Origin: Thermoplasmata archaeon
GTDB taxonomy: Archaea; Thermoplasmatota; Thermoplasmata; Lutacidiplasmatales; UBA184
Direction of reading: 5' to 3'
Assembly (NCBI GenBank): GCA_035502015.1
Contig: DATJVA010000001.1
Span: 676-64,675 of the forward strand
Length of the DNA stretch: 64,000 bases
The notes beneath the pieces are model-generated. The model was not told where the DNA came from and did no database searches. It saw nothing but the letters and a program-made list of their open reading frames with translations. The position numbers and the translations under genes were made by a program. This document shows, one piece after another, positions 1-64,000 of the stretch (position 1 is the first letter of the stretch; the number at the start of each line of letters is the position of its first letter).

Positions 1-1
1 G

Positions 2-979
2 GACCCGAACGAGTTCGCGAAGGTCCTCGAGACGACGCCGTACGCCGACGACCTCGCCCGGGTCCGTGCGACCCACTCGGACGTCTCGCTCGTAGAGCTC
101 GCGATCAACCGCACGTTCGTTCGCCGCAACCGCCGGGCGTTCGAGTCGACCCCGTTCGCGGGGCGCGGTGTGGTCGGGGCGTATCTCGGACGTTGGGACA
201 TCCAGAACATCGAGATGATCCTCACCGCGAAAGCCCAGGGTAGGAGCGTCACCGAGACCGAGGACCACCTGGTCTCGAGCCGCGAGATCCCCGCCGGCCT
301 CTATGCCGGCGCGATGAACCTAGACGACTTCCGCATCCTTCTGAGCCAGCCCACGCTCGAAGCGATGGTCACTTCCCTCGTCAAGTACGGTTACGGAACG
401 ACGATCCTTCCGTTCCTCGAGCCGTTCGAGCGGACCCACAACATCTTCCCGATCCTGGTCGCGCTCGACAAGGAGTACTACCGTAACGTCGTCAGCCAGG
501 CGCGCTTCTTCCAGGGCGACGAGTGGGTCGTCCGGGGCCTCGTCCAGAGCGAGGTCGACGCTCGGAACGCTCTCCTGCTCCTGAAAGGGAAGGACCGCCG
601 CCTCGCGATGGACGACATCCTCCCCCGGTGGATCGACGGCGGCACGATGACGAGCGCGCAGGCGTCCGACCTCTTCTCGGCCCGAACGGTTCCCGAGCTC
701 GCCGACCGTCTCTCCTCCCGTTTCCCCTCGATCGGGGAGGGGACGAGCGAGTACGCGAGCGCCGACAGCCTGACGGGCTACGAGGTGGCGATCGAGCGCG
801 AGCGGGCGAGCACCGAGCTGAAGCGCCTGAGGACCTACCCGCTCTCCCTCAGCGTGATCTTCGCCTACCTGCTCCGTAACGAAGTGGAGCGAAGCGACCT
901 TCGCCGCGCGGTGTTCGGGCGCCTCTACGGCGTCCCGGCGGAGCGGCTCGCGCCCCTCCTTGTTTCCCCTCGGCTCTGA
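2..979 (+). CDS. atpC: A-type ATP synthase subunit C (5' end truncated by window edge; frame is open from nt 2)
   Basis: No stop in frame from nt 2. About 326 aa of AC39/subunit-C-like sequence. Converges on the atpFABDHI operon on the opposite strand, with a 12-nt gap. Confidence 0.6.
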   Translation, partial: DPNEFAKVLETTPYADDLARVRATHSDVSLVELAINRTFVRRNRRAFESTPFAGRGVVGAYLGRWDIQNIEMILTAKAQGRSVTETEDHLVSSREIPAGLYAGAMNLDDFRILLSQPTLEAMVTSLVKYGYGTTILPFLEPFERTHNIFPILVALDKEYYRNVVSQARFFQGDEWVVRGLVQSEVDARNALLLLKGKDRRLAMDDILPRWIDGGTMTSAQASDLFSARTVPELADRLSSRFPSIGEGTSEYASADSLTGYEVAIERERASTELKRLRTYPLSLSVIFAYLLRNEVERSDLRRAVFGRLYGVPAERLAPLLVSPRL

Positions 980-1002
980 CCGGGGCGGGGATCAGACCCC
1001 GG
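980..1002. terminator. Hairpin CCGGGG-11 nt-CCCCGG between convergent atpC and atpI; both stop codons lie in or beside it
   Basis: Inverted repeat read directly: ccggggcggggatcagaccccgg. It sits between two convergent stop codons (TGA at 977-979 on + and TGA at 992-994 on -). Confidence 0.3.
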
Positions 1003-2986
1003 ATTCCCGCATGATCGGTCCCGCGGGGGCCGCGCTCTCGTCCGCGAGAGGAGAGACCGTGCGGCTCCGGGCGGCACCGAACGGACGGAACACTTTGCCG
1101 TTGCCGCTGTAGAACTTCGAGAAGTACTCGACGAAGATCAGCCGCGCCCCCTGGATCCCGGGCTCGAACACCCCGATGATGACGTTGAAGCTCTGGCCGA
1201 CCACGATGATGACGAGGCCGGCGACGATCCCCACGACCGTGCCGCCGAGCACGAGGCCGCTGCCGATCTGGTTGATGACGAGAGCGAGGATGACGCTCGC
1301 GAGCAGGATGCCGACCAGTCGCGTGTAGGAGAGGATGTGGCTCACGACCTCGATGAGCCCCATCATTCCCATCTGGAGCCCCTCGCCGAGGAGCAACATC
1401 GCGAGTCCCACTCCGAGGCAGGCGTACCAGAGGACGATCAGCGGGTCCGCCGAGACCGAGGTGGCGCGGTGGATGACCGCGAGGCCGAAGAAGGCGACCC
1501 CGAAGGCGAAGATGATCCCGCCCGACTTCGCCACCACGCCGCGCTTGTGGTGGTGGAAGTACTCCTTGAGCGCCCCCATCAGGAAGCCGAGAACGACCAT
1601 CCCGAGCCCGACGTAGCCGGCGAAGAGGAGGTACGTCGGCACGGTCTTCTCGATCTCGATCCCCTTGAAGTGGAACAGCGGCGTGAGCAGGTGATAGCCG
1701 AAGAACTCGTTGGTGACGACCCCGAGCCCGATCGCGAGCAGGCAACCGGGGATGAGCGCGTAGGCGAGCTGCTGCATCCCTTTCGGTCCCATGATCATCT
1801 TGACGAAGTTGCGGCCGAACTTCGGGAGATGGGCGGCGCCCGGGAACCCGGCGATCATCCAGAGCGAGATCAGCAGGATGACGAGTCCGTAGCCCCAGTC
1901 GCTCAGCATGAACCCGAAGAAGATCGGGAAGGCGATCGCGAAGACGGTGGTCGGGTCCCACTCGGTCGCCTGGGGGATCGAGTAGAACCGGACGAAGAAC
2001 TCGAACCGTCGGATCCCGCGGGGGTTCGACATCATCGTCGGCGGCTCCTCGTCCGTCGGGACACGGTAGAAGAACGTCCGGCCCCCGCTCTCGCGGTCGA
2101 TGACCGTCTGGAGGCGGGCCACGTCCCGCTCGGGAACCCACGCCTCGAGGGCGAACGCCGAGTGGCTCGCACCGAGCTTGGCCACGACCTCCGCCTTCCG
2201 GTTCTCGATCTCGAGCGCCTCGCCGATCGCGCTGACGAGCGGGTACCACTCCTTCGAGATCGCGAGCAGGCGAGAAGCGATCTCCGCACGTCGCTGGCGG
2301 GTGGTTTCCTGGCGCGCGCGGAGGGCCGCGAGCTCCTCGGAGACCGTCCCCGCGAGGCGCGGTACCGCCGTCAGTCGCACCCCCCTCGCTTGGGAGAGCC
2401 GCGCGAGCGCGTCCGCTCCGGTCGGCGGGATCAGGATGAGGAACCGGACGATGTCCCCCGACGGCCCGAGCAGCAAGTGAACGTCCGTCTCGGCCGGCAG
2501 GGAGGCGGCGAACGCCGTGTAGCTGTCGGCCGTCGCGGTGCCGTAGAAGGTGTGGAAGTTCTTCGAATCGAGGAACTCGAGTCGGTCGGGATAGAACGAG
2601 ATCTTCTCGAGCAGCTCGGCCGTCGAGGCAGCCGCCTTCTCCTCCGTGGCGAGCCGGTCATCCTCGCGCCGCAGCTCGCCGACCTCGTCGTCGATCGTGA
2701 CGGTCTTCGCCGCGGCGAGGATCTCGGCGACCGAGTCGAAGAGGTGCGGCGGGCCACCGTGGACCGGCGGCAGCGCCGCGAGGAGTCCGCGGAACCGCAG
2801 GGTCTCGTCCCCGACCTGGCGGAGCGTCTCGGGGCCGCGCTCGGGCCCGAGCTCGGCCATCGTGGGCGGAGAGAGCGGTTCGATCTGCGCCACTCGGAGG
2901 TCGTGGAGGACGGTGAGGATCCGCTCCTCGTCGTCCTTGAGGCCAAGGAGGCCGACCTTGGCCATCCGGACCGGACGTAGCGCCAC
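992..2986 (-). CDS. atpI: A-type ATP synthase subunit I (membrane a-subunit)
   Basis: 664 aa. Hydrophilic N-terminal half plus a C-terminal polytopic membrane domain typical of the V/A-type a/I subunit. Alternative start at MAKVGLLGL (M8). Confidence 0.85.
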   Translation of the reverse strand: MALRPVRMAKVGLLGLKDDEERILTVLHDLRVAQIEPLSPPTMAELGPERGPETLRQVGDETLRFRGLLAALPPVHGGPPHLFDSVAEILAAAKTVTIDDEVGELRREDDRLATEEKAAASTAELLEKISFYPDRLEFLDSKNFHTFYGTATADSYTAFAASLPAETDVHLLLGPSGDIVRFLILIPPTGADALARLSQARGVRLTAVPRLAGTVSEELAALRARQETTRQRRAEIASRLLAISKEWYPLVSAIGEALEIENRKAEVVAKLGASHSAFALEAWVPERDVARLQTVIDRESGGRTFFYRVPTDEEPPTMMSNPRGIRRFEFFVRFYSIPQATEWDPTTVFAIAFPIFFGFMLSDWGYGLVILLISLWMIAGFPGAAHLPKFGRNFVKMIMGPKGMQQLAYALIPGCLLAIGLGVVTNEFFGYHLLTPLFHFKGIEIEKTVPTYLLFAGYVGLGMVVLGFLMGALKEYFHHHKRGVVAKSGGIIFAFGVAFFGLAVIHRATSVSADPLIVLWYACLGVGLAMLLLGEGLQMGMMGLIEVVSHILSYTRLVGILLASVILALVINQIGSGLVLGGTVVGIVAGLVIIVVGQSFNVIIGVFEPGIQGARLIFVEYFSKFYSGNGKVFRPFGAARSRTVSPLADESAAPAGPIMRESGV

Positions 2987-3013
2987 GAGAACCGCTCCTG
3001 ACCGACCTACGGA

Positions 3014-3373
3014 CTAATCCGACCCGAACGTGCCCAGGACGGCGGCGAGGATCTGGGTCTTCTTGTCGCTCGGACGTCGTCCCTCGCCGACCAGCGCCCG
3101 GTCGGCGGCCTTCTTGCCGTCCGCCAGGATCGCCGCGGCTTCCGTCTCGGTTTCGGTCCGGGCCTGGGTCACGCGGGCGACCCGGTCGCGGTCGGCCGCG
3201 GCCTGGGCCTCCTTCACGGCGGCGGCGGCCTCCGCGCGCAGCCGTGCGATCGACGCCTCGGCGTCCTGCCGTGCGGCCGCCAGGCGCGCATCCCATTCGT
3301 TCTCCGTCGCCTTCACTCGCTTGAGCGCCTCGACCGAGTCGGGCTCGGCCGCGCCGGACGTCGTCGTCGCCAT
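3014..3373 (-). CDS. atpH: A-type ATP synthase subunit H (coiled-coil stator subunit)
   Basis: Start chosen at MATTTSGAAEP..., preceded by GGAGGG at SD spacing. About 119 aa, Ala/Glu-rich coiled coil with ALKRVKATENEW. Lies between atpD and atpI. Confidence 0.55.
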   Translation of the reverse strand: MATTTSGAAEPDSVEALKRVKATENEWDARLAAARQDAEASIARLRAEAAAAVKEAQAAADRDRVARVTQARTETETEAAAILADGKKAADRALVGEGRRPSDKKTQILAAVLGTFGSD

Positions 3374-3490
3374 CGTCAGGACCCTCCGAGGAATCTCAGG
3401 ACGAACCACAGCAGGACCGCGACCGCCGCGATCTTCACGGCGAGGCTCACGGCCCACACACCGGCGAACCGCCGGACCGCAGGGTTCGCG

Positions 3491-4135
3491 TTAGGCGGCG
3501 GCCGCACTTTCCGCCTCCTGCTCGATCTTCCGCTTCACCGTCTTCAGCATGCTGAACGAGTCGCGTTCCATCTCGTCGAACCGGAACTTGATGTATCGCA
3601 CGACCCCCTCGAGACGCGGGACGAGAACGTTCTCGATCGCGCTCGCGCGACGCTTCGTCTTCTCGATCTCTTTGAGGAGCCGGCGCAGCGAGTTCTCCTT
3701 CTCGGCGATGTCGAGGACGATCCCGTAGATCCGCTGGAACCGGCGGACCGATTCTTGCACCGAGATGGGGAGGTCGAGGAGGTCGGCGGTCGAGACGGGC
3801 GAGTAGCCGCCGCGGTCGACCTGAGGGGTCCGCACGCCCATGACGTTCTTGGTCGTCACCGCGACCGGCGCGATATCCGGGAGGAGCATCGAGATGTTCT
3901 CGAGTCGGGTCGGGCCCTCGAGCATCTCGGCCATTCGGATCGATTCGTATCCCCGCTCGACCCTCGCCTTGAGGTCGCCGCGCAGCTTCATCGCCTCGCG
4001 CGAGGCAGCGAAGAACTCGACGATCAGCGCCGAGCGCTTCAGCTTGAGGAGGTTGAGGCCCTTCTTCGCGACGACGATCCGTCGGCGCGTCCTCAGGAGC
4101 TCGAGGCGGGTCGGTCGGACGGTTTCGGCGGGCAT
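3491..4135 (-). CDS. atpD: A-type ATP synthase subunit D (central stalk)
   Basis: 214 aa. Basic N-terminal helix (TRLELLRTRRRIVVAKKGLNLLKLKR) and C-terminal helix typical of V/A-type subunit D. Immediately downstream of atpB. Confidence 0.85.
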   Translation of the reverse strand: MPAETVRPTRLELLRTRRRIVVAKKGLNLLKLKRSALIVEFFAASREAMKLRGDLKARVERGYESIRMAEMLEGPTRLENISMLLPDIAPVAVTTKNVMGVRTPQVDRGGYSPVSTADLLDLPISVQESVRRFQRIYGIVLDIAEKENSLRRLLKEIEKTKRRASAIENVLVPRLEGVVRYIKFRFDEMERDSFSMLKTVKRKIEQEAESAAAA

Positions 4136-4162
4136 CGGCGGCCTCTTCGCGCTCCCTCGTAC

Positions 4163-5596
4163 CTACGACGGCGGCGCGGTCCCCTTCTTCGGCCGGTACT
4201 TCTCGATGAACTCGGGGCGGATCCGCTTCAGCTCGGAGTCGGGGAAGTCGGAGAGGATATCCCACGCGAGCGCGAGGCTCTCGTCGATCGTCCGGTCCTC
4301 GTCCGGGCGCTGGTTGACGAACTCCGTCTCGAACCGGTCGGCCATCCTGAGGTAGAGGCGGTCGGTCGCGCTGAGCGCCTCCTCGCCGACGATCGCGGAG
4401 AGCGACCGCTGGTCCTTTCCCGTCGCGTACGCCGCGAACAGTTGGTCGGAGAGCCCGCGGTGATCCTCCCGCGTCCGTCCCTTGCCGATCCCCTGGCCCA
4501 TCAGTCGCGAAAGGGACGGCAGGATGTCGATCGGCGGGTAGATGCCGCGACGCTGGAGGTCACGGCTGACGTAGACCTGGCCCTCGGTGATGTACCCCGT
4601 CAGGTCGGGGATCGGGTGCGTCACGTCGTCCGCGGGCATCGTCAGGATCGGGATCTGCGTGATCGACCCCTTGCGCCCGTGGATCTTGCCCGCGCGCTCG
4701 TACAGGGTCGCGAGGTCGGTGTAGAGATACCCCGGGTACCCCCGGCGGCCCGGCACTTCCTCGCGCGCGGCCGAGACCTCGCGGAGCGCCTCGCAGTAGT
4801 TCGTCATGTCGGTCAGCACGACCAGGATGTGGAGGTCGCGCTCGTAGGCGAGGAACTCGGCGGCGGTGAGCGCCATGCGCGGCGTCACGACGCGCTCCAT
4901 CGACGGGTCGGAGGAGAGGTTCAGGAAGACGACCGCGCGCTCGAGCGCACCGGTCGACTCGAACTCTTTGAGGAAGAAGTTCGCCTCCTCGCTCGTGATC
5001 CCCATCGCGGCGAAGACCACGGCGAACCCCTCGGAAGAGTCCCGGAGCTTCGCCTGCCGGACGATCTGAGCCGCGATCTGATTGTGCGGAAGGCCCGCGC
5101 CCGAAAAGATCGGGAGCTTCTGGCCCCGAACGAGCGTGTTGTTGACGTCGATGGTCGAGATCCCGGTCTGGATGAACTCGCTCGGCTCCTCGCGCGAGTA
5201 CGGGTTCATCGCGCTCCCGACGATCTCGAGCTGCGTCTCGCTGACGATCCTCGGGCCGCCGTCCCTCGGCTCGCCGAGGCCCGTGAAGACGCGACCGAGC
5301 ATCTCGTCCGAGACGGGAAGCTTCGCGACCTCACCGAGGAACTTGACGCTCGTCTTCTCGAGATTGATTCCCATCGTCGCGCCGAACACCTGGACGATGG
5401 CGAGCCCCTTGCGGGAGTCGAGCACCTGGCCCTGGCGCCGCTCGCCGGTCGGCAGCTGGACCTCGACGATCTCTCCGTAGGCCGCGTTCGCGACGTCGCG
5501 GACGAACAGAAGCGGTCCTGCGACCCGGTCGATCGTGCGGTAGTCGACGGGCACGGCCGAAACATCTCCCGCCGAGGAGGTACCTTTCGCCGCCAT
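4163..5596 (-). CDS. atpB: A-type ATP synthase subunit B (regulatory)
   Basis: 477 aa, clear A/V-type B-subunit sequence ([34 protein letters not shown]... [12 protein letters not shown]). Its start shares 1 nt with the atpA stop (TGATG). Confidence 0.95.
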
Positions 5597-8500
5597 CAGC
5601 TGCTCCCGGCGGCCGTGAGCGCTCCGACCGCGAGCTCGGTCTCCCGCTCAAGATCGTCGAACTGCTTGTCCGCCTCCGCCTCGGGAATCCACTTCATGCG
5701 CGAGAGCTTCGTGCGGACCGGCATCTGCTGCAGGTTCGCGACCGTCACGCCCTTTGCGACGGCATCCTGTTCGAGGTCACCGAACTTGAGGATCATGCGC
5801 AGCATCTTCGCCTGCTTGCCGATCGATGTGTACGTGTCGACCTCGTCGTACGCGCTCTGCTGGAGGTAGTCCTCCCGTAGCATCCGCGAGACGTCGAGGA
5901 TCGCTTTCTCCCGCTCGGGAAGCGCATCGACGCCGACGAGCTGCACGATCTCCTGGAGCTCGGCCTCCTTCTGGAGCGTCTCGAGCGCTTTCTGGCGGAG
6001 CGCGGAGAAGTCCTTCGAGAGCGACTGGGAGTACCACGACTCCAAGTCGCGCGTGTAGAGCGAATAGCTCTGGAGCCAGTTGATCGACGGGAAGTGGCGC
6101 CGGGACGCGAGCGAGGCATCCAGCGCCCAGAAGACGCGGGCGATTCGGAGCGTGTTCTGGCTCACCGGCTCCGACGTGTCTCCGCCGGGAGGTGAGACGG
6201 CTCCTACCACGGTGATGGACCCGGTGCGCCCCTCGGGGGAGACCGTGACGACGCGGCCCGAGCGCTCGTAGAACTCGGCGACGCGTCGACCGAGGTACGC
6301 GGGATATCCTTCCTCTCCGGGCATCTCCTCGAGGCGCCCGGAGATCTCGCGCATCGCCTCGGCCCATCGACTGGTCGAGTCGGCCATCAGCGCGACGTCG
6401 TAACCCATGTCCCGGTAATACTCGGCGATAGTGATCCCGGTGTAGACACTCGCCTCGCGGGCGGCGACCGGCATGTTCGAGGTGTTCGCGATCAGCACCG
6501 TCCGTTCCATCAGCGGTCGGCCCGATTTTGGGTCCTGGAGCTTCGGGAACGTTGCCAGCACTTCCGCCATCTCGTTGCCGCGTTCGCCACAGCCGACGTA
6601 GACAACGATGTCCGAGTCGGCCCACTTCGCGAGCTGCTGTTGGGTGACGGTGTTGTGCAGGAGGATGGCGCCGAACCCCCCGACGAAGTTCGCCCCAAAT
6701 TCCGGCAGCGCGAAGTCGAAGACGTCGAACGGACCCACCTCTTCCCGCACCTCGACGACCTCGTCGCAGAAGACCCATTCCAGCATGTCGCGCAGCCGCG
6801 AGGCGGCGGGCTCGAGCGAGTCCAGCGACCCGAGGGCGCGGTACGGGTTGATGAAGCGCTGGAAGGTGTATGCTCCCATGCGCTCGCCGTTCCCGATATA
6901 GTTGTGGATCTCGATGCCGTCCTCGAGGAGCGCGGAGTAGGTGAAGTGGTCCCGATAGAGTCTCTCGATCGCGTCGGGAGAAAGAGGGACAACGTCGGTG
7001 GCCGTGTAGGACGTGCGCTTCGACTCGGTGTACTGCCGGATCGCCGCGAGCTTGGGATGGTCAGCGCCCACGGCGTCGTAGAGCTTGTCCAGATTGAAGA
7101 TGCCCCGTACGAAGAGGCGGAAGTAGGTCGTGCCGTCGACGACGCGCCGTCCCATCGAGCAGGTGATTCCGAACCGAGAAAGGGCGTACGCGAGCTCGGT
7201 CTGGAGCGCCCCGCTCTTCGTACAGAACTCGATCTCGCCTTGCGACAGCCCGCCGTCGCCGAGGTAGTACCCCCGGAGGAACCCGCCGAGGACGTCGTTG
7301 TCGGAAGCAAGAACCGCGCCCGGGATGCGTTTCTCGCCGGAATTCCTCCCGGACCCGAACCAGTCCATGAGGTGGACGAGCGAGGTGCTTGCCACGAGCA
7401 CGTTCGGAGTCTTGCCGGGGGTTCGCTCAACCTTGCCCTCGATTCCGAAGAGATTGCGGGTGAGGGCGAGGAAGCGGCTCAGAAGCATCTCGTCCGAGTT
7501 GGTGAACACCACGGTCCGGTTGCCGCGGATGTAGCCTTCGGAGGCGAAGAGCCCCAAGAACTCTCCGAGTTCCTCCGACATGGCGTCGGGAATCCGTAGG
7601 GCCTTCCCCTTTCGCTGAAGTTCCGGTGGCTGCGGTCGGAGCGCTCGGGTCCCGACGGGGCTCGGGGTTCGACGAACCGATGCGATGTAGTCTCCTGGTC
7701 GCAGGTCGCGGGCGGCCCTCTCCTGGAGCGCGCCGTCCGGGGTGAACGCGAAGAGTCGGTGCACCGGAGTGACGCGGACGCTCTTCCCCGAGCGCGTCCG
7801 CACGCGTACGAGAGTGTCGCTCTTTCCCCTGTAGGCGGTGTGGGAGCGGCTTCGGACGAGCGACCCGTTGACCAGCGAGAACAGTTCGATTGGCTGCCGG
7901 AGGTCGACCCACTCATCGGAACCCTCCGAGCGTACTTCGCCCCTCGCCCGGACGGAAGCGTACAGCGTCTCGATGCTGACGACTTCCCCGGTGCCGAGTA
8001 GGACTGGGGTCTCTCCTCCGACACACTTGCCCGACCCGAACGGCCCCGGAATGCAGGCGGTCCCCCCCTTGGCCACGGGATAGAACGTATCGATCACTCT
8101 CTGCCCGGTCACGAGCGGAATGTCGGGCGCGAGTTTCTGGGTGACCGGGCGAGGGATTCGGACGACCCACTTGTGGGAGAGATAGAGCGGGACCGTCCCG
8201 GTCGCCGTCGTGAGCGAGCCGATCGGGTCGCGGATCGTGTACTTGCCGCTCTTCAGGTCGGCCAGGGTCCCGCGGAGTCCGGGCGGCACTAGGATCTTGT
8301 GAACGATGAGCGCGGTCTCCTGGACCGTGCCGAGTATTGTCCCGGGGGTGACCTCCGTGCCGACCTTGGCGGTCGCGGAGAACTCCCAGACGGCCTTCTC
8401 GTCGAGCGGGGTCGCCGACGTTCCGCGGGTGATGAAGTCGCCCACGGACTTCTGGACGACGTCGAGCGGGCGCTGGATCCCGTCGTAGATCGACTTCAGG

Positions 8501-8772
8501 AGCCCCGGCCCGAGCTCGACGCTGAGCGCTTGGCCGGTGCTCTCGACCGGGTCGCCCGGCCGGATACCGGTAGTGTCCTCGTAGACCTGAACGGTGGCCG
8601 TCCCCTCCACGAGGCGGATGATCTCTCCGACGAGGCCCAGCGTCCCCACGCGGACGACGTCGTACATCTTCGCATCGACCAATCCCTCGGCGATGACCAC
8701 GGGGCCGGAAACTCGTGCTACCGATCCTGCCATGTTCTTCCCTTCGCTCGATTCGAGTGATTCGTAAGACAC
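5596..8772 (-). CDS. atpA: A-type ATP synthase catalytic subunit A, interrupted in-frame by a 458-aa intein (extein about 600 aa)
   Basis: N-extein ends ...GPFGSGK (P-loop), followed by Cys. C-extein resumes at [32 protein letters not shown] after ...LLHN. The ATG abuts the atpF stop. Confidence 0.95.
6652..8025 (-). mobile_element. Full-length intein with LAGLIDADG homing-endonuclease domain, inserted in the AtpA P-loop (GPFGSGK|C ... HN|T; VMA-a-type site)
   Basis: Cys+1 at codon 250 (nt 8025-8023), verified against the DNA. Terminal His-Asn at codons 706-707, next residue Thr. Two LAGLIDADG blocks ([10 protein letters not shown] and [14 protein letters not shown]). Confidence 0.85.
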
Positions 8773-8774
8773 GT

Positions 8775-9110
8775 CTACGTCGCGACCGAGAGCGTCACGC
8801 CCAGGACCCGCTTCGCAAGCGCCTCGATGCTCTCGACCTCGTATTCACCGCTCGGAGTGGGAACGAAGACGACGAGCGGGTGGAGGGAGGCGTCGGCGCT
8901 GGCGCGCTGGGACTCGGAGAGCTGCGCGCGGATCGATTGGGTCGCAATGACGAGCGAGAAACCGCCTGCCATCGCCCTTTCGAACTCCGAAACCGCGTTG
9001 TCCGGCGTGACCTCGACGACGTCCTTGAGGCCGATCAGGCGGAACCCGATCGCGAGCTCCCGCTCGCCGACCACGATCGTACGCCCCGGCTCTTTCGGCG
9101 TCTCGGGCAC
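8775..9110 (-). CDS. atpF: A-type ATP synthase subunit F
   Basis: 111 aa. First gene of the minus-strand atpF-A-B-D-H-I string. The F-subunit-like sequence ends 2 nt before the atpA ATG. Confidence 0.8.
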   Translation of the reverse strand: MPETPKEPGRTIVVGERELAIGFRLIGLKDVVEVTPDNAVSEFERAMAGGFSLVIATQSIRAQLSESQRASADASLHPLVVFVPTPSGEYEVESIEALAKRVLGVTLSVAT

Positions 9111-9129
9111 GGTAGCGTCGGCGGAGCCC

Positions 9130-9146
9130 CAGCGTATTTAAGGCCT
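9130..9146 (-). promoter_or_regulatory. TATA-like element (TTAAATA on coding strand) about 28 nt upstream of the atpF ATG; probable leaderless promoter of the atpFABDHI operon
   Basis: Forward gtatttaagg at 9134-9143. No SD before the atpF ATG at 9110. Confidence 0.35.
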
Positions 9147-9767
9147 ACCGGAGGCGCGCTGACGGTGGACCGGTCGAGGAGCCACTTCCCCCGGAAGTAG
9201 GAGCGCCGGAGGGACGGTTTCCCGAACGCACGCGTCGATCAATGAGGCGAACCGACGCTCTCGGGTCTCGGGGCGGACGGCGCTCATCACCCAGAACGTT
9301 GCCCGCTTTCGGAACCCCCGGTTCCGAGACCGGAAGAACCGGTCCGCGGGGGCGTTCGCCCGAAGGCGTGCCGAGAATGCCGGAGAGAAGCGGTAGGTGC
9401 CCCCGCTCGTGAACTGCCGGGGTTGATGGGTCGGGCGCTGCTCGAACGCGCGACGTCCCGACGGGCGGACCCGACCCGCCCGGTCGAGCTCGGCGAACCG
9501 TCGCCGGTTCACCTCGCTCCAGTTGCTCCCCGGTCGGCGGGGCGTGAAGCGGTTCGCGTAGCGGTCGTCGTCGATCCGGCGAATGGTGGTGTCGATCCAT
9601 CCGAAGCAGAGCGCCTCGTCGACCGCCTCGGGGTAGACCACTCCCCGGCGGTCGGTGTGCGCCTTGTAGAACCCGACCCAGAGCTCGTTCGCTTCGGCGT
9701 GGTGGGCCTCAAACCACGCGCGGAGCTCGCTCGGGGAATCGAAGAAGCGAGCGGGTACGACCGACAT
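9138..9767 (-). CDS. YdeI/OmpD-associated family protein (PF13376-like)
   Basis: Start at MSVVPARFFDSPSELRAWFEAHH..ELWVGFYK...EAVDEALCFGWID...RFTPRRPGSNWS..N, which matches the conserved core of that family. The upstream Arg/Pro-rich ORF extension was rejected. Confidence 0.55.
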   Translation of the reverse strand: MSVVPARFFDSPSELRAWFEAHHAEANELWVGFYKAHTDRRGVVYPEAVDEALCFGWIDTTIRRIDDDRYANRFTPRRPGSNWSEVNRRRFAELDRAGRVRPSGRRAFEQRPTHQPRQFTSGGTYRFSPAFSARLRANAPADRFFRSRNRGFRKRATFWVMSAVRPETRERRFASLIDACVRETVPPALLLPGEVAPRPVHRQRASGRP

Positions 9768-9778
9768 CGTCGGGGCGG

Positions 9779-10057
9779 TTACTTGTAGACCGAGAAGTGG
9801 ACGTGGTTCTCGTCGTCGGTGATCAGGATGCACTCGCCTTCGCACTCGAAGAGACACGCCTCGCAGACGATGCATTCCGGGCCGTTCACCGCGAGCGACT
9901 TCTCGCCCCGGAACTGGAACTTCGCCCCGACCGCGGGGTCGTCGACCACGTCCGGGACCTGGTCGCGGGGACGAAGGTCGAAGACGTTCACCGGGCAGAC
10001 GTCCTTGCAATGCGAGCAGCCCGTGCACTTGGCGATGTCGATGTCGACTTGGACCAT
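9779..10057 (-). CDS. 2x[4Fe-4S] ferredoxin
   Basis: 92 aa with CTGCSHCKDVCP and CIVCEACLFECEGEC cluster motifs. Confidence 0.8.
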   Translation of the reverse strand: MVQVDIDIAKCTGCSHCKDVCPVNVFDLRPRDQVPDVVDDPAVGAKFQFRGEKSLAVNGPECIVCEACLFECEGECILITDDENHVHFSVYK

Positions 10058-10222
10058 CGGTCGCCTCTGGGCCCGCCGGGGCGGGGCGGACTATTAGGGT
10101 TTTCCCGCCGCCGGTATCGGCTTTTCCAGGGCCCGCGCAGTCCGTTCCAGCCCCTTCCCGAGCCCCTTCCTATCGAGCGCAATCTTTACCGGGCCGGACG
10201 ACGTTCCGGTGGGCAGCAGCGG

Positions 10223-10990
10223 ATGACCGATATCCTCCTGGGGACGAGCGGTTGGGACTACCCGGAGTGGGTCGGGCGGGTCTACCCGCCCCGGGGGGCG
10301 ACCGACCGGCTCCGGTACTATGCGGGGATGTTCTCGATCGTCGAGGTCAACTCGACGTTCTACCGTCTGCCTCCCCCTTCGGTCGCGGTGTCGTGGGTGA
10401 AGCGGACCCCGGCGGGGTTCCGGTTCGCCGCGAAGTTCCCCCAGACGATCACCCACGACCTTCGCCTCGTCCGGACCGAGGAGGAGCTCGCCCGGTTCCT
10501 CGCCGTCCTGAAACCGATTCGGGAGGCGGGCAAGTTCGCCGCGGCGCTCCTCCAGCTCCCTCCGTCCCTCCCGTTCGAACCGACGACCGTCCGGCGCTTC
10601 TACGAGTCGCTGCCCCGCGACCTCCCCGTCGCCGTCGAGTTTCGCGAGCGTTCGTGGCTGAACCCGGTGTCGGTCGCGCTCCTGCGCGAGTTCGGCCTCG
10701 CCTACGTCATCGTGGACGGCCCGCACCTACCGGTGGCGCTCGAGGTGACCGCCCCGTTCGCGTACATCCGCTGGCACGGTCACGGGAACCCACTGTGGTA
10801 CGACTACACCTACTCGCCCGCGGAGCTCTCCGCATGGGTCCCGCGCGTCCGCGCGCTCAGCGAGAACGTGGCGACCCTCTACGGGTTCTTCAACAACCAC
10901 TTCCGGGGCGACGCGGCGGTGAACTGCCGAACGCTCTCGGAGGAGCTCGGGCTCTCGCCTCCGGTCCGTCGGGGCCGGCTCGACGCGTGA
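10223..10990 (+). CDS. DUF72 (UPF0759/YecE-like) family protein
   Basis: MTDILLGTSGWDYPEW...FYRLP... matches the DUF72 hallmark. Confidence 0.8.
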   Translation: MTDILLGTSGWDYPEWVGRVYPPRGATDRLRYYAGMFSIVEVNSTFYRLPPPSVAVSWVKRTPAGFRFAAKFPQTITHDLRLVRTEEELARFLAVLKPIREAGKFAAALLQLPPSLPFEPTTVRRFYESLPRDLPVAVEFRERSWLNPVSVALLREFGLAYVIVDGPHLPVALEVTAPFAYIRWHGHGNPLWYDYTYSPAELSAWVPRVRALSENVATLYGFFNNHFRGDAAVNCRTLSEELGLSPPVRRGRLDA

Positions 10991-11004
10991 GCGACCCGGG
11001 ACAC

Positions 11005-11934
11005 CTAGCCGGTCCCGCTCGGTCGCGCGGCGACGGGAGCGCCGGATAGCGGTGCGGCGACCGGTGTCCCGGGCACTGGCTGTGCGGCGGAGACGGTCGT
11101 GTTTCCGCAGGCGGCCGTGTTGTTGATGGTGACGCCGCTCACCGCGCCCGTCAAGGCGTTCACGGTGGCGTTGAACTGTTCACCGGTCCCGGAGGGCGTT
11201 GCGCTCAGCGCGCACGTGGTGTAGATGACGGACCATTCGGCGGGGATGCTCTGGCCGAACAGCGAAACGCTCCCGAGAAGCGCGAACTCGCCGGAGGCGT
11301 CCGGGTGGGCCGAAAGGAACGTGGCCGCGTACGTCCATACCGCAGCCGCCGCCGCCGAACTGTCGATCACGTTCCCCGGAATGGGGGTGAGCAGCTGGGC
11401 GAAGATGGCGCACTCCGTCCCCGTGATGGTGGCGAGCACCGACCCGCTGCCGTTGATCACCGAGGCGATCGCGAGCGCGTCCGTCCCGTTGCGGTAGCCG
11501 AACTCCCATGCGGAGGCGGCGCCCGAAGAACGGTTGCCGGTGTAGGGCGGCACGGTGTACGTGCTCGCACTGGTAACGATGGTGTAGGTGCAACCCGCGG
11601 AGCTCAAGTTGCCGAGGGCCGAGGTGTTCGTCGGGATCGACTCTCCCGTGGGGGTGACGAGGCCCGCGGCGAACAGCAGGGTCCAGCCCCCGCCCTGGAA
11701 TCCGGACATCGTGCGGTCGGCGACCGGTCGAGCCCCGGAGTAGGTGAGGGCTCCGCTGGCCCCGGAGCCGGACGATGTGAGGGTCGGCAGGACGACGAAC
11801 GCGACCAGAAGGACCACGACGACCACGACCGCCACCATCACGTAGAGCATCTTTCGGCCCGGGGACGCGGGGGTGGTCGGCGGGGCGGGTGGGGACGGGG
11901 ACGCCGGAGGATTGGTCGGGGTCGACATGGGCAC
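11005..11934 (-). CDS. Membrane-anchored Ser/Thr/Ala-rich extracellular protein, probable surface glycoprotein
   Basis: Single N-terminal TM (MLYVMVAVVVVVVLLVAFVVL). Low-complexity S/T/A/G-rich ectodomain with at least 9 N-x-S/T sequons. Alternative start at MLYVM (nt 11850). Confidence 0.45.
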   Translation of the reverse strand: MPMSTPTNPPASPSPPAPPTTPASPGRKMLYVMVAVVVVVVLLVAFVVLPTLTSSGSGASGALTYSGARPVADRTMSGFQGGGWTLLFAAGLVTPTGESIPTNTSALGNLSSAGCTYTIVTSASTYTVPPYTGNRSSGAASAWEFGYRNGTDALAIASVINGSGSVLATITGTECAIFAQLLTPIPGNVIDSSAAAAAVWTYAATFLSAHPDASGEFALLGSVSLFGQSIPAEWSVIYTTCALSATPSGTGEQFNATVNALTGAVSGVTINNTAACGNTTVSAAQPVPGTPVAAPLSGAPVAARPSGTG

Positions 11935-12099
11935 CTTCCCGACAGAGACGCCGGAGCGGCGGGATAAGGGTTGGCATTTTCCCGAAGTTAGCGGAGGCCA
12001 CCGTCCCTGAAACCCCCCGTTCTCAGGGCTGTTTCAACCTCTCCCGAACCGCCGCTTTAGAGCGGCCCGGCCGATTCTCTTCTCGGTCGCTCTCGATCG

Positions 12100-12966
12100 A
12101 TGATGGCCGACGCTGTGCTCACCGAGCCCGCACCGGAGGAGCTCCTCGCGGAGGAGCGCTTCCGATTCGAGCCCCGGCCGGTCCCTGCCTCCGCTCCTCC
12201 GGCCCATCCGAGGCTCGCTCCCCATCCCCGGCGGACCCGCGCTGTCCCGCTCCTTCCGACGGAGCCGTCGCTCTTCCCGTGGCTCGCGCGCCGGTTCGCT
12301 CCGGGCGAGGCGACCGTCTGGACCGGCCCGTCGGTCGCGGTCGAGCCGGTCCTCGAGCTCCTCTACGCCGGGAACGCCCGGGCCCGGGGCCGGATCTCGC
12401 TCCTCGAGGGCGAGAACCGGTTCCATCCGTATCGCATCGGCGAGCTCGGCCGGTCGTTCGGGGTCGATGCCGCGGAGACGCTGCGCCGCATCCGCCTCGC
12501 CCGCGCGTTCACCGCCTACCAGATGGTCGCGCTCGTGGACGGGTGGGCCGCGGAGGTCCGACGCCACGCCCCGACGCTCCTGGTCGGCCACGGCATTCCC
12601 GCCCTCTTCGCGGACGCGGAGATTCCCGACGACGAACGCACCGCGCTCCTCGGCCACGTCGCTCGGACCCTCGCCGCGCTCGCCCGCGAGGTCCGCGTCC
12701 CGCTCCTGTTGACGCTCACTCCGGAGGAGTTCGCACGGTTCCGCGCGCTCGCCGACGAGGGACCTCCCTGGTCGGACCTGATCACGTTCGTCCGAGGCCC
12801 CGGGGTCCTGCGCCTGCGCGCGCTCCGGGACGACGGCCGGGTCGCCCTCGTGCCCCGTCCGCCCGGCCAGACCGGCATGGAACAGTTCGGCGGAGAGTTC
12901 GCCGAGGAGGTGATCGCGTGGGACGTACCGCACCGACCTACCGCCAGGCGCTCGAGGAGCGGATGA
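12100..12966 (+). CDS. Hypothetical protein; weak resemblance to a RecA/RadA/KaiC-fold domain with degenerate Walker A (TVWTGPSVAVEP)
   Basis: Coding-like codon usage. First gene of a coupled string ending in PolB. Has GP..... where GPPGSGKT would be expected. The domain call is inference only. Confidence 0.4.
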   Translation: MMADAVLTEPAPEELLAEERFRFEPRPVPASAPPAHPRLAPHPRRTRAVPLLPTEPSLFPWLARRFAPGEATVWTGPSVAVEPVLELLYAGNARARGRISLLEGENRFHPYRIGELGRSFGVDAAETLRRIRLARAFTAYQMVALVDGWAAEVRRHAPTLLVGHGIPALFADAEIPDDERTALLGHVARTLAALAREVRVPLLLTLTPEEFARFRALADEGPPWSDLITFVRGPGVLRLRALRDDGRVALVPRPPGQTGMEQFGGEFAEEVIAWDVPHRPTARRSRSG

Positions 12967-13172
12967 AGCGCTGGGACGAGTTCGCGCGACTCCTCACGAG
13001 CCCCGAGGAGCGGGAGGCGTTCGAGATGGTCCGGACCGGCGCCCGCCGCTACGTCGCGCAGGCGACGTACGTCGGGAGCCCGGACCTCCTAGAGTCGATC
13101 CTCCTCTCCGTCCTCACCGACCTCGCGGTCCGGGTCCGGGCCGAGGCTTCGACGCCGGACGAACATCGCTGA
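12963..13172 (+). CDS. Small hypothetical protein (69 aa)
   Basis: Its ATG overlaps the upstream TGA (ATGA at 12963-12966). It ends 2 nt before the PolB ATG. MKRWDEFARLLTSPEEREAFEMVRTG... Confidence 0.35.
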   Translation: MKRWDEFARLLTSPEEREAFEMVRTGARRYVAQATYVGSPDLLESILLSVLTDLAVRVRAEASTPDEHR

Positions 13173-13174
13173 CG

Positions 13175-15520
13175 ATGGCGGCGTCCCCGGCCGCGACGGC
13201 GGTTGCACCGGACGGCTGGCTCCTCGACATCACGGAGAGCGACGACGGTCGGTCGGTCGTCCTCTGGACGAAGGAGCGGCGGAGCGGCCGCGTTCGGAGG
13301 AGCGCGGTCGAGTACCGGCCCCCGTTCCTCGTCTCGGGTACGCGGAACGACCTCGCGCTCCTCGCCCGGCGATTGACCGACCACCCCGACGTCGAGTCGG
13401 TCGCGCTCGGTTCGGGCCGCCCGTCGCTCTACGACCGGCGGAACCGCCCCGTCCTGTCGGTCGTCCCGGCCCGCAACCCGGCCCGCCGCACGCTCGCGCG
13501 AAGCGTCGATGCGCTCGGCGGCTACGAGCGGTTCTCGCTCTACGACGTCGACCTCGGGCCACCGCAGCTCTACCACCTCGCCCATGCCCTCTACCCGTTC
13601 GCGCCCGTGGTCGGGCGGGCACCCGCGCTCCGCGCGACCGAGCCGCCCGAGACGATCGACTACGCGTCCCCGCCGTTGCGCGTCGCCCCGCTCGAGGTGC
13701 ACCTCGCCGGGGAGCGGAGAGGTCGCATTCCGCCTCCGGACGCGCGGCTCGGCGCGGTGCGGCTCGACGACGTGACGATCGACGGGCCGGAGGAGGACGT
13801 CCTGCGCGCGCTCGTCGACGCGCTCGCGCGCACCGACCCGGACGTCCTCCTTACGGAGGGCGGTGACGCGTTCGACCTTCCCTGGCTGTACCGCCGCGCG
13901 GCCGCCTGCGGGCTCTCGCCCGCGGAGTTCACCCTGGGGCGCGAGCGCGTGAGGTTCCGGCCGACCCGACCGGCCCGTTCGTTCGAGTCGTACGGACGGG
14001 TCCTCCACCGGGACGCCTACTATCCGCTGCCCGGCCGGTTCCACGTCGACCGGGAGAACTCGTTCCTCTACCGCGACGCCGAGATCGCCGGGCTCGTTGA
14101 CGCCGCCCGGCTCTCCCGCCTCTCGCTCACGACGGTCGTGCGCCAATCGCCGGGGACCTGCTTCACCGCGATGGAGATGGCCCATGCGCTCGAGCTCGGG
14201 GCGCACGTCCCCTGGAAGAAGAACCGGCCCGAAGGGTTCCGGCGGGCGGACCGGCTCGTCGCCGCCGACCGCGGCGGGGTGATCTTCCTCCCGCCGGTCG
14301 GGGTGCACGACCACGTCGACGAGTTCGATTTCGCGAGCCTCTACCCGCACATCATGGTCACGAAGAACCTCTCCGCGGAGACGCTCGAGTGCCGATGCTG
14401 TCCGGAAAGCCCGCTCCGCGCGCCCGGCCTCGGCTACCGCTCCTGCACGCGGCGCACCGGCCTCATTCCCCGTACCCTCGCGCCGCTCCTCGAGCGTCGC
14501 TTGGCCTACAAGGCGGCGCTCAAACGGCCGGGGGTCGAGCCGGAGGAAGCGGTCCGCCTGAAGCGGCGGGTCAAGATGCTCAAGTGGATCCTCGTCACCG
14601 CGTTCGGCTACCAGGGATACCGGAACGCCCGGTTCGGGCGGATCGAATGCCACGAGGCGATCAACGCCTACGCACGCGACCTATTGGCCCGGCTCCTCCC
14701 GGAGGCGGAGCGGGCCGGCTACTCGGTCCTCCACGGGATCGTCGATTCCCTCTGGCTGCGCCCGAACGACGTCGCGCACCCGCCGGACCCGGAGGCGTTC
14801 GCGCGCAGGATGAGCGAGAAGGTCGGGATGCCGCTCGGCTACGAGGGGCGGTACCGCTGGATCGTCTTTCTGCCGGCGGTGACCCACGGGCTCGGTGTCC
14901 CGAACCGCTACTACGGCTACTACGAGCACGGCGAGTTCAAGCTGCGCGGGATCGGCGCCCGACGGCACGACACGACCGGGCTCGTCCGCCGGTTCGAGGC
15001 GGAGGTGCTCGCGCTCCTGAGGACCGCCCGGGACGCGAACGGGGTCCGCGCGCTCGTGCCGCGCGTGCTGGCCCGCGCCGACCTGTTCGCCCGAGAGGTC
15101 CGCGTCGGGTCGTGGCCCGTCGACGAGCTCCTCATCGCCCACCGGATCGGCCAGGCACCCGAGGCGTTCGTCACGTTCACCGACTCGGTCGCGGCGTTGC
15201 GGCAGCTCCGCGAGGCGGGGGCGGAGCGGGGGCCGGGCGAGGTGGTGCGGTTCGTCATCCTCGACCGGCGGAGCCGATCGTTCCGTGACCGGGTACGACC
15301 GGGCGAGCTCCTCGAGGGGAACGAACGGTACGATACCGGTGCGTACCTCGAGATCCTCGCCCGCTCCGCGGAGACCCTGCTCGCTCCGCTGGGGGTCGAC
15401 CGCGAGCAGCTCCGTGCGCGCTGGGGGATCGCGCCCGCCCCCGAGCGGGAGGAGTACCACTCTCCGGAGGAGCTCCACCAGTCGCGACTGGAACCGGCCG
15501 CGCCCGACGTGAGATATTAA
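13175..15520 (+). CDS. polB: Family-B DNA polymerase paralog, predicted catalytically inactive (motif C HGIVDS instead of Y.DTD.; Exo I D->P)
   Basis: 781 aa. Motif A DFASLYPHIMVTKNLSAETL is conserved. The KxxxNSxYG region is degenerate (KWILVTAFGYQG). Motif C YSVLHGIVDSLWL has lost the first catalytic Asp. The exonuclease I DxE is replaced by APLEVHL. Confidence 0.8.
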   Translation: MAASPAATAVAPDGWLLDITESDDGRSVVLWTKERRSGRVRRSAVEYRPPFLVSGTRNDLALLARRLTDHPDVESVALGSGRPSLYDRRNRPVLSVVPARNPARRTLARSVDALGGYERFSLYDVDLGPPQLYHLAHALYPFAPVVGRAPALRATEPPETIDYASPPLRVAPLEVHLAGERRGRIPPPDARLGAVRLDDVTIDGPEEDVLRALVDALARTDPDVLLTEGGDAFDLPWLYRRAAACGLSPAEFTLGRERVRFRPTRPARSFESYGRVLHRDAYYPLPGRFHVDRENSFLYRDAEIAGLVDAARLSRLSLTTVVRQSPGTCFTAMEMAHALELGAHVPWKKNRPEGFRRADRLVAADRGGVIFLPPVGVHDHVDEFDFASLYPHIMVTKNLSAETLECRCCPESPLRAPGLGYRSCTRRTGLIPRTLAPLLERRLAYKAALKRPGVEPEEAVRLKRRVKMLKWILVTAFGYQGYRNARFGRIECHEAINAYARDLLARLLPEAERAGYSVLHGIVDSLWLRPNDVAHPPDPEAFARRMSEKVGMPLGYEGRYRWIVFLPAVTHGLGVPNRYYGYYEHGEFKLRGIGARRHDTTGLVRRFEAEVLALLRTARDANGVRALVPRVLARADLFAREVRVGSWPVDELLIAHRIGQAPEAFVTFTDSVAALRQLREAGAERGPGEVVRFVILDRRSRSFRDRVRPGELLEGNERYDTGAYLEILARSAETLLAPLGVDREQLRARWGIAPAPEREEYHSPEELHQSRLEPAAPDVRY

Positions 15521-15542
15521 CCCCCGAATCGGTGGACGGTCG

Positions 15543-17039
15543 GTGGTCGACCACTCGCGCCGTCGCTCCCGCAAGGGTCCCGCCCGCCGGACCCCACCGC
15601 CCGCGGCCGGCTCTCCGTCGGCATCGGCCCGGGCCGCGGCGATCCGGGAGAGCGTCCAGGACGGCGCCATCGAGGACATCGGCCCGGTCCTGTTCGCGCT
15701 CAACGACCCGGTCCCCGGGGTCCGGGAGACGGCGGCGGTCGCGCTCGGTCGGCTCAAGGACCCGCGCGGATGCACAACGCTCGCGATCGCTCTCGCCGAC
15801 CCGGACGCGCGGGTGAGGGCGGCGGTGGTCGAGGCGCTCGGCGGGATCGGCCGGGCCGAGAGCCGGGAAGCGCTCGAACGCGCGCTCGACGACCCGGAGG
15901 CCGACGTGCGGGCGAAGGCGGTGTTCGCGCTCCTCGGGCTCGGGGACGCGCGGTCGAGGCCCGCGCTCGACCGTCGGGTCGATGACTCCGCGCCGGCGGT
16001 GCGGCGCGCGGTCGCCGCCGCGCTCGGCCGTATCGACCCGGATGCGTCGTTCCCCTCGCTCGAGCGTCTACTTGCCGACCCGATCGACCGGGTGCGGCGC
16101 GAGGCGGTGCTCTCGGTCGGTCGGTCGTCGGACCCGAGCCGGCTGGCCATCGTCCGCCGGTACCTGGGGGACCCGGCACGCCGGGTGCGCGTCGCGGCAG
16201 CCGTCGTGGTCGGGCGCCACCGCGACCGAGACAGCGTCGCATCGCTGCTCGCACTCCTTTCGACCCCCGAGACCTGGGAGAAGCCGGCGGTGCTCGTCGC
16301 GCTCGGCCGGATCGGGGACCCGTCCGCGGTACCGGCGCTCATCGAATGGGCCGAGCATCCGTCGCACTGGATCCGGGTCTGCGCGGTCCACGCGCTCGGC
16401 GACATGGGAGGGCCCGAGGCCCGGTCGGTCGCTCTCGCCCACCTCCACGACCCGTACTGGTCGGTCCGCGGCGCCGCCGCGGTCGCGCTCGGGACAGTCG
16501 GACGGCCGGACGACCTCTCCCCGCTCCTTTCGCTCCTGAAGGACGACCATCCGTGGGCCCGACGCGGGGCGATCTACGCCCTCGGGTCGCTCGGGCTCGC
16601 CGAGGCGGCCCCCCGGCTGCGCGAAGAGCTCCTGGACGCCGCCGCGGAGGTGCGCCTCGCGGCGGTGTGGGCGCTCGGGCGTCTCCAGGACGACGGGGCC
16701 CGCGACGACCTCATCCGCCTCCTCTACCAGACCCGGTCCGCACCAATCCGCCCCGCGCCGTCCGGCGCCGCCGAGGCGGAGGAGCGACTGGCCTCCGACG
16801 CGGAGAGCCGCCTCTTCGACGCCGTCGTCCAGGCGCTCGGCCGTCTTTCCCACGGCCTTCCCGACCCGCTCATCCATCGCTCGCTCGTGGACGCCCTCGG
16901 CCGGCTGAGCGATGAGGACCTCGACCGTCTCGCCCGCCTCCCGCTGCCCGAGGTCCGGTCCGACCAGCCGGCGCCGACGCTGCGCGCGCTGTTCGAGACC
17001 GCGCTCCCGTCCACCGCCGACGACGAGGACAGCTCGTAA
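15543..17039 (+). CDS. HEAT-repeat (PBS-lyase/E-Z type) protein
   Basis: At least 12 repeats of about 30 aa with the ...DP...VR..A..ALG.IG pattern. 23 nt downstream of the PolB stop. Confidence 0.75.
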   Translation: MVDHSRRRSRKGPARRTPPPAAGSPSASARAAAIRESVQDGAIEDIGPVLFALNDPVPGVRETAAVALGRLKDPRGCTTLAIALADPDARVRAAVVEALGGIGRAESREALERALDDPEADVRAKAVFALLGLGDARSRPALDRRVDDSAPAVRRAVAAALGRIDPDASFPSLERLLADPIDRVRREAVLSVGRSSDPSRLAIVRRYLGDPARRVRVAAAVVVGRHRDRDSVASLLALLSTPETWEKPAVLVALGRIGDPSAVPALIEWAEHPSHWIRVCAVHALGDMGGPEARSVALAHLHDPYWSVRGAAAVALGTVGRPDDLSPLLSLLKDDHPWARRGAIYALGSLGLAEAAPRLREELLDAAAEVRLAAVWALGRLQDDGARDDLIRLLYQTRSAPIRPAPSGAAEAEERLASDAESRLFDAVVQALGRLSHGLPDPLIHRSLVDALGRLSDEDLDRLARLPLPEVRSDQPAPTLRALFETALPSTADDEDSS

Positions 17040-17977
17040 TGCTGCGGGACCTTCGGCGGGCGGACGGTCCACCGTTCCTCGCGCTGATGGACCGCGGGTT
17101 TCCCGAGGAGTCCGCGCTGCTCGGCAACCGGCCCGAGGAGTTCGAGAAGATCTTCCGGCGCATCTTCCGCTGGGACACCCGTCTTCTCCTCGGCCTGATG
17201 GGCCTGTTCGGCCGGCCGATCGTTCGGGCGCTGGTCGTGGAGGCGGACGGCCACGTCGTGGCGACGACGCTCATCACGTTCCCTCCGGGCTCGGCGTACA
17301 TCAGCAACGTCACGGTCGACCCGGACCACCGCCGTCGAGGGTACGCCCGCGCGATGCTCGAGGAGGCCCGCCGCACGGCGCGCCGGAGGAAGCTCAGGTT
17401 CCTCGTGCTCGACGTACTCGAGCACAACACGGGGGCGCGGGCGCTCTACGACTCGCTCGGATACCAGCCGCTTCGCGCCCGCGTGCAACTGGTCCAGGAT
17501 GCGACGGCGAAGCTCAGCACGGCCCGACCGTCCAGTTCGTCGATCCGCCCGATGCGTCGGTCGGACATCCCGACGCTCGTGGAGATCGCCCGACGGCAGA
17601 GCCCCTCGGCGGTCGAGAAGGTGCTGCCGACGGGGCCGGACCGTTTTCTGGCGAGTGGCGTCGCGAACCGCATGCTGGCGTCCGAGGAGGCCTCCTGGGT
17701 CGTCGACCGGGGGCAGGGGCCCGAGGCGCACGTCGCCGCCACCGTGTCGGAGGCGATGGAGGCGGCGCACCTTACCGCGCCCACCCTCTCCGATTCGGTC
17801 GACGACCGCCTCGCGATCGAGCTCGTCTCGACAGCGGGGGCCTGGTGCGCGACCCGCAGGTCGCCGAGGATCCTGAGCATGGTCGCCGTCGACAATCCCC
17901 GGGGACGCGCCGCCCTTGAGGCGACGGGATTCCACGATGCCGTCTCGCTCTGGACGCTCTATCGGTCGGTCGACTGA
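17039..17977 (+). CDS. GNAT family N-acetyltransferase (N-terminal GNAT domain plus C-terminal extension)
   Basis: ISNVTVDPDHRRRGYARAMLEEA matches the acetyl-CoA motif. Start overlaps the HEAT stop (TAATG). Confidence 0.7.
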   Translation: MLRDLRRADGPPFLALMDRGFPEESALLGNRPEEFEKIFRRIFRWDTRLLLGLMGLFGRPIVRALVVEADGHVVATTLITFPPGSAYISNVTVDPDHRRRGYARAMLEEARRTARRRKLRFLVLDVLEHNTGARALYDSLGYQPLRARVQLVQDATAKLSTARPSSSSIRPMRRSDIPTLVEIARRQSPSAVEKVLPTGPDRFLASGVANRMLASEEASWVVDRGQGPEAHVAATVSEAMEAAHLTAPTLSDSVDDRLAIELVSTAGAWCATRRSPRILSMVAVDNPRGRAALEATGFHDAVSLWTLYRSVD

Positions 17978-19256
17978 CCGCCCCGCGACCCGGGGCGGTG
18001 TCGCCGTCTACCTCTTTCCCGCTGTGGTGGGTGGAGGGCTCGGGGACATCGAAGAGGTGCTCGCGGCTGGCCGATACCTCGCGCGCGCCGGGTTCCCTCT
18101 CTACCTCTATCGCGCGAAGGGTCGCCCTCTCCCGCCGCACGTGGCCGGTCCGTGGGAGTGGCCGCCGGTCGAGCGGTGTCGAACGCTCCGCCCCCGCGCC
18201 GGGTCGGCGCTCACGGTCTCGCCGTCGTGGGGAGTGAGCTCGGCGCCGAGCCGACCCGCCCGCTTCGGGCGCGGAGGCCCGTGGGAGGTGGAGTGCCGGG
18301 AGGTGGAGGCCGCCTACGGTTCGGAGCGGACGCTCCATATCAGTCTCGAGGAGTTCGCCCGCACGCTGCCGAGCCGGGCCGAGACGCGGGAGCGGTTTCG
18401 GGAAGGCGGGGTACCCGCGCGGGCGATCGGTCCGCGCCTCCGGGTCGCGGAGGCGGCCAAGGAGGTCGAAGCGTTCCGCAGGGCGTACCGGGAGTTCCGC
18501 GGGCTCGACCGACCGAACGTCCTCCACCTGTTCGCGACGTTCCGGCCCGACCGCGCGTTCGCTCGGGAGTTCCCCGAGGCCGTTCAGGTGGGACCTCTCG
18601 GCTCCGGCCACCCCGGTCGGGTCGCGGCGCAGGGCACCTCCCGGGAGTGGGTCTGGTACGCGAGCCCGGCGAGCGCGGAGCGGATCGCCCCGCAGGTCGT
18701 TGCGGGGCTCGCCGGCGCGAAGCCACCGGTACGATTGTTCGTTCGGTCCCCGCGGGCATGGCCGGGGATCGCGGGCGAGACCGGAGTCCAGGTCGTCACT
18801 TCGCCGATCCCACCGAACACGTGGCGCCCCCGTTTCCGGCGCGCCGAGCTGCGCATCGTCACGGGCAGTCGGACCCTGATCGAGGCGATGGAGGTCGGTG
18901 GACCGTTCCTCTACTTCAACGGGGTCCTGGGCCGAGGGTCCGGTCGACGGAGGCACCGTCCCGAGAAGTTCCGGGCCTGGGTCGCCCTCGCGAAGGATGC
19001 CGGAGCATCGCCCGCGCTGCTCCGGGACCTCTCCGACTTCGCCCGGGGTCGACGGGTCACCGAGGTCGTCCGCCGCGCCGCCGCCTCCTCCGACGGCTGG
19101 GCCCGGTTCCCGCCGGACCTGGGGCCGGTCGGGTTCCCTCCCGAGCGGCGGGACGCCGGCACGGTGGTGACGGCCGTGGCCAGGGAACTCGCTCGTCCCG
19201 CATCTCGGGCCGCCGAGGTCGTCGCTCGATGGCGTGCCTCGCATCCGTATCCTTAA
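17937..19256 (+). CDS. Hypothetical protein, possibly GT-B-fold glycosyltransferase-like; start uncertain
   Basis: ORF with coding-like composition. RTLIEAMEVGGPFLY resembles the C-terminal GT-B E-x7-E region. No in-frame ATG or GTG near the 5' end other than 17916 or 17937. Confidence 0.3.
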   Translation: MPSRSGRSIGRSTDRPATRGGVAVYLFPAVVGGGLGDIEEVLAAGRYLARAGFPLYLYRAKGRPLPPHVAGPWEWPPVERCRTLRPRAGSALTVSPSWGVSSAPSRPARFGRGGPWEVECREVEAAYGSERTLHISLEEFARTLPSRAETRERFREGGVPARAIGPRLRVAEAAKEVEAFRRAYREFRGLDRPNVLHLFATFRPDRAFAREFPEAVQVGPLGSGHPGRVAAQGTSREWVWYASPASAERIAPQVVAGLAGAKPPVRLFVRSPRAWPGIAGETGVQVVTSPIPPNTWRPRFRRAELRIVTGSRTLIEAMEVGGPFLYFNGVLGRGSGRRRHRPEKFRAWVALAKDAGASPALLRDLSDFARGRRVTEVVRRAAASSDGWARFPPDLGPVGFPPERRDAGTVVTAVARELARPASRAAEVVARWRASHPYP

Positions 19257-19285
19257 TCGGTCCGTCCCTCTCCTAGCGACGTCCC

Positions 19286-20395
19286 ATGCCGTCCGAGGAC
19301 GCCACTCCACCGGCCGTCGCTCGGGCGATCGTCGGAAGCGCGGTTGCTGCCCGACGGGGAGAGCACGTCGTCGTGGTCTCCTGGAACCACACCCTTCCCT
19401 GGGCGGCCGCCTGCGTCACCGAACTGCGCCGCGTCGGAGCCCGCGCGCTCCTCCTTCTCGAGGACGAGGGGGCGTTCTGGCGAAGCGTGGATAGCGCGGC
19501 GCCGACCCGTCGATGGGCGGGACTCACGCGACCGGTCCGTGCCGCGCTCGCCCATTCCGACGCGCTCGTCTACTTCCCCGGACCGGCCGACCGACCGCGG
19601 CTCCATGGTCTGCCTACCCACCTCCTCGCACCGTTCGTGGGAGCGGATGACGAGTGGTTCGCGGCGACCCGCCGCTCGGGTGTGAGGGCGGTCCGATGTC
19701 TGCTCGGATACGCCTCGGACGCGCAGGCCGAGCACTGGGGCGTCCCCGGGGCGATGTGGCGGAGCCAACTGATCCGAGGGATCACCGATGTCGATTACGG
19801 AGACCTCCGCAACGACGGCGAACGGGCTGCCGCGCTTCTCGCCCACGGTCGGGAGCTGCGTCTCACGGCGGCGAACGGCACTGACCTCAAGCTCCGCCTC
19901 CGGGGCCGTGGCCCTTGGGTGGACGACGGAGTCGTCGACGCCGCGGACCGCCGGCGGGGCCGGCTGCTGGCGAGCTCGCCGGCCGGCGCGGTGGTGGTGG
20001 CGGTCGACGAGGGGTCCGCCGAAGGGACGGTGGTCGCGAACCGCCCGAGCTACCTTTCGCCCGGCCGGGTCGACGGCGCGCAGTGGGAGGTCGAGGCCGG
20101 TCGCCTCCGCAACTACTGGTACACCGACGGGGGAGGGGCGTTCGAGACCGAGTTCTCGCGCGCGCCTCGCGGCCGGGAGACGGTCGGGCTGTTCGCCCTC
20201 GGACTGAATCCGGCATTACCCCCCGGAGTACCGCAGGCCGAGGACCAGGAGGCCGGGACGGTCACGCTGGCGATCGGAGGGAACACCCTCTACGGGGGAC
20301 GGAATCGGTGCCGGTTCCTCTCGTGGATCACCGTCGGGGAGGCGACGGTCGCCGTGGATGGCGCGCCGCTCTGCGACCGCGGCAAGGTCCTCTAG
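19286..20395 (+). CDS. Aminopeptidase, M29 (AmpS/PepS 'thermophilic metalloprotease') family-like
   Basis: From memory of AmpS: N-terminal ..G..VVV......P...A...E....GA, central NGTDL, and C-terminal TLAIGGN.. / ..DG blocks are co-linear. Confidence 0.5.
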   Translation: MPSEDATPPAVARAIVGSAVAARRGEHVVVVSWNHTLPWAAACVTELRRVGARALLLLEDEGAFWRSVDSAAPTRRWAGLTRPVRAALAHSDALVYFPGPADRPRLHGLPTHLLAPFVGADDEWFAATRRSGVRAVRCLLGYASDAQAEHWGVPGAMWRSQLIRGITDVDYGDLRNDGERAAALLAHGRELRLTAANGTDLKLRLRGRGPWVDDGVVDAADRRRGRLLASSPAGAVVVAVDEGSAEGTVVANRPSYLSPGRVDGAQWEVEAGRLRNYWYTDGGGAFETEFSRAPRGRETVGLFALGLNPALPPGVPQAEDQEAGTVTLAIGGNTLYGGRNRCRFLSWITVGEATVAVDGAPLCDRGKVL

Positions 20396-20984
20396 AACGG
20401 GAGCGGGCCGGCGGGCCGGTCGGCGATTCTTCGACCGCCCCGCGTCCCGGGTCGCCCGTGACCTTCTCGGGGCGGGGTTGGTCGTCCGGTCGGGCCGGAC
20501 GAAGAGGTCGGTCCGCATCGTCGAGACCGAAGCGTACGTACGGAACGACCCGGCGAGCCACGCCTTCCGGGGACCCACGACGCGGAACCGGTCGATGTTC
20601 TCCTTGCCGGGCACGCTCTACGTGTATCGGATCCACCAGGTCGTCTGCGCGAACCTGGTCGCTCGATGGGGAGAGGCGGTGCTGGTGCGGTCCGGCGCCG
20701 CTGTCGGCGTCCCCCCCGCGACCGCCTCGGGGCCCGGCCGGTTATGTCGGTATCTTGGGATCACGCACGCGGACGACGGGTCGGATGCCGTGGCCGGGGG
20801 TCGTGTCGAGGTTCGCCTTCCCAGGACGCCATCCCCTCCAGTGGTCGTCGGTCCCCGTATCGGTATCCGGAAGGCGGTCGACCGACCGCTCCGGTTCTAT
20901 GTCGCCGGCGAACCGGCCGTCTCTCGTCCGCGTCCCGTCCAGCGGTCCACGAGGGCGGCCCAACGGCCGCGCTCCGGCGACTGA
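20358..20984 (+). CDS. mpg: 3-methyladenine DNA glycosylase (Mpg/AAG family)
   Basis: FFDRPASRVARDLLG...RIVETEAY...DPASHAFRGPTTRNRSMF.LPGTLYVYRIHQVVCANLV is the Mpg signature. The annotated ATG overlaps the upstream gene by 38 nt, so the true start may be later. Confidence 0.75.
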   Translation: MARRSATAARSSRTGAGRRAGRRFFDRPASRVARDLLGAGLVVRSGRTKRSVRIVETEAYVRNDPASHAFRGPTTRNRSMFSLPGTLYVYRIHQVVCANLVARWGEAVLVRSGAAVGVPPATASGPGRLCRYLGITHADDGSDAVAGGRVEVRLPRTPSPPVVVGPRIGIRKAVDRPLRFYVAGEPAVSRPRPVQRSTRAAQRPRSGD

Positions 20985-20995
20985 GGACGGGCTAC

Positions 20996-21157
20996 CTACT
21001 TCAGCTTCTTCCAGTCGTACCCACGCCGTCGCGCGGTGTTGCCGAAGCCGCACGACGCGCAGACGTTCTTCTGGCGGTGGTACGAGTGGCGACCGCAGCG
21101 GCGGCAGATGATGTGAACGATCTTTCCTCCGCGGCGGGACGGTGTTCCCTTTCCCAT
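20996..21157 (-). CDS. rpl37e: 50S ribosomal protein L37e
   Basis: MGKGTPSRRGGKIVHIICRRCGRHSYHRQKNVCASCGF... C4 zinc-ribbon L37e. AAGGAGG SD 6 nt upstream. Only the 3' 53 codons of ORF 20996..22777 are real. Confidence 0.9.
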   Translation of the reverse strand: MGKGTPSRRGGKIVHIICRRCGRHSYHRQKNVCASCGFGNTARRRGYDWKKLK

Positions 21158-21168
21158 GGTTCGCCTCC

Positions 21169-21381
21169 TTACGGTGAGATGTAGACGATCGAATCGCCGC
21201 GCACGAGCGTCAGCCCGGAGCGAGGTGTCACTTGGTCCTTCACGACCTCTTCGGCCTGAGAGAGGACCAGGTTCAAGTGCTGGTCGAACGCGTCCAGATT
21301 GCCCCGGAACGAGCGTCCGCCCTTCAGCTCCACCAGGACGCGCTTGTGGAGGCTCTGCTGCAGGGCATCGAGCGGCTTCAT
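21169..21381 (-). CDS. Sm-like (LSm) archaeal protein
   Basis: 70 aa. Sm1/Sm2 motifs (RVLVELKGGRSFRGNLDAFDQHLNLVL). The LSm-L37e gene pairing is conserved in archaea. Confidence 0.9.
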   Translation of the reverse strand: MKPLDALQQSLHKRVLVELKGGRSFRGNLDAFDQHLNLVLSQAEEVVKDQVTPRSGLTLVRGDSIVYISP

Positions 21382-21413
21382 CGTTCGTCGCGAGGGAGCG
21401 GTGCAGACCGGGT

Positions 21414-21431
21414 GGGCTTTTTAACGGTTGG
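21414..21431 (-). promoter_or_regulatory. Promoter of the LSm-L37e operon: CCAACCG-TTAAAAAG (BRE/TATA-like) on the coding strand
   Basis: Forward gctttttaacggttgg. Shares the 11-mer TTAACGGTTGG with the S15 promoter at 28241-28251. Confidence 0.35.
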
Positions 21432-22140
21432 GGCCGACGACCGACCGGCGTGCCTTCCCCGTCCACCCCTCCAGAGTGGACACCACCGCGAGCGCCTCGG
21501 CCCGGGACGGACGCCGGGCCGCCCCCGCGCGGGAGAGAACCGCCTCGAGGTGACGCGCGAGGGAGACGGGTGCGGACCGCGCTCGGAGCTGGAAGAACCG
21601 GCCCGGGAGAACCTGGGGCAACACTTCCTCGAAGAGCATTCGCTCGAACCGGCCGACCGCCTCGTGCCGAGCCCGAAGTCGCCTCGGGTGGCGCTCCGCG
21701 TCCCGACGGGCGCGGGCGGCCCGCTCGCGGGCGGTCGTGTGGAGGTAGACCGTGAGGTCGGGGACCCCGAGGGCACCTCTCCGGACGAGCGACCGGGCAC
21801 TCCGGACGAGGGTCCGGCCCACGGACGCCGGGGAGCCACCGATCGTGACGAGGCCGAGCGTGTACGTGACGGGACCGAGGAAACCGGTGTCGGCCAGCAC
21901 GGTCTCCCCCTGCTCGCACAGCCGGCGCGCTTCCCGGTAGCGATGAGTCTCCTCTGCGAGCAGAGTCTCCTCGAGCCGCAAGAGCTCGAGAGAGGAGTCG
22001 AACTCGATCGACGGGGACGGGTCGAGGCGGTCGACGGCCTCGGAGAGGGGTCGCCAGCCGTATCGTCGCGCCGCGACGCGGACGAGCGTCGACTTTCCGG
22101 AGGCAGAGCCCCCCTCGAGCGCCACCAGCCGGCCCCGCAT
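21421..22140 (-). CDS. Thymidylate-kinase-fold P-loop kinase (divergent paralog)
   Basis: Start at MRGRLVALEGGSASGKST (Walker A). Also has Tmk-like LADTGFLGPVTYTLG and PDLTVYLHTTARERAARA. The upstream Arg-rich ORF extension was rejected; alternative start at 22200. Confidence 0.5.
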   Translation of the reverse strand: MRGRLVALEGGSASGKSTLVRVAARRYGWRPLSEAVDRLDPSPSIEFDSSLELLRLEETLLAEETHRYREARRLCEQGETVLADTGFLGPVTYTLGLVTIGGSPASVGRTLVRSARSLVRRGALGVPDLTVYLHTTARERAARARRDAERHPRRLRARHEAVGRFERMLFEEVLPQVLPGRFFQLRARSAPVSLARHLEAVLSRAGAARRPSRAEALAVVSTLEGWTGKARRSVVGPNR

Positions 22141-22240
22141 CTTCGCTTCTCCGCTCCGCCGTCGTAGTCCCTCGCCCGCGGAAAACCGTGCCGTCGTCAT
22201 CACCGCCAGCTTTTCCCGAACCGAGAGCATCCCCGGTGCG

Positions 22241-23533
22241 GTGCCCGAGCCTTCCGAGCCTTCCGCAGCGCGACGGCGCATTCCGGCCCGGGTCCTCGAG
22301 GTGGACTCCCTGGCCGACGTCGCCCGAGAGGTGGCGCGGACCGAAAGCGACCCCGAGGGGGTGGCGATCATGACCCGGAAGGGTCGGATCTATCCGGTCC
22401 GGCTGGACGGGATCTCGCTCAAGGCGGCCCCGCTCCTCAAACAGGAGACGCTCTCGGTCGGGGCCGACTCGGCGCACGCCCGCGGGATCGCCGACCACTC
22501 GGTCGCGACGACCTCGGTCGTGATCCTGGCGACGTGGGGACAGTACCAGCGGCTCCTCCCGAAGCTCCGGCGCCAACCGTTCCGCCTCGCGGACGCGGCC
22601 GCCGAGATCGACCACGCCCTGAGGGCCTACGTCGCGCGCACCCCGCGGACGGTCCGCGGCCCGCACCGCTCGTTCCTCGTCGGGGACCGGCCCCAGGTCA
22701 TGGGGGTCCTCAACGTCACTCCCGACTCGTTCTCGGATGGGGGCCTCCACATGGACCCGAAGGAGGCGGTCGCGCACGCCGAGCGCCTGGTCGACGAAGG
22801 GGCGGCGATGATCGACATCGGCGGGGAGTCGACCCGGCCGGGAGCGGCCCCTGTCTCTCCGGACGCGGAATGGGCTCGGGTCGGGCCGGTCCTCGCGGGA
22901 CTTTCCGGTCGCCTACCGGTCCCGATCTCGATCGACACGCGGCACGCGGAGGTGGCCGCCAAGGCGGTCGACGCGGGGGCCGATGTCGTGAACGACATCG
23001 AGGGCCTCCGGTCCGAGGCGATGCGTCGGGTCGTCGCGAAGAGCGGGGCGGCCGTGATCGCGATGCACATGCGCGGAGACCCGACGACGATGCAGTCGAA
23101 CCTGGTCTACGGCGACCTGCGCGGGGAGGTGTTCTCGTGGCTCGCGGCGTCGACGGAGCGGGCGATCGCGGAAGGGGTACCTGCCGACCGGATCCTCATC
23201 GACCCGGGCCTCGGGTTCGGAAAGTCCGCCGAACAGTCGCTCGAGCTCCTCCTGCACGTCGGGGAGTTCCGGAGCCTCGGATACCCGGTCGTGGTCGGAG
23301 CGTCGCGGAAATCGTTCCTCGGCTGGGTCCTCGGCATCGAGGCGCCGGGCCCTCGCCTTGAGGCGGGGATCGCCGCGGCCGTCGTCGCCGCGGAGCGGGG
23401 GGCGGCGATCGTCCGCACGCACGATGTGGGGCCGACCGTGCGAGCGCTCGAGGTCGTGCGGGCCGCGCGGGAGCTCGCGAACAGCGCACCGGCCGCGTCC
23501 GAGCTCGATGCGTCGGACCCGGACGCGCCCTAG
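22241..23533 (+). CDS. folP: Dihydropteroate synthase with an about 150-aa N-terminal extension domain
   Basis: VMGVLNVTPDSFSDGG...IDIGGESTRPGA...ISIDT...NDI is the DHPS/pterin-binding signature. The N-terminal extension was not recognised. Confidence 0.85.
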   Translation: MPEPSEPSAARRRIPARVLEVDSLADVAREVARTESDPEGVAIMTRKGRIYPVRLDGISLKAAPLLKQETLSVGADSAHARGIADHSVATTSVVILATWGQYQRLLPKLRRQPFRLADAAAEIDHALRAYVARTPRTVRGPHRSFLVGDRPQVMGVLNVTPDSFSDGGLHMDPKEAVAHAERLVDEGAAMIDIGGESTRPGAAPVSPDAEWARVGPVLAGLSGRLPVPISIDTRHAEVAAKAVDAGADVVNDIEGLRSEAMRRVVAKSGAAVIAMHMRGDPTTMQSNLVYGDLRGEVFSWLAASTERAIAEGVPADRILIDPGLGFGKSAEQSLELLLHVGEFRSLGYPVVVGASRKSFLGWVLGIEAPGPRLEAGIAAAVVAAERGAAIVRTHDVGPTVRALEVVRAARELANSAPAASELDASDPDAP

Positions 23534-23534
23534 G

Positions 23535-23756
23535 CTAGGCGTCGTCGGTCGGCGGAGGAGCGACCGGGCTCCCATCGTCCCGGACCTCGGTCTCGAAGAC
23601 GAGCGAGCCCATGTAGTCGCACTTCTGGCAGTGGTACACCTGGCCGACGATCGACCCGGCGATCAGCGAGACCCTCACCGACCCGCACTTCGGGCAGAGG
23701 AGGACGGTCTTACCCTGTTTTGCCCGACGACGCATCGTCGTCCTCCGCGTCGTCAT
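23535..23756 (-). CDS. Small zinc-ribbon protein
   Basis: CPKCG...(19)...CQKCDY C4 ribbon. Overlaps the gyrA 3' end by 25-46 nt depending on start. Confidence 0.45.
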
Positions 23757-26364
23757 CGCCCTCGTCGTCCGGAGCGGGAGTGTCGGAGCCGTCCTCCTCG
23801 GGGGTCTCCTCCTCGTCGGAGGTCTCCTCGTCCGCCGGAGGCTCAGGAGACTCCGGGCCCGGCTCGGGGGAAGGCTTCGCGCCGGACCCGGCCGGTGCGC
23901 TCGTTTCGATCGGGGGCTCGAGGATGACGGCGTCGCGCACGGTATCGCCCTCGCCGAGGCGGATGACGCGTACGCCGAGAGTGTTCCGGGCCTGGGACCG
24001 GATCCCCTTCACGGCCATGCGGATCGTGATCCCGTGCTCGGTCGTGACGAGCGCCTCGCTCGCGTCCGTCGTCGGGAGGACGGCGACGACCGACCCGTTG
24101 CGACCGCCGGTCTTGATCGTCCGGACCCCCTTCGCGCCGCGGCGCGTGCGGCGGTAGTCCGCGGTCGGGCTCCTCTTACCGTAGCCGGTCGTCGTGAGCG
24201 AGAGCAGCATCGGGAACCGTTCGTCGACGGGCGCCATCGCCACCACCTTGTCGCCCTTCTCCTCGGAGAGCCGGACCCCGATCACCCCGTACGTCGCGCG
24301 GCCCATCGGCCGCACCTCGGTGAGCGGGAACCGCACGAGCTGGCCGGCGAGCGTCGCGAGGATGATCTCGGTCGCCTCGTTCTCCACGAGGACGACGTCG
24401 ACGAGCTCGTCCCCCTCCTCGAGGAGGACCGCCTGGATGCCGTTCGTCCGGATGTTCTGGTACTCGTCGAGGTTCGTCCGCTTCACGATCCCCTTGCGCG
24501 TCGCGAAGACGAGCGAGCCCGCCGCGGCGATGTCCTTGAGCGGAAGCAGGGTCTGCACGCGCTCGCCGTCCTTGAGTTTCGGGAGGAGGTTGATCACCGC
24601 CTTCCCTTTCGAGTGGCGGCTCCCCTCGGGGAGCTCGTACGCCTTCAGCCGGTAGACGCGGCCGAGGTTGGTGAGGAACAGCACGTCGTCGTGCGTTCGC
24701 GTGACGAAGGTACGGATGACGAAATCCTCCTCCTTCGTCTCCATCTGGATCAGCCCTCGCCCTCCCCGGCGCTGGCGCCGGTACTGGTCGAGCGGGAGCC
24801 GCTTGACGTAGCCGTCCCGGGTGACCAGGACCACGACGTCCATGTCGGGGATCAGGTCCTCGAGGGTGCGCTCGGTGAACGCCGGGACGATGCGGGTCCG
24901 GCGCTCGTCCCCGAACCGCTTCTTGAGGTCGGTGAGCTCGTCCGCGATCAGCTGGTCGAGCAGCTTCGGGGAGGCGAGCACCGCCTTGAGCTGTTTCGCG
25001 AGGGCCTCCTTCTCCGCCTTCTCCTTCTCGACCGACTCGCGCTCGAGCGCGGTCAGACGCGCGAGCCGCATGTCGAGGATCGCCTTCGCCTGCTCGCTCG
25101 AGAGGAGGAACTTTCCCATCAGGTTCGTCTCGGCGACCTGGACGTCCTTCGAGCGGCGGATGATCCGGATCACCTCGTCGATGTGGTCGATCGCGGTGAG
25201 GAACCCCTCGAGAAGGTGGAGGCGCTCCTCGGTCTTCCGAAGGTCGAACTTCGTCCGGCGGGTGAGGATGGTCCGCCGGTGGTCGATGTGCAGCGCGAGC
25301 AGCTCGAGCAGCGAAAGGACCCTCGGGTGCCCTTCGACGAGACAGAGGTTGATCACGCCGAAGCTCGTCTCGAGCGGTGTGTGCTCGTACAGCCGGTTCA
25401 GGACGATCTCGGACGGAGCGTCGCGACGCAGCTCGAGCACGACGCTCGTCCCGTGGCGGTCCGATTCGTCCCTCAGGTCGGTGATCCCGTCGACCCGCTT
25501 TCCCTTGACAAGGTCGGCGATCAGCTGGAGAAGGTCGGCCTTGTTGACCTCGTACGGGATCTCGGTGAGGACGATCTCGTCCTTCCCCGCACGCTCGCGG
25601 ATCTCCGCGGTCCCGCGCAGGTGGATCATGCCGCGGCCGGTCTCGTACGCCTCTCGGATCCCTTCCGTCGAGAGGTAGCCGCCCGTCGGGAAGTCCGGTC
25701 CCGGAACGACCTTCATCACGTCGTCGAGGGTCGCATCGGGGTGGGCGAGGAGCAGAAGGAGCGCGTCGACGACCTCCCCGAGGTTGTGGGGGGGCATGTT
25801 GGTCGCCATGCCGACCGCGATGCCGGCCGAGCCGTTGACGAGCAGATTGGGGACCTTCGAGGGCAACAGGAGCGGTTCCTTCAGGGTCCCGTCGAAGTTG
25901 TCGTTCCACTCCACCGTCTCCTTCTCGATATCGAGAAGGAGCTCCTCGGCGATCGCCGACAGCCGCGCCTCGGTGTACCGCATCGCGGCGGGGGAGTCGC
26001 CGTCGATCGAACCGAAGTTCCCCTGACCGTCGATGAGCGGGTAGCGCAGGCTGAACGGCTGCGCCATCCGAACGAGCGCATCGTACACGGCGAGGTCGCC
26101 GTGCGGGTGGTACTTCCCGAGCACCTCGCCGACCGTGCGCGCGCTCTTGCGGTACGCCCGGTCGTGGGTCGCCCCGGACTCCCACATCGACCAGAGGATG
26201 CGTCGGTGGACCGGCTTCAGGCCGTCACCGGCGAGCGGCAGAGCCCGCCCGACGATGACGCTCATCGCGTAATCGATGTACGAGCGGTGCATCTCCTGCT
26301 CGAGCGCGCGGTCGTGGACCCGGTCGATCGGCGCTTCCGGGACCTCGGTCGGCGGCGCGCTCAT
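23710..26364 (-). CDS. gyrA: DNA gyrase subunit A
   Basis: Start at [16 protein letters not shown]. Has [34 protein letters not shown], six beta-pinwheel C-terminal repeats and an acidic tail. Its ATG overlaps the upstream TGA (ATGA). The 110-aa Arg-rich N-terminal ORF extension was rejected. Confidence 0.95.
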
Positions 26365-27758
26365 GGAGCGGACCCCTCGGTCGGACCGAGCTGCTCGGCG
26401 ATGACCCGGTCGGCCGCCGCGAGGAACGTGTCGCGCGTCCCGTGCGGGATCGTCGCCCCGCTCGCCACGCGATGGCCTCCTCCTTCGCCGCCGACGCTCG
26501 CGGCCGCGACCCGGCAGGCCGCCGCGAGGTCGAGGCCCCGGTCGACCTGCCGGAGCAGTCCCCGGGAGCTCACCTTGGTCGGTCCCGGGTCGCCGCTCGA
26601 GAAGACGAACACCGGATGGTCGGGCGGAAGAAGGTAGTTCATCGCGAGACCGGCCTGAGTGCCCGCGAGGGTGGTCTCGGGGCTCTCGAACCACCGGAGG
26701 AATCGCAGCGAATTAACCCCGTCGTTCTCGACCCTCAGGAGCCCCCGGAGGATGCCCGCCCGCCACTCGCTCTCCGCCGTGCGGACCCGTTCCGCGGAAC
26801 GGCCGTCGCCGAGGGCGTACGCGACCCCCACTCCCGGGACCCCCGCCCGACCGGCGGCGTTCTGAAGGTTCGCCACCTCCTCGGCGTCGAGCCCGAGCGA
26901 CGGCACGAACCAGCGTTCCTGGTCGACGACGTTCGCCGACTCGGGGACCACGCCGGCCCGGGTCAACCGTTCCTTGAGGGCCGTGACGAGTCTTCGGCCC
27001 TCCGTATCGGTGAGCTTGGCGGGCGAGCGGGCCGGGTCGAGTCCCAGCTCGTTCAGGAACGGCCCGACCGCCTCGCGGCGGCCGGAGAGCCCCCGGACGA
27101 ACGGGTCGATGCTGTTCGTGAGCGCGTCGCCGAGGCTCGGACCGAACAGCGCGACCCCGGGCCGGCGCACGATGTGCGACCGGCGCACGGCCTCGTCGAC
27201 GAGCAGCGCGTTGAGGCCGCGGAACCCGCCGATGTGCTGGCGGTCGGCGATCGCCCCGGAGAGTCCCCACGGGGCGTTGTCCCAGTTCACCGGGTCGAGG
27301 AAGACGGTGTAGAGCCACGTGAGCGTCGAGGCGCACAGCTCGTTCATCCCGTCGACGCCCCAGTCGAGAGGGTTCACGAACGCGACGTGCGGGGGAAGGG
27401 CCGGAGGGTTCGGCACCCCCGGGTACTTGTGGTGGTCGAGGACGACCACGGGCTGACGGTGCTCGGCGAACAGGTCGAGCCAGCTCGCGCCCGTATCGAC
27501 CACGAGCACCGGGCCCGCGGTCGCGCCGAGGAGAGCGGAGACCCGGTCCCGCTCGACGCCCGTGAGCGCGGTCGCCTGAGCCGGGTAGCCGAGGCGCTGG
27601 AGCGCGCGGAGGGCACAGGAAGCGGCCGCGATCCCGTCCCCGTCATAGTGGTAGATCACCCGCCAACGCTGAGGGTGGGCGAGGAGGACAGAGCGGGCGC
27701 GCTCGAACTCGTAAGTGTAGCGAGGGTCAGCGACGAGTCCGTCCGGACCCGAGGGCAT
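26361..27758 (-). CDS. DHH-family phosphoesterase, archaeal RecJ/GAN-like
   Basis: Start at [12 protein letters not shown] (shares 1 nt with the rps15 stop, TGATG). DHH motifs [13 protein letters not shown] and VVVLDHHK, plus a DHHA1-like C-terminus. Confidence 0.8.
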
Positions 27759-28213
27759 CACTCCACCTGGAGCGCCGCCGCGGCGGCCGTGTACCGCCAC
27801 GATTCGGGGATCCGCTTGCGCTGCCGGTAGTAGCGGGCCAGGCGGCGGATGCGGGACTCCATCAGCGTGAGGCCCCGGCGGTTCGAGAGGTCCTTCGGGT
27901 GCGACTCGAGGTGCCGCTGAAGGTGGACGACCCGCTTCAGGAGCGCCTGGAGGTCGTCCGGGATCTCGGAAGGGACGCCGGCCTCCTTGAGGAGCACCCC
28001 GAGTCGCTTTCCCGTGACCGCCCGCGCCGAGGGAACGCCAAAGCCGTCGCGCAGGTTCATCCCGACCTGCGCCGCGGAGATGCCCGCCTTCGACTGCTGG
28101 ACCGCCTGGGCGACCAGCTCCTCTTCGGTCACGGTGACCCACGCCGGCTTCGTGAGGGGGTACGGCCGGTGCGACCCGGCGCGCCCTTTGTGCCCGGAGT
28201 GGATCCGCGACAT
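27758..28213 (-). CDS. rps15: 30S ribosomal protein S15 (uS15), archaeal long form
   Basis: 151 aa. ...ESRIRRLARYYRQ...PESWRYTAAAA is an archaeal S15 hallmark. Confidence 0.9.
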   Translation of the reverse strand: MSRIHSGHKGRAGSHRPYPLTKPAWVTVTEEELVAQAVQQSKAGISAAQVGMNLRDGFGVPSARAVTGKRLGVLLKEAGVPSEIPDDLQALLKRVVHLQRHLESHPKDLSNRRGLTLMESRIRRLARYYRQRKRIPESWRYTAAAAALQVE

Positions 28214-28235
28214 GGGTTCGCGGGGACACTCGTCC

Positions 28236-28251
28236 GCTACTTAACGGTTGG
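28236..28251 (-). promoter_or_regulatory. Promoter of the rps15-DHH-gyrA string: CCAACCG-TTAAGTAG about 27 nt upstream of the ATG (leaderless)
   Basis: Forward ctacttaacggttgg. Same 11-mer as the LSm promoter. Confidence 0.35.
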
Positions 28252-28295
28252 TGCGTTCGGCCATTCTACCGAGGGTAAACCGGACGTCCGCGCGG

Positions 28296-28640
28296 TCAGC
28301 GGATGCGGTCGATCTGCTTCGAACTTTCGATGAGGAACCGCTTCCCCTCGGTCGTGATGCGGTACGCCGCGGGGGCGAGGCCACGGGACGGGGACGCCCC
28401 GGGACCGCCGGCCTGTACGTTGACCATCCCGTTGCGGACAAGGAGCCCGAGCACGAGGGGCACCTTCACCTGGTCGAGCTTGATCGCCCAGAAGTCGGAG
28501 AGGAGCCTCTCGATCTCCCGAAGCTCGAGCGTCTGGCGATGCTCGTGGCCCTCGTGCATCGACTCGACCCGGTTGAGCTGCTGCAGGACGGCGATCAGCG
28601 TGGCCCGTACCGGGTCGGGTTTCGCTTCCGCGGACGCCAT
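28296..28640 (-). CDS. PadR-like winged-helix small regulator (paralog 1)
   Basis: ...PLVLGLLVRNGMV...AYRITTEGKRFL resembles the PadR wing/helix pattern. Paralogous to the next gene. Confidence 0.45.
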   Translation of the reverse strand: MASAEAKPDPVRATLIAVLQQLNRVESMHEGHEHRQTLELREIERLLSDFWAIKLDQVKVPLVLGLLVRNGMVNVQAGGPGASPSRGLAPAAYRITTEGKRFLIESSKQIDRIR

Positions 28641-28706
28641 CCGGGCAAGTCTACGCGGGCCTCGGGTACTTAAACTGCGCCGCTTCGGCGCGGTGCACGT
28701 CGCCGA

Positions 28707-29045
28707 TTACTCGACGCGGCCCGTGCGGCGGAGCCGCGAGATGAGGAACGCCTTCCCCTGGGTCGTGATCGCGTAGCGCGTCGCGACGACCCGTCCCCGC
28801 TCCCACGAGTACGCGGGGTCCTCCAGGCAGCGGGCCAGTCCGTTCCCGACGAGCACGGTGACGGCCCTCTCGACGTCGGGGCACGTGACCATGGGAAGCG
28901 GCCCACGACCGAGGATGTGATGGAGCTCGTCGACCTCGAGACCCGAATCGGTCCCGGCCTCGTTTTCGGAACGGTTCAGCTGCTTCAGGACCTCAACGAG
29001 CTCGTCACCGAGCTCCGCGGCCGCTTCGAGCGGAGAGAGCGCCAT
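28707..29045 (-). CDS. PadR-like winged-helix small regulator (paralog 2)
   Basis: Start at MALSPLEAAAELG. LVEVLKQLNRSENEAG / YAITTQGKAFLIS is co-linear with paralog 1. Confidence 0.45.
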   Translation of the reverse strand: MALSPLEAAAELGDELVEVLKQLNRSENEAGTDSGLEVDELHHILGRGPLPMVTCPDVERAVTVLVGNGLARCLEDPAYSWERGRVVATRYAITTQGKAFLISRLRRTGRVE

Positions 29046-29138
29046 CGCGCCCAACGTTTCGTAGGAGGGGGCATTTGAACGTATCCTTCCAGCAGAGGAG
29101 CGGGCTTTTAGGTGCGCACGGCAGGTACCCTTTCGCCC

Positions 29139-29447
29139 ATGGCATGCACGTGCCGAAACCCGGCCCGATGTCCGATCTGCAACACGCCCGTGCGGGTTCC
29201 GCTGACGAACCTTGAGAGCTCGGCGGGGGCCGCGATCCTCGTGGAGAAGTTCGCTCGCCGGGACACCTCGTCGTCGCGCGAGGGGCTCCGTGGCCTGATC
29301 CAGGGATGGGCGAGCTGTCCGTCGTGCGGGCACACCATCTCGTTCGAGCACTCTCGGCAGTGCTTCGCGTCGGCGCTCAGCTCCGCCGGTGTCCCGATGG
29401 CCGAGCGTGAAGCGATCCTCTCCAAGATCACGTTCCCCGAGGGCTGA
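29139..29447 (+). CDS. Hypothetical zinc-ribbon protein upstream of trpS
   Basis: CPICN...(about 39 aa)...CPSCGH. High GC3 coding-like codon usage. Ends 11 nt before the trpS ATG. Alternative start at 29112. Confidence 0.4.
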   Translation: MACTCRNPARCPICNTPVRVPLTNLESSAGAAILVEKFARRDTSSSREGLRGLIQGWASCPSCGHTISFEHSRQCFASALSSAGVPMAEREAILSKITFPEG

Positions 29448-29458
29448 CGGGGACGCGC

Positions 29459-30607
29459 ATGCCCGAGCCGGACGAGTTCGTCGTCACGCCGTACGAGGTA
29501 CGCGGCCACATCGACTACGCCCGGCTGCGGGAGCTGTTCGGCACCCAGGAGCTGACGCCCGAGCTGCTCGCGAAGGTCCACCACATCGCGGGTGGCGACC
29601 TCCACCCGCTCCTGTCCCGAGGGATCTACTACTCGCACCGGGACCTCGCCGCGCTCCTCGACGGGTTCGCGAACGGGAAGCCGTTCTTCCTCTACTCTGG
29701 GCGCGGGCCCTCCGGACCGCTCCACACGTCGCACCTTGTCCCGTTCGACCTCTGTCAGTGGTTCCAGCGCCGGCTCGGGGTCCCGATGTATATCCAGATC
29801 ACGGACGACGAGAAGTTCTGGGCCCGGGCGGGGCTCACCCGGGAGGAGACCGCCCACTGGGGGCTCGAGAACCTCTACGACATCCTCGCCCTCGGCTTCG
29901 ACCCGAAGCGCACGCGCGTCTTCTTCGACTCCCGTTCGATCTCGGCGCTCTACCCGCTCGCGATCCGCGTCGCGCGGAAGATCCCGTACTCGACCGTGAA
30001 GGCGGTCTTCGGGTTCGAGCCGAGCACCAACATCGGCCTCGTCTTCTACACCGCCCTTCAGACGGTCCCGTGCTTCTGGCCGTCCTGGGCGGAGGGCCGG
30101 TCGGTCCCCTGCCTCATCCCGTGCGGGATCGACCAGGACCCGCACTTTCGGGTCACGCGCGACATCGCCGAGGGGCTCGGCTACCCAAAGCCGGCCCTCC
30201 TCCACAGCCAGATGATCCCGGGCCTGCTGGGCGAGGCGGCGATGTCCACCTCCGGGGACCGGCCCGACAACGCCCTCTTCCTGAACGACCCTCCCGAGGC
30301 CGTCGACCGGAAGGTCCGCAACGCGTTCACGGGGGGTCGCGCGACCGTCGAGGAGCAACGCCGGCTCGGCGCCACCCCCGAGGTCTGCTCGGTCTGGGCG
30401 CTTTGGCGGACCCGGTTCGCCGAGTCGGACGAGAAGTTCCAGGAGGTCACCGCCGGGTGCCGCTCGGGCGCACTCCTTTGTGGGGAGTGCAAGGGCCAGC
30501 TGCTCGAGCGTGTCCACGCCTTCTACCGGCACCACGCCGAGGCCCGCGAGAAGGTCAAGGGGTGGGCCGAGTCGACGATCGTGACGTCGGCCCCGAAGGC
30601 CCTGTAG
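29459..30607 (+). CDS. trpS: Tryptophan--tRNA ligase (archaeal/eukaryotic type)
   Basis: 382 aa. ...GRGPSGPLHTSHL (HIGH-like) and ...AMSTSGDRPDNALFL (KMSKS-like) are class-I motifs. Confidence 0.9.
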   Translation: MPEPDEFVVTPYEVRGHIDYARLRELFGTQELTPELLAKVHHIAGGDLHPLLSRGIYYSHRDLAALLDGFANGKPFFLYSGRGPSGPLHTSHLVPFDLCQWFQRRLGVPMYIQITDDEKFWARAGLTREETAHWGLENLYDILALGFDPKRTRVFFDSRSISALYPLAIRVARKIPYSTVKAVFGFEPSTNIGLVFYTALQTVPCFWPSWAEGRSVPCLIPCGIDQDPHFRVTRDIAEGLGYPKPALLHSQMIPGLLGEAAMSTSGDRPDNALFLNDPPEAVDRKVRNAFTGGRATVEEQRRLGATPEVCSVWALWRTRFAESDEKFQEVTAGCRSGALLCGECKGQLLERVHAFYRHHAEAREKVKGWAESTIVTSAPKAL

Positions 30608-30647
30608 TCCGGCACGCCCGTTCGCGGCGTTCGGTAACCTTGGGAAA

Positions 30648-31466
30648 CTACAGGATCTCCGGCCGGGGGAACCGTCGGCGGGGCGTCTCGGGGGGCTGGC
30701 GAGGGTCGCTCGGGCCGGGCGCTTCGGCGCCTTCCTCCGCCCCCTCCTGTACCGCGGTGATCAGCCGGAGCATCGGCCGGAACAGTGAGCGTCGAGCCCG
30801 CTCGGGGTCGAGCGTGTAGGCCCGCTCGTAGGCGGCGATCGCCTCCTCCTCGTCCCCGAGGCTCAGGAGCGAGAGGGCGAGGTCGAGCCAGCTCTTCGCC
30901 TCGCGGGCCCCTTCCCGCTCGCCGGTCTCCTCGAGGTGGTCGTCGGCGGGGGGACGGGAGGTGGAGCTCGGCCGGACCGGTGGCGCTGAGTTCGAAGGAG
31001 GGGTCGGGGGCTCGTGGGTCTCGGTCGGCAGGGGTGCCTCCCGCGAGAGGACGAGCGCCCGTTCGAACGCCACCGAGGCGGCCGGCTCGTCACCGGACTC
31101 GGCCAGGGCGACCCCGAGCCGGTGCCACGCGACCATGTCGTCCGGGGCGAGCGCGACCGCTCTCTGGTAGGCCATCGCCGCGGAGCTCCACTCGTCCCGC
31201 AGGGAGCGGGCCACGCCGAGGTGGAACCACGCCTCCGCGTTCTCCGGAGTAAGGGCGATCGCACGGCTCAGGGCCCCTTCGGCCTCCGCCGCCTCCCCGA
31301 GGTGCGCGAGGGAGATCCCGAGGTACGCCCACGCACGGCTGTCCGCGGGGCTTTCCCGGACGACGTCCCGGAACGCCGCGACGGCGCTCTCGTACTCGTG
31401 CCGCAGGAAGTAGTGAACGGCGATGTCGAAGCGGTGGGTCACACCCGGTACCCGAGCGCCGAACAC
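30648..31466 (-). CDS. TPR-repeat protein with Pro/Glu-rich C-terminal tail
   Basis: At least 5 TPR units (AWAYLGISLAHLGEAAEAEGALSRAIAL.. etc). Confidence 0.75.
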   Translation of the reverse strand: MFGARVPGVTHRFDIAVHYFLRHEYESAVAAFRDVVRESPADSRAWAYLGISLAHLGEAAEAEGALSRAIALTPENAEAWFHLGVARSLRDEWSSAAMAYQRAVALAPDDMVAWHRLGVALAESGDEPAASVAFERALVLSREAPLPTETHEPPTPPSNSAPPVRPSSTSRPPADDHLEETGEREGAREAKSWLDLALSLLSLGDEEEAIAAYERAYTLDPERARRSLFRPMLRLITAVQEGAEEGAEAPGPSDPRQPPETPRRRFPRPEIL

Positions 31467-31484
31467 GGCGGAGGCGGAAAAGCC

Positions 31485-31502
31485 TGCCGTCCGGACGGCA
31501 GC
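31485..31502. promoter_or_regulatory. Perfect 18-bp palindrome CTGCCGTCCGGACGGCAG, 19-36 nt upstream of the TPR gene ATG
   Basis: Read directly. It overlaps the expected BRE/TATA position of the minus-strand gene, so it is a candidate operator. Confidence 0.3.
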
Positions 31503-31705
31503 ACCGACCCCGGATCGGTTTCCGAGCGACGCCGGCGCACGGCGGCGGCTTTATATCCTACTCCCGGAGTCAGTCGTCCGAGGAATTCCGAAGCCATCCC
31601 GACCCGAGCGTCCCGCCCGTCCTATTTCTGCGACGAGTGTTCGCGCGAGAAGCGGTGCGCCAGGGCTCCTCGAAACAGAGAACGCGAAAGAAGAGGCGAC
31701 CCGAA

Positions 31706-32221
31706 ATGGTAGACAAACCCCTGACAAAAGTGCGAGACCTGACGCCGAACTCGAAGCAAGTGAACGTCCTAGCCAAAGTGGTCAACGTGGGCGAGCCCAA
31801 GGAAGTCATGGGCAAGTTCGGCGACCCGAGGAAGGTCTGTGAGGCGGTCGTCGGCGACGACACGGCCACGATCATCCTTTCGCTGTGGAACGAGCAGATC
31901 GGATCCATCGCGAAGGACGAGGTCATCCTCGTCGACAACGGCTACGTTTCCCTCGTGCGCGGCCACATGCGCCTGAACGTGGGCCGGTACGGGAACCTGT
32001 CGAAGTCCACGGAGGCGATTGCCGAGGTCAACTCGACGCTCGACATGAGCCAACAGGAGTTCGAGAGCGAGCGCCGCTCCTTCGGTGGCGGCGGTGGCTA
32101 CCGTGACCGCGGCGGAGGCGGCGGTGGCGGTGGATACGGCGGCGGCCGCTACGGTGGCGGCGGCGGTGGCGGTGGTGGGGGCGGAGGGCGCGAGCGCTCC
32201 GACTCCTACAAGCGCTACTGA
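31706..32221 (+). CDS. ssb: Single-OB-fold ssDNA-binding protein (SSB/RPA-like) with Gly-rich (GGY/RGG) C-terminal tail
   Basis: Start at MVDKPLTKVRDLTPNSKQVNVLAKVVNVGEPKEV... (OB fold as in crenarchaeal-type SSB). Tail is GGGGYRDRGGGGGGGGYGGGRYGGGGGGGGGGGGRERSDSYKRY. Confidence 0.7.
   Translation: MVDKPLTKVRDLTPNSKQVNVLAKVVNVGEPKEVMGKFGDPRKVCEAVVGDDTATIILSLWNEQIGSIAKDEVILVDNGYVSLVRGHMRLNVGRYGNLSKSTEAIAEVNSTLDMSQQEFESERRSFGGGGGYRDRGGGGGGGGYGGGRYGGGGGGGGGGGGRERSDSYKRY
32084..32190 (+). repeat. Low-complexity (GGN)n tract encoding the SSB Gly-rich tail
   Basis: ggtggcggcggtggc... repeated. The opposite strand gives an Ala/Val-rich shadow ORF. Confidence 0.8.
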
Positions 32222-32269
32222 GCGGGCGCGACGCATCGGCCGAAATCCGGTCGTCCCCCCGAACCCCTT

Positions 32270-32309
32270 CCCCCGCCCTCCGGGCGGGGGCCCTTCTCGG
32301 GTTTTGTTT
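32270..32309 (+). terminator. Stem-loop (CCCCCGCCC / GGGCGGGGG) followed by T-tract GTTTTGTTT downstream of ssb
   Basis: Read directly. A 9-bp perfect stem, 3-nt loop, then an oligo-T tract on the coding strand. Confidence 0.4.
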
Positions 32310-32341
32310 AAGTAGGTCCGCCCGCTGTTAGCTCGACCACC

Positions 32342-33007
32342 ATGCCCGATGATGCCCACGAGCTGACGCTTTACGTCCAGTCGAAGAGAGCCGTCACGTC
32401 GTTCTTCCGTCCCGGCCCCTCTTCGTCGCCGGAGTCCGTGCTGGCCGGCGTTTCGCCATCCAGCCCGGCGACGGGCGATGCGGTCGTCGATCAGACGGTC
32501 CTGTTCCTCTCGGACGACCAGGCCCGTTGCCAGGCGCTCGTGGAGGAGACCGCCGTCCAGCGCGGCTACCGCCTCCGCGTGATCGACATCGAGCGCGTCG
32601 GGCGCATCGAGCGCCTCGTCGCCGAGCACCTGCGCGGCGTCCAGAAGTTCCCCGTGCTCATCTCGCCGCTCGGCCGACGCCTCGAGGGCGTCGAGGCGTT
32701 CACCGAGGACGAGCTCGCGGCGATCATGCCGGCCGACCTGAAGAGCGTCCGGGCGTTCTCCTACCTCAAGGTCCGCGGCGGAGACCTCGACAAGATCAAG
32801 CGCCTGCTTGAGACGCTCGCTGAGGTGAAGGAGCTGCACTTCCTCACGGGCGACTGGGATATCCTGGTCGTGCTCGATTTCCAGCCGACCACCGCGAACA
32901 AGCGACGCGTCCTTGACTTCGTGACCGAACGGATCCGGGGGATCCCCGAGGTCATCGACACGTCGACGATCATCCCCGAGTACTCGCTGACGAAGTTCCC
33001 GCTGTAG
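32342..33007 (+). CDS. Fusion protein: N-terminal thioredoxin/glutaredoxin-like domain + C-terminal Lrp/AsnC RAM (ligand-binding) domain
   Basis: C-terminus AFSYLKVRGGDLDKIKRLLETLAEVKELHFLTGDWDILVVL...IPEVIDTSTII is an AsnC_trans_reg-like RAM domain. The N-terminal ...VLFLSDDQARCQAL...FPVLISPLG is Trx-fold-like; no HTH seen. Confidence 0.5.
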   Translation: MPDDAHELTLYVQSKRAVTSFFRPGPSSSPESVLAGVSPSSPATGDAVVDQTVLFLSDDQARCQALVEETAVQRGYRLRVIDIERVGRIERLVAEHLRGVQKFPVLISPLGRRLEGVEAFTEDELAAIMPADLKSVRAFSYLKVRGGDLDKIKRLLETLAEVKELHFLTGDWDILVVLDFQPTTANKRRVLDFVTERIRGIPEVIDTSTIIPEYSLTKFPL

Positions 33008-33026
33008 GGAAAGCGTCGCGACCGCC

Positions 33027-36000
33027 CTACTTCCGCTTCCCGCGCCGCGGGCGAGGACGCTTTCGACGTGGGGTCACCGGTAGCGCCGCCGGCCGATCCC
33101 CCGTCGCGCTCCCCGGCTCGGCCGTCCCGTAGAGCGGGTCCCCGGTGAGGGGATGCTCCTCGAGCCACGCGACCCCCTCGACGTACTCCGCGAACGCTTC
33201 CAGGCTGGTGAAGAGGGGAATCCCGAGCTCGACCGCCCGGCGTCGGAGGATGTACTCGTCCTCGAGCATCCGCTCGAACTTCTCCTGGGTGAGGGAGAGC
33301 GGGACGTTCAGGAGGAGGTCGATCCCGCCGCCGTCCAGCGCCTCGAGCACGTTCGGGTGACGCTCGGGCTCCGAGACCTTGTGGAGGACCCGGACCCCGC
33401 GGACGCTGCGCGCGGTGAGGAACGCCTGCGTGTCCTCGGTCGCGGTGATCCCGAGGCCGAGCGAGCGCAGCCGGACCGCCGTGGGGAGGAGCTGCTCCTT
33501 GAGGACGGGGCCCCCGACCGAGAGAAAGACGGTCCCCCGGCGCGGAACGAGCTTGACCCCGGTCGCCACGAGCGCCTTCACGAGCGCGTCCGAGAACGTC
33601 GGCCCGAAGCAGGCGACCTCCCCGGTCGACTGCATCTCGACGCCGAGCAAAGGGTCGGAGCCCGTCAGCTGCAGGAAGGAGAACTGGGGTACCTTCACTC
33701 CCCAGCGGTTCGGGGGCAGCGGGGCGACCCCCTCCTTCGAAAGGGGCTTTCCGAGCATCGCACGGGCGGCCTCCCGCAGGAGGGGCATCCCGGTCGCCTT
33801 CGTGAGGAACGGGAGCGACCGGCTCGCCCGGAGGTTGAGCTCGATCACCTGGTAGCCGTGGTCCTTCACGAGGAACTGGATGTTGAACGGCCCGCGGATG
33901 CGCAGGTTCCGGGCGAGGGCGCTCGCGGCCGAGAGGAGCTCCGCTTGGACCTCGGACGACGTGTGGCGCGGCGGCAGGCAGAAGATCGCGTCACCGGAAT
34001 GGACCCCGGCCCGTTCGACGTGTTCGAGGATGCCGCCGACGAGCACGCGCTGCCCGTCCGAGATCCCGTCGAGTTCGAGCTCGTCCGCCCCTTCGACGAA
34101 CTTCGTGATCACCACCGGGTGCTCCGGGGAGACCCGGGCCGCCTCAGAGAGGAACCGGCCGAGGTCGTTGCGGCCGGAGATCACCCGCATCGCCTGTCCG
34201 CTCAGCACGTAGGACGGCCGGACGAGGACCGGGTAGCCGACCTCGTCCGCGAACGAGCTCGCCTCGTCGACCGTCGTGAACGCACGCCACGCGGGCTGCG
34301 GGATGTGCAGCTTCTCGAGCAGCCGGGCGAACTGCGCCCGGTTCTCCGCCGTGTCGATCGACTCGGAGGCCGTCCCGAGGATCGGGATGCCGCACATGTG
34401 GAGGAGCGGTGTGAGGTTCTGGGCGAGCTGGCTCCCGACGCAAGTGACGACCCCGTCGAACGACTCGAAGTCCTGGATGTCGCGGACCCGTTCGAGCGTG
34501 ATCTCCTCGAAGTAGAGCCGGTCCGAGCGGTCGTAGTCGGTCGAGACGGTCTCGGGGTTCGAGTTGAGGACGGCGACCCCGGGCACGCCCTCCGCCTTCA
34601 ACCCGTCCACGAGGTTCATCGTCGACCAATCGAACTCGACGCTCGAACCGATCCGGTACGGCCCGGCGCCGATCACGAGCACGGAGCCCTTCGTCATCGG
34701 GCGCACATCGTCGGCGTCGGCGCGGTAGGTCAGGTAGAGGTAGTTGGTGCGCGCGGGCCACTCGCCGGCCAGTGTGTCGATCATCCGGACGCGCGGACGG
34801 ATGCCGGCCGCGAGACGGCGTCGGCGCACCTCCTCCTCATCGAGCCGGGCGGCGCGCGCGATCGCGCGGTCGGAGAGGCCGAGCTCCTTCGCTCGGCGGA
34901 CCAGGGGCTCGGATAGCCCCGAGCCACCGGCCGCCGCGACCGCCCGGTCGATCGCCTCGACCTCCCCGAGCGCATCGACGAACCACCGGTCGATGACGGC
35001 AAGGCGGCTCACCTCCTCCGCCGAGATCCCGGCGCGCAGCGCTTCGAGGACGTGGAACAGGATGTCCGGGGTCGGAGTGGTGAGGCCGGCGACGATCTCT
35101 TCCCGCGGTCGCGGCTCCGCGGGGGGCACGAGGTCCGCCCGGGGGTCCCCCATGCGGACCGCCTTCTCCATCGCCTCGGGGAACGACGCACCGATCCCCA
35201 TCACCTCCCCGACCGACTTCATCGCCGGCCCGAGCCGTCGGTCGGCCCGCTCGAACTTGGCGAGGTCCCAGCGGGGCAGCTTCACGACGACGTAGTCGAG
35301 CGCCGGTTCGAACGCGGCGGTCGTGACGCCGGTGATCCGGTTCTTCAGCTCGGGGAGGGAGTAGCCGAGGGCGAGCTTCGCGGCGACGTAGGCGAGCGGG
35401 TAGCCGGTCGCCTTGCTCGCGAGCGCGCTCGACCGGGAAAGACGCGCGTTCACCTCGATCGCGTAGTACTCCTCGCTGTTCGGGTCGAGGCAGAACTGGA
35501 TGTTGCACTCCCCCACGATCCCGCACGCGTCGGCGGCCCGGAGCGCCGCCTGCCGGAGCATCTGGTACTCGAAATCGGTGAGCGTCTGGCTCGGCGCGAT
35601 CACCACGTTGTCCCCGGTGTGCACGCGCATTCCGAGGACGTTCTCCATGTTGCAGACGGTGAGCGTGTTGCCCCGGAGGTCCCGGACGACCTCGTACTCG
35701 AGCTGCTTGAACTCCCCGACGTACCGCTCGAGGAGCACCTGCCCGACCGGGCTCGCACGGACACCGCGAGCGACGACGTCGCGCAGCTCCTCGCGCGTCC
35801 GAGCCACCCCTCCGCCGCGGCCGCCGAGAGTGAACGCGACGCGGACCATCACGGGGTAGCCGAGCACGTCGGCCGCGTCGAACGCCTCGTCGACGGAATA
35901 GACCGCCCGGCTGGGGAGGGTCGGAACGTGCGCTTTCGACATCACGCGGACGAACTTCGCACGGTCCTCGGTCGCCCGGATCCCGGCGAGAGGGGTTCCG

Positions 36001-36344
36001 AGCACCCGGGTCGAGGTCCTCTTCAGGATCCCTTGGTCGGAGAGCTGGACGCCGCAGTTGAGCGCCGTCTGTCCGCCGAACGAGAGCAGGATCCCCTCCG
36101 GGCGCTCGCTCGCAAGGATCGGCGCCACGAACTCGGGCGTGAGCGGTTGGAAGTACACGCGCCCGCGCTTCGGAGGGTCGGTCTGGAGCGTCGCGATGTT
36201 CGGGTTGATGATGACGGCGTAGACGCCCTCCTCGTCGAGGGCCTTGAGGCACTGGCTTCCCGAGTAGTCGAACTCGCCCGCCTCGCCGATCTTGAGCGCG
36301 CCGCTCCCGAGGAGGACGACCTTGGACGGCAGGGAGGGGCTCAT
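33027..36344 (-). CDS. carB: Carbamoyl-phosphate synthase large subunit
   Basis: Start at MSPSLPSKVVLLGSGALKIGEAGEFDYSG (ATGA overlap with the carA stop). Two ATP-grasp halves plus an MGS-like domain. Extra basic tail PRRKRPRPRRGKRK. Confidence 0.95.
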   Translation of the reverse strand: MSPSLPSKVVLLGSGALKIGEAGEFDYSGSQCLKALDEEGVYAVIINPNIATLQTDPPKRGRVYFQPLTPEFVAPILASERPEGILLSFGGQTALNCGVQLSDQGILKRTSTRVLGTPLAGIRATEDRAKFVRVMSKAHVPTLPSRAVYSVDEAFDAADVLGYPVMVRVAFTLGGRGGGVARTREELRDVVARGVRASPVGQVLLERYVGEFKQLEYEVVRDLRGNTLTVCNMENVLGMRVHTGDNVVIAPSQTLTDFEYQMLRQAALRAADACGIVGECNIQFCLDPNSEEYYAIEVNARLSRSSALASKATGYPLAYVAAKLALGYSLPELKNRITGVTTAAFEPALDYVVVKLPRWDLAKFERADRRLGPAMKSVGEVMGIGASFPEAMEKAVRMGDPRADLVPPAEPRPREEIVAGLTTPTPDILFHVLEALRAGISAEEVSRLAVIDRWFVDALGEVEAIDRAVAAAGGSGLSEPLVRRAKELGLSDRAIARAARLDEEEVRRRRLAAGIRPRVRMIDTLAGEWPARTNYLYLTYRADADDVRPMTKGSVLVIGAGPYRIGSSVEFDWSTMNLVDGLKAEGVPGVAVLNSNPETVSTDYDRSDRLYFEEITLERVRDIQDFESFDGVVTCVGSQLAQNLTPLLHMCGIPILGTASESIDTAENRAQFARLLEKLHIPQPAWRAFTTVDEASSFADEVGYPVLVRPSYVLSGQAMRVISGRNDLGRFLSEAARVSPEHPVVITKFVEGADELELDGISDGQRVLVGGILEHVERAGVHSGDAIFCLPPRHTSSEVQAELLSAASALARNLRIRGPFNIQFLVKDHGYQVIELNLRASRSLPFLTKATGMPLLREAARAMLGKPLSKEGVAPLPPNRWGVKVPQFSFLQLTGSDPLLGVEMQSTGEVACFGPTFSDALVKALVATGVKLVPRRGTVFLSVGGPVLKEQLLPTAVRLRSLGLGITATEDTQAFLTARSVRGVRVLHKVSEPERHPNVLEALDGGGIDLLLNVPLSLTQEKFERMLEDEYILRRRAVELGIPLFTSLEAFAEYVEGVAWLEEHPLTGDPLYGTAEPGSATGDRPAALPVTPRRKRPRPRRGKRK

Positions 36345-37498
36345 GCGCGACGCCTCACCTTCCCGACGAACCGGTCGAAGACGAATCCGGCCTCCTGGGG
36401 GCCGGGGTGGCCCTCGGGGTGCCCCTGGAGGGCGAGTACCCGACCGGCCCCGTCCCGGAGCCCCTCGAGGGTCCCGTCGTCGGGGTTCGTCGCCCACGCG
36501 TCCAGGCCGGTGCCGTGGAGCGACCGAGCGTCGACCGCGTAGCCGTGGTTCTCGCTGACGATGATCGCTCGCCCGTCCTCGAAGCAGACCGTCTTGTTCT
36601 GCCCGCGGTGGCCGTACTTGAGCTTGAACGTCGTGGCGCCCCGCGCGAGGGCGATCAGCTGGTGCCCAAGGCAGATGCCGAGGGTCGGTAGCGCGCGGGT
36701 CGACGGGCGACGGAGCTCGGCGACGGTAGCGCCGAGCTCCGCGGGGTCCCCGGGGCCGTTCCCGACGACGAGGCCGACCACCCGACGGCCCTCGAACCGG
36801 GCCGGGACCGTCGCATCGTACGGGAGGCGGAGGACGCTCATCCCCCGGTCGAGCAGCGCGCGCAGGATGCTCGCCTTGACGCCGCAGTCGAGCACCGCCA
36901 CGAGGGGGCCTTTCGAGGGGCCGAGGAGCTTCGGCCGCTTCGGGGCGACCTCTGCCATGTAGTTCTCTTCGGCGTACGCCGGGGCGTTCGCGATCGACCG
37001 CGCGAGCTCCTCGTCCGACGGCACCTCGTCGGCCCCTCCGACGTGGAGAACCCCGCGAAGCACTCCGCCCGAACGCAGGTGCTGGGTCAGCCGCCGGGTG
37101 TCGACCCCACGGACCGCCGGGACCCCTTCTTCGAGGAGCCAGTCGTCGAGCGACCGAGCGCTCGACCAGTGGCTCGGCCCGGCGGTGCCCCGCATCACGA
37201 CCCCGCGGACCTGGACCTCCTCGCTCTCGAGCACCGGGAGTCCCCAGCCGTCGCGCGCGCCGGCCCCTGGCACCCCGTAGTTCCCGAGGAGCGGGTAGGT
37301 GAACGTGAGCAGTTGACCGCGGAACGAAGGGTCGGTGAGCGATTCGGGGTACCCGACCATCCCGGTCGTGAAGACCACCTCGCCGACGTGGCGGGACGGC
37401 GCGCCGAACCCCTCTCCCTCGAACCGTGTCCCGTCCTCGAGAAAAAGGGTCCCCCGGAGAGAGTCCTTGCCGGGGCGATTCGGCACGGGCGGTGACAA
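36341..37498 (-). CDS. carA: Carbamoyl-phosphate synthase small (glutaminase) subunit
   Basis: 385 aa. CPSase_sm N-terminus plus class-I GATase (ICLGHQL...HGYA). Confidence 0.95.
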   Translation of the reverse strand: MSPPVPNRPGKDSLRGTLFLEDGTRFEGEGFGAPSRHVGEVVFTTGMVGYPESLTDPSFRGQLLTFTYPLLGNYGVPGAGARDGWGLPVLESEEVQVRGVVMRGTAGPSHWSSARSLDDWLLEEGVPAVRGVDTRRLTQHLRSGGVLRGVLHVGGADEVPSDEELARSIANAPAYAEENYMAEVAPKRPKLLGPSKGPLVAVLDCGVKASILRALLDRGMSVLRLPYDATVPARFEGRRVVGLVVGNGPGDPAELGATVAELRRPSTRALPTLGICLGHQLIALARGATTFKLKYGHRGQNKTVCFEDGRAIIVSENHGYAVDARSLHGTGLDAWATNPDDGTLEGLRDGAGRVLALQGHPEGHPGPQEAGFVFDRFVGKVRRRA

Positions 37499-37624
37499 CC
37501 CGGGCGCCCCGAGGATACGATTCGGCCTTAACGCTTACCCTTCCCCGGACGCGAAATCCGCGCGACCGCGACCCCGCGGGGCCGGCGAGCCATCAAATCC
37601 CCGGACCGGCTGCTCGCGGTCGCG

Positions 37625-38620
37625 ATGCCCGGATTCCCTCGCCTTCAGGAGCGCTACGACATCATCGTCGTCGGCGGGGGCCACGCCGGCCTCCAAGCGG
37701 CGGTGAAGGCCGCCCTCCTCCAGCATACGACCGCCCTTCTCGACCGGGGCCCGAAGTACTCGCGTTCGTACTATGCCCCGCATATGATGAACGTCCCGGG
37801 GTTCCCGGACGGTGTCTCGGGCCACCACCTGCTCGACCAGCAGATCGCCGCGGTCCGGAAGTTCGAGGACAAGGTCGGCTACTTCACTCCGGCCGCGGTG
37901 ACCTCGGTCGAGAGGGGGCCGGACGACTTCGTCGTGACGTTCGAATGGCTGAAGCGGACGCACGTGACGCGGGGCCGGGCCGTGGTTCTCGCGATGGGCG
38001 TCGTCGACCGGATCCCGGTCGTCGGCGGCAAGATCGACACGATATTCCCCTGGGCGAACCAGGCGATCGTCGACTTCTGCCTCGTCTGCGATGGTTGGGA
38101 CCTCGTCGATCGGTCGGTCGCGGTGCTGGGCCATGACGCGTTCGCGGCGCGTACCGCGCTCGACATCCTCTCGTTCCGGCCGAAGTCGGTCGAACTGCTG
38201 ACCCACGGCCGCCCGCTGCTCGACGGAGTGCCCGAGCCCGACCGGTCCACCCTCGCGGCCGCTCTCATCGAGCACGGGATCCCGCACCTCACCTCCGAGA
38301 TGGTCGGCTTCGACGGCATCCGGGAAAAGCAGTTCGTCGTCCGGTTCGCGGACGGGACGCACCGGACCTACGACCGAGGGTTCAGCGGCCTTGGCTGGTA
38401 CGACATGCACCAGACGATCCCGCGCTCGCTCGGTTGCCGGTTCGACGCGGACGGGTATGTCGTCACGGACGACGACTGCCGCGCCCTGTCGGAAGCGACC
38501 GGTGAGCCGATCCCCGGCCTCTACTGCGTCGGGGACCAACGCAACGGTTGGAACCAGATCCCCGAGGCGTGGGCGACCGCCGAACGGGCGGTCGTTCACG
38601 CGTGGGCGTCGTACCTCTAG
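37625..38620 (+). CDS. trxB: Thioredoxin-reductase-like FAD/NAD(P)-dependent disulfide oxidoreductase
   Basis: YDIIVVGGGHAGLQAA (FAD GxGxxG) and FCLVCDGWD (CxxC redox site, cf. TrxR CATCDG). Confidence 0.7.
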   Translation: MPGFPRLQERYDIIVVGGGHAGLQAAVKAALLQHTTALLDRGPKYSRSYYAPHMMNVPGFPDGVSGHHLLDQQIAAVRKFEDKVGYFTPAAVTSVERGPDDFVVTFEWLKRTHVTRGRAVVLAMGVVDRIPVVGGKIDTIFPWANQAIVDFCLVCDGWDLVDRSVAVLGHDAFAARTALDILSFRPKSVELLTHGRPLLDGVPEPDRSTLAAALIEHGIPHLTSEMVGFDGIREKQFVVRFADGTHRTYDRGFSGLGWYDMHQTIPRSLGCRFDADGYVVTDDDCRALSEATGEPIPGLYCVGDQRNGWNQIPEAWATAERAVVHAWASYL

Positions 38621-38627
38621 CCGCGTG

Positions 38628-39380
38628 TCAGCCGACGAGCGGCGACGGGGAGGCGATCGTGAGGTGGTGCAACAGCTCCGGAAGGTCCTTCGCGATCGCG
38701 GAGGCTCCCGCGGCGAGGAACCGGTCCTCGCTCATCGTCGAGTGGGTCGCCTCGGCCTCGCTCGGGTCGGGCATCAGCGCATAGAAGCGCACGCGCGCGC
38801 GTCGGGCGCACTCCGCGTCGAGCAGATGGTCCCCGATGTAGAGCGCCCGGTCGATCGGGACCTCCATCTCCTTGAGGAGCAACAGGAGCGCCTCGGGGGA
38901 CGGTTTCGCCGGCCCGGCCGAGCTCCGGCTCCGCAGGTAGGTGAAGTACGGCGCGAGCTGTGTTCGGAGGAGCGATTGACGGGCGAACGTCTCCGAGCTT
39001 CGAGTGAGCAGCCCGAGCCGGAACCCGCGGTCGGAGAGCGTCTTGAGAAGCTCGACGGCACCGGGGCGCGGTACCGTCCTCGGCAGCGCCTCCAGCTCGA
39101 TCGTGTCGATGCTCTTCTGGTAGTCCGCCTCGAATCGGTAGAGGACCCCGTCGGGTACGCCCGCGTTCCGCATCTCCTCCCGGGCGGCCTCGACGATGCG
39201 GTGGATCGGTTCCGTCACCGAGAGATGGCCCGGCATCACGCCGTACCGTTCGGCGATCCGGATCACCTCGGAGCGCATCCTCCCGAAGTCGTGGTGGGAG
39301 AGCACGAGCGTTCCATCGAGGTCGAAGACGACCCCGAGCAGCGGCTCCAAGAACTTCGGCTGGGAACCTGGGGGTGGCAT
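38628..39380 (-). CDS. HAD-superfamily hydrolase (phosphatase)
   Basis: VVFDLDGTLV (motif I DxD), ...LLTRS (motif II) and ...YIGDHLLD (motif IV). Confidence 0.8.
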   Translation of the reverse strand: MPPPGSQPKFLEPLLGVVFDLDGTLVLSHHDFGRMRSEVIRIAERYGVMPGHLSVTEPIHRIVEAAREEMRNAGVPDGVLYRFEADYQKSIDTIELEALPRTVPRPGAVELLKTLSDRGFRLGLLTRSSETFARQSLLRTQLAPYFTYLRSRSSAGPAKPSPEALLLLLKEMEVPIDRALYIGDHLLDAECARRARVRFYALMPDPSEAEATHSTMSEDRFLAAGASAIAKDLPELLHHLTIASPSPLVG

Positions 39381-39460
39381 TTCCCCTCCGTGACCGCTGC
39401 GAAGACGCGTGGCGCGATACGTTAATTGTTTGCCTCGAGGAGAACAGCCGGCGCGGCCGG

Positions 39461-39748
39461 TCAGGGGCTCAGGTGGTAGGCGAGCCCGTACCAGCTGCCC
39501 TGTTCCTTATCGAAGGTCGTGCCGCACTGGAAGCAGAAGAAGACCCGGAACGGGGGTTCCTTCGGTTCGACCTCCATGACTCCGCCGCAGATCGGGCAGC
39601 AGAGCTTACGGCCGACCTCGGGAAACCCATGCCAGGAGTCGCGCTTGCGGTCGTAGACGACCCCGTCGTTCCCGCAGACGAACATCGGGAACGGGACGTT
39701 CGGGGAGGTCGGTCCGCTCATCACCCGGCCGCAGACGGGGCAGAACAT
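39461..39748 (-). CDS. Tandem zinc-ribbon small protein (internal duplication)
   Basis: Start at MFCPVCG. Two copies of CP.CG.VM...F.C..CG..YD/FDK...W.. Confidence 0.45.
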   Translation of the reverse strand: MFCPVCGRVMSGPTSPNVPFPMFVCGNDGVVYDRKRDSWHGFPEVGRKLCCPICGGVMEVEPKEPPFRVFFCFQCGTTFDKEQGSWYGLAYHLSP

Positions 39749-39792
39749 TCGAACCCGGTACCGTCGCTCGGGTCGGAAAAACTTACCGCGCG

Positions 39793-41331
39793 CTAGGCGG
39801 CTCCCCGCGGTCGCTCGAGCGTGACGATCGATTCGCGCAGCTCGAAGCTCCGGCGCTGGCCGCTCCGGCGGCGACGAGCGACCTCGACCGAGGCGATTCT
39901 GAAGCCGCGCTCGGCCCCGAGGCGGGCAAGCAGGAGGTCTCCGGGGACGTACGCCCCGGCGAGCAGGGAATCCCCGACGACCACGACGAACCGTCCTCCC
40001 GGGACGAGGGCGCGGTAGACTCCGTCCAGTACAGGACGCAGGTCGGAGAAGTAGCGGTGGACGACCGCGTGCATATCGTCGCGGCGATACGACCCCTTCC
40101 GGGCAAGGTTCTCCCGGATGCGCGAAAGCACCTCCGAAAGCCAGGGGTCGGAGACCCGGCTCGTGTCGAGGTAGGCGGCCGCCTCGCGTCGGGGAAGGTT
40201 GTCGCACGCCACCTGCGCCCGACGGATCGCCGCGAGGTCGGCGTACGAATGCGCGTACCCCAGCCACGCGAGGTCGACCTTGTAGTTCATCACGTAGTCC
40301 ATCCCGTTCACGTACGGCGGGCTCGTGACCGCGAGCGCGACCGACCGAGCCCGCCAGCCACCGTGTCTCGCGTCCCGCGTCGTCACCTCCGCCGGGGGGC
40401 CCCAGCGGACCCGGTCCGCCTGCAAAGTGCCGAGGTCAACGACCATCTCGTCGACCGCGGTGCGGAACCGCTCCATCGGCGAGACCGCGGGCTCCTCCCG
40501 CGCCCTTCCGTAGCCGAGGCACGGGGACCGGTGGAGGCGGCTCGACGGGATGAGGATTCGACCGAAGGCGAGTCGCAGCGCCTCCGAGAGCGGGTCGACC
40601 TCTCGAGGGAGCGCATCGCGAAGTCGGGTGAGGTCCCGGAGCGCCGCCGAGGAGAACTGACGACGCGTCTCGCGAAGGAACGGCAGGCTCCCCACGGGGC
40701 GCCGCGCCGCCCGGCGGAGGACCCGCTCGGCCGCGGACGGGAGAGCTCGGGGGTCGAGTTCGAAGTGCGTCTTCACCCGGGCCGCGAGCGCCGCGGGGCC
40801 GAGAAGCTCCGTACCTACGGCGTGAGCGCCGGCGCGCCGTGCCTCGACGAGCGTGGTCCCGCTGCCGGCGAACGGGTCGAGGACGGTGGCGCGGTATGGA
40901 AGGTCGGCCTGGGCGATCACGCCCGCGACGAACTCGGCCGAGTACCCTTGGACGTACGGCCACCATCGGTGAACGGGAAGCGACTCGTTCGAGCGGAACG
41001 TGATCGGCCCGCGGTAGCGACCGAGGGTGACCCCGTTCTCCTTCTCGAACCGTTCCGCGAACTGCTGGGGGTCGACGAAGTCGTGGCGCTCGGCCAGCCG
41101 CTCGTAGTCCCGCAGGACGAACAGCCCTCGGCCCATCCGCAGCACGTCGCCCCGGCTCCGCATTGCGTCGAGGACGGTGGCCACGCGGTCGGCGCGGTCG
41201 TCGAGGCGAGAGGCGATCTGACGGACCGTGGCCCCGATCGCCCCGGTCTCCCCGAGGACCTCCCGTACCGCCCCCGCGAGGCTCTCGTGGTCCGAACCGG
41301 CCATCGCCGCCGGAGGACGCCACGAGGTCAT
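39793..41331 (-). CDS. Amino-DNA methyltransferase (N4-C/N6-A; motif I FAGSGTT then motif IV TSPPY) with N-terminal winged-helix domain; no cognate endonuclease seen
   Basis: VLDPFAGSGTTLVEARRAG (AdoMet motif I, about aa 150) and LAVTSPPYVNGMDY (motif IV, about aa 340). The order I...IV with about 190 aa between suggests an alpha-like architecture. Confidence 0.6.
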   Translation of the reverse strand: MTSWRPPAAMAGSDHESLAGAVREVLGETGAIGATVRQIASRLDDRADRVATVLDAMRSRGDVLRMGRGLFVLRDYERLAERHDFVDPQQFAERFEKENGVTLGRYRGPITFRSNESLPVHRWWPYVQGYSAEFVAGVIAQADLPYRATVLDPFAGSGTTLVEARRAGAHAVGTELLGPAALAARVKTHFELDPRALPSAAERVLRRAARRPVGSLPFLRETRRQFSSAALRDLTRLRDALPREVDPLSEALRLAFGRILIPSSRLHRSPCLGYGRAREEPAVSPMERFRTAVDEMVVDLGTLQADRVRWGPPAEVTTRDARHGGWRARSVALAVTSPPYVNGMDYVMNYKVDLAWLGYAHSYADLAAIRRAQVACDNLPRREAAAYLDTSRVSDPWLSEVLSRIRENLARKGSYRRDDMHAVVHRYFSDLRPVLDGVYRALVPGGRFVVVVGDSLLAGAYVPGDLLLARLGAERGFRIASVEVARRRRSGQRRSFELRESIVTLERPRGAA

Positions 41332-41348
41332 AACGGCACGACCGCGGT

Positions 41349-42239
41349 TCAGCGACGAGAGACGGAAGGACGGGTCGCCGGGGTCTCCGGAAGGCGAACG
41401 GCCGTGTCGAGGGATCCGAGGATCTGTTTTCGTCTTCGCCGTCGGTCGTCCCGGAGTTGCTCGGCCCAGTCGGTCTTCCGGACGTCGTCGTCCAGCCCGA
41501 CGAGGATCATGTCAAGGTCGTGGAGGTCCCCGAGGTCCTTCTGGAGCCGGGCGAGAGAGCTCGGGAACGCGCGCTCGTGCTCCGGGTCGAGCACGACCGC
41601 GAGGTCGGAGAATTGGCGGGCCCGACGGATTCGTATCCGCAGTCGGTGCAGACGTTCCATGGTCGGACGGCGAACCGCTTTGCGATGGGCCGCCGCCAGC
41701 TTCTGGTGAGTGCGGTCGTGGGCGGCTCGCACGGCCCGACGACTGTCCCGGAACGAACCCGAGCGGGGAAGGCTCCGGAGCCGCTCGGCGACGTCGTCGA
41801 GGAGCCGTGCCTGGCGCTCAGAGCGGAGGAAGGCGCGCAGGAGCTCCCGTCCCGTCCGGGCATCGTCCTGTACCCTCTTTCGGTACTGTTCGACCCGCTC
41901 GGTGTCCCGACGGGACGCCGACGCCCGGTCGAACCGCTGGAGGAGGGCGAGCGCGATGTCCCGGTCGCGGATCCGTCCAACGAGACGCGAAAGGCGCTTC
42001 ACGCGGACGTCCAGCGGGTGGAGGAGCTCGCGCTCCGCGCCGGGGAGCAGCGCTTCCCAAAGGGCGAGGCCGGTCCGCAACTTGCGCATCTGACGATGGA
42101 GGCGATGAAGGCTCTCCGGGGACGGGTGAGGGGCGGCGACCACGAAGTCGACCGCCTTCGTGACATCCTCGAGGATCCGCGCGATTTCGCGTGCGACGAG
42201 CTCGGGACGGATGGCGCCGTTGCGCTCGCTCGGGGCCAT
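41349..42239 (-). CDS. CHAD-domain protein (conserved histidine alpha-helical domain; polyphosphate-associated)
   Basis: All-helical, Arg/His-rich with repeated H.LR..R.LR patterns (ESLHRLHRQMRKLRTGLALWE..., ...RLHRLRIRIRRARQ). Divergent from ppx. Confidence 0.65.
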   Translation of the reverse strand: MAPSERNGAIRPELVAREIARILEDVTKAVDFVVAAPHPSPESLHRLHRQMRKLRTGLALWEALLPGAERELLHPLDVRVKRLSRLVGRIRDRDIALALLQRFDRASASRRDTERVEQYRKRVQDDARTGRELLRAFLRSERQARLLDDVAERLRSLPRSGSFRDSRRAVRAAHDRTHQKLAAAHRKAVRRPTMERLHRLRIRIRRARQFSDLAVVLDPEHERAFPSSLARLQKDLGDLHDLDMILVGLDDDVRKTDWAEQLRDDRRRRRKQILGSLDTAVRLPETPATRPSVSRR

Positions 42240-42328
42240 CCGGAACCCTCGGCCGGGCAGACCAAGTCCCCCACCTAAACCATTCGGAAGGGGCGGTCCC
42301 TAAGCCGGATTTCACCCGAGCCCTCATA

Positions 42329-42342
42329 GAGACGTACGTCTC
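42329..42342. promoter_or_regulatory. Perfect 14-bp palindrome GAGACGTACGTCTC in the CHAD/ppx divergent promoter region
   Basis: Read directly. Lies just 3' of a TATA-like TCATAGAG positioned about 27 nt upstream of the 42353 ATG. Confidence 0.35.
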
Positions 42343-42352
42343 TCGTCTCCTC

Positions 42353-43909
42353 ATGCACCGGGCCCGTCTCGCTGACCTCGAGCGAGACGGTCGTCCGGCC
42401 CGCTCGGAGTCGACCATCGGCGTGATGGACATCGGCTCGAACACGGCCCGGTGCGTTGTGTTCGACGCCTCGACGGCGGGTACGGTGCGACCGGTCTACG
42501 AAACGAAGGACGCGCCTCGCCTCGGCTCCGGGACCGGGGCCGATGGGAGCCTCTCTCCCGAGGCGATGGTGCGCGGCGTCACGACCGTCCGCCGTTTCGC
42601 GCGCACGCTGCGGGCGTTCAAGGTGCCGAAGACGCTCGCCGTGGCGACGAGCGCTGTCCGGGACGCTCCGAACGGCCCCGACTTCGTCCGGGACGTCGCA
42701 CGGGCGACCGGGGTGACGCTCCGAACGATCTCGGGAACCGAGGAAGCGCGGTACGCCTACCTCGGGCTCGCGAGCGCCTGGGAGCTCTCAAACGACCTCG
42801 TCTGCGACCTGGGCGGTGGGTCGCTCCAGATCGCGGAGGTGCGTGACGGAGCGCTCCGCAACTCCGTGAGCCTTCCCCTCGGAGCCTTGCGGCTCTCCCA
42901 GCGGTTCTTCGACCACGACCCTCCGAAGCGCCGGGAGTACGACGCGCTGCGCGAGCACGTGCAGGGGACGCTCGCCTCCGTACTCGAGGCGTTCGGTGGG
43001 ACCCGCTACCGTCTCTTCGGGGTCGGGGGCACCGTCCGGTCGCTCGCCCGCGCGGCGATCGAGTTCCGCGAGTACCCCGTGCGCCGGGTCCATGGCTATC
43101 CGCTCTACGAGAACGACATCGAGGCGCTCGAGGAGCTCCTCGGAGAGATGCCGAGCACGCGGCGTCGCGCGATCCCCGGCATCGGGGGCGACCGAGCGGA
43201 CGTCGTGCTCGCGGGGATCGTCGTCTTCTCCGAGCTTCTGCGCGCGGTGAAGGTGGACCGGATCATCGTCTCGGGCACGGGGATCCGGGAAGGGATCGCG
43301 CTCGAGTCGGTCGGGGCAAAGCTCCCGGCGCCGGCCGAGACGCTCGCCGCGCGGTCGGCCGCGGCCGCCTCCGAGTCGTTCGCTTTCGACCTCGAGCACG
43401 GGCGCGAGGTCGCCGATACGGCGACGACGCTGTTCCGTCTCCTCGCCGACCGTTTCGAGGCGGGGCGGAGCGAGGAGCTGGCGCTCCGCGTCGCCGCGTG
43501 GATGCACGACGCGGGGGTGGCAGTCGACCTGTGGAACCACGCCCGACACTCCTCCTACCTGATCCAGAACTACCCGATCTGGGGGCTCGACCAGCGGGAA
43601 GTGCTTCTCGCCGCGATGGCGGCGTACCTTCACGAAGGGACCGCGGCTCCCTCCGAGTGGAAGAAGGGGTTCCTTCCGATCATCCATCCTCCCGACCTGG
43701 AGAACGCGGTCCGCCTCGGCGCGATCCTCGGGGTCGCGGAGATCCTTGCCCCCGTCCACCCCCGGTTCTCCCTCGCGGGCGACGGTCGCACGCTGGCAGT
43801 GAGCTTTTCTACGACGAGCAGTACGACCCTTCCCCCGCGGTGGGCCGAGAAGGTTCGCAAGCCGATGGAACGGGTGTTCGAGCTCGAGGTGCGTCATCGA
43901 GATGCCTGA
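42353..43909 (+). CDS. ppx: Ppx/GppA-family exopolyphosphatase/guanosine pentaphosphatase with C-terminal HD-like domain
   Basis: MDIGSNTARCVVF (actin-fold phosphate-1 motif), ...DLGGGS..., and C-terminal WMHDAGVAVDLWNHARHS. Start 42353 (leaderless) or 42422/42425. Confidence 0.85.
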   Translation: MHRARLADLERDGRPARSESTIGVMDIGSNTARCVVFDASTAGTVRPVYETKDAPRLGSGTGADGSLSPEAMVRGVTTVRRFARTLRAFKVPKTLAVATSAVRDAPNGPDFVRDVARATGVTLRTISGTEEARYAYLGLASAWELSNDLVCDLGGGSLQIAEVRDGALRNSVSLPLGALRLSQRFFDHDPPKRREYDALREHVQGTLASVLEAFGGTRYRLFGVGGTVRSLARAAIEFREYPVRRVHGYPLYENDIEALEELLGEMPSTRRRAIPGIGGDRADVVLAGIVVFSELLRAVKVDRIIVSGTGIREGIALESVGAKLPAPAETLAARSAAAASESFAFDLEHGREVADTATTLFRLLADRFEAGRSEELALRVAAWMHDAGVAVDLWNHARHSSYLIQNYPIWGLDQREVLLAAMAAYLHEGTAAPSEWKKGFLPIIHPPDLENAVRLGAILGVAEILAPVHPRFSLAGDGRTLAVSFSTTSSTTLPPRWAEKVRKPMERVFELEVRHRDA

Positions 43910-44600
43910 GATCCCCTCACCGAACCACGGCTTTCCCGGTCGGTTGCTGGTCTTTGAGGGCCTCGACGGGAGCGGCAAGTCGACCCAGGCGGCGCTGCTC
44001 GGGAAGTGGCTCCAGTCGAACGGCTACCGGGTCTTCTTCACCGAGTGGAACTCCTCCGAGCTCGTCTCGAGCACGATCCGGCGCGGAAAGAAGAAGGGCC
44101 TTCTCACGCCCACGACCTTCTCGCTCCTGCACGCGGTCGACTTCGCGGACCGGTTCGAGCGGAAGATCCTGCCGCCCCTGCGGGCGGGGTATCTTGTCGT
44201 CTGCGACCGGTACGCCTACACGGCGTTCGTCCGGGACGCGGCCCGTGGCTGCGACCCGGCGTGGGTCCGCATGATCTACTCGTTCGCTCCGCGACCGGAC
44301 CGCGTGTTCTACTTCCGGGTCCCGGTGGCGGTGACGCTGAAGCGCAAGCTCGCCTCGCGCCTCAAGATGAACTACTACGAGGCCGGGATGGACCTGGGAC
44401 TCTCGGACGACCTCGTCGAGAGCTACCAGCGGTTCCAGGGGCGCCTGAAGCGCGAATACGACCGCCTCTCGACGATCGACGACTTCCGGGTGATCGACGC
44501 GACGCGCTCGGTCGAGGCGATCCAGGCGAACCTGCGCGCCGACCTGAAACCCCTGCTCGCAAAGTTCCCGACGGGAACGCGGTTGATGCATGATGGATAG
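43902..44600 (+). CDS. tmk: Thymidylate kinase family protein (paralog 1)
   Basis: LVFEGLDGSGKST (P-loop), ...LTPTTFSLLHAVDFADRFERKILPPLRAGYLVVCDRYAYTAFV (DRY motif), PDRVFYFRVP (lid). Overlaps the ppx stop by 8 nt. Confidence 0.75.
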   Translation: MPEIPSPNHGFPGRLLVFEGLDGSGKSTQAALLGKWLQSNGYRVFFTEWNSSELVSSTIRRGKKKGLLTPTTFSLLHAVDFADRFERKILPPLRAGYLVVCDRYAYTAFVRDAARGCDPAWVRMIYSFAPRPDRVFYFRVPVAVTLKRKLASRLKMNYYEAGMDLGLSDDLVESYQRFQGRLKREYDRLSTIDDFRVIDATRSVEAIQANLRADLKPLLAKFPTGTRLMHDG

Positions 44601-45306
44601 GACGTACGGTACCCGGCTTCCCGGGATGACGGAGGACGAGCTCGTCGGGAAGCTCGTCGTCGTCGAAGGGGCCGACGGTTCGGGACGGACGACCGAGGTC
44701 GCCCTCCTCCGGCAGTGGCTCGAGGTCGAGGGCCACGCGGTCGTCGATACCGGGTTGCGTCGCTCCGACCTCGTGAGCGGCGAGATCGACCGCGCGAAGC
44801 AGGGCCACACGCTCGCGTCGACCACCATGGCGCTCCTCTACGCCGCCGACTTCGCCGACCAGCTCGAGAACAAGATCGTCCCGGCGCTCGCGGCCGGAAG
44901 CACCGTCCTCGCCGACCGGTACATCTACACCCTGATGGCGCGCGCGATCGCCCGCGGCGCCTCCCGGGAGTACGCCCGCCAGCTGTACGGCTTCGCCCTC
45001 CGTCCCGACCTGGTCGTCTTCCTCGATGCCCGTCCCGAGATCCTGCTCCACCGGTCGATCGGGAAGTACGGGTCCCTCGACTACTGGGAGTCCGGGATGG
45101 ACCTCTGCCTCTCCCGCGACCTCTTCGAGAGCTTCTTCCTCTACCAGGACCTCCTCTCGAAGGAGTTCGAGTGGATGGCCGCGAAGTACGGATTCCACAC
45201 CGTCGACGCGAACGGCAGTCCGGAGCAGGTCCACGCGGACGTCCAGCGACTGGTGGCCCCCCTGTACGACCCACCGCGTCGCGCGGCCCGACGACGGCGA
45301 CGCTGA
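44590..45306 (+). CDS. Thymidylate kinase family protein (paralog 2)
   Basis: VVVEGADGSGRTT, ...ALLYAADFADQLENKIVPALAAGSTVLADRYIYT, PDLVVFLDARP. Overlaps paralog 1 by 11 nt. Confidence 0.7.
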   Translation: MMDRTYGTRLPGMTEDELVGKLVVVEGADGSGRTTEVALLRQWLEVEGHAVVDTGLRRSDLVSGEIDRAKQGHTLASTTMALLYAADFADQLENKIVPALAAGSTVLADRYIYTLMARAIARGASREYARQLYGFALRPDLVVFLDARPEILLHRSIGKYGSLDYWESGMDLCLSRDLFESFFLYQDLLSKEFEWMAAKYGFHTVDANGSPEQVHADVQRLVAPLYDPPRRAARRRRR

Positions 45307-45356
45307 CGGTACGGTCTACCTGGTCGGCCGCTCGTGCAACGGCGGTGGGAACGACC

Positions 45357-45893
45357 CTAGTCGCGTTTCGCGGCGAGCTGTTTTCGAGTCAGTAGCCAGA
45401 CGAGGCGTCCCGCACCCGGGCGAACCGAGTTCGAGAACTCGAGACAGACCGCTCCACCTTTCGTGAGGTGGACCACGGAGAGGCCCTCTCCGGTGAGCGC
45501 CTCGCCCACGAACTCCGCGAGCGTCGGCTCGTGCCCGACCAGCACGACGGTCTCCTTCGGATGCGCTGAGCGACGGATCCGGTCGAAGATCGGGGTCGCC
45601 AGGTTGCCCGGCGCGAGCTCCTCCCACGTCTCGGGAGTAGGAGCCTTCGACAGCTCCCGACGGATCAGTTCCGCCGTGCGGAGGGCGCGGTCGGCCGAAC
45701 TGGACGCGAGCCGGTCGGCGGAGCGGACGACGTGGGCGAGCCCCTTCGCCGCCCGGCGTGTCTCGCCCTCGCCCTTGCGAGTGAGCGGCCGAAGGTCGTC
45801 ATCCGGCCAACGAGCGGGGTCCCGGACCTCGGCGGGGCCGTGACGAACGGCGATGACACGAATCGCTTTGGAGCGAACCTGCTTGCGCGGCAC
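45357..45893 (-). CDS. Histidine-phosphatase superfamily protein (SixA/phosphohistidine phosphatase-like)
   Basis: VIAVRHGPAE (RHG catalytic motif) ... VVLVGHEPTL (second His), about 178 aa. Confidence 0.7.
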   Translation of the reverse strand: MPRKQVRSKAIRVIAVRHGPAEVRDPARWPDDDLRPLTRKGEGETRRAAKGLAHVVRSADRLASSSADRALRTAELIRRELSKAPTPETWEELAPGNLATPIFDRIRRSAHPKETVVLVGHEPTLAEFVGEALTGEGLSVVHLTKGGAVCLEFSNSVRPGAGRLVWLLTRKQLAAKRD

Positions 45894-45946
45894 GGGTCCG
45901 TAGGGGGACCCAAGGCAGGCGTCGTGGTAGAAAATCTCTCCGCTGG

Positions 45947-46882
45947 CTATGGAGGCTGGGCCGGGATCGCGGCAATACGTCGTCCGTGCGCTTTTGCGTC
46001 GGACCCGGCCGCCGGGGCACAGCGGTCGAGCGCAACTTGCGCGATGTCCTGGGAGTAGGCGACCGTCCGGCCGATCGATTCGAGGATCCGGGTCACCGCG
46101 GCGGCGGTCGCCGGGGGCATCGTTCCACCCCCGACCGCCGGGAGCAGACGCTCGGAAAGGGCCCGACCGGAAGCCTGGAGCGCCTCGCCAATGTCGAGCA
46201 GGTCGTTCGCCGCCGCGTCGTTCGCGACCTCGAGAACCCCTTCGAGATGCTCCATCGCTTGATGGTGGAACTGGTGGAGGGTCGTCACGGGTCCGCCCCC
46301 GCTCGGAAGGTCAACAAGCCGCCGTCCCACCTCGCCGATCACGACCGCGTGGTCGGCAATCCGCTCAAGGCTCCGTGCGGTCGTCCACGGGCCCAGCCAC
46401 TCAGACCCCCGTCCGCCGGCGCCAAGGCGGATCACCGCGACCCGTTCTACGTACCACGCCTCTCGGTCGATCTCGTCGTCGCGTCGTTCCCAGTACCCGT
46501 CCTCCAGGAACGGAAGATGGGACCAGCTCTCCACGGCCTCTCGGTGGAAGTCGACAACGAGCCGCCCCATGCGGACGATCCGCTGCTCGAGGGGGATCGG
46601 GCTTTCGAACGCGAGGTCGCGCAGCTGGACGGAGCCCGGCTCGTCCGAAATGATCTCGGGCTGGCGGGTCCTCCGGCAGAAGGTGCGGACCACGTCCCGC
46701 GTGCCGGCACTGATCGTCGGACGCTCCCGCACCGAGAACTGGCGGGCTCCGGCAAGGTACGCTCCCAGGAGGCGGCGGAAGAGGTGCTCGGATGGCTCTC
46801 CTCGGCTCACGTAGAGGACCACCTCTTCGATTGCGGCCGTTTGGTCGATCGGATCGCGCTTTGCGCCGGACGCCGCGCGCAT
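45947..46882 (-). CDS. PhoU-domain phosphate-uptake-regulator-like protein (start uncertain: 46882, 46984 or 47011)
   Basis: Two PhoU-type helical repeats (IVRMGRLVVDFHREAVESW and SLERIADHAVVIGEVGRRL, cf. ERIGDHA.NIAE). Confidence 0.6.
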   Translation of the reverse strand: MRAASGAKRDPIDQTAAIEEVVLYVSRGEPSEHLFRRLLGAYLAGARQFSVRERPTISAGTRDVVRTFCRRTRQPEIISDEPGSVQLRDLAFESPIPLEQRIVRMGRLVVDFHREAVESWSHLPFLEDGYWERRDDEIDREAWYVERVAVIRLGAGGRGSEWLGPWTTARSLERIADHAVVIGEVGRRLVDLPSGGGPVTTLHQFHHQAMEHLEGVLEVANDAAANDLLDIGEALQASGRALSERLLPAVGGGTMPPATAAAVTRILESIGRTVAYSQDIAQVALDRCAPAAGSDAKAHGRRIAAIPAQPP

Positions 46883-47009
46883 CCCGCTGGAACGCTCGGG
46901 TCGGTGCTCACTTGGCCAACGGGGGGGACCCGGCGGCGACGTGGAAGAGCCTCCGCTCGCCCCCTCGGGAATCTTGGTCTTCATCGGTACAGGAATGGCC
47001 GCCGTGCGC

Positions 47010-47066
47010 ATATATAGAGTTTGAATTTAGACTATAGTTCATACTATAGCTATTGTTTACCTATCG
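47010..47066 (-). promoter_or_regulatory. AT-rich island (about 25% GC) with TATATAGAG and two ACTATAG direct repeats (CTATAG palindromic cores) immediately upstream of the PhoU-like ORF
   Basis: tatatagagtttgaatttagactatagttcatactatagctattgtttacc. It is the only strongly AT-rich stretch in the window. Confidence 0.45.
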
Positions 47067-47268
47067 GGACGCCCGATGCGCGGCTCTGCCCATTCGTAGT
47101 GGCCGAGGGCGCTTTCTGAGCCGGTCGGGCGGAGTTCGGCCACGGGTTCGAGGTCCGCGCGCCGGACGTCGCACACTGGCGTGATGGTTCCCCCATCGGC
47201 GAGAAAGTGCCGGACGGCACGTCAGGGCAGAGTCCATAAGCGGGGTCCGCATCCCTCGCGGTAAGGTC

Positions 47269-47832
47269 ATGTCGACCTCCCGCCGCTTTGCGCGGTACCG
47301 ACCCACCGAAGGCGAGGTCGGGGGACGCCGCGTCTGGGCCGTCCCGCGCGCCGGCATGTGCCTGTCGGTGTTCGTGCTCGTCGGGGACCCGAAGAACCCG
47401 AACCTGGTCGTGCTCGGTCGTCCGGCGCCCTCCGCGCCATGGGACGAGATCGGGAACCTTGAGCCCGCGTCCCTCGAGGCGCTTCAGGAGCACTGGGTGC
47501 TCCCGGCGTGCCATCTTGTCGAGTTCGAGGGCCCGCGGGCGGCCGCCGAGCGGGTCGTACGGGAGCAGCTCGGTCTCGAGCACCTCGAGCTCCGGGGGCC
47601 CGAGGTGTTCTCGGACGCGTACCCGTCCGCGACTTCTCCAGAGAGCGGCTCTCACTGGGACATCGATTTCCTGTTCCATGCGGACTGGCCCCACGGCCGC
47701 GAGCTTCACTCACCGGCGTTCCGGGAGCTCCGTCTGATCGACACCCGGACGATCGGCGCTCCCAATCTCGGGCGGGGGCACGGGGACGTCCTGATCCTCG
47801 CAGGATATCCTCTCGGCGCCCGGATGACCTGA
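47269..47832 (+). CDS. NUDIX hydrolase
   Basis: ...EFEGPRAAAERVVREQLGLE fits the Nudix box G.5E.7REvxEExGu with one E->Q. Confidence 0.55.
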   Translation: MSTSRRFARYRPTEGEVGGRRVWAVPRAGMCLSVFVLVGDPKNPNLVVLGRPAPSAPWDEIGNLEPASLEALQEHWVLPACHLVEFEGPRAAAERVVREQLGLEHLELRGPEVFSDAYPSATSPESGSHWDIDFLFHADWPHGRELHSPAFRELRLIDTRTIGAPNLGRGHGDVLILAGYPLGARMT

Positions 47833-47912
47833 CCGCCGCCCGCCACCGCCCGGAAGTGGGGTCCGGGTCAGTCACCTCGAACTGTTATGTCGACTGCCGC
47901 GGTCGGAGCTCC

Positions 47913-48581
47913 ATGGAGTTCCGGCGCGAATGCGAGCGCTGCCATGCCGCGCTGACGGACGATGGGTCTGCCTACCATTGCACCCGCGAGTGCACGTTCT
48001 GCTCCGCTTGCTACCGACACCTCCACGGCGTCTGCCCGAACTGTTCTGGAGAGCTCGTGCGCCGCCCGCGTTCCGGCCCCGCTCATCGGTCTACCCACCG
48101 ACCCTCGCCCCCACCGCTCGACCCGCAGATCTGCGTCCGCAGGGCGGAGCGGGAGGACGTGCCACGGCTGGCCCCTCTCTTCGATGCGTACCGGCAGTTC
48201 TACGAACAATCCTCCGACATAGCCGCCTCCGAGAAGTTCCTCGACGACCGACTGGTCCGGGGAGAGTCGGTCGCGTTCCTCGCGGAGGAAGGTGGTGTGA
48301 CGGTCGGGTTCGTGCAGCTCTACCCGATCTTCTCGTCGACCTCGCTCGGTCGGGTGTACGTCCTCAACGACCTTTTCGTGGTACCCGGGGCCCGGCGGAA
48401 GGGGGTCGGCGGCCTCCTGCTCGAGGCGGCGCGGAACTGGAGCGACCGAGAAGGCGCTCTCTACCTCGAGCTCTCGACCGCCGTCGACAACCCCGCCCAG
48501 CGTCTCTACGAAGCCCACGGGTGGATGCCCGACCTCGAGTTCCTCCACTACGAGCTCCCGGTTCGAAAGCGCCCCGAGTGA
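47913..48581 (+). CDS. GNAT N-acetyltransferase with N-terminal Cys-rich zinc-binding domain
   Basis: MEFRRECERCHAALTDDGSAYHCTRECTFCSACYRHLHGVCPNCSGEL (8 Cys) then GNAT motif A VLNDLFVVPGARRKGVGGLLLEAA. Frame verified in the DNA. Confidence 0.7.
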   Translation: MEFRRECERCHAALTDDGSAYHCTRECTFCSACYRHLHGVCPNCSGELVRRPRSGPAHRSTHRPSPPPLDPQICVRRAEREDVPRLAPLFDAYRQFYEQSSDIAASEKFLDDRLVRGESVAFLAEEGGVTVGFVQLYPIFSSTSLGRVYVLNDLFVVPGARRKGVGGLLLEAARNWSDREGALYLELSTAVDNPAQRLYEAHGWMPDLEFLHYELPVRKRPE

Positions 48582-48638
48582 GCGGCGCTCGGCTGGGCAG
48601 TCCCGTCGAGGGTGGACCGGGCGTCCGGGTCGTTCGAT

Positions 48639-49517
48639 CTACAACCGGACTCGGGTCGTCGGGGCCTCGGGGAGGTCGCGAGCGGTGCCTCCCCGAGCCT
48701 TCTCCATCGCGTCGGTGAGGCGAAGGTTCACCTCGGCCATCACCGGCTCGCGGTCCTCGGGTTTACGGACCATGACCGTGAGCACGAGGTCGGTCGATTG
48801 CGGCGAGCGTGCCTTCACGGTGAAGACCGGAGGATAGCGCCGGTCGAGTCGAATGCGCAACCGGGAGAGCGCCTTCAACATGTCGCTCTCGAACACCGCG
48901 AGCTCGGCCGAGCCGGGGAGCGTGATCGGGATCACCACCTCCTTCCACGCCTGGGGAGTCAGGTTGATCACCGGCTCTCGCAGGAAGATCGAGTTCGGCA
49001 GTCCGACGAGACGGTCGTCGTCGGTGAGAATGACCGTGCTCATCGCGTTCACCTCGATGACCCGCCCGGCCTGGTCCCCGACCCGGATCGTGTCGCCGAG
49101 CTTGAACGGGGCGTAGAGGTCGGCGAAGTACTTCGCCCCGAAGTTCTCGAGCGGCTGGCGCAGCGCCACGACCGCCGCCACGCCGAGAAGGGCGATCACG
49201 AGGAGAAGGATGTCGACGCTGACGCCGAGCTCCTGCACCGCGAGGACGATGCCGACGAGCCAGACGATGACGACCCCGAGCCGCTGGGCCGCGACGGTGA
49301 TCTGCGGATTGCTCTGGCGCATGAACCCCCAGATCAGGAGTTCCACGACGTACGAGAACAGCCAGGTGAGCCCGAGGATCACCCCGAAGTAGAGGAGCGG
49401 AAGGATGTACGACGGCACGTCGAACAATCGCCTATCCCTCCTGGACCCGACGGAACAGCCGCGCCTCGCTTCGTACCGCCGCCTCGATCGAGCAGCGACG
49501 GGCCGTTCGCCGGCCAT
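48639..49517 (-). CDS. mscS: Small-conductance mechanosensitive channel (MscS family)
   Basis: 3 TM helices then YAPFKLGDTIRVGDQAGRVIEVNAMSTVILTDDDRLVGLPNS (MscS beta-domain). The annotated start overlaps the GT4 gene; a TTG at 49427 would remove the overlap. Confidence 0.8.
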   Translation of the reverse strand: MAGERPVAARSRRRYEARRGCSVGSRRDRRLFDVPSYILPLLYFGVILGLTWLFSYVVELLIWGFMRQSNPQITVAAQRLGVVIVWLVGIVLAVQELGVSVDILLLVIALLGVAAVVALRQPLENFGAKYFADLYAPFKLGDTIRVGDQAGRVIEVNAMSTVILTDDDRLVGLPNSIFLREPVINLTPQAWKEVVIPITLPGSAELAVFESDMLKALSRLRIRLDRRYPPVFTVKARSPQSTDLVLTVMVRKPEDREPVMAEVNLRLTDAMEKARGGTARDLPEAPTTRVRL

Positions 49518-50964
49518 GGCGGCTCAGGCGCTCCCGCAGCGGCCCCGGGTCGTGCAGGAGTCGAGTCATCGCGTGCTCCAGTCCCACCGGATCGTCCGGA
49601 TCGAAGAGCAGTCCGTTCTGTCCGTCGTCGATGAGGTCAGCGATCCCCGCCCTCCGGCTGACGACCGCCGGCTTACCGAACAGCCAGCTCTCCACCACCA
49701 CGAGCCCAAACCCCTCCCGGACGGACGGAAGGACGGTGAACGCACATCGCTCGTACAGGCACTCAAGCTCCCGCTGAGTGACGTGACCGGTGAAGACGAC
49801 GCGGTCCGAGACGCCGTGCTCTTCGGCCACCTCCTCAAGGTGGCGACGCCAGGATTCGGACTTCGATAGCCGTAGACCCACCCGGCTGTTGGAGAAGCTG
49901 CCGTTCCCGGCGAGCACGAGACGGAGGTGTGGGAACGAGTGCACGAGCTTCGCGACCGCGGCGATCACCCGGTCCTGAGCTTTTGCCGGGTCCATGCGGG
50001 CGACGACCAGTACCACGTCGGCGTCGGCCGCGATCTGGAATCGTTCGCACGTCGCCTGGACATCCGTCGCGCTCGGCCGTCCGTACTCGCTCGGGTCCAC
50101 GTAGGGGTAGAGCAGGGCCACGGGTCCCCGGTGTCCGTACCGCTTCAGCGCCGAACGGTACCGGTCCGCGCTCACGACCACGACGTCGTAGGCGCTCAGA
50201 TACGAGGAGATCGGAGCCCGCCAGGAGGCGGGGATCGCGCGCACGTCGAACGGGATGTGCCACCGGAACAGCTTGGGCTTGACGGTGCCGAGCATCTGTC
50301 CGACCGGCAGCTGCTGGAAGTCGTGGATGTAGAACGCGTCGAAGTCGACACGACGGTCGAGCTCCCGGATGAGCTCCGCCGTGGTTCGGTTGTAGTAGGT
50401 GTACTCGGTGAAGTCGTCGGTCCAGAAGAGGTCCGTAGGCTGGGTCGGTGACGGCACGCCGTGCACTCTCGTCCAGATCGTCTCCTTGGCCTTCCCGTAG
50501 CCGTCCAGCCGTCCGGGGTCGACCGAGATGTTGTGAAGCGTGATCCCGTCGGTGAGGTGAACGGTCTCGGGAGCCTGCGGGTTGAGCGCGACCCAGTGGA
50601 CCTCCTCCCAGACGCCTTCCGCCAACAGACGCTTCGCGAGCGGATAGACCATCCGAGTGACGCCACCGGGAGAGAACCGGTAGTCGACCCCTTCTTCGAG
50701 CTTTGAGAAATCCGGCTCGAGTTCCCACATCGCGCGACCGTCCTTCGCGGCCGCGGCGAACTGGAGGAGGGGCGTCTGCGTGTTGATGCACACGCGCATC
50801 GCCTCGGGGCGCCCGTCACCCACGGAGTTCGCGAGGGGGAGGACGTCCCCCTCTCCGTCCGCGTGATCGACGAGCGTTGTCTTGTTCACGAGTCCCGTAT
50901 CACTGTCCGCTGGGGAGTCCGGGAGCGGAGCCTCCGGCGAGGGGCTCGTCTTGCTTTCTCGCAT
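49432..50964 (-). CDS. GT-B-fold glycosyltransferase, family GT4-like
   Basis: C-terminal ...LPSVREGFGLVVVESWLFGKPAVVSRRAGIADLI (E-x7-E region). GAGGAAG SD before the ATG at 50964. Alternative starts are GTG 51030 or ATG 50799. Confidence 0.7.
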   Translation of the reverse strand: MRESKTSPSPEAPLPDSPADSDTGLVNKTTLVDHADGEGDVLPLANSVGDGRPEAMRVCINTQTPLLQFAAAAKDGRAMWELEPDFSKLEEGVDYRFSPGGVTRMVYPLAKRLLAEGVWEEVHWVALNPQAPETVHLTDGITLHNISVDPGRLDGYGKAKETIWTRVHGVPSPTQPTDLFWTDDFTEYTYYNRTTAELIRELDRRVDFDAFYIHDFQQLPVGQMLGTVKPKLFRWHIPFDVRAIPASWRAPISSYLSAYDVVVVSADRYRSALKRYGHRGPVALLYPYVDPSEYGRPSATDVQATCERFQIAADADVVLVVARMDPAKAQDRVIAAVAKLVHSFPHLRLVLAGNGSFSNSRVGLRLSKSESWRRHLEEVAEEHGVSDRVVFTGHVTQRELECLYERCAFTVLPSVREGFGLVVVESWLFGKPAVVSRRAGIADLIDDGQNGLLFDPDDPVGLEHAMTRLLHDPGPLRERLSRHGRRTARRCSIEAAVRSEARLFRRVQEG

Positions 50965-50995
50965 GGTGCTTCCTCGGAGACACTCACTTCGTGGT

Positions 50996-51009
50996 CCCGG
51001 GGCCCCGGG
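50996..51009. repeat. Perfect 14-bp palindrome CCCGGGGCCCCGGG between the C2H2 and GT4 genes
   Basis: Read directly. Possible hairpin (intergenic terminator/attenuator) on the minus-strand transcript. Confidence 0.3.
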
Positions 51010-51034
51010 TCCTTGCGTTACCCCTTCCACACTA

Positions 51035-51295
51035 TTAGTAGAGCGGCTGACGCCGGGGAGTTGGTCGAGGACGGGGCGTGGTCGACGGGTGGGGGCTCAG
51101 GTTGTGTCGCGTGAGGGCGTCCATGGTGGAGAACCGACGTCCGCACAGCGCGCAGACGAGGCCCGCCCGGTGAGACTCGGGGTTCATCGCAAGGCTGTCA
51201 CGAGCGTTCCCGCCCGAATGCGCCTTTCGAAGGTGAAGGATCACTTCCGCGGGCGAGCCGAACCAGGCGCCGCAGTCGGCGCACATCTCTGCCAT
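51035..51295 (-). CDS. Tandem classical C2H2 zinc-finger protein (2 fingers) with Pro/Arg-rich tail
   Basis: Start at MAEMCADCG (GGGAGAGG SD 8 nt upstream). Finger 1 is C-x2-C-x12-H-x4-H (CADCGAWFGSPAEVILHLRKAH). Finger 2 is C-x2-C-x12-H-x5-H (CALCGRRFSTMDALTRHNLSPH). Confidence 0.6.
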   Translation of the reverse strand: MAEMCADCGAWFGSPAEVILHLRKAHSGGNARDSLAMNPESHRAGLVCALCGRRFSTMDALTRHNLSPHPSTTPRPRPTPRRQPLY

Positions 51296-51590
51296 GTTCT
51301 CGCCTCTCCCATCGTAGGTGCGTCTCCACCTCCCGGCCCCCTTCTTGTAGATTTGTCCCACCGGAACCGGACCCCCGGCAATCGCCGGACCCGGGGGCCT
51401 AGGAATACCCCGATTGTCGAACTCTTCGGCGAGCGGATCTCGCCGGAATCACGGAAGAGATCGCAGCGTTGGACAAGGGTTGAAATAACATCGTCCCGGC
51501 TGGCCGCTTTGCCCTCGCCGAACTTCCCGCGCGCAACGAAGCGGGAGGAGCACGACGGGGAGTGAATTCTCAAGGAGGTGAAAAAGCAAA

Positions 51591-51986
51591 GTGACAGAAT
51601 TGACCGAACAGAGGCTCGGCTACGGATTCGGGCTACTCGGAGGCGCCCTCATCGCCCTCGGTGGGCTGGTGAGCCTGATCGTCGGCACGGCGGACCTCAT
51701 CCTGGGCCGGCCGAACGGGGCCATCAGCGCTGCGAGCAGCGCCGTGGTCCTCTTCGTGGTCGGCGGTCTCGCGATCTTCTTCGCGTGGCTCGCTCGACAC
51801 GACTGGAGCGCTCGTCCGCTCGCGAGCGGCGTGCTGCTGGTCGTGCTCGCCGTGGTCGGATGGGCGATCGTCGGGATCGACGCGAGCCTCCTAGCGCTGG
51901 TCGGCTCGCTGTTCGCCTTCTTGGCTGGAGTGCTGTTCCTGATACAGCCCGTGAAGAAGGCGGCCGAGCTCGCGGTCGCGGCGTAG
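51591..51986 (+). CDS. Small polytopic membrane protein (about 4 TM), GTG start
   Basis: AAGGAGGTG SD 13 nt upstream of the GTG. Gly/Ala/Leu-rich TM helices. Confidence 0.55.
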   Translation: MTELTEQRLGYGFGLLGGALIALGGLVSLIVGTADLILGRPNGAISAASSAVVLFVVGGLAIFFAWLARHDWSARPLASGVLLVVLAVVGWAIVGIDASLLALVGSLFAFLAGVLFLIQPVKKAAELAVAA

Positions 51987-52157
51987 CGTAGGGCGGAGCA
52001 ATCGCCCTGCGAATGCCCGGAGGGCGCGGGCAGCTTCGCGGCCCCACGAACCCATTCCCGCTCGTCATCGCCGTAGGTGGAAGTCGGGCGCTCACCGTGC
52101 AGGGAGGATTCCGTGCGCGAACCGTTATCTGAACGGAGGGTCCGATATCGGGCGGTC

Positions 52158-52703
52158 ATGGAGGACCCGATCGTCGTCGTCCGGTACGACCCGGCCTGGC
52201 CCAACGAGTTCCGTCACATCGGTGGGCGGTTGCGCGCGATCCTTGGCCCAGTGGCCCGCCGGATCGATCACGTCGGTTCCACCGCCGTGCCCGGACTCGA
52301 TGCGAAACCGGTCATCGACGTGCAGGTCTCGGTCGCCACGCTGGTCCCCGAAACGCCGTACCTCGAGCCCCTCGAGGCGAAGGGGTACCGCTGGCATCGC
52401 GACAATCCGGACCGTACGAAGCGGTTCTTTCGCGAGCCGGAAGGGGATCCGCGCACGCACGTGCACGTTCGTGTCGAGGGCGGATTTGACGAGCAGCTCA
52501 ACCTGCTCTTGAGAGACTACCTTCGGAACCATCTCGAATCGGCGGCCGAATACGCCCGGGCAAAGAGGAGCCTCGCCGAGAAGTTCCGAAACGACCGGGA
52601 AGGGTATGTTCGCGCGAAGGAACCGTCGGTCTGGGAGCTGATTCGGAGGGCGCACGACTGGGCTCAGGAGACCGGCTGGGGCCCGGGGCCGAGCGATGCC
52701 TGA
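52158..52703 (+). CDS. GrpB-family (UPF0157) nucleotidyltransferase-fold protein
   Basis: Start at MEDPIVVVRYDPAWP..F......L........IDHVGSTAVPGL.AKPVIDV... (GrpB hallmark). Confidence 0.75.
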   Translation: MEDPIVVVRYDPAWPNEFRHIGGRLRAILGPVARRIDHVGSTAVPGLDAKPVIDVQVSVATLVPETPYLEPLEAKGYRWHRDNPDRTKRFFREPEGDPRTHVHVRVEGGFDEQLNLLLRDYLRNHLESAAEYARAKRSLAEKFRNDREGYVRAKEPSVWELIRRAHDWAQETGWGPGPSDA

Positions 52704-52869
52704 CGGGACGCGCGAACCGTTGCGAGCGGCCACGCGTTAAGCGGCGCGCCGGACGACCCGAGGGTCGGCGCACCAGGGAATCGCTTAGATACTTCGAGCG
52801 CAACTCCGGTTCGGCCACGGGCCAGGAGGTTCACGGGAAGATGGCAGTTGAAGTGGATGCCAGCGTCCC

Positions 52870-53694
52870 GTGGACCGACTGAACAACGTCCGCCCGCGGA
52901 CCTGGCCGCCGCGTTCGATCCTCTACCGAATCTCCGGACCCGGGCCGGGTCAACCGATGCCCAACGAGGGATACCTGGACGAGAGCGTTCACTGGAAAGT
53001 GCGGAGCGGCCAGCTCGGCTTCGCCGAGCCGACGCACCGCGAGGTAGCGGAAGCGATCGAGGAAGCCGGGCTCGCCACCGAGGTCGGCCAACGCCTCGGC
53101 TCCGGAAAGGAAGCCGATGTCTATCTCTGTCGCGACGGCCGCAGCCTACTGGTGGTCAAGGTCTACCGACAGTACCGGACCGCCCACCGCGGGGGCGGGC
53201 CGATCAAGCTCGAATCGATGGGCCAGCGAGCGTCGAGGGAGTTCGAGCTGCTCGGTTACGCCTGGCAGGGTGGGGCCCGGGTCCCGAAGCCCGGTCGTCG
53301 TGTCGAGAACATGTTCTCGATGCAGTACCTCGGAACTCCCGCGGCGGCGGCGCCCATGCTGCAGCACGCTCGGGTCCGGGACCCTGAGCGGTTCCTGCGC
53401 TCGGTGACCGGAGGGGTGGAGGGGCTCGCGGAAGCGGGCGTCGTGCACTCGGACCTGAGCCCCTTCAACATCCTGGTCCACGAAGGAGAGCCGTGGTTCA
53501 TCGACCTGGCCGCCGGGATTCGGGTGGACCGTCTCGGAAACCCTGCGTGGGTCCGCCTGAACGAGGCGCTGACCGCCGTCGAGGCGGGTGCCCGGTCCCT
53601 GCAACGCTACTTCCGTCGGTACGACCTGGAGCTCGATATCGCGGACCTTCTCGCTCGGGTTCGCACTAAGATCGACCTGTTCCGAGTGGTGTAG
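52870..53694 (+). CDS. rio: RIO-type serine/threonine protein kinase
   Basis: LGSGKEADVY (P-loop), VHSDLSPFNILV (catalytic loop), FIDLAAG (metal-binding). Start possibly at 52954. Confidence 0.8.
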   Translation: MDRLNNVRPRTWPPRSILYRISGPGPGQPMPNEGYLDESVHWKVRSGQLGFAEPTHREVAEAIEEAGLATEVGQRLGSGKEADVYLCRDGRSLLVVKVYRQYRTAHRGGGPIKLESMGQRASREFELLGYAWQGGARVPKPGRRVENMFSMQYLGTPAAAAPMLQHARVRDPERFLRSVTGGVEGLAEAGVVHSDLSPFNILVHEGEPWFIDLAAGIRVDRLGNPAWVRLNEALTAVEAGARSLQRYFRRYDLELDIADLLARVRTKIDLFRVV

Positions 53695-53697
53695 CGC

Positions 53698-54474
53698 GTG
53701 CCCGCTGGGCCGGGACGGACTCGAATCGCCCGGCGGATCGAGTCGTCGCTGGGATTGAATAGCGCGACCCTGCTCCGCCGGGCGAGTATGGGAGGGTACT
53801 ACCGGAACCATCTCGTCGGCTCCGACCTCCAGCGGGTGTACGGGATCGCCTCCCCAAGGATCCGCCAATACCTTCGGGCCGAGATCCGGAACGTCGTGGA
53901 TCGGGTAAACGGGCTCGACCGAATCCTAGAGCTTGGGTGTGGATACGGGCGCATCCTCGGAGAGGTCGCCCCGTACGTCGGCCGAGCGGTGGGGATCGAT
54001 ATCGCTCGGGGCAATCTCCGGTCGGCTGCGTCGTATCTGCGGGCCCATCGAAACTGCGACCTAGCGGTCATGAACGCGGCCCATCTGGGGTTCCGGGACG
54101 CGCAATTCGACGCCACGATCTGCGTGCAGAACGGAATTTCGGCGTTCGGGGTCAACCGTTCCACGCTGATCGCCGAAGCGGTCCGCGTGACGAGAGAAGG
54201 GGGCCGGATTCTCTTCTCGACCTATTCGCCTCGAATCTGGGCGGACCGTCTCGATTGGTTTCGGGCACAGGCGCGGGCCGGACTCATCGGAGCGCTCGAC
54301 GAATCGCGAACCCAGGAGGGAACGATCGTTTGTCAGGACGGACTTCGTCTGACCACCGCCAGCGCGGAGGAGTTCCGCACCCTGTTTGGCGACCAGGGCC
54401 AGCGGGCTCAAATTCGCGAGATTGACGGCTCGTCGATCTTCGCGGAGGTTACGAAACGGGAGTTCTCTCGTTGA
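53698..54474 (+). CDS. Class I SAM-dependent methyltransferase (GTG start, coupled to rio)
   Basis: ILELGCGYGRIL (motif I) ... VGIDIA (motif II) ... FDATICV (motif III). Starts 3 nt after the rio stop. Confidence 0.7.
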   Translation: MPAGPGRTRIARRIESSLGLNSATLLRRASMGGYYRNHLVGSDLQRVYGIASPRIRQYLRAEIRNVVDRVNGLDRILELGCGYGRILGEVAPYVGRAVGIDIARGNLRSAASYLRAHRNCDLAVMNAAHLGFRDAQFDATICVQNGISAFGVNRSTLIAEAVRVTREGGRILFSTYSPRIWADRLDWFRAQARAGLIGALDESRTQEGTIVCQDGLRLTTASAEEFRTLFGDQGQRAQIREIDGSSIFAEVTKREFSR

Positions 54475-54572
54475 CCCAACTGATGCGGTGACCTCTCTCG
54501 TCGGTTGCGGAGGTGCGATCCGCCGCTCCCTCCATCGGTCCACGACTGTCGTTTCAGAATCTGGGAAACCGA

Positions 54573-54645
54573 TGGGCCGGGACGGATTCGAACCGTCGAT
54601 CTCCGCGTTGTAAGCGCGGCGTCCTCACCGCTAGACGACCGGCCC
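54573..54645 (-). tRNA. tRNA-Val (anticodon TAC); no encoded CCA
   Basis: Cloverleaf folded by hand: acceptor GGGCCGG/CCGGCCC, D-arm GTCT/GGAC, anticodon stem CCGCG/CGCGG, loop CTTACAA, T-arm GACGG-TTCGAAT-CCGTC, discriminator A. Confidence 0.85.
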
Positions 54646-56499
54646 TGCGTCCGAAGAAGACCGCTCCTCGGTCATGGGGCTGTCGGTCGGGGCGTGCTCA
54701 CGGTGTCGAACGCTCACCGCGAGCCCGCGGCCGAGCTCGGTCATGAGCGCGCCCGGCAGCTCCGCTTCTCCGACTCCCGCGAGCCGTCCGTCCCGGAGCA
54801 GAACCACCGCATCCCCGACCCGGATCCGTTCGTCCGCCCGCCGGACTCCCGGAGCGAACAGGTCCCCCTCGAGAGTGACCCCCGGGTCGACCTCGACCGC
54901 GAGAGGAGGGTCGGGCATCCAGCGTCGAGCGCCAGCCACTGTCAGCTGGAACAGTCCGCGCTCCTCGCGCCACGTCGCGAGGTCGTTGTGGCCGTCGGTC
55001 AGCCGTTGGAACCAGGGCCGGCCGCTGAGCCGGATCGGAGGGATGAACAATCGACGGGCACCCTCCCGGCCGAACTGGACCGCGGCCACGGCCTCGAGCT
55101 CCTCCCTCACGACCGAGAGCGGGCCTCCCGACACGGAGGTCTCGTCCGCGAGCGCGCGCTCGGTCTCGTGCCGCAGCGCGGCGACCGCCTCGTTCGTGGT
55201 CGTTCGACCGTCCTTCAGCGTCCAACGAACCGTGTCGGACGGCGGAAGCTCCTCCTCGAGGAACGAGTACTCCGACGGGTCGAGGTGCACGATCACGGAG
55301 CGGTACTGCCCCAGGCCGAGGAGGTGGGCGAGCGCGGTGCGAACGTACGCCCGCTCGCTCTCCTCCCACTCACCGGTGACGGGAATGTCGTAGTGCCGCG
55401 CGGGCGGCATGTCCTCGAGCTCGCGGGGCACAAGACCGATCGGCGAGCTGACCGAGACGACGTGGACCCGCTCGACAGCCCGGAGACCCTCGAGCGCGCC
55501 CCAGAACCGTCGGTGGCTGCGCGACCTGCGGTACGGTTTCGTCTTCGAGCACGGCACGAGCAGGAGCACCGTCTTGGAAGGTGGCGGGCGGTACCGTTCG
55601 ACGAGACGCGAGCGGAACCGCGCCATCTCCGGACGTCGGTGGGACTCGAGAAGGACGTAGTCACGAGAGCCCGAGGACGCGACCGGTGCCCGCTCATCGA
55701 GGAGGTCCCGAAGCTCCCGGTCCGCGTAACGGAGCATCTCGGCGAGCGCCGGCTCTGCGACGAGGTGGGCCTCTACGAGCTCGCGCAGTCGTCCTGCCCG
55801 CGCGGCGGCCCGCGTCTGAGCAAGGGCTTGACGCGAGGCAGCGACCGCATGCTCCGAAAGCGAACCGCCCGTCTCCGACCGGCAGGCAGGACAATCGCAG
55901 GAGCGATCTTCGTGAGCCGGTGCCGGGCGCCGTGCCCCGAGCAACGGGTCGAGGAAGGCTCCATCGGCCGCCGCGAGATGGGCCTCGGTCGTGTCGAGGA
56001 GGTCGACGCCGAGATAGACGAGCAGCGGGATCCGATGCGGCAGAGCGAGCCGGGGTGTCCAGAGGAGCGGGGACGCGCCGAGGAGCCGGCGGACTTCGCC
56101 CACGGCACGAACGAACGGGAGGCCGTCCGCCCACAGAGCCCGCGCGTTCCCGAGAACGACCAGCTCCGGGTGCTCCGCCCGCGCCGCCACGGCGGCCTCG
56201 GCGGTGATCGGCGAGTGGACCAACAGCGCCCGGGGTCCGACCGAATAGATGCCGGGGCCCTCCGCGCGGACCTCCGGGGAGAGGATAGGGGTCTCAAGCG
56301 CGAAGTGGGCCGTGCCGTCCGAGATCTCGAACCGACGTGTTCCCGCCGGGGCCGGCACCACGTTGCGTAGGGAGAATCCCGGCCCGTCCTCGCCAGCGAG
56401 GCGGCTCTCGAGAAGCCCGGGCGTGGTCAGGGCGAGCGGTCCGAGGGTCGCTCCCCCAAGGAGCCCAAGCCCCTCGAGGCGTTCCACCGTACGGGGCAT
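54631..56499 (-). CDS. arcS: Archaeosine synthase ArcS-like (TgtA2 paralog: TGT-like Zn site, PC-x3-KPY motif, C-terminal PUA)
   Basis: Start at MPRTVERLEG. SCDCPACR zinc motif. LVPCSKTKPYRRSRSH matches the ArcS signature. C-terminal ...IRVGDAVVLLRDGRLAGVGEA is a PUA domain. The last 5 codons (GPVV*) are the tRNA-Val 5' end. Confidence 0.7.
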   Translation of the reverse strand: MPRTVERLEGLGLLGGATLGPLALTTPGLLESRLAGEDGPGFSLRNVVPAPAGTRRFEISDGTAHFALETPILSPEVRAEGPGIYSVGPRALLVHSPITAEAAVAARAEHPELVVLGNARALWADGLPFVRAVGEVRRLLGASPLLWTPRLALPHRIPLLVYLGVDLLDTTEAHLAAADGAFLDPLLGARRPAPAHEDRSCDCPACRSETGGSLSEHAVAASRQALAQTRAAARAGRLRELVEAHLVAEPALAEMLRYADRELRDLLDERAPVASSGSRDYVLLESHRRPEMARFRSRLVERYRPPPSKTVLLLVPCSKTKPYRRSRSHRRFWGALEGLRAVERVHVVSVSSPIGLVPRELEDMPPARHYDIPVTGEWEESERAYVRTALAHLLGLGQYRSVIVHLDPSEYSFLEEELPPSDTVRWTLKDGRTTTNEAVAALRHETERALADETSVSGGPLSVVREELEAVAAVQFGREGARRLFIPPIRLSGRPWFQRLTDGHNDLATWREERGLFQLTVAGARRWMPDPPLAVEVDPGVTLEGDLFAPGVRRADERIRVGDAVVLLRDGRLAGVGEAELPGALMTELGRGLAVSVRHREHAPTDSPMTEERSSSDAGPVV

Positions 56500-56539
56500 C
56501 GCGAGGGCCTCCTGGGCGCGATCCGACCGAGACGGGCGG

Positions 56540-56892
56540 CTACTCCTCGCTCTTGTTCGCCCGGCGTCGCGCGCGAACGGTAGGGGTGGGGCTCGGGAAG
56601 AACTCCTCCCACTGCGCGACCAACGCTTCGCGTCGGTCCGCTCCGGCCTCGGAGCGTCCACGACGTCCGAACAACGGGTCGTGCACATCCCGCACTTCCC
56701 GTAGGAATCCGGCCGGGTCCGCGCTCGCCTTCTCGAAACCATACAGAATGAGCTGACGTAAGAACGACGACCGGCCCCGCCAGCCGATGCGTCGGCGGAC
56801 CGCCGGGTTCAGGTGGCGCTTCGCGAGGCGCCAGACCTCGTTCGTCGTCCGATAGTCACGGGCTGAGAGGCCGATCATGACCTGAGGCATAC
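56540..56892 (-). CDS. Hypothetical protein (117 aa) between ubiA and arcS
   Basis: Real-looking codon usage. It is the 3' part of shadow ORF 56540..58102. MPQVMIGLSARDYRTTNEVWRLAKRHLNP... Confidence 0.35.
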
Positions 56893-56958
56893 CGATCGGT
56901 CCCCGCGAGCCCGGAGGAGCTATTGAGCTAGTTCCCGAGCTCCAACCTTGCAATTCGC

Positions 56959-57846
56959 TTAGAGAACCCACGCCGGGCCGAGCGGAACGAATACGGCCAA
57001 CGCAACTCCCGCAAGATAGAACAGGCTCATCGCGAAGTGGCGCTCGAACGGGACCCTCGCCGCGGTCGGGTTCTTCGCGAGGTCCCGGTCGGTGACCACG
57101 ATGAGCAGGCCGATCGCGACGATCGCCACGAAGTAGGCGGTCGTCAGGTGGAGCGCGAGCCCGAACGCCACGAAGAGCGCGAGCGCGGTCGCGTGGAGGG
57201 CGGGGACGAGGCGCACGGAAGCGGGAACGCCCCAGCGGACCGGGACGGAGAACAGTCCGAGCGCGCGGTCGCTCTCGACGTCGCCCAGGCTGTGGATCGT
57301 CTCGAAGGCGGTGCCCCACGCGAGCAGGGCCGCGACGGCGATCAACACCTCGAGCGGCAAGCTCCCCGTGACCGCGATGTAGACGGCCGCCGGGGTGATC
57401 GCCTGGACGAGGCCGAGGAAGGCGGTCGTGAACGTGGTGACGCGTTTCGTGTAGCTGTAGCCGAGGACGATCACGAGCGCGACCGGGGCGAGCACGAAGG
57501 CTAGCGGGTTCAGCAGGTACGCCGCCACGACCAGGAGCGCGGAATTCGCCGCGCAGAACACAAGAGCGAAGGCGGGCGAGTACCGGCCGGTGACGAGGGC
57601 CCGCTGCTGGGTCCGCGGGTTCGCCGCGTCGAGCCGGCGGTCCGCCCATCGGTTGAACGAGTGGCCGGCGTTCCGCGCGGCCACGAACGCGACCACGACC
57701 CACAGGAGCGTCCAGCCGCTGGGGCGACCGTTCGAGGCGAGGAGGAGGAAGGCGAGCGCGAAGGAGAGGTTGAGGCCGAGGGTCTGGATCTCCAGGAAGC
57801 GGCCGAGGCTCTTCGCCGCCCCCTCCGTCGGTGCGGGCGCCGTCAT
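56959..57846 (-). CDS. ubiA: UbiA-family aromatic prenyltransferase
   Basis: 295 aa, 8-9 TM. NRWADRRLD (first Asp-rich motif) and ...GDVESD (second). Its start shares 1 nt with the ubiD stop. Confidence 0.85.
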   Translation of the reverse strand: MTAPAPTEGAAKSLGRFLEIQTLGLNLSFALAFLLLASNGRPSGWTLLWVVVAFVAARNAGHSFNRWADRRLDAANPRTQQRALVTGRYSPAFALVFCAANSALLVVAAYLLNPLAFVLAPVALVIVLGYSYTKRVTTFTTAFLGLVQAITPAAVYIAVTGSLPLEVLIAVAALLAWGTAFETIHSLGDVESDRALGLFSVPVRWGVPASVRLVPALHATALALFVAFGLALHLTTAYFVAIVAIGLLIVVTDRDLAKNPTAARVPFERHFAMSLFYLAGVALAVFVPLGPAWVL

Positions 57847-59375
57847 CACGGCTTCGACCGGCCGAGGAGCCGGGCGAGGACCGGGTCGTCTCGAAGAACG
57901 CGTTCCGCCGTGGCGGCGGCGGTCGGGTCCGAGCGGATCTCCTCGGGCCAGGGTCGGGGAAAGCCGTCCTCCGGTCGCTTGCGCGTCGCGTCGATGCCGA
58001 CCTTTGCCCCAAGGTTCGGCACGGGATTCGAGATCGAGAGCTGGTCGACCGGGCCGCGCGAGAGCTCGAAGTCCGTGCCGGGGTCGGCCTGCAGCCCCAC
58101 ACGATAGAGGACCTCGGAGAGGTCGTGGACGTCCACGTCGTCGTCGACGACGATGAGGTACCGGACGAACATCATCTGGCCTAGGCCCCAGAGGGCGTGC
58201 ATCACCTTCCGGGGGTGGTCGGGGTACGCCTTCCGGATGGAGACGATCCCGACGTTGATGAACAGCCCCTCCATCGGGAGGTTCATGTCGACGACCTCGG
58301 GGAGGACCATCCGGATCACGGGTCGGAAGACCCGCTCCACGGCCTTGCCGAGGACCGCGTCCTCGGTGGGTGGTTTCCCGGTGACCGTGGTCAGATAGAC
58401 CGGCCGGCTCCGATGGGTGATGCGGGTCACGTGGAAGACCGGGAACGGCTCCGGGGCCGAGTAGTATCCCGTGTGGTCCCCGAACGGCCCCTCCACGGTC
58501 CGCTCGACCGGGTCGACGTATCCCTCGAGAACGACCTCGGCGTTCGCCGGTACTTCGAGGTCGACCGACCGCGCCGGCACGAGCTCGACCGATTCGCCCC
58601 GCAGAAAGCCGGCGAAGACGAAGTTGGAGATCCCTTCGGGCACGGGAGCAAGGCCCGAGAACAACGTCGCGGGGTCGGTGCCGATCACCGCGGCGACGGG
58701 CATCCGTTCTCCCCGCGCGGCCCACTTGCGGTAGTTGTTCGCCCCGACGCGGTGCACCTGGAAGTGCATCCCGAGCGTGTCGGGCCCGTACTGCTGGAGG
58801 CGGTAGATGCCGGTGTGGGACTCGCCGGTCTCCGGGTCCTTGGTGATGACGACCGGGAAGGTGACGGTCCGGCCACCGTCCTTCGGCCAGCATTTCAGGA
58901 TCGGGAGCCGGCCCAGGTCGACCGAGCTCTCCTCGACCTCCTGGCAAGGAGCTGAACGGACCCTCTTCGGGGCGAGCGAGCGGAGCGTCGAGAGAGCGTC
59001 GATGGTACCGGAGAGGTCCCGAACGGCTCCGAGGATCCCGGCGGGCGGACGCAGGTGCACGAGGCGCTCGACGCGGTCGGCCACCTCCTCGACCGAGCGG
59101 GCGTCGAGGGCCGCCGCGATGCGTCGCGTCGACCCGAGGAGGTTCGTGACGACCGGCATGGTTGCTCCCGGAACGTTCTCGAAGAGGAGAGCCGGACCGT
59201 CCGCGCGAAGGACCCGTTGCGTGACCTCGGTGACCTCGAGGTCTCTCGAGACCGGCGTCTTGACCCGCACGAGGTCGCCCTGCGCTTCGAGCGACGAGAG
59301 GAACTCCCCGAGGGACCGGAACGTCACGAACGCCGTCGAACCGCCCAACTTATTAAACGAGGGGGAGGGGGTCAA
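57846..59375 (-). CDS. ubiD: UbiD-family (prenylated-FMN-dependent) decarboxylase; non-ATG start (TTG at 59375 or GTG at 59327)
   Basis: ...FRSLGEFLSSLEAQGDLVRVKTPVS... is a UbiD N-terminus; about 500 aa. Confidence 0.85.
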   Translation of the reverse strand: MTPSPSFNKLGGSTAFVTFRSLGEFLSSLEAQGDLVRVKTPVSRDLEVTEVTQRVLRADGPALLFENVPGATMPVVTNLLGSTRRIAAALDARSVEEVADRVERLVHLRPPAGILGAVRDLSGTIDALSTLRSLAPKRVRSAPCQEVEESSVDLGRLPILKCWPKDGGRTVTFPVVITKDPETGESHTGIYRLQQYGPDTLGMHFQVHRVGANNYRKWAARGERMPVAAVIGTDPATLFSGLAPVPEGISNFVFAGFLRGESVELVPARSVDLEVPANAEVVLEGYVDPVERTVEGPFGDHTGYYSAPEPFPVFHVTRITHRSRPVYLTTVTGKPPTEDAVLGKAVERVFRPVIRMVLPEVVDMNLPMEGLFINVGIVSIRKAYPDHPRKVMHALWGLGQMMFVRYLIVVDDDVDVHDLSEVLYRVGLQADPGTDFELSRGPVDQLSISNPVPNLGAKVGIDATRKRPEDGFPRPWPEEIRSDPTAAATAERVLRDDPVLARLLGRSKP

Positions 59376-59407
59376 GGTTCATATCGGAACCTCCGGTCGG
59401 CCCGTCG

Positions 59408-60142
59408 ATGCAGACCGTCACCCTCGAGGTCCGGACGGAGGACCTCGCCCTCCTCGGCTTGATCCCGGAAGGGTTGTTCGAGAAGTACGAGGAGGTCGAG
59501 CTCCTCGAGACGCTCCGTCTGGAGCAGGGGTGGCGCCTCCAGCTCCTGCGGGTTCGCCGGCGCGGGCCGCTGCGGACCGCCTCCGAACTCGAGCGCGAGT
59601 CCCGACGGATCCGGTCGGTCTACGGCCTCGAGAGCTTCGAGCTCGTCGAACGGCGTCCCCGCACCCACGACTACATCCTCCTCGTCCGGCAGCGCAACCC
59701 CGAACGCCTCCGCCGGCTCCTCTCGCTCGCGGGAGGCGAGATCTCCCCGACCGCCCCGTTCCGGCTCACGGCCGAGAAGGTCATCGCCACGTTCCATGGC
59801 CAGGAGCGAGCGCTTCGGCGCGTGCTGAAGCGTCTCGACCGCGAGGAGTTCCCATACCGCGTGGTCCGGGCGTCGGGGCGGCCGTACGTCCCCGACGAAG
59901 GGGCGACGCCGCTCACGCCGCTCCAGTCGCGGCTGCTCGCGCGGGCGTGGGTGATGGGCTACTATGCGGTACCGAGACGGATCACGCTGACCCGGCTCGC
60001 TCAGCAGACCGGTCGCAGCGCTCCGGCGCTCGGAAAAGTGCTACGTCGGGCCGAGGGTCGCATCGTGGCCCGATGGCTCGCGACCGAAGGTACGGTTCCC
60101 GAGAGCGACCCGGCCGAGCCGACGGCCGCGCGGGAATCGTAA
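59408..60142 (+). CDS. Transcriptional regulator with C-terminal HTH_10 (Bat/DmsR-type) domain
   Basis: LTPLQSRLLARAWVMGYYAVPRRITLTRLAQQTGRSAPALGKVLRRAEGRIV is an HTH_10 signature. Divergent from ubiD. Confidence 0.65.
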   Translation: MQTVTLEVRTEDLALLGLIPEGLFEKYEEVELLETLRLEQGWRLQLLRVRRRGPLRTASELERESRRIRSVYGLESFELVERRPRTHDYILLVRQRNPERLRRLLSLAGGEISPTAPFRLTAEKVIATFHGQERALRRVLKRLDREEFPYRVVRASGRPYVPDEGATPLTPLQSRLLARAWVMGYYAVPRRITLTRLAQQTGRSAPALGKVLRRAEGRIVARWLATEGTVPESDPAEPTAARES

Positions 60143-60167
60143 AGAGACCGGCGAGCTCCCGACCTCC

Positions 60168-60611
60168 GTGCCACGCCGGGCGCGGACCGTACGGGTAGAG
60201 CGGGTCCCCGGGGCCAGCGAGGTTCCCCTTCCCGCGCGAGCGACCCGGGGCTCCGCGTGCTTCGACCTCGCGAGCGCGGAAGCGGTCGACCTCGAGCACG
60301 GCCGAGTCACGCTCGTGCGGACGGGGCTCAAGATGCGCTGCCCCCGCGGGACGTTCCTCGAGGTTCGTCCTCGCAGCGGCCTCAGCAGCCGAGGGGTCCT
60401 CATGGTGAACGCGCCGGGAACGATTGACTCCGACTACTCCGGCGAGGTCCGGGTCCCGATGACGTTCCTTTTCGAGGGGCGGTATCGCATCGAGGTGGGG
60501 GACCGGATCGGACAGGTGCGTCTCGTCTCGGACGAACCGGCCGTCTTCCGCCCCGGTCGGGTGGACACCGTGCGCTCCCGGGCCGGCGGCTTCGGCAGCA
60601 CGGGTCGCTAA
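60168..60611 (+). CDS. dut: dUTP diphosphatase (trimeric dUTPase)
   Basis: All five dUTPase motifs: SACFDL, RPRSGLSSRG, GTIDSDYSGE, GDRIGQV, RAGGFGSTG. Confidence 0.9.
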   Translation: MPRRARTVRVERVPGASEVPLPARATRGSACFDLASAEAVDLEHGRVTLVRTGLKMRCPRGTFLEVRPRSGLSSRGVLMVNAPGTIDSDYSGEVRVPMTFLFEGRYRIEVGDRIGQVRLVSDEPAVFRPGRVDTVRSRAGGFGSTGR

Positions 60612-62212
60612 GGGAACTCCGACAGGATCCTCTGCCTGCGCTTCGGCTCGGGAGGCGGAGGGGGCCGACCCTTCACCACCTCATCCTGGATCTCCTCGAG
60701 CATCTCGTGCATCCGACGTTCCCGCGAGAAGGCGGAGCGGTTGAGCCCGACGTCCCGGGTCCCTTCCGCAACGAGCACGACGGCGCGCCCGGTCCGGGCC
60801 CGGCCGGTCCGCCCGCGGCGTTGGATCGTACGGATCACGTCCGGGACCGGCTCGTAGAAGACGACGAGGTCGGTCGCGGGAATGTCGAGCCCTTCCTCGG
60901 CGACCGAGGTGGCGACGAGACAATTGACCGTACCCGCGCGGAACTGGTCGAGGATCGCGACCTGGTCGCGTTGCGAGATCCCGAGGTCCGTTCCCCGGCT
61001 CGCTTGGCCCACGAACCGGGCCGCCCGGACCTCGGGGTCCCCTAGCCGCTGCGCTTCCGCGACGATCCGGTCGACGGTCTCACGGTACTGGGCGAAGACG
61101 ATCACTCTCGCCCGGGGGTTGCGGTGAAGTTCCCCGCTGAGGACCTCCATCGTCTTCGCGAGCTTCGGTAGCTCCACCTTCAGGGTCGGGAGCCGACGCA
61201 CCACCTCCTCAACGTCCGGGTCCTGGAAGAACGCCCGAAGCGACGGGGTCCAACGCTTCCCTTCGCCGGGTCGCTGACGGCGGAGATAGTCGCGAAGGGA
61301 GTCGACCCCTTGCGTCTCGACCAGGAGGAGGGCATGGAGGCCCTTCATCGCGGCGGCCTGCGCGGTCACCGCTTTCCACAGAGGTCCCGACGCCGTGCCC
61401 GACCGGGCCTGCTCCGCCTCGATCTGGTGATGCACGCGGCTGCGTACCTCGAGGAGCACGCGGCGGGTCGCCTCGCCCGGCGGCAGCAGGTCCAGGCTCC
61501 GGAGGACGTCCACCTGACGCTGGACCGCGGCGCGAAGTAGGACCGCAAGGTGGCGTACTTCCGGGGGTACGGGCACCTCGACGGTCTCGACACCGACCCC
61601 ATGGATGTACGGGGCGACGTCCGGACTCGTTTCGGTCCGATATTCGAACCGCTCGATCCCGAGGTTCGCCCACACCTCCCGGATCCGTCGACGACTACCA
61701 CCGGGGGACGCCGTCATGGCGAGCACCCGGGCCTTGGGCCCCTCACGGTTGGCCTTCGCGATCGCGACGTACGGGTAATCCCCGACCGCCCGGTGCGCCT
61801 CGTCAAAGACGATCAGGGAGAACGTGTCGAGCGGGAACTGCCGCGCCTCGAGGTCGTTTCCGATGACCTGCGGGGTCGCCACGACGACCTGCGGAGGGTG
61901 CAGGAGGGCGGCGCGCCGATCGGGTGGGATCGCGCCCGTGAACGTGAGCGGATCCGGAGCGAGGAGAGTGCGCGCGACCTCCCGAGCATGCTGGACGACC
62001 AGCGGTCGGGTCGGTGCCAGGAACAGCACCGACTGCGTGGGCGCGCGGCGAAGGTACTCCGCGGCCACCCGGAGCGCGACCGGGGTCTTGCCGAGGCCGG
62101 TCGGAAGGACGACCAGGGTGTTGTGCTCGGCAGCGGTCTCCGCGATGCTGGCCTGGTAGAGCCGCTCCTCGAGAGTGCCCGGACGGACCCGAGGATGCTC
62201 TACGGAGGTCAT
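60608..62212 (-). CDS. hef: Hef/FANCM-family DEAH helicase (helicase domains only; no ERCC4 nuclease/HhH2 in this ORF)
   Basis: ERLYQ...LPTGLGKT (motif I), FDEAHRAVG (II), MTASPG (III), helicase-C with QRRGRTGR (VI). 534 aa. Confidence 0.8.
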   Translation of the reverse strand: MTSVEHPRVRPGTLEERLYQASIAETAAEHNTLVVLPTGLGKTPVALRVAAEYLRRAPTQSVLFLAPTRPLVVQHAREVARTLLAPDPLTFTGAIPPDRRAALLHPPQVVVATPQVIGNDLEARQFPLDTFSLIVFDEAHRAVGDYPYVAIAKANREGPKARVLAMTASPGGSRRRIREVWANLGIERFEYRTETSPDVAPYIHGVGVETVEVPVPPEVRHLAVLLRAAVQRQVDVLRSLDLLPPGEATRRVLLEVRSRVHHQIEAEQARSGTASGPLWKAVTAQAAAMKGLHALLLVETQGVDSLRDYLRRQRPGEGKRWTPSLRAFFQDPDVEEVVRRLPTLKVELPKLAKTMEVLSGELHRNPRARVIVFAQYRETVDRIVAEAQRLGDPEVRAARFVGQASRGTDLGISQRDQVAILDQFRAGTVNCLVATSVAEEGLDIPATDLVVFYEPVPDVIRTIQRRGRTGRARTGRAVVLVAEGTRDVGLNRSAFSRERRMHEMLEEIQDEVVKGRPPPPPEPKRRQRILSEFP

Positions 62213-62239
62213 CGGCCGCGCTCGGCCCGTGCAGCGGCC

Positions 62240-62256
62240 ACGGCTTTAATAGGGGA
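62240..62256 (+). promoter_or_regulatory. TATA-like TTTAATA about 24 nt upstream of the GT2 ATG (leaderless promoter candidate)
   Basis: ggctttaatagggg read directly. Confidence 0.3.
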
Positions 62257-62271
62257 CGTCTGCGGCGAGCG

Positions 62272-63414
62272 ATGGTCCCCCTCTGGGTCGAACTCGTGCT
62301 CCTCGCAATTTCCGTGGGGGTGCTCCTCTACCAGGGATTCGCGCTCCTCTTGGCAGCCCAGATGCCCCGCCTCGACCCTTCCCCCCCGACCACGGTTCGG
62401 GATGCGCTTCCGACCGTCAGCGTGATCATCGCGGCTAGGAACGAGGAACAGGACCTGCCGGCGACGCTCGACGACCTCCTCGTCCAGGACTACCCGGGCC
62501 TCGAGATCATCGTGGTGGAGGACGGCTCCACGGACCGCACGGGAGCCGTGATCGACGCCCGCGCGCCGGCCGTGCGTCGGGTCGACCCTCCCCCGCTCCC
62601 CGACGGATGGGTCGGAAAGAGCTGGGCCTGCTGGAACGGCGCCCGGGCGGCGACCGGCGAATGGTTCCTCTTCATGGACGCGGACGTGAGGACCCACCCG
62701 ACCGCGGTGCGCACCACGATGGAGTGGGCGCTCCGGGAGCACGCGGACCTCACAACGATCGCTCCCCAGGTCGAGATGAGGACGTTCTGGGAGCGACTCG
62801 TCCTGCCGTTCTACATCCAGGTGGTGCTGACGTACTTCCGGACTCCGCACGTCAACCGCCCCGGCTCGAAGACCGCGATGGCGAACGGACAGTACTGGCT
62901 CACGCCCCGAACGACCTACGAGGCGATGGGCGGTCACGAGGCGATCCGGTCGATCGTCCTCGAGGACGTCGCGATCGCCCGTCGCTACCGGGCGGCGGGG
63001 CGAGCGATCCGCGTGGCATGGGCCCCCCGCCTCGCTGAGACCCGGATGTACCGGAACCGCAAGGAGATGTTCGAGGGACTCCTCAAGAACATCCACGGTA
63101 CCGAGTTCTCGGCCGCGCGACTCGTCGGGTCGATCGCGGGCCTCATCGGACTGTTCCTGCTGCCCCTTGGGCTGCTACCGCTCGGGCTGCTGACCGGCTC
63201 GCTCGCGCTCACGGTGATGGGCGGGATCCTGTACTTTGCGTTGTTCGGTAAGCACGTGGTCTTCGCGCGCGCGGTCGGGTCCCGGGCGGTGTACGGGCTT
63301 CTCTTCCCCATCGCGGTCGCCTACTACGTCGTGCTGGTCGCCACCTCGCTCGGTCGCGGCCTCCGGGGAAAGCCGGTCGCGTGGAAGGGTCGCGCGTACC
63401 CGATGCACCCGTAG
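62272..63414 (+). CDS. Family-2 glycosyltransferase with C-terminal TM helices
   Basis: VSVIIAARNEE ... VEDGSTD ... FMDADV (DxD) is the GT2/GT-A signature. Frame verified. Confidence 0.8.
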   Translation: MVPLWVELVLLAISVGVLLYQGFALLLAAQMPRLDPSPPTTVRDALPTVSVIIAARNEEQDLPATLDDLLVQDYPGLEIIVVEDGSTDRTGAVIDARAPAVRRVDPPPLPDGWVGKSWACWNGARAATGEWFLFMDADVRTHPTAVRTTMEWALREHADLTTIAPQVEMRTFWERLVLPFYIQVVLTYFRTPHVNRPGSKTAMANGQYWLTPRTTYEAMGGHEAIRSIVLEDVAIARRYRAAGRAIRVAWAPRLAETRMYRNRKEMFEGLLKNIHGTEFSAARLVGSIAGLIGLFLLPLGLLPLGLLTGSLALTVMGGILYFALFGKHVVFARAVGSRAVYGLLFPIAVAYYVVLVATSLGRGLRGKPVAWKGRAYPMHP

Positions 63415-63465
63415 CGCGGCGCCCCGAACCTCTAAGAGGTCCTCCGGCCGTGGCGGCGCGCTGCC

Positions 63466-64000
63466 ATGGCCGCTCGCATCGACTCGAGGTTCGAGCTCGT
63501 CATCGAAGGTCACGAGGTCCCGGGTACTCGGGGGGAACACCGTCCGGTCGTCGACCCGGCGACCAACCTCCCGTTCGCCGAGGTGGCGGTGGCCACCCGG
63601 GACGACGCACGCCACGCGATGGAGGTCGCCGACCGCGCTTTCCGCGAGTCGAACTGGGCGGCGGACGATGGCGCGCGTCGAGGGAAGGCGCTCTACCGAC
63701 TCGCCGCATTGCTCGACGGGCAGTCGGAAGAGTTCGCCCGCCTCGAGACGCTGAACGTCGGCAAGCCGCTGCGCGAGTCGCGCGTCGACATCGGCTACGT
63801 GGTCCGCACGCTCGAGTACTTCGCGGGCGCCGCCGACAAGCTCGAGGGCGAGACGATCGCCGTCCCCGGCCCCCGGTTCGACTACACGCTGCGCGAGCCG
63901 CTCGGCGTGACGGTCCACATCGCCCCCTGGAACTACCCGCTGCTCCTCGCCATACGCGCGGTCGCCCCCGCGCTCGCCGCGGGGAACGCTGTCGTGCTCA
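63466..64000 (+). CDS. Aldehyde dehydrogenase family protein (3' end truncated by window edge)
   Basis: ...EVAVATRDDARHAMEVADRAF..W...RGKALYRLA..L......LE..NVGKPL..S..D... is an ALDH N-terminal pattern. Confidence 0.8.
   Translation, partial: MAARIDSRFELVIEGHEVPGTRGEHRPVVDPATNLPFAEVAVATRDDARHAMEVADRAFRESNWAADDGARRGKALYRLAALLDGQSEEFARLETLNVGKPLRESRVDIGYVVRTLEYFAGAADKLEGETIAVPGPRFDYTLREPLGVTVHIAPWNYPLLLAIRAVAPALAAGNAVVL

Follow-up and report, generated by a model that had tools for sequence, protein, structure and literature searches.

Judging from sequence comparison with related genomes, the AT-rich island at 47010-47066 of the window, by which we mean the whole 64,000-nt (64-kb) stretch of DNA analyzed in the present study, quite probably functions as promoter and control region, with a candidate site for a regulator, for a leaderless transcription unit comprising a PhoU-like gene and probably also a SixA-like gene. 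Such an arrangement belongs to a known category, that of the archaeal promoter with an upstream control site; what is unusual about the island, which is under strong selection, is its length and its invariance. Since the host is an archaeon, probably of a Lutacidiplasmatales/UBA184-like (UBA184/TMEG) lineage, the relevant promoter model is that of BRE and TATA elements with leaderless mRNA. The order Lutacidiplasmatales has a GC content of ~69% (PMC9287336), and UBA184 is among the related loci that were compared (L012).

The island (ATATATAGAGTTTGAATTTAGACTATAGTTCATACTATAGCTATTGTTTACCTATCG) holds 15 G+C in 57 nt, i.e., 26.3% GC against 69.4% for the window as a whole, and is the lowest-GC 57-nt stretch of the 64 kb, with no second island of this kind and a runner-up minimum of 43.9% at 51560. 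The binomial chance of its composition amounts to 2.7e-11 per position and ~2e-6 over the whole window. The heptamer ACTATAG has two copies with a 12-nt offset, at 47031 and 47043, and the only other match in the whole window is an overlapping reverse-strand reading at 47032; these 3 matches compare with 0.36 expected, and a count of at least 3 was reached in 0/100 shuffles. For the hexamer CTATAG alone, the 2 copies are not significant, at least 2 being found in 33/100 shuffles. The heptamers lie in a 12-nt direct repeat pair, TTTAGACTATAG and TTCATACTATAG, in which CTATAGT is repeated directly at 12 nt. A preliminary description of this DNA, made from its letters, had reported an island of about 25% GC in DNA of about 68% GC, with two ACTATAG direct repeats spaced 12 nt apart, and both features stood up to these counts.

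The same description had set the island directly on the longest possible ATG of the PhoU-like gene. The longest ORF of this gene does run from 45947 to 47011 on the minus strand (354 aa), and its first ATG, at 47009-47011, is indeed overlapped by the island, but this is not where the gene appears to begin. A protein from a Thermoplasmata archaeon MAG, which matches the product with 100% identity, starts at the second Met, MKTK, and the N-terminus MKTK(N)P is common to most of the ~25-26 aligned homologues, none of which backs the upstream ATG. Because the homologues and the NCBI record begin at MKTK(N)P, the start is to be placed at ATG 46984 and not at 47011. The gene served by the island, with its conserved MKTK(N)P start, is accordingly annotated at 45947..46984 on the minus strand (345 aa), and by this annotation its start codon lies 25 nt beyond the TATA box.

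The conservation of the island was examined in 80 loci from GTDB species representatives, all of them Thermoplasmata MAGs, which were oriented on the PhoU-like gene; presence of the core was scored at no more than 7 mismatches to the 27-nt TATAGTCTAAATtGAaAtTCTATATAT, and column information was calculated over 74 distinct orthologous regions. This core, which is near-invariant, was found upstream of the PhoU-like gene in 75/80 loci; among the loci outside this count, four are truncated upstream and L060 carries a more diverged version. Even the most distant relative, L077, with 50% protein identity, has the variant CTATAGTCT followed downstream by TATATA, 24 nt and ATG. The distance from the end of the core (TATATAT) to the ATG is 24 nt (range 23-25) in nearly all loci, and the spacer in between is otherwise unconserved. 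Upstream of the gene, 27 columns of the 74 distinct sequences have 1.3 bits or more, and the flanks have 0.1-0.6 bits. The conserved AT-rich block is ~45 nt long and hardly varies within an order-level group. In the ppx promoter of these loci, taken as a control, 1 upstream column comes to at least 1.3 bits and the TATA-like signal does not exceed 0.9 bits. Apart from this, two whole-cluster loci came from single MAGs (SMAG_U9053, SMAG_U14978), the pairs concerned being L008/L009, L006/L009 and L046/L059, and L009 (SMAG_U9053) does not differ from L008 (UBA61) in island context, tblastn coordinates or identities; these duplicate loci look like bin redundancy or contamination and not like true paralogy.

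The part of the island nearest the gene has the anatomy of a basal promoter. On the minus strand, the TATA box TCTATATAT lies at 47010..47018, with columns of 1.6-1.9 bits over the 74 distinct orthologous regions, and its TATATAT occupies -32..-26 from the A of ATG 46984 in the window and -31..-25 in most relatives. Abutting it on the upstream side, at 47019..47023, is the BRE-like, purine-rich CAAAC, with columns of 1.1-1.3 bits and A-rich as is the BRE CGAAA; the consensus of this region is tGAaAt (core positions 13-18, 0.6-1.3 bits per column), for which the window reads TCAAAC. The spacer between TATA box and start codon, 25 nt at 46985..47009 of the minus strand, has columns of 0.1-0.5 bits, the exceptions being a T at -11 (1.3 bits) and the cgATG of the start itself (0.8-0.9 bits); at 46994-46995 (-10/-11) the window reads TT, and the 25 nt contain no Shine-Dalgarno sequence.

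In leaderless haloarchaeal genes, the TATA centre lies at -27/-28, the BRE reads CGAAA and WW is found at -10/-11, and the promoter elements are as far from the start codon as they normally are from the transcription start (PMC2151090). The island likewise has a TATA centre at ~-28 relative to the start codon, an A-rich BRE directly upstream and W at -10/-11, with no SD and with the same spacing, as in the haloarchaeal leaderless basal promoter of Brenneis et al. 2007 (PMC2151090). This BRE/TATA/W layout and the fixed spacing to the ATG therefore mark the core as an archaeal promoter of ordinary type, which would give rise to a leaderless mRNA, and the TATA promoter that had been proposed for the PhoU-like gene is supported by its conserved TATA columns and by their fixed distance to the ATG. 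From this spacing we infer that the PhoU-like mRNA would be leaderless, with a putative start at the ATG: TBP and TFB would bind the TATA box at 47018-47010 and the A-rich BRE at 47023-47019 on the minus strand, and transcription would begin at ATG 46984 or 1-2 nt before it, giving an mRNA essentially without a 5' leader.

The island differs from the haloarchaeal basal promoter in that its block is ~45 nt long instead of ~12-15 nt and is near-invariant, and it is equally unlike other promoters of the same genomes, which have a weak, short TATA-like box. In the window, other genes carry isolated TATA-like boxes of 6-9 nt, about 22-33 nt before their start codons, e.g., CTCATAGAG for ppx at 42323-42331 (plus strand), 21 nt before ATG 42353, the conserved CCATAAG for the NUDIX gene at 47234 (plus strand), 28 nt before ATG 47269, and TATTTAA for the ATPase-F gene at 9135, ~25 nt before its start. 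Because these genes use short TATA-like boxes only, the extra 30-35 nt of the island are specific to the PhoU-like gene. The quality of its TATA box and BRE is likewise out of the ordinary. This further upstream part, consisting of the TATAGTCTAAATT box at 47036-47024 and the CTAT palindrome at 47056-47043, would be dispensable for a basal promoter in this genome.

Two elements make up this upstream part, both read on the minus strand. The proximal box TATAGTCTAAATT (47024..47036) abuts the BRE, holds the first ACTATAG and has 1.4-1.9 bits per column; the distal palindromic element ACAATAGCTATAGT (47043..47056) holds the second ACTATAG, and its invariant part is CTAT at 47046-47049, in fixed register and with columns of 1.6-1.7 bits. 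The conservation upstream of the BRE consists of the TATAGTCTAAAT box, at 1.4-1.9 bits, and the distal CTAT, and nothing comparable is seen in the ppx control. The repeated CTATAG-type boxes that had been noticed in the letters are hence conserved, and chance does not account for them: the top columns of the 74 distinct orthologous regions include those of the distal CTAT and of the proximal TATAGTC.

A different reading of the same boxes would be an exceptionally strong constitutive promoter without any specific regulator, in which the upstream part acts as a UP-like, bendable or easily melted extension, as an extra contact for TBP/TFB or as a set of auxiliary TATA-like boxes. We hold this to be unlikely, yet it has several points in its favor: there are three TATA-like boxes (CTATAG, TATAGTC/TCTAAATT and TCTATATAT) within 45 nt, the TATA box and BRE of the core are near-perfect, and the extreme conservation could reflect selection for maximal basal strength. 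However, AT-richness or bendability needs no base-by-base invariance, and the G and C positions of TATAGTC are conserved like its A/T positions, at 1.5-1.8 bits, which argues against mere AT-richness or bendability. Nor do the presumably highly expressed A-type ATPase operon and the gene of ribosomal protein S15 have anything other than short TATA boxes. Moreover, the proximal box outlives a change in the BRE region, since the TATAGTCT box is kept (as CTATAGTCT) in L077, where the BRE region is altered.

The distal palindrome, for its part, changes from clade to clade and tends to retain its symmetry: the window's own clade has ACAATA-GC-TATTGT, a second one has ACTATA-CC-TATAGT, and a third has TTGCTAT-G-ATAGCAA. 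Its arms extend up to 8 nt, and the mean arm of 4.08 nt is a modest excess over the 3.38 nt of shuffles, TATA-like sequence being intrinsically self-complementary. A proximal box that outlasts divergence of the BRE, and a dyad that tends to be kept amid sequence change, are as expected of protein-binding sites. The TATAGTCTAAAT box and the CTAT palindrome are therefore most likely a candidate regulator-binding site, and in this preferred reading a sequence-specific regulator would bind the upstream boxes beside the BRE.

The position of the boxes fits this role. Next to the BRE is the usual place of archaeal activators, or of repressors that occlude TFB/TBP, and sites abutting BRE/TATA are known from the UAS of Ptr2 (Lrp family, Methanocaldococcus), the UAS of haloarchaeal GvpE and the three boxes with which Ss-LrpB controls its own promoter. 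The island resembles these sites in having boxes directly upstream of the BRE, repeats or putative dyads at about one helical turn (12 nt) and a single gene to serve; the box sequences (TATAGTCTAAAT; ACWATA-NN-TATWGT) presumably correspond to none of the Ptr2, GvpE or Ss-LrpB consensus sequences. The island differs from them in having no second target in the 682 kb scanned. In this PWM scan, which covered the window and the 80 loci, all of it DNA flanking the same locus, there was only one copy per locus, and the upstream boxes were not found at the adjacent ppx, PPK3 and CHAD promoters. The DNA scanned therefore gives no evidence of a regulon, and the restriction of the element to the PhoU-like gene in 682 kb, with no regulon visible, is a further point on the side of a constitutive promoter. 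The pattern TATAGTCTAAAT-N9-TATAT proved too permissive for a metagenome search: it turned up at least 120 matches by chance, which lay in AT-rich contigs of 18-54% GC, and among the matches listed none adjoined a PhoU-like gene.

On its other side the island faces a NUDIX gene, which it had been supposed to serve as well, and a bidirectional promoter that also drives NUDIX, or a plus-strand small RNA in 47067-47268, would be compatible with the palindromic CTATAG and the quasi-symmetric TATA boxes, and with the 200-nt, GC-rich and ORF-less gap that separates the island from NUDIX. The loci compared speak to the contrary. The NUDIX gene is adjacent to the island in 14/80 loci only, and a good many relatives have in its stead a gene of the same direction as the PhoU-like gene, whose end lies 30-70 nt upstream of the island. 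In addition, the gap 47067-47268 (~200 nt, GC-rich, no ORF) has no conserved block among 14 close relatives, its part at 47067-47230 being as unconserved as the rest, and NUDIX has its own CCATAAG box. Being rarely adjacent, separated by an unconserved gap and equipped with a box of its own, the NUDIX gene lends no support to the supposed service, and we rate a bidirectional promoter as very improbable. The neighbour on the upstream side varies among loci, but the island keeps its place at the PhoU-like gene, and it is to this gene that it is tied.

With regard to RNA, Rfam at gathering score found only a tRNA-Val at 54573-54645 in the whole window; at E<=10, only a meaningless lncRNA match appeared in 46800-47400, and ARAGORN found no tRNA nearby, i.e., the region 46800-47400 has no Rfam family or tRNA that could speak for a small RNA. 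A non-coding RNA in or beside the island was rejected on these Rfam and ARAGORN results. A conserved RNA or small ORF in the gap 47067-47268 was likewise rejected, on the absence of conservation among the 14 close relatives and on an extra insert: compared with 13 close relatives, the window has an additional unconserved, GC-rich stretch of ~85 nt at 47067-47150.

A single, AT-rich and highly conserved element of ~45 bp that has partial dyad symmetry and belongs to a GC-rich genome may also bring to mind a chromosomal site with no part in transcription, such as an origin unwinding element, an Xer/dif site or an att site. For such a site, a fixed 24-nt distance to one start codon in 75 genomes is not expected; furthermore, the flanks are without conserved ORB-like repeats (at most 0.6 bits), no orc1/cdc6, Xer or integrase gene is found among the window ORFs, and there is no GC-skew inflection near 47 kb. 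On the fixed ATG spacing, the missing genes, the unchanged skew and the unconserved flanks, replication origin, dif and att were rejected, and we give this explanation hardly any credence.

The neighbourhood of the gene offers a hint as to what a regulator might sense. A SixA-like histidine phosphatase gene (45357..45893, minus strand; Pfam His_Phos_1) lies 53 nt downstream of the PhoU-like gene and is the next gene in 72/80 loci; its product scores 70.4 bits with TIGR00249 sixA, just under the cut-off of 74.5. No TATA-like box is present in the 53-nt gap, and the two genes are probably co-transcribed, to judge by their layout. Facing them on the plus strand are two overlapping, PPK3-type dTMP-kinase-like genes (43902-44600 and 44590-45306) and the Ppx gene (42353-43909, with its real start at ATG 42353), and the polyphosphate cluster also includes a CHAD gene at 41349-42239 on the minus strand. 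In 66-72/80 loci the order is unchanged, with the island, the PhoU-like and the SixA-like gene opposite Tmk-like 2, Tmk-like 1 and Ppx. Each of the two kinase-like proteins shows 76-95% identity among 70 related loci, a conservation above that of any neighbour. An 18-nt motif, CCCAC(C/G)TAAA(C/T)CATTCGG, was also observed at 42270-42287, between the divergent CHAD and ppx genes; it is conserved in the close relatives L001-L015 and probably represents the TATA region of CHAD, whose start on the minus strand is ~30 nt downstream.

The PPK3-type polyphosphate operon of S. acidocaldarius consists of SixA, PPX, two dTMP-kinase-like subunits and CHAD (PMC12995831). Genes assigned to the same five families are clustered here at 41349-45893, with the difference that SixA is paired with the PhoU-like gene, on the opposite strand and behind the island; in the main text of the Sulfolobus paper, PhoU has 0 occurrences and Thermoplasmata are not mentioned (PMC12995831). 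The conserved polyphosphate cluster, which is the one line of evidence on the signal, suggests phosphate or polyphosphate/energy status, and it is to this that the putative regulator would respond. A PhoU-domain gene in a phosphate-related setting, with direct repeats at about one turn, is also reminiscent of the bacterial Pho box and of PhoU-PhoR-PhoB control. In contrast to the bacterial case, the promoter is an archaeal BRE/TATA promoter and not a sigma-70 one, the repeats are unrelated to the Pho box, and no pst, phoR or phoB genes are present among the ORFs of the 64-kb window.

The gene product also departs from bacterial PhoU, in being non-canonical and in having an extra, putatively Alba/IF3-C-like domain. 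It matches Pfam PhoU at 29.6 bits against a cut-off of 23.5, and it reaches 16.7 bits with the canonical PhoU model TIGR02135, below the cut-off of 130.25; by these profile scores, it is not a canonical PhoU. The AlphaFold model (pLDDT 76) comprises a disordered tail (1-60), a beta-alpha-beta-alpha-beta-beta domain (61-136) and a six-helix bundle, and the modelled bundle resembles PhoU crystal structures with a target-normalised TM of up to 0.78. The tail of 50-60 residues is rich in Pro, Gly and Arg and is conserved only in its first six residues, MKTKNP, which are specified by A-rich codons; an AT-hook in it was rejected, no GRP-type motif being seen by eye in the homologue alignment.

The domain of residues 61-136 in the numbering of the 354-aa ORF (46603-46828, minus strand) has no Pfam match. 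When modelled alone (pLDDT 88.6), its best structural matches, which are marginal (E ~1e-2, TM 0.5-0.67), are Alba/Sso10b2, IF3-C and YhbY, which share a single fold and all bind nucleic acids. This raises the thought that the upstream boxes might be an autoregulatory operator of the PhoU-like product itself, in which an Alba/IF3-C-like domain fused to a PhoU sensor bundle would respond to phosphate or to polyphosphate/energy status. We regard this as a rather doubtful proposal. If true, it would mean a previously uncharacterised kind of archaeal regulator, and the missing regulator of phosphate or polyphosphate where PhoR/PhoB are absent.

To our knowledge, how phosphate and polyphosphate are sensed and regulated in archaea without PhoR/PhoB is a largely open matter, and even the PPK3 polyphosphate kinase cluster has been described only recently (PMC12995831). 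The island provides a sharply defined cis-element of ~45 bp, which occurs order-wide at a non-canonical PhoU-like gene in an uncultured soil lineage. As a ready bait for DNA-affinity capture, it gives a concrete handle on archaeal phosphate regulation, and it may be of use in high-GC archaea as a portable leaderless promoter, probably a strong one.

A few further features of the window were recorded along the way. The catalytic subunit of the A-type ATPase (1058 aa; 5596-8772, minus strand) is split by an intein with a LAGLIDADG homing-endonuclease domain. ARAGORN calls a 90-nt tRNA-Ala(CGC) at 38106-38195 on the plus strand, within the well-supported Pyr_redox_2 ORF at 37625-38620; the call is absent from the Rfam matches at gathering score and is probably a false positive. 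Lastly, the region of second-lowest GC, 51560-51605, includes AAGGAGGTGA, a strong match to a Shine-Dalgarno sequence that lies a few nt ahead of GTG 51591, the start of a 131-aa ORF that matches no Pfam family; such an SD is unusual, since the neighbouring genes look leaderless.

What the first reader, a model, noticed from the sequence alone, without database searches (positions are those of the whole stretch)
50996..51590. Tandem classical C2H2 zinc-finger protein in an archaeon, flanked by palindromic hairpins
The 86-aa ORF has two textbook TFIIIA-type fingers (C-x2-C-x12-H-x4/5-H), which are uncommon in archaea. It starts from a good SD. It is followed by a perfect 14-bp palindrome CCCGGGGCCCCGGG. 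A 295-nt non-coding leader region with two further hairpins (CCCCCGG...CCGGGGG and GGCGAG-CGGAT-CTCGCC) lies upstream of it. The adjacent small membrane protein has a near-ideal AAGGAGGTG SD and a GTG start.
Basis: seen in the sequence. Interest (0 to 1): 0.55.

Follow-up and report, generated by a model that had tools for sequence, protein, structure and literature searches.

The report
Archaeal two-finger C2H2 stress-locus protein
A small protein with two classical, eukaryote-type zinc fingers is really encoded and conserved in a group of soil archaea; it sits beside sugar-protectant and pressure-valve genes behind an unusually conserved three-box control region, so it is probably a stress-response regulator of a kind rarely seen outside eukaryotes.

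Summary
An 86-aa ORF on the minus strand (51295..51035) carries two C-x2-C-x12-H-x4-H fingers. It passes Pfam zf-C2H2 thresholds, is predicted to form two beta-beta-alpha fingers, and belongs to a family of about 46 distinct sequences. All named members come from Thermoplasmata MAGs (UBA184/Lutacidiplasmatales-type soil and peat archaea). The zinc ligands are invariant and the ORF is under purifying selection.

The "hairpins" are not RNA elements. The 14-bp palindrome and the GGCGAG hairpin are not conserved even in the closest relative, and such palindromes are common here. The CCCCCGG...CCGGGGG hairpin, however, contains a conserved DNA palindrome (box M2).

M2 is the middle of a three-box promoter architecture (M1-M2-M3). 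The boxes lie about three helical turns apart, and spacing variants differ by roughly 10, 20 or 22 bp. The architecture precedes the ZnF gene in most relatives. Related copies precede the adjacent 4-TM gene and a 71-aa helical-protein gene.

The ZnF gene is repeatedly linked to a TreT-like glycosyltransferase, MscS, a GH15 trehalase and the 4-TM protein.

Best reading: a small zinc-finger regulator in an osmotic/desiccation-type regulon. Whether it reads the boxes itself is unproven, because the canonical base-contact residues vary. It is a new member of a known kind, of moderate interest.

The parts
51035..51295 (-). ZnF gene: 86-aa basic (pI 9.7) protein with two classical C2H2 fingers (res 5-26, 48-69), a 21-residue linker carrying the invariant N38-P39-E40, and an Arg/Pro-rich tail
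   Evidence: ORF and translation. Pfam zf-C2H2 31.0 bits (cut-off 25.2) and zf-C2H2_4 31.6 (27). 21 homologues with invariant ligands, 46 distinct sequences in all. AF2 predicts two beta-beta-alpha units. All top Foldseek hits are C2H2-DNA complexes. Pairwise dN/dS 0.06-0.7.
51303..51310 (-). Shine-Dalgarno-like GGGAGAGG, 8 nt upstream of the ZnF ATG
   Evidence: Read from the sequence. The GGAGG consensus occupies the same place in the alignment of 21 loci.
51340..51361 (-). Box M3: GTGGGACAAATCTACAAGAAGG. A conserved GGGACAA core is followed by an A/T-richer TAC(A/T)(A/T)GA stretch, about 60 nt before the ATG. Probable core-promoter (BRE/TATA-position) element.
   Evidence: PWM 28.7 bits. 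It is the only match to GGACAAANCTAC in the window and is conserved in 21 loci.
51375..51388 (.). Box M2: palindrome CCGGCAATCGCCGG (family consensus CCGGCGATCGCCGG).
   Evidence: It lies 31-32 nt from M1 and about 30 nt from M3 in nearly all loci. Variation is not compensatory and no RNA pairs are predicted.
51403..51422 (-). Box M1: GTTCGACAATCGGGGTATTC, the most conserved box
   Evidence: PWM 33.3 bits. Identical in L033. Invariant core in 21 loci. The composite M1-N23-M2 recovers ZnF, TM131 and orf71 promoters from metagenomes.
51468..51489 (+). M3-like box of the divergent gene: GTTGGACAAGGGTTGAAATAAC (GGACAA core plus TTGAAATA TATA-like stretch), about 120 nt before the TM131 start
   Evidence: PWM hit. 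The same box sits at the same distance upstream of TM131 homologues in all gene arrangements.
51572..51580 (+). Shine-Dalgarno AAGGAGGTG of TM131, 10 nt before the GTG
   Evidence: Read from the sequence. The surrounding GAATTCTCAAGGAGGTGA is conserved in relatives.
51591..51986 (+). TM131: 131-aa four-helix membrane protein of unknown function, divergent from ZnF
   Evidence: 218+ homologues, all about 131 aa, Thermoplasmata where named, with no Pfam family. AF2 gives 4 long helices, pLDDT 83. No significant PDB fold match. Within 3 kb of ZnF in 19 of 44 distinct loci.
49432..50964 (-). GT4 glycosyltransferase (510 aa), TreT/sucrose-phosphate-synthase-like, 70 nt downstream of ZnF on the same strand. 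Probable compatible-solute (trehalose-type) synthase.
   Evidence: Pfam Glycos_transf_1 119 bits; TreT_GT1 25.8 bits, just under its cut-off of 27. PDB matches: SPS 6kih 1e-18, TreT 2x6q 5e-13. NCBIfam shows partial TreT/OtsA matches only. Next to ZnF in 22 of 44 loci.
48639..49427 (-). MscS-type mechanosensitive channel (262 aa from TTG 49427; the longer ATG 49517 ORF overlaps GT4)
   Evidence: Pfam MS_channel_2nd. Start choice. The GT4-MscS pair is conserved in 17 of 44 loci.
50996..51009 (.). 14-bp perfect palindrome CCCGGGGCCCCGGG between ZnF and GT4. Present, but no evidence of function.
   Evidence: 26 palindromes of 14 bp or longer in the window against about 14 expected. Not conserved in L033, L001 or L015. 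No T-run follows it. Spacer folding z = +0.23.
51428..51444 (.). GGCGAG-CGGAT-CTCGCC inverted repeat upstream of M1. Present, not conserved.
   Evidence: The arms do not pair in L033 (GGAGAA...GGACGCC), and the repeat is absent from other loci.

Best explanation
The ORF encodes a genuine small (86 aa, basic) protein with two classical Cys2His2 zinc fingers. The fingers are joined by a conserved 21-residue linker and followed by an Arg/Pro-rich tail. The family is specific to a soil/peat clade of Thermoplasmata.

In the window it is the first gene of a probable ZnF / TreT-like glycosyltransferase / MscS transcription unit. It is divergent from a conserved 4-TM protein gene.

Its promoter is a conserved three-box module. 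M1 is TTCGACAATCGGGG, M2 is CCGGCGATCGCCGG, and M3 is GGGACAAAcCTAC(A/T)(A/T)GA. The boxes lie about three helical turns apart on one face of the DNA, with M3 at the BRE/TATA position. Variants of the module precede the 4-TM gene and a 71-aa helical-protein gene, so these genes form a small regulon.

The gene content (solute synthase, GH15 trehalase, mechanosensitive channel) points to osmotic or desiccation stress.

Most likely mechanism: the ZnF protein is a zinc-dependent nucleic-acid-binding regulator of this regulon. It is made from the regulated promoter and feeds back on it, and so on the co-transcribed synthase/channel genes. It would bind near the shared G(A/G)C(A/G)A(T/A) cores, helped by its basic tail.

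Shown: the protein family, the fingers, purifying selection, synteny, the boxes, their phasing and their reuse.

Inferred: zinc binding, DNA binding, autoregulation, co-transcription and the stress signal.
For: Fingers:
- Pfam scores are above threshold.
- Ligands are invariant in 21 and then 46 sequences.
- A profile of the family hits C2H2-DNA complexes in PDB.
- AF2 predicts two beta-beta-alpha units, and every top Foldseek hit is a DNA-bound C2H2 protein.

Coding: dN/dS is below 1 in all informative pairs, for example L011/L014 at 0.06. The MAE-x-C N-terminus and GGAGG are conserved, while the upstream boxes fall in all three frames.

Taxon: all 24 GTDB loci are Thermoplasmata MAGs, including UBA184, which belongs to Lutacidiplasmatales (PMC9287336).

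Synteny survives rearrangement. Four arrangements all keep ZnF beside GT4/MscS/GH15/TM131. 30 of 44 distinct loci have at least one of these partner genes (or the inositol-monophosphatase-like or orf71 genes) within 3 kb.

Boxes:
- 14 invariant and 18 near-invariant columns in 21 promoters whose proteins are only 45-65% identical.
- Spacing is 31-32 and about 30 nt. The exceptions differ by about +10, +13, -10, +20 and +22 nt.
- Copies lie upstream of TM131, orf71 and single-finger ZnF variants.

Protein features consistent with DNA binding: pI 9.7 with a basic tail, a conserved Arg before the finger-2 Phe, and Lys/Arg after the finger-1 His.

The GH15 neighbour is TreH1-like, and the GT4 is TreT/SPS-like.
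Against: - The canonical base-reading helix positions (-1, +2, +3, +6) are small/acidic (S, A, E/D in finger 1) or highly variable (entropy up to 3.2 bits). Yet the boxes are nearly invariant across the same loci. This is not what a canonical sequence-reading finger pair predicts.
- The fingers lack the TGEKP-type linker that positions tandem fingers on DNA.
- Single-finger variants keep the boxes.
- No box occurs upstream of GT4 or GH15 themselves, or elsewhere in the window.
- 14 of 44 loci show none of the partner genes within 3 kb, 6 of them with long flanks.
- The GT4 product is not established: all NCBIfam equivalog scores are far below cut-off.
- There are no expression, zinc or binding data.
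Confidence: 0.42

Rival explanations
1. Regulon member, not the regulator. The three boxes are read by another factor: an unlinked transcription factor, or an alternative TFB recognising the GGGACAA element at the BRE position. The ZnF protein would then be a stress-induced small zinc protein acting through protein or RNA contacts, for example with the co-regulated 4-TM protein, the glycosyltransferase or the channel.
For: - Base-contact positions are variable or small/acidic while the boxes are invariant.
- The invariant non-ligand residues lie off the recognition helix: E3, N38-P39-E40 in the linker, G45, A49, G52, P68. This suggests a conserved macromolecular partner.
- The pairing with TM131 persists through rearrangements.
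- Boxes persist in front of single-finger variants.
- C2H2 fingers can mediate protein and RNA contacts (PMC3541406 introduction).
- Small zinc-finger proteins of Haloferax affect stress adaptation without a shown DNA role (PMC6562870 abstract).
Against: - No candidate alternative regulator is consistently linked. Neighbours differ between loci; a MarR appears only in L036.
- The protein is strongly basic, with a phosphate-contact-type Arg in finger 2.
- All structural neighbours are DNA-bound fingers.
- The ZnF gene is the commonest gene behind the boxes, as expected for an autoregulated factor.
Confidence: 0.35
2. The flanking inverted repeats and the 295-nt region are RNA-level elements: a terminator or attenuator after ZnF, a structured 5' leader, or an sRNA.
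For: - The inverted repeats exist.
- Some relatives also have a GC-rich inverted repeat between ZnF and the next gene, for example L003 GGGCGGAGTCC...GGACTCCGCCC enclosing the SD.
Against: - RNAalifold finds 0 consensus pairs in 21 promoters.
- Folding z-scores are -0.57 for the 295 nt and +0.23 for the ZnF-GT4 spacer.
- No Rfam match even at E<=1.
- The palindrome and hairpin 2 are not conserved in the closest relative.
- No oligo-T follows the palindrome.
- Palindromes of 14 bp or longer are frequent here.
- Box spacing changes by about one or two helical turns (+10, +13, -10, +20, +22 nt). This is a signature of sites on duplex DNA rather than RNA.
Confidence: 0.05
3. Recent horizontal acquisition of a eukaryotic zinc-finger gene fragment, or of a viral one, rather than a resident archaeal family.
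For: - The fingers score best against eukaryotic poly-ZnF proteins in profile searches.
- C2H2 fingers in archaea were first noted mostly in viruses (PMC3541406).
Against: - The family spans 24 species-level Thermoplasmata genomes at 45-65% identity, with conserved synteny and a conserved archaeal-type promoter.
- A paralogous family is even broader in the same class.
- Composition is host-like: GC3 0.77 against 0.81-0.89 for the neighbours.
- There is no eukaryotic TGEKP linker.
- No match in the phage/virus record collection, only a weak PHROG hit at E=0.002, and no defence-system hits.
Confidence: 0.04
4. Chance Cys/His pattern in a non-coding or mis-called ORF of a high-GC genome.
For: High-GC genomes have many spurious long ORFs. 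Several overlap this region.
Against: - Ligands are invariant in 46 distinct sequences.
- Length is conserved at 83-88 aa, with a conserved MAE-x-C start and SD.
- dN/dS is below 1.
- Pfam scores are above threshold.
- The pattern is unique in the six-frame translation of the window.
Confidence: 0.01

Closest known systems
Classical eukaryotic C2H2 (TFIIIA/Kruppel/Zif268-type) zinc-finger DNA-binding proteins; among few-finger examples ADR1, GAGA factor and SALL4 ZFC4
   Same: Identical ligand spacing and hydrophobic core (C-x2-C-x3-F-x5-L-x2-H-x4-H). Predicted beta-beta-alpha fold. Pfam PF00096/PF13894 membership. The best structural neighbours are DNA-bound two- and three-finger modules. Like GAGA/ADR1 (own knowledge; PMC3541406 introduction), it has few fingers plus basic flanking segments.
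   Different: The host is archaeal. The protein is only 86 aa with no other domain. The fingers are separated by a conserved 21-residue MNPE-containing linker instead of TGEKP. The recognition-helix positions are small, acidic or variable.
AFV1p06 family: single C2H2-like finger proteins of crenarchaeal viruses, and the 'sister' group of about 20 euryarchaeal ZNF proteins (PMC3541406)
   Same: Small archaeal-world proteins with a classical finger. AFV1p06 binds zinc and GC-rich DNA. The function of the cellular euryarchaeal relatives is unknown.
   Different: AFV1p06 has one finger, with Glu replacing the fourth ligand, plus a structured extension. The present family has two complete fingers, is chromosomal with conserved cellular synteny, and has no match in virus collections.
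Ros/MucR prokaryotic zinc-finger regulators (alpha-proteobacteria)
   Same: A prokaryotic Cys2His2 zinc-binding transcription regulator, the only well-studied bacterial analogue (own knowledge; alluded to in PMC3541406).
   Different: Ros has a single site with C-x2-C-x9-H-x3/4-H spacing inside a larger globular domain. There is no Pfam ROS_MUCR hit here at E<=1.
Haloarchaeal C(P)XCG zinc-finger micro-proteins (e.g. HVO_2753, HVO_0758; Brz of Halobacterium)
   Same: Very small archaeal zinc proteins, some needed for stress adaptation (PMC6562870, PMC11241148, PMC10716476 abstracts). Both fingers here also begin C-x-x-C-G.
   Different: Those are Cys4-type zinc ribbons or knuckles, not Cys2His2 beta-beta-alpha fingers. 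There is no significant Pfam HVO_0758 hit for the window protein.
TrmB-family control of trehalose/maltose (TM) genes including treT in Thermococcales (PMC4158304)
   Same: An archaeal regulator encoded inside a trehalose-related cluster, acting at a palindrome at the BRE/TATA of the first gene, with autoregulation reported for some family members.
   Different: TrmB is a winged-helix sugar sensor that binds TACTN3AGTA. Here there is no TrmB gene at the locus, the boxes are unrelated in sequence, and the candidate regulator is a C2H2 protein with no ligand-binding domain.

Membership tests
Classical C2H2 zinc finger (Pfam PF00096 / PF13894) | Ligand spacing C-x2-4-C-x12-H-x3-5-H, present in each repeat | tested here: met
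   C5/C8/H21/H26 and C48/C51/H64/H69. Invariant in 46 distinct homologues; one relative (P0002) has C48G with F55C.
Classical C2H2 zinc finger (Pfam PF00096 / PF13894) | Profile score above the curated gathering threshold | tested here: met
   zf-C2H2 31.0 bits against 25.2; zf-C2H2_4 31.6 against 27.
Classical C2H2 zinc finger (Pfam PF00096 / PF13894) | Conserved hydrophobic core (Phe after the second Cys, Leu in the helix) and beta-beta-alpha fold | tested here: met
   F12/L18 and F55/L61 are conserved in 42-46 of 46 sequences. AF2 gives b3-4/b11-12/H15-25 and b46-47/b54-55/H58-65, with finger pLDDT 76-85. The Foldseek top 50 are all C2H2 fingers, prob up to 1.0 but E only about 6e-3. This is a prediction, not a solved structure.
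Classical C2H2 zinc finger (Pfam PF00096 / PF13894) | Binds one Zn(II) per finger | not testable with these tools
   Needs metal analysis of purified protein.
Kruppel-type tandem DNA-reading finger arrays | Short conserved TGEKP-like 7-residue linker between consecutive fingers | tested here: not met
   21 residues lie between H26 and C48, with a conserved SLAMNPE(S/A) motif.
Kruppel-type tandem DNA-reading finger arrays | Polar or basic base-contacting residues at helix positions -1, +2, +3, +6, conserved when the target is conserved | tested here: not met
   Finger 1 has S / A / E-D / variable. Finger 2 has T-S-D-N / variable / A / R in 21 of 46. The candidate target boxes are near-invariant.
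Ros/MucR | PF05443 domain with a C-x2-C-x9-H-x3-4-H site | tested here: not met
   No ROS_MUCR hit at E<=1. The spacing here is x12.
AFV1p06-type archaeal viral ZNF | Single finger with a C-terminal loop-helix-strand extension; encoded by viruses or proviruses | tested here: not met
   Two fingers, no extension predicted. No tblastn hit in 50,697 phage/virus records. Chromosomal synteny across species.
Hairpin-type (bacterial-style intrinsic) terminator, for the 14-bp palindrome | GC-rich stem followed by a T-run, conserved at the 3' end of the gene | tested here: not met
   No T-run follows it. Not conserved in L033, L001 or L015. z = +0.23.
Structured cis-regulatory RNA / sRNA (for the 295-nt region) | Conserved secondary structure with covariation, or a match to a curated family | tested here: not met
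   0 consensus pairs. z = -0.57. No Rfam hit at E<=1.
Archaeal regulated promoter with upstream operator/activator sites | Conserved DNA boxes at fixed, helically phased distances from a BRE/TATA-position element and the start codon, reused at co-regulated genes | tested here: met
   M1-M2 spacing 31-32 nt and M2-M3 about 30 nt, with exceptions at about +10, +13, -10, +20 and +22 nt. M3 lies 51-63 nt before the ATG. The boxes are reused at TM131 and orf71. The TSS and the bound factor were not testable.
TreT-type trehalose synthase (for the downstream GT4) | Equivalog-level match to TreT, including its N-terminal domain | tested here: inconclusive
   TreT_GT1 25.8 bits against a cut-off of 27. 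NF041139 55 bits against 775. PDB TreT 5e-13, but SPS and MshA score better. Linkage to a TreH1-like GH15 supports a trehalose-type product.
Anti-phage defence system | Match of any locus protein to PADLOC models | tested here: not met
   No hits for ZnF, GT4, MscS or TM131. The Pfam 'GT4-conflict' hit covers only the generic GT4 C-domain.

The most novel reading that the evidence does not exclude
A eukaryote-type two-finger C2H2 protein is the dedicated, autoregulated transcription factor of an osmotic/desiccation regulon in Lutacidiplasmatales-type soil archaea. The regulon comprises a compatible-solute synthase, a trehalase, an MscS channel, a 4-TM protein and a small helical protein. The factor reads three helically phased boxes around a weak BRE/TATA through a non-canonical mode involving the MNPE linker and the basic tail. 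This would be the first cellular archaeal C2H2 transcription factor with a defined operator and target set.
Probability: 0.25. Interest if true: 0.75.

Novelty: new member of a known kind. Interest (0 to 1): 0.5.

Why it matters
Classical C2H2 fingers are the dominant DNA-binding domain of eukaryotes. They are nearly absent from prokaryotes: PF00096 occurs in 59 proteins and 3% of genomes in PMC7017128. The only experimentally studied archaeal-world example is a viral single finger (PMC3541406).

This locus offers a cellular archaeal family with features that make its function directly testable:
- two intact fingers;
- a sharply defined candidate operator (three short boxes within about 85 bp);
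- a small set of co-regulated genes;
- a plausible physiological role in osmotic or desiccation protection in uncultured acid-soil Thermoplasmata.

The tests are feasible: EMSA or footprinting with synthetic DNA and an 86-aa protein. [quoted passage not shown]

If the protein proves not to read the boxes, the phased three-box promoter still defines an unknown archaeal stress regulon and its unknown regulator.

Tried and rejected
1. RNA readings of the hairpins and leader. Tested with RNAalifold, single-sequence folds with shuffles and Rfam at gathering and at E<=1. All negative.

2. The 14-bp palindrome as a conserved element. Rejected by palindrome statistics and by alignment to the closest relative L033 and to L001/L015.

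3. The longer 108-aa GTG-start ORF (51361). Rejected because the extension is simply box M3 read in frame. In other loci M3 falls in all three frames relative to the ATG, and the MAE-x-C start is universal.

4. Exhaustive profile search for distant small relatives. The list was swamped by eukaryotic poly-ZnF proteins, so it gave no information on distant archaeal relatives.

5. Extra regulon members in the window. Single-box searches gave only chance-level or coding hits, for example GACAATCG at 55890 inside a long ORF.

6. Metagenome scan for M1-N(21-25)-M2. Matches with 21-, 22-, 24- or 25-nt gaps were almost all unrelated (bacterial-looking) coding sequence; one 22-nt match (L054) precedes a TM131 gene. 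The true elements otherwise had exactly 23 nt.

7. Viral or defence origin. No phage-collection hit, only a weak PHROG hit, and no PADLOC hit.

9. orf71 as an LEA/phasin-like protein. Only sub-threshold Pfam hits, so no claim is made.

10. ZnF2 paralogue promoters. They do not carry the boxes.
Full report
**What is in the sequence.**
The finding spans 50996-51590. The ORF lies on the minus strand, with its ATG at 51295 and its TAA stop at 51037-51035. It encodes 86 aa: MAEMCADCGAWFGSPAEVILHLRKAHSGGNARDSLAMNPESHRAGLVCALCGRRFSTMDALTRHNLSPHPSTTPRPRPTPRRQPLY.
- Both fingers read C-x2-C-x12-H-x4-H (C5/C8/H21/H26 and C48/C51/H64/H69).
- GGGAGAGG lies 8 nt before the ATG.
- The 14-bp palindrome (50996-51009), the 295-nt intergenic region (51296-51590), the two inverted repeats (51372-51397 and 51428-51444), and the AAGGAGGTG-N10-GTG start of a 131-aa membrane protein (51591-51986) are all as described.

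The C2H2 pattern occurs nowhere else in the six-frame translation of the window.

**Is it a real C2H2 protein?**
Yes.
- Pfam zf-C2H2 (31.0 bits, cut-off 25.2) and zf-C2H2_4 (31.6, cut-off 27) are above threshold, and there is no Ros/MucR hit.
- A word-indexed search of 5.8 billion proteins found 21 homologues of 69-109 aa, most of them 83-88 aa. JGI labels members 'uncharacterized C2H2 Zn-finger protein' and NCBI labels them 'C2H2-type zinc finger protein [Thermoplasmata archaeon]'.
- In the alignment C5, C8, H21, H26, C51, H64 and H69 are invariant, and C48 is present in 20 of 21. E3, N38-P39-E40, G45, A49, G52, L61 and P68 are also invariant.
- Adding the genomic and metagenomic loci gave 46 distinct sequences with invariant ligands.
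- Pairwise Nei-Gojobori estimates give dN/dS between 0.06 and 0.7, with synonymous sites near saturation.
- An AlphaFold2 model from the family alignment has two beta-beta-alpha units, a poorly defined linker and a poorly defined tail. All top Foldseek hits in PDB are DNA-bound C2H2 modules such as SALL4, CTCF, BCL11A and Zif268. A family profile also hits such chains by sequence.
- The longer 108-aa GTG ORF is an artefact. Its extension is a conserved promoter box that falls in all three frames in other loci.

**Whose genome, and how widespread.**
- The window has 69% G+C.
- The adjacent membrane protein is 100% identical to a protein of a 'MAG TPA: Thermoplasmata archaeon'.
- All 24 loci found among 185,579 GTDB species genomes are Thermoplasmata MAGs from soils and peat. 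One is UBA184, which belongs to the order Lutacidiplasmatales, formerly TMEG (PMC9287336). That paper notes GH15 trehalose hydrolases but mentions no zinc finger.
- A paralogous 75-aa two-finger family is still more common in the same class, with 138+ clusters.
- No relative was found in phage/virus records, and there are no defence-system hits.
- Together with the host-like composition, this gives no support for recent transfer from eukaryotes or viruses. The deep origin cannot be resolved with a 25-residue domain.

**Surroundings.**
- Downstream on the same strand, after 70 nt, lies a 510-aa GT4 glycosyltransferase. Its best solved relatives are sucrose-phosphate synthase, MshA and the trehalose synthase TreT.
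- Next comes an MscS-type channel, most likely starting at TTG 49427.
- Divergently transcribed is the 131-aa protein 'TM131'. It is a four-helix membrane protein with 218+ homologues, no Pfam family and no fold match.

In relatives the same genes recur in different arrangements:
- TM131 divergent from ZnF-GT4-MscS.
- TM131, then a 71-aa helical protein, then ZnF, then GH15 (TreH1-like trehalase), then GT4.
- GH15, then ZnF, then an inositol-monophosphatase-like gene.
- GH15-MscS-GT4 divergent from TM131-ZnF.

Of 44 distinct ZnF loci, 30 have at least one of these genes within 3 kb: GT4 in 22, TM131 in 19, MscS in 17, GH15 in 8 and orf71 in 6. Fourteen have none, and eight of those have short flanks. 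Linkage that survives rearrangement indicates a functional connection. The gene content points to compatible-solute or osmotic stress, but this is an inference.

**The hairpins and the 295-nt region.**
As RNA elements they fail every test.
- There is no consensus structure in 21 aligned promoters.
- Folding energies are indistinguishable from shuffles: z = -0.57 for the 295 nt and +0.23 for the ZnF-GT4 spacer.
- There is no Rfam match.
- The 14-bp palindrome is one of 26 palindromes of that length or longer in the window, against about 14 expected. No T-run follows it, and it is absent from the closest relative L033 and from other loci.
- The GGCGAG...CTCGCC repeat is likewise not conserved.

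**What the region does contain.**
Printing the upstream regions of all loci and aligning 21 of them revealed three conserved boxes. This holds even though the encoded proteins are only 45-65% identical and the neighbouring genes differ.
- M1: GTTCGACAATCGGGG(T/A)A(T/C)T, window 51403-51422.
- M2: the palindrome TCCGGCGATCGCCGG, window core 51375-51388.
- M3: GGGACAAA(C/G)CTAC(A/T)(A/T)GA, window 51340-51361. It lies 51-63 nt before the ATG.

Equivalent positions of M1 and M2 are 32 nt apart, and those of M2 and M3 about 30 nt, in almost every locus. The exceptions differ by about +10, +13, -10 and +22 nt, which is roughly whole helical turns. This is the expected signature of protein sites that must face one side of duplex DNA. 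Variation within M2 is not compensatory, and the variants make it resemble M1 (CGRCRATCG).

A PWM scan of about 300 kb of loci found M3-like boxes only upstream of ZnF and TM131. The window example is 51468-51489 on the plus strand, GTTGGACAAGGGTTGAAATAAC. In loci where TM131 and ZnF are co-directional, TM131 has its own M1'-M2'-M3' set with M2'-M3' lengthened by 20 nt.

A scan of metagenome contigs for M1-N(21-25)-M2 returned true elements with a 23-nt gap, apart from one 22-nt TM131 promoter (L054). They lay upstream of ZnF (13), TM131 (5), an orf71-type gene (L058) and a single-finger ZnF variant (L075). The remaining matches with other gap lengths were unrelated coding sequence.

For comparison, a ribosomal protein S24e gene in related loci has a canonical CCGTTATATACGG promoter. 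The A/T-poor M3 therefore looks like a weak, factor-dependent core promoter. That is an inference.

**Mechanism.**
- Shown: a conserved two-finger C2H2 protein; a conserved, phased, reused three-box promoter; and conserved linkage to GT4, MscS, GH15 and TM131.
- Inferred, most likely (0.42): the protein is a zinc-dependent nucleic-acid-binding regulator of this small regulon, feeding back on its own promoter and thereby on the co-transcribed synthase and channel genes. Supporting features are its basic charge (pI 9.7, Arg/Pro tail), the phosphate-contact-type Arg before the finger-2 Phe, and its position as the commonest gene behind the boxes.
- Main caveat: the canonical base-reading positions of both helices are small, acidic or highly variable while the boxes are constant. 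There is no TGEKP linker, and single-finger variants retain the boxes.
- The chief rival (0.35) follows from this caveat. Another factor, or an alternative TFB reading GGGACAA at the BRE position, controls the boxes. ZnF is then a co-regulated small zinc protein acting on a protein or RNA partner such as TM131. The invariant off-helix residues (E3, NPE, G45, P68) fit either non-canonical DNA reading or a protein interface.

**Comparison with known systems.**
- The protein is a member of the classical C2H2 finger family. Spacing, profile score, hydrophobic core and predicted fold are all met. Zinc binding could not be tested.
- It is not a Kruppel-type tandem array, because the linker and recognition-residue criteria are not met.
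- It is not Ros/MucR, not an AFV1p06-type viral protein, and not a C(P)XCG Cys4 micro-protein.
- Functionally the nearest analogue for a regulator embedded in an archaeal trehalose cluster is TrmB of Thermococcales (PMC4158304). That protein has a different fold and a different operator.

**Verdict.**
The finding is real and better than a curiosity, but the protein class is known and database annotation already names these proteins. The new elements are three. First, the family's architecture, with a long conserved linker. Second, its lineage-specific linkage to solute, channel and 4-TM genes. Third, the phased three-box promoter, which no paper found in the searches made here describes. I rate novelty as a new member of a known kind and interest at 0.5.

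Noticed in passing
L006:10955-11182 (also L156/L157:3501-3728, L158:3501-3758); not in the window: A second, paralogous family of 72-85-aa two-finger C2H2 proteins (35-38% identical to the window protein). It has 138+ clusters, all Thermoplasmata where named. It lies immediately upstream of a glyoxalase/VOC gene and/or a thermosome (Cpn60_TCP1) gene, and its promoters lack the M1-M3 boxes.
   Followed up: partly
L003:5550-5765; L058 (motif-oriented) 966-1181; L006:7396-7701(-): A 71-aa Ala/Lys-rich all-helical protein ('orf71') recurs beside the ZnF gene (6 of 44 loci). In L058 it has its own M1-M2-M3 promoter, and in L006 it is fused to an N-terminal zinc ribbon. It has no Pfam family; a phasin-like hit is sub-threshold.
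   Followed up: partly
L029:620-1275 (same in L023, L026-L028, L030): A canonical strong archaeal promoter, CCACCGTTATATACGG, lies downstream of ZnF. It drives ribosomal protein S24e, which here carries a long K/E/P/A-rich C-terminal tail. It serves as a lineage reference for a constitutive BRE/TATA.
   Followed up: partly
L033:1150-1479 (protein P0002): In the closest non-identical relative, finger 2 has Cys48 replaced by Gly and Phe55 replaced by Cys (VGAMCGRHC). This is either a shifted ligand set or incipient decay.
   Followed up: no
L032:2732-3010; L075 (motif-oriented) 2022-2246: Single-finger variants of the family that have lost finger 1 but keep finger 2, the PHYRSN-type tail and the promoter boxes (M2-M3, or M1-M3).
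   Followed up: partly
Alignment A2, about 12 nt downstream of box M3; absent from the window: About half of the promoters carry a conserved CGATG at a fixed distance after M3. Downstream reading frames are variable or very short. It may be an initiator element or a tiny leaderless uORF.
   Followed up: no
window 38106-38195 (+): ARAGORN calls a 90-nt tRNA-Ala(CGC) that Rfam does not report at gathering threshold. It may be an intron-containing archaeal tRNA.
   Followed up: no
window 48639-49517 (-): The longest MscS ORF (ATG 49517) overlaps the GT4 gene by 86 nt. A TTG at 49427, preceded by GGAGG, gives the 262-aa length seen in relatives, 4 nt after the GT4 stop.
   Followed up: yes
L003:6253-6310: Between ZnF and the GH15 trehalase gene, an 11-bp inverted repeat (GGGCGGAGTCC...GGACTCCGCCC) encloses the Shine-Dalgarno sequence of the downstream gene. 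It is lineage-specific and may provide translational coupling or occlusion.
   Followed up: no
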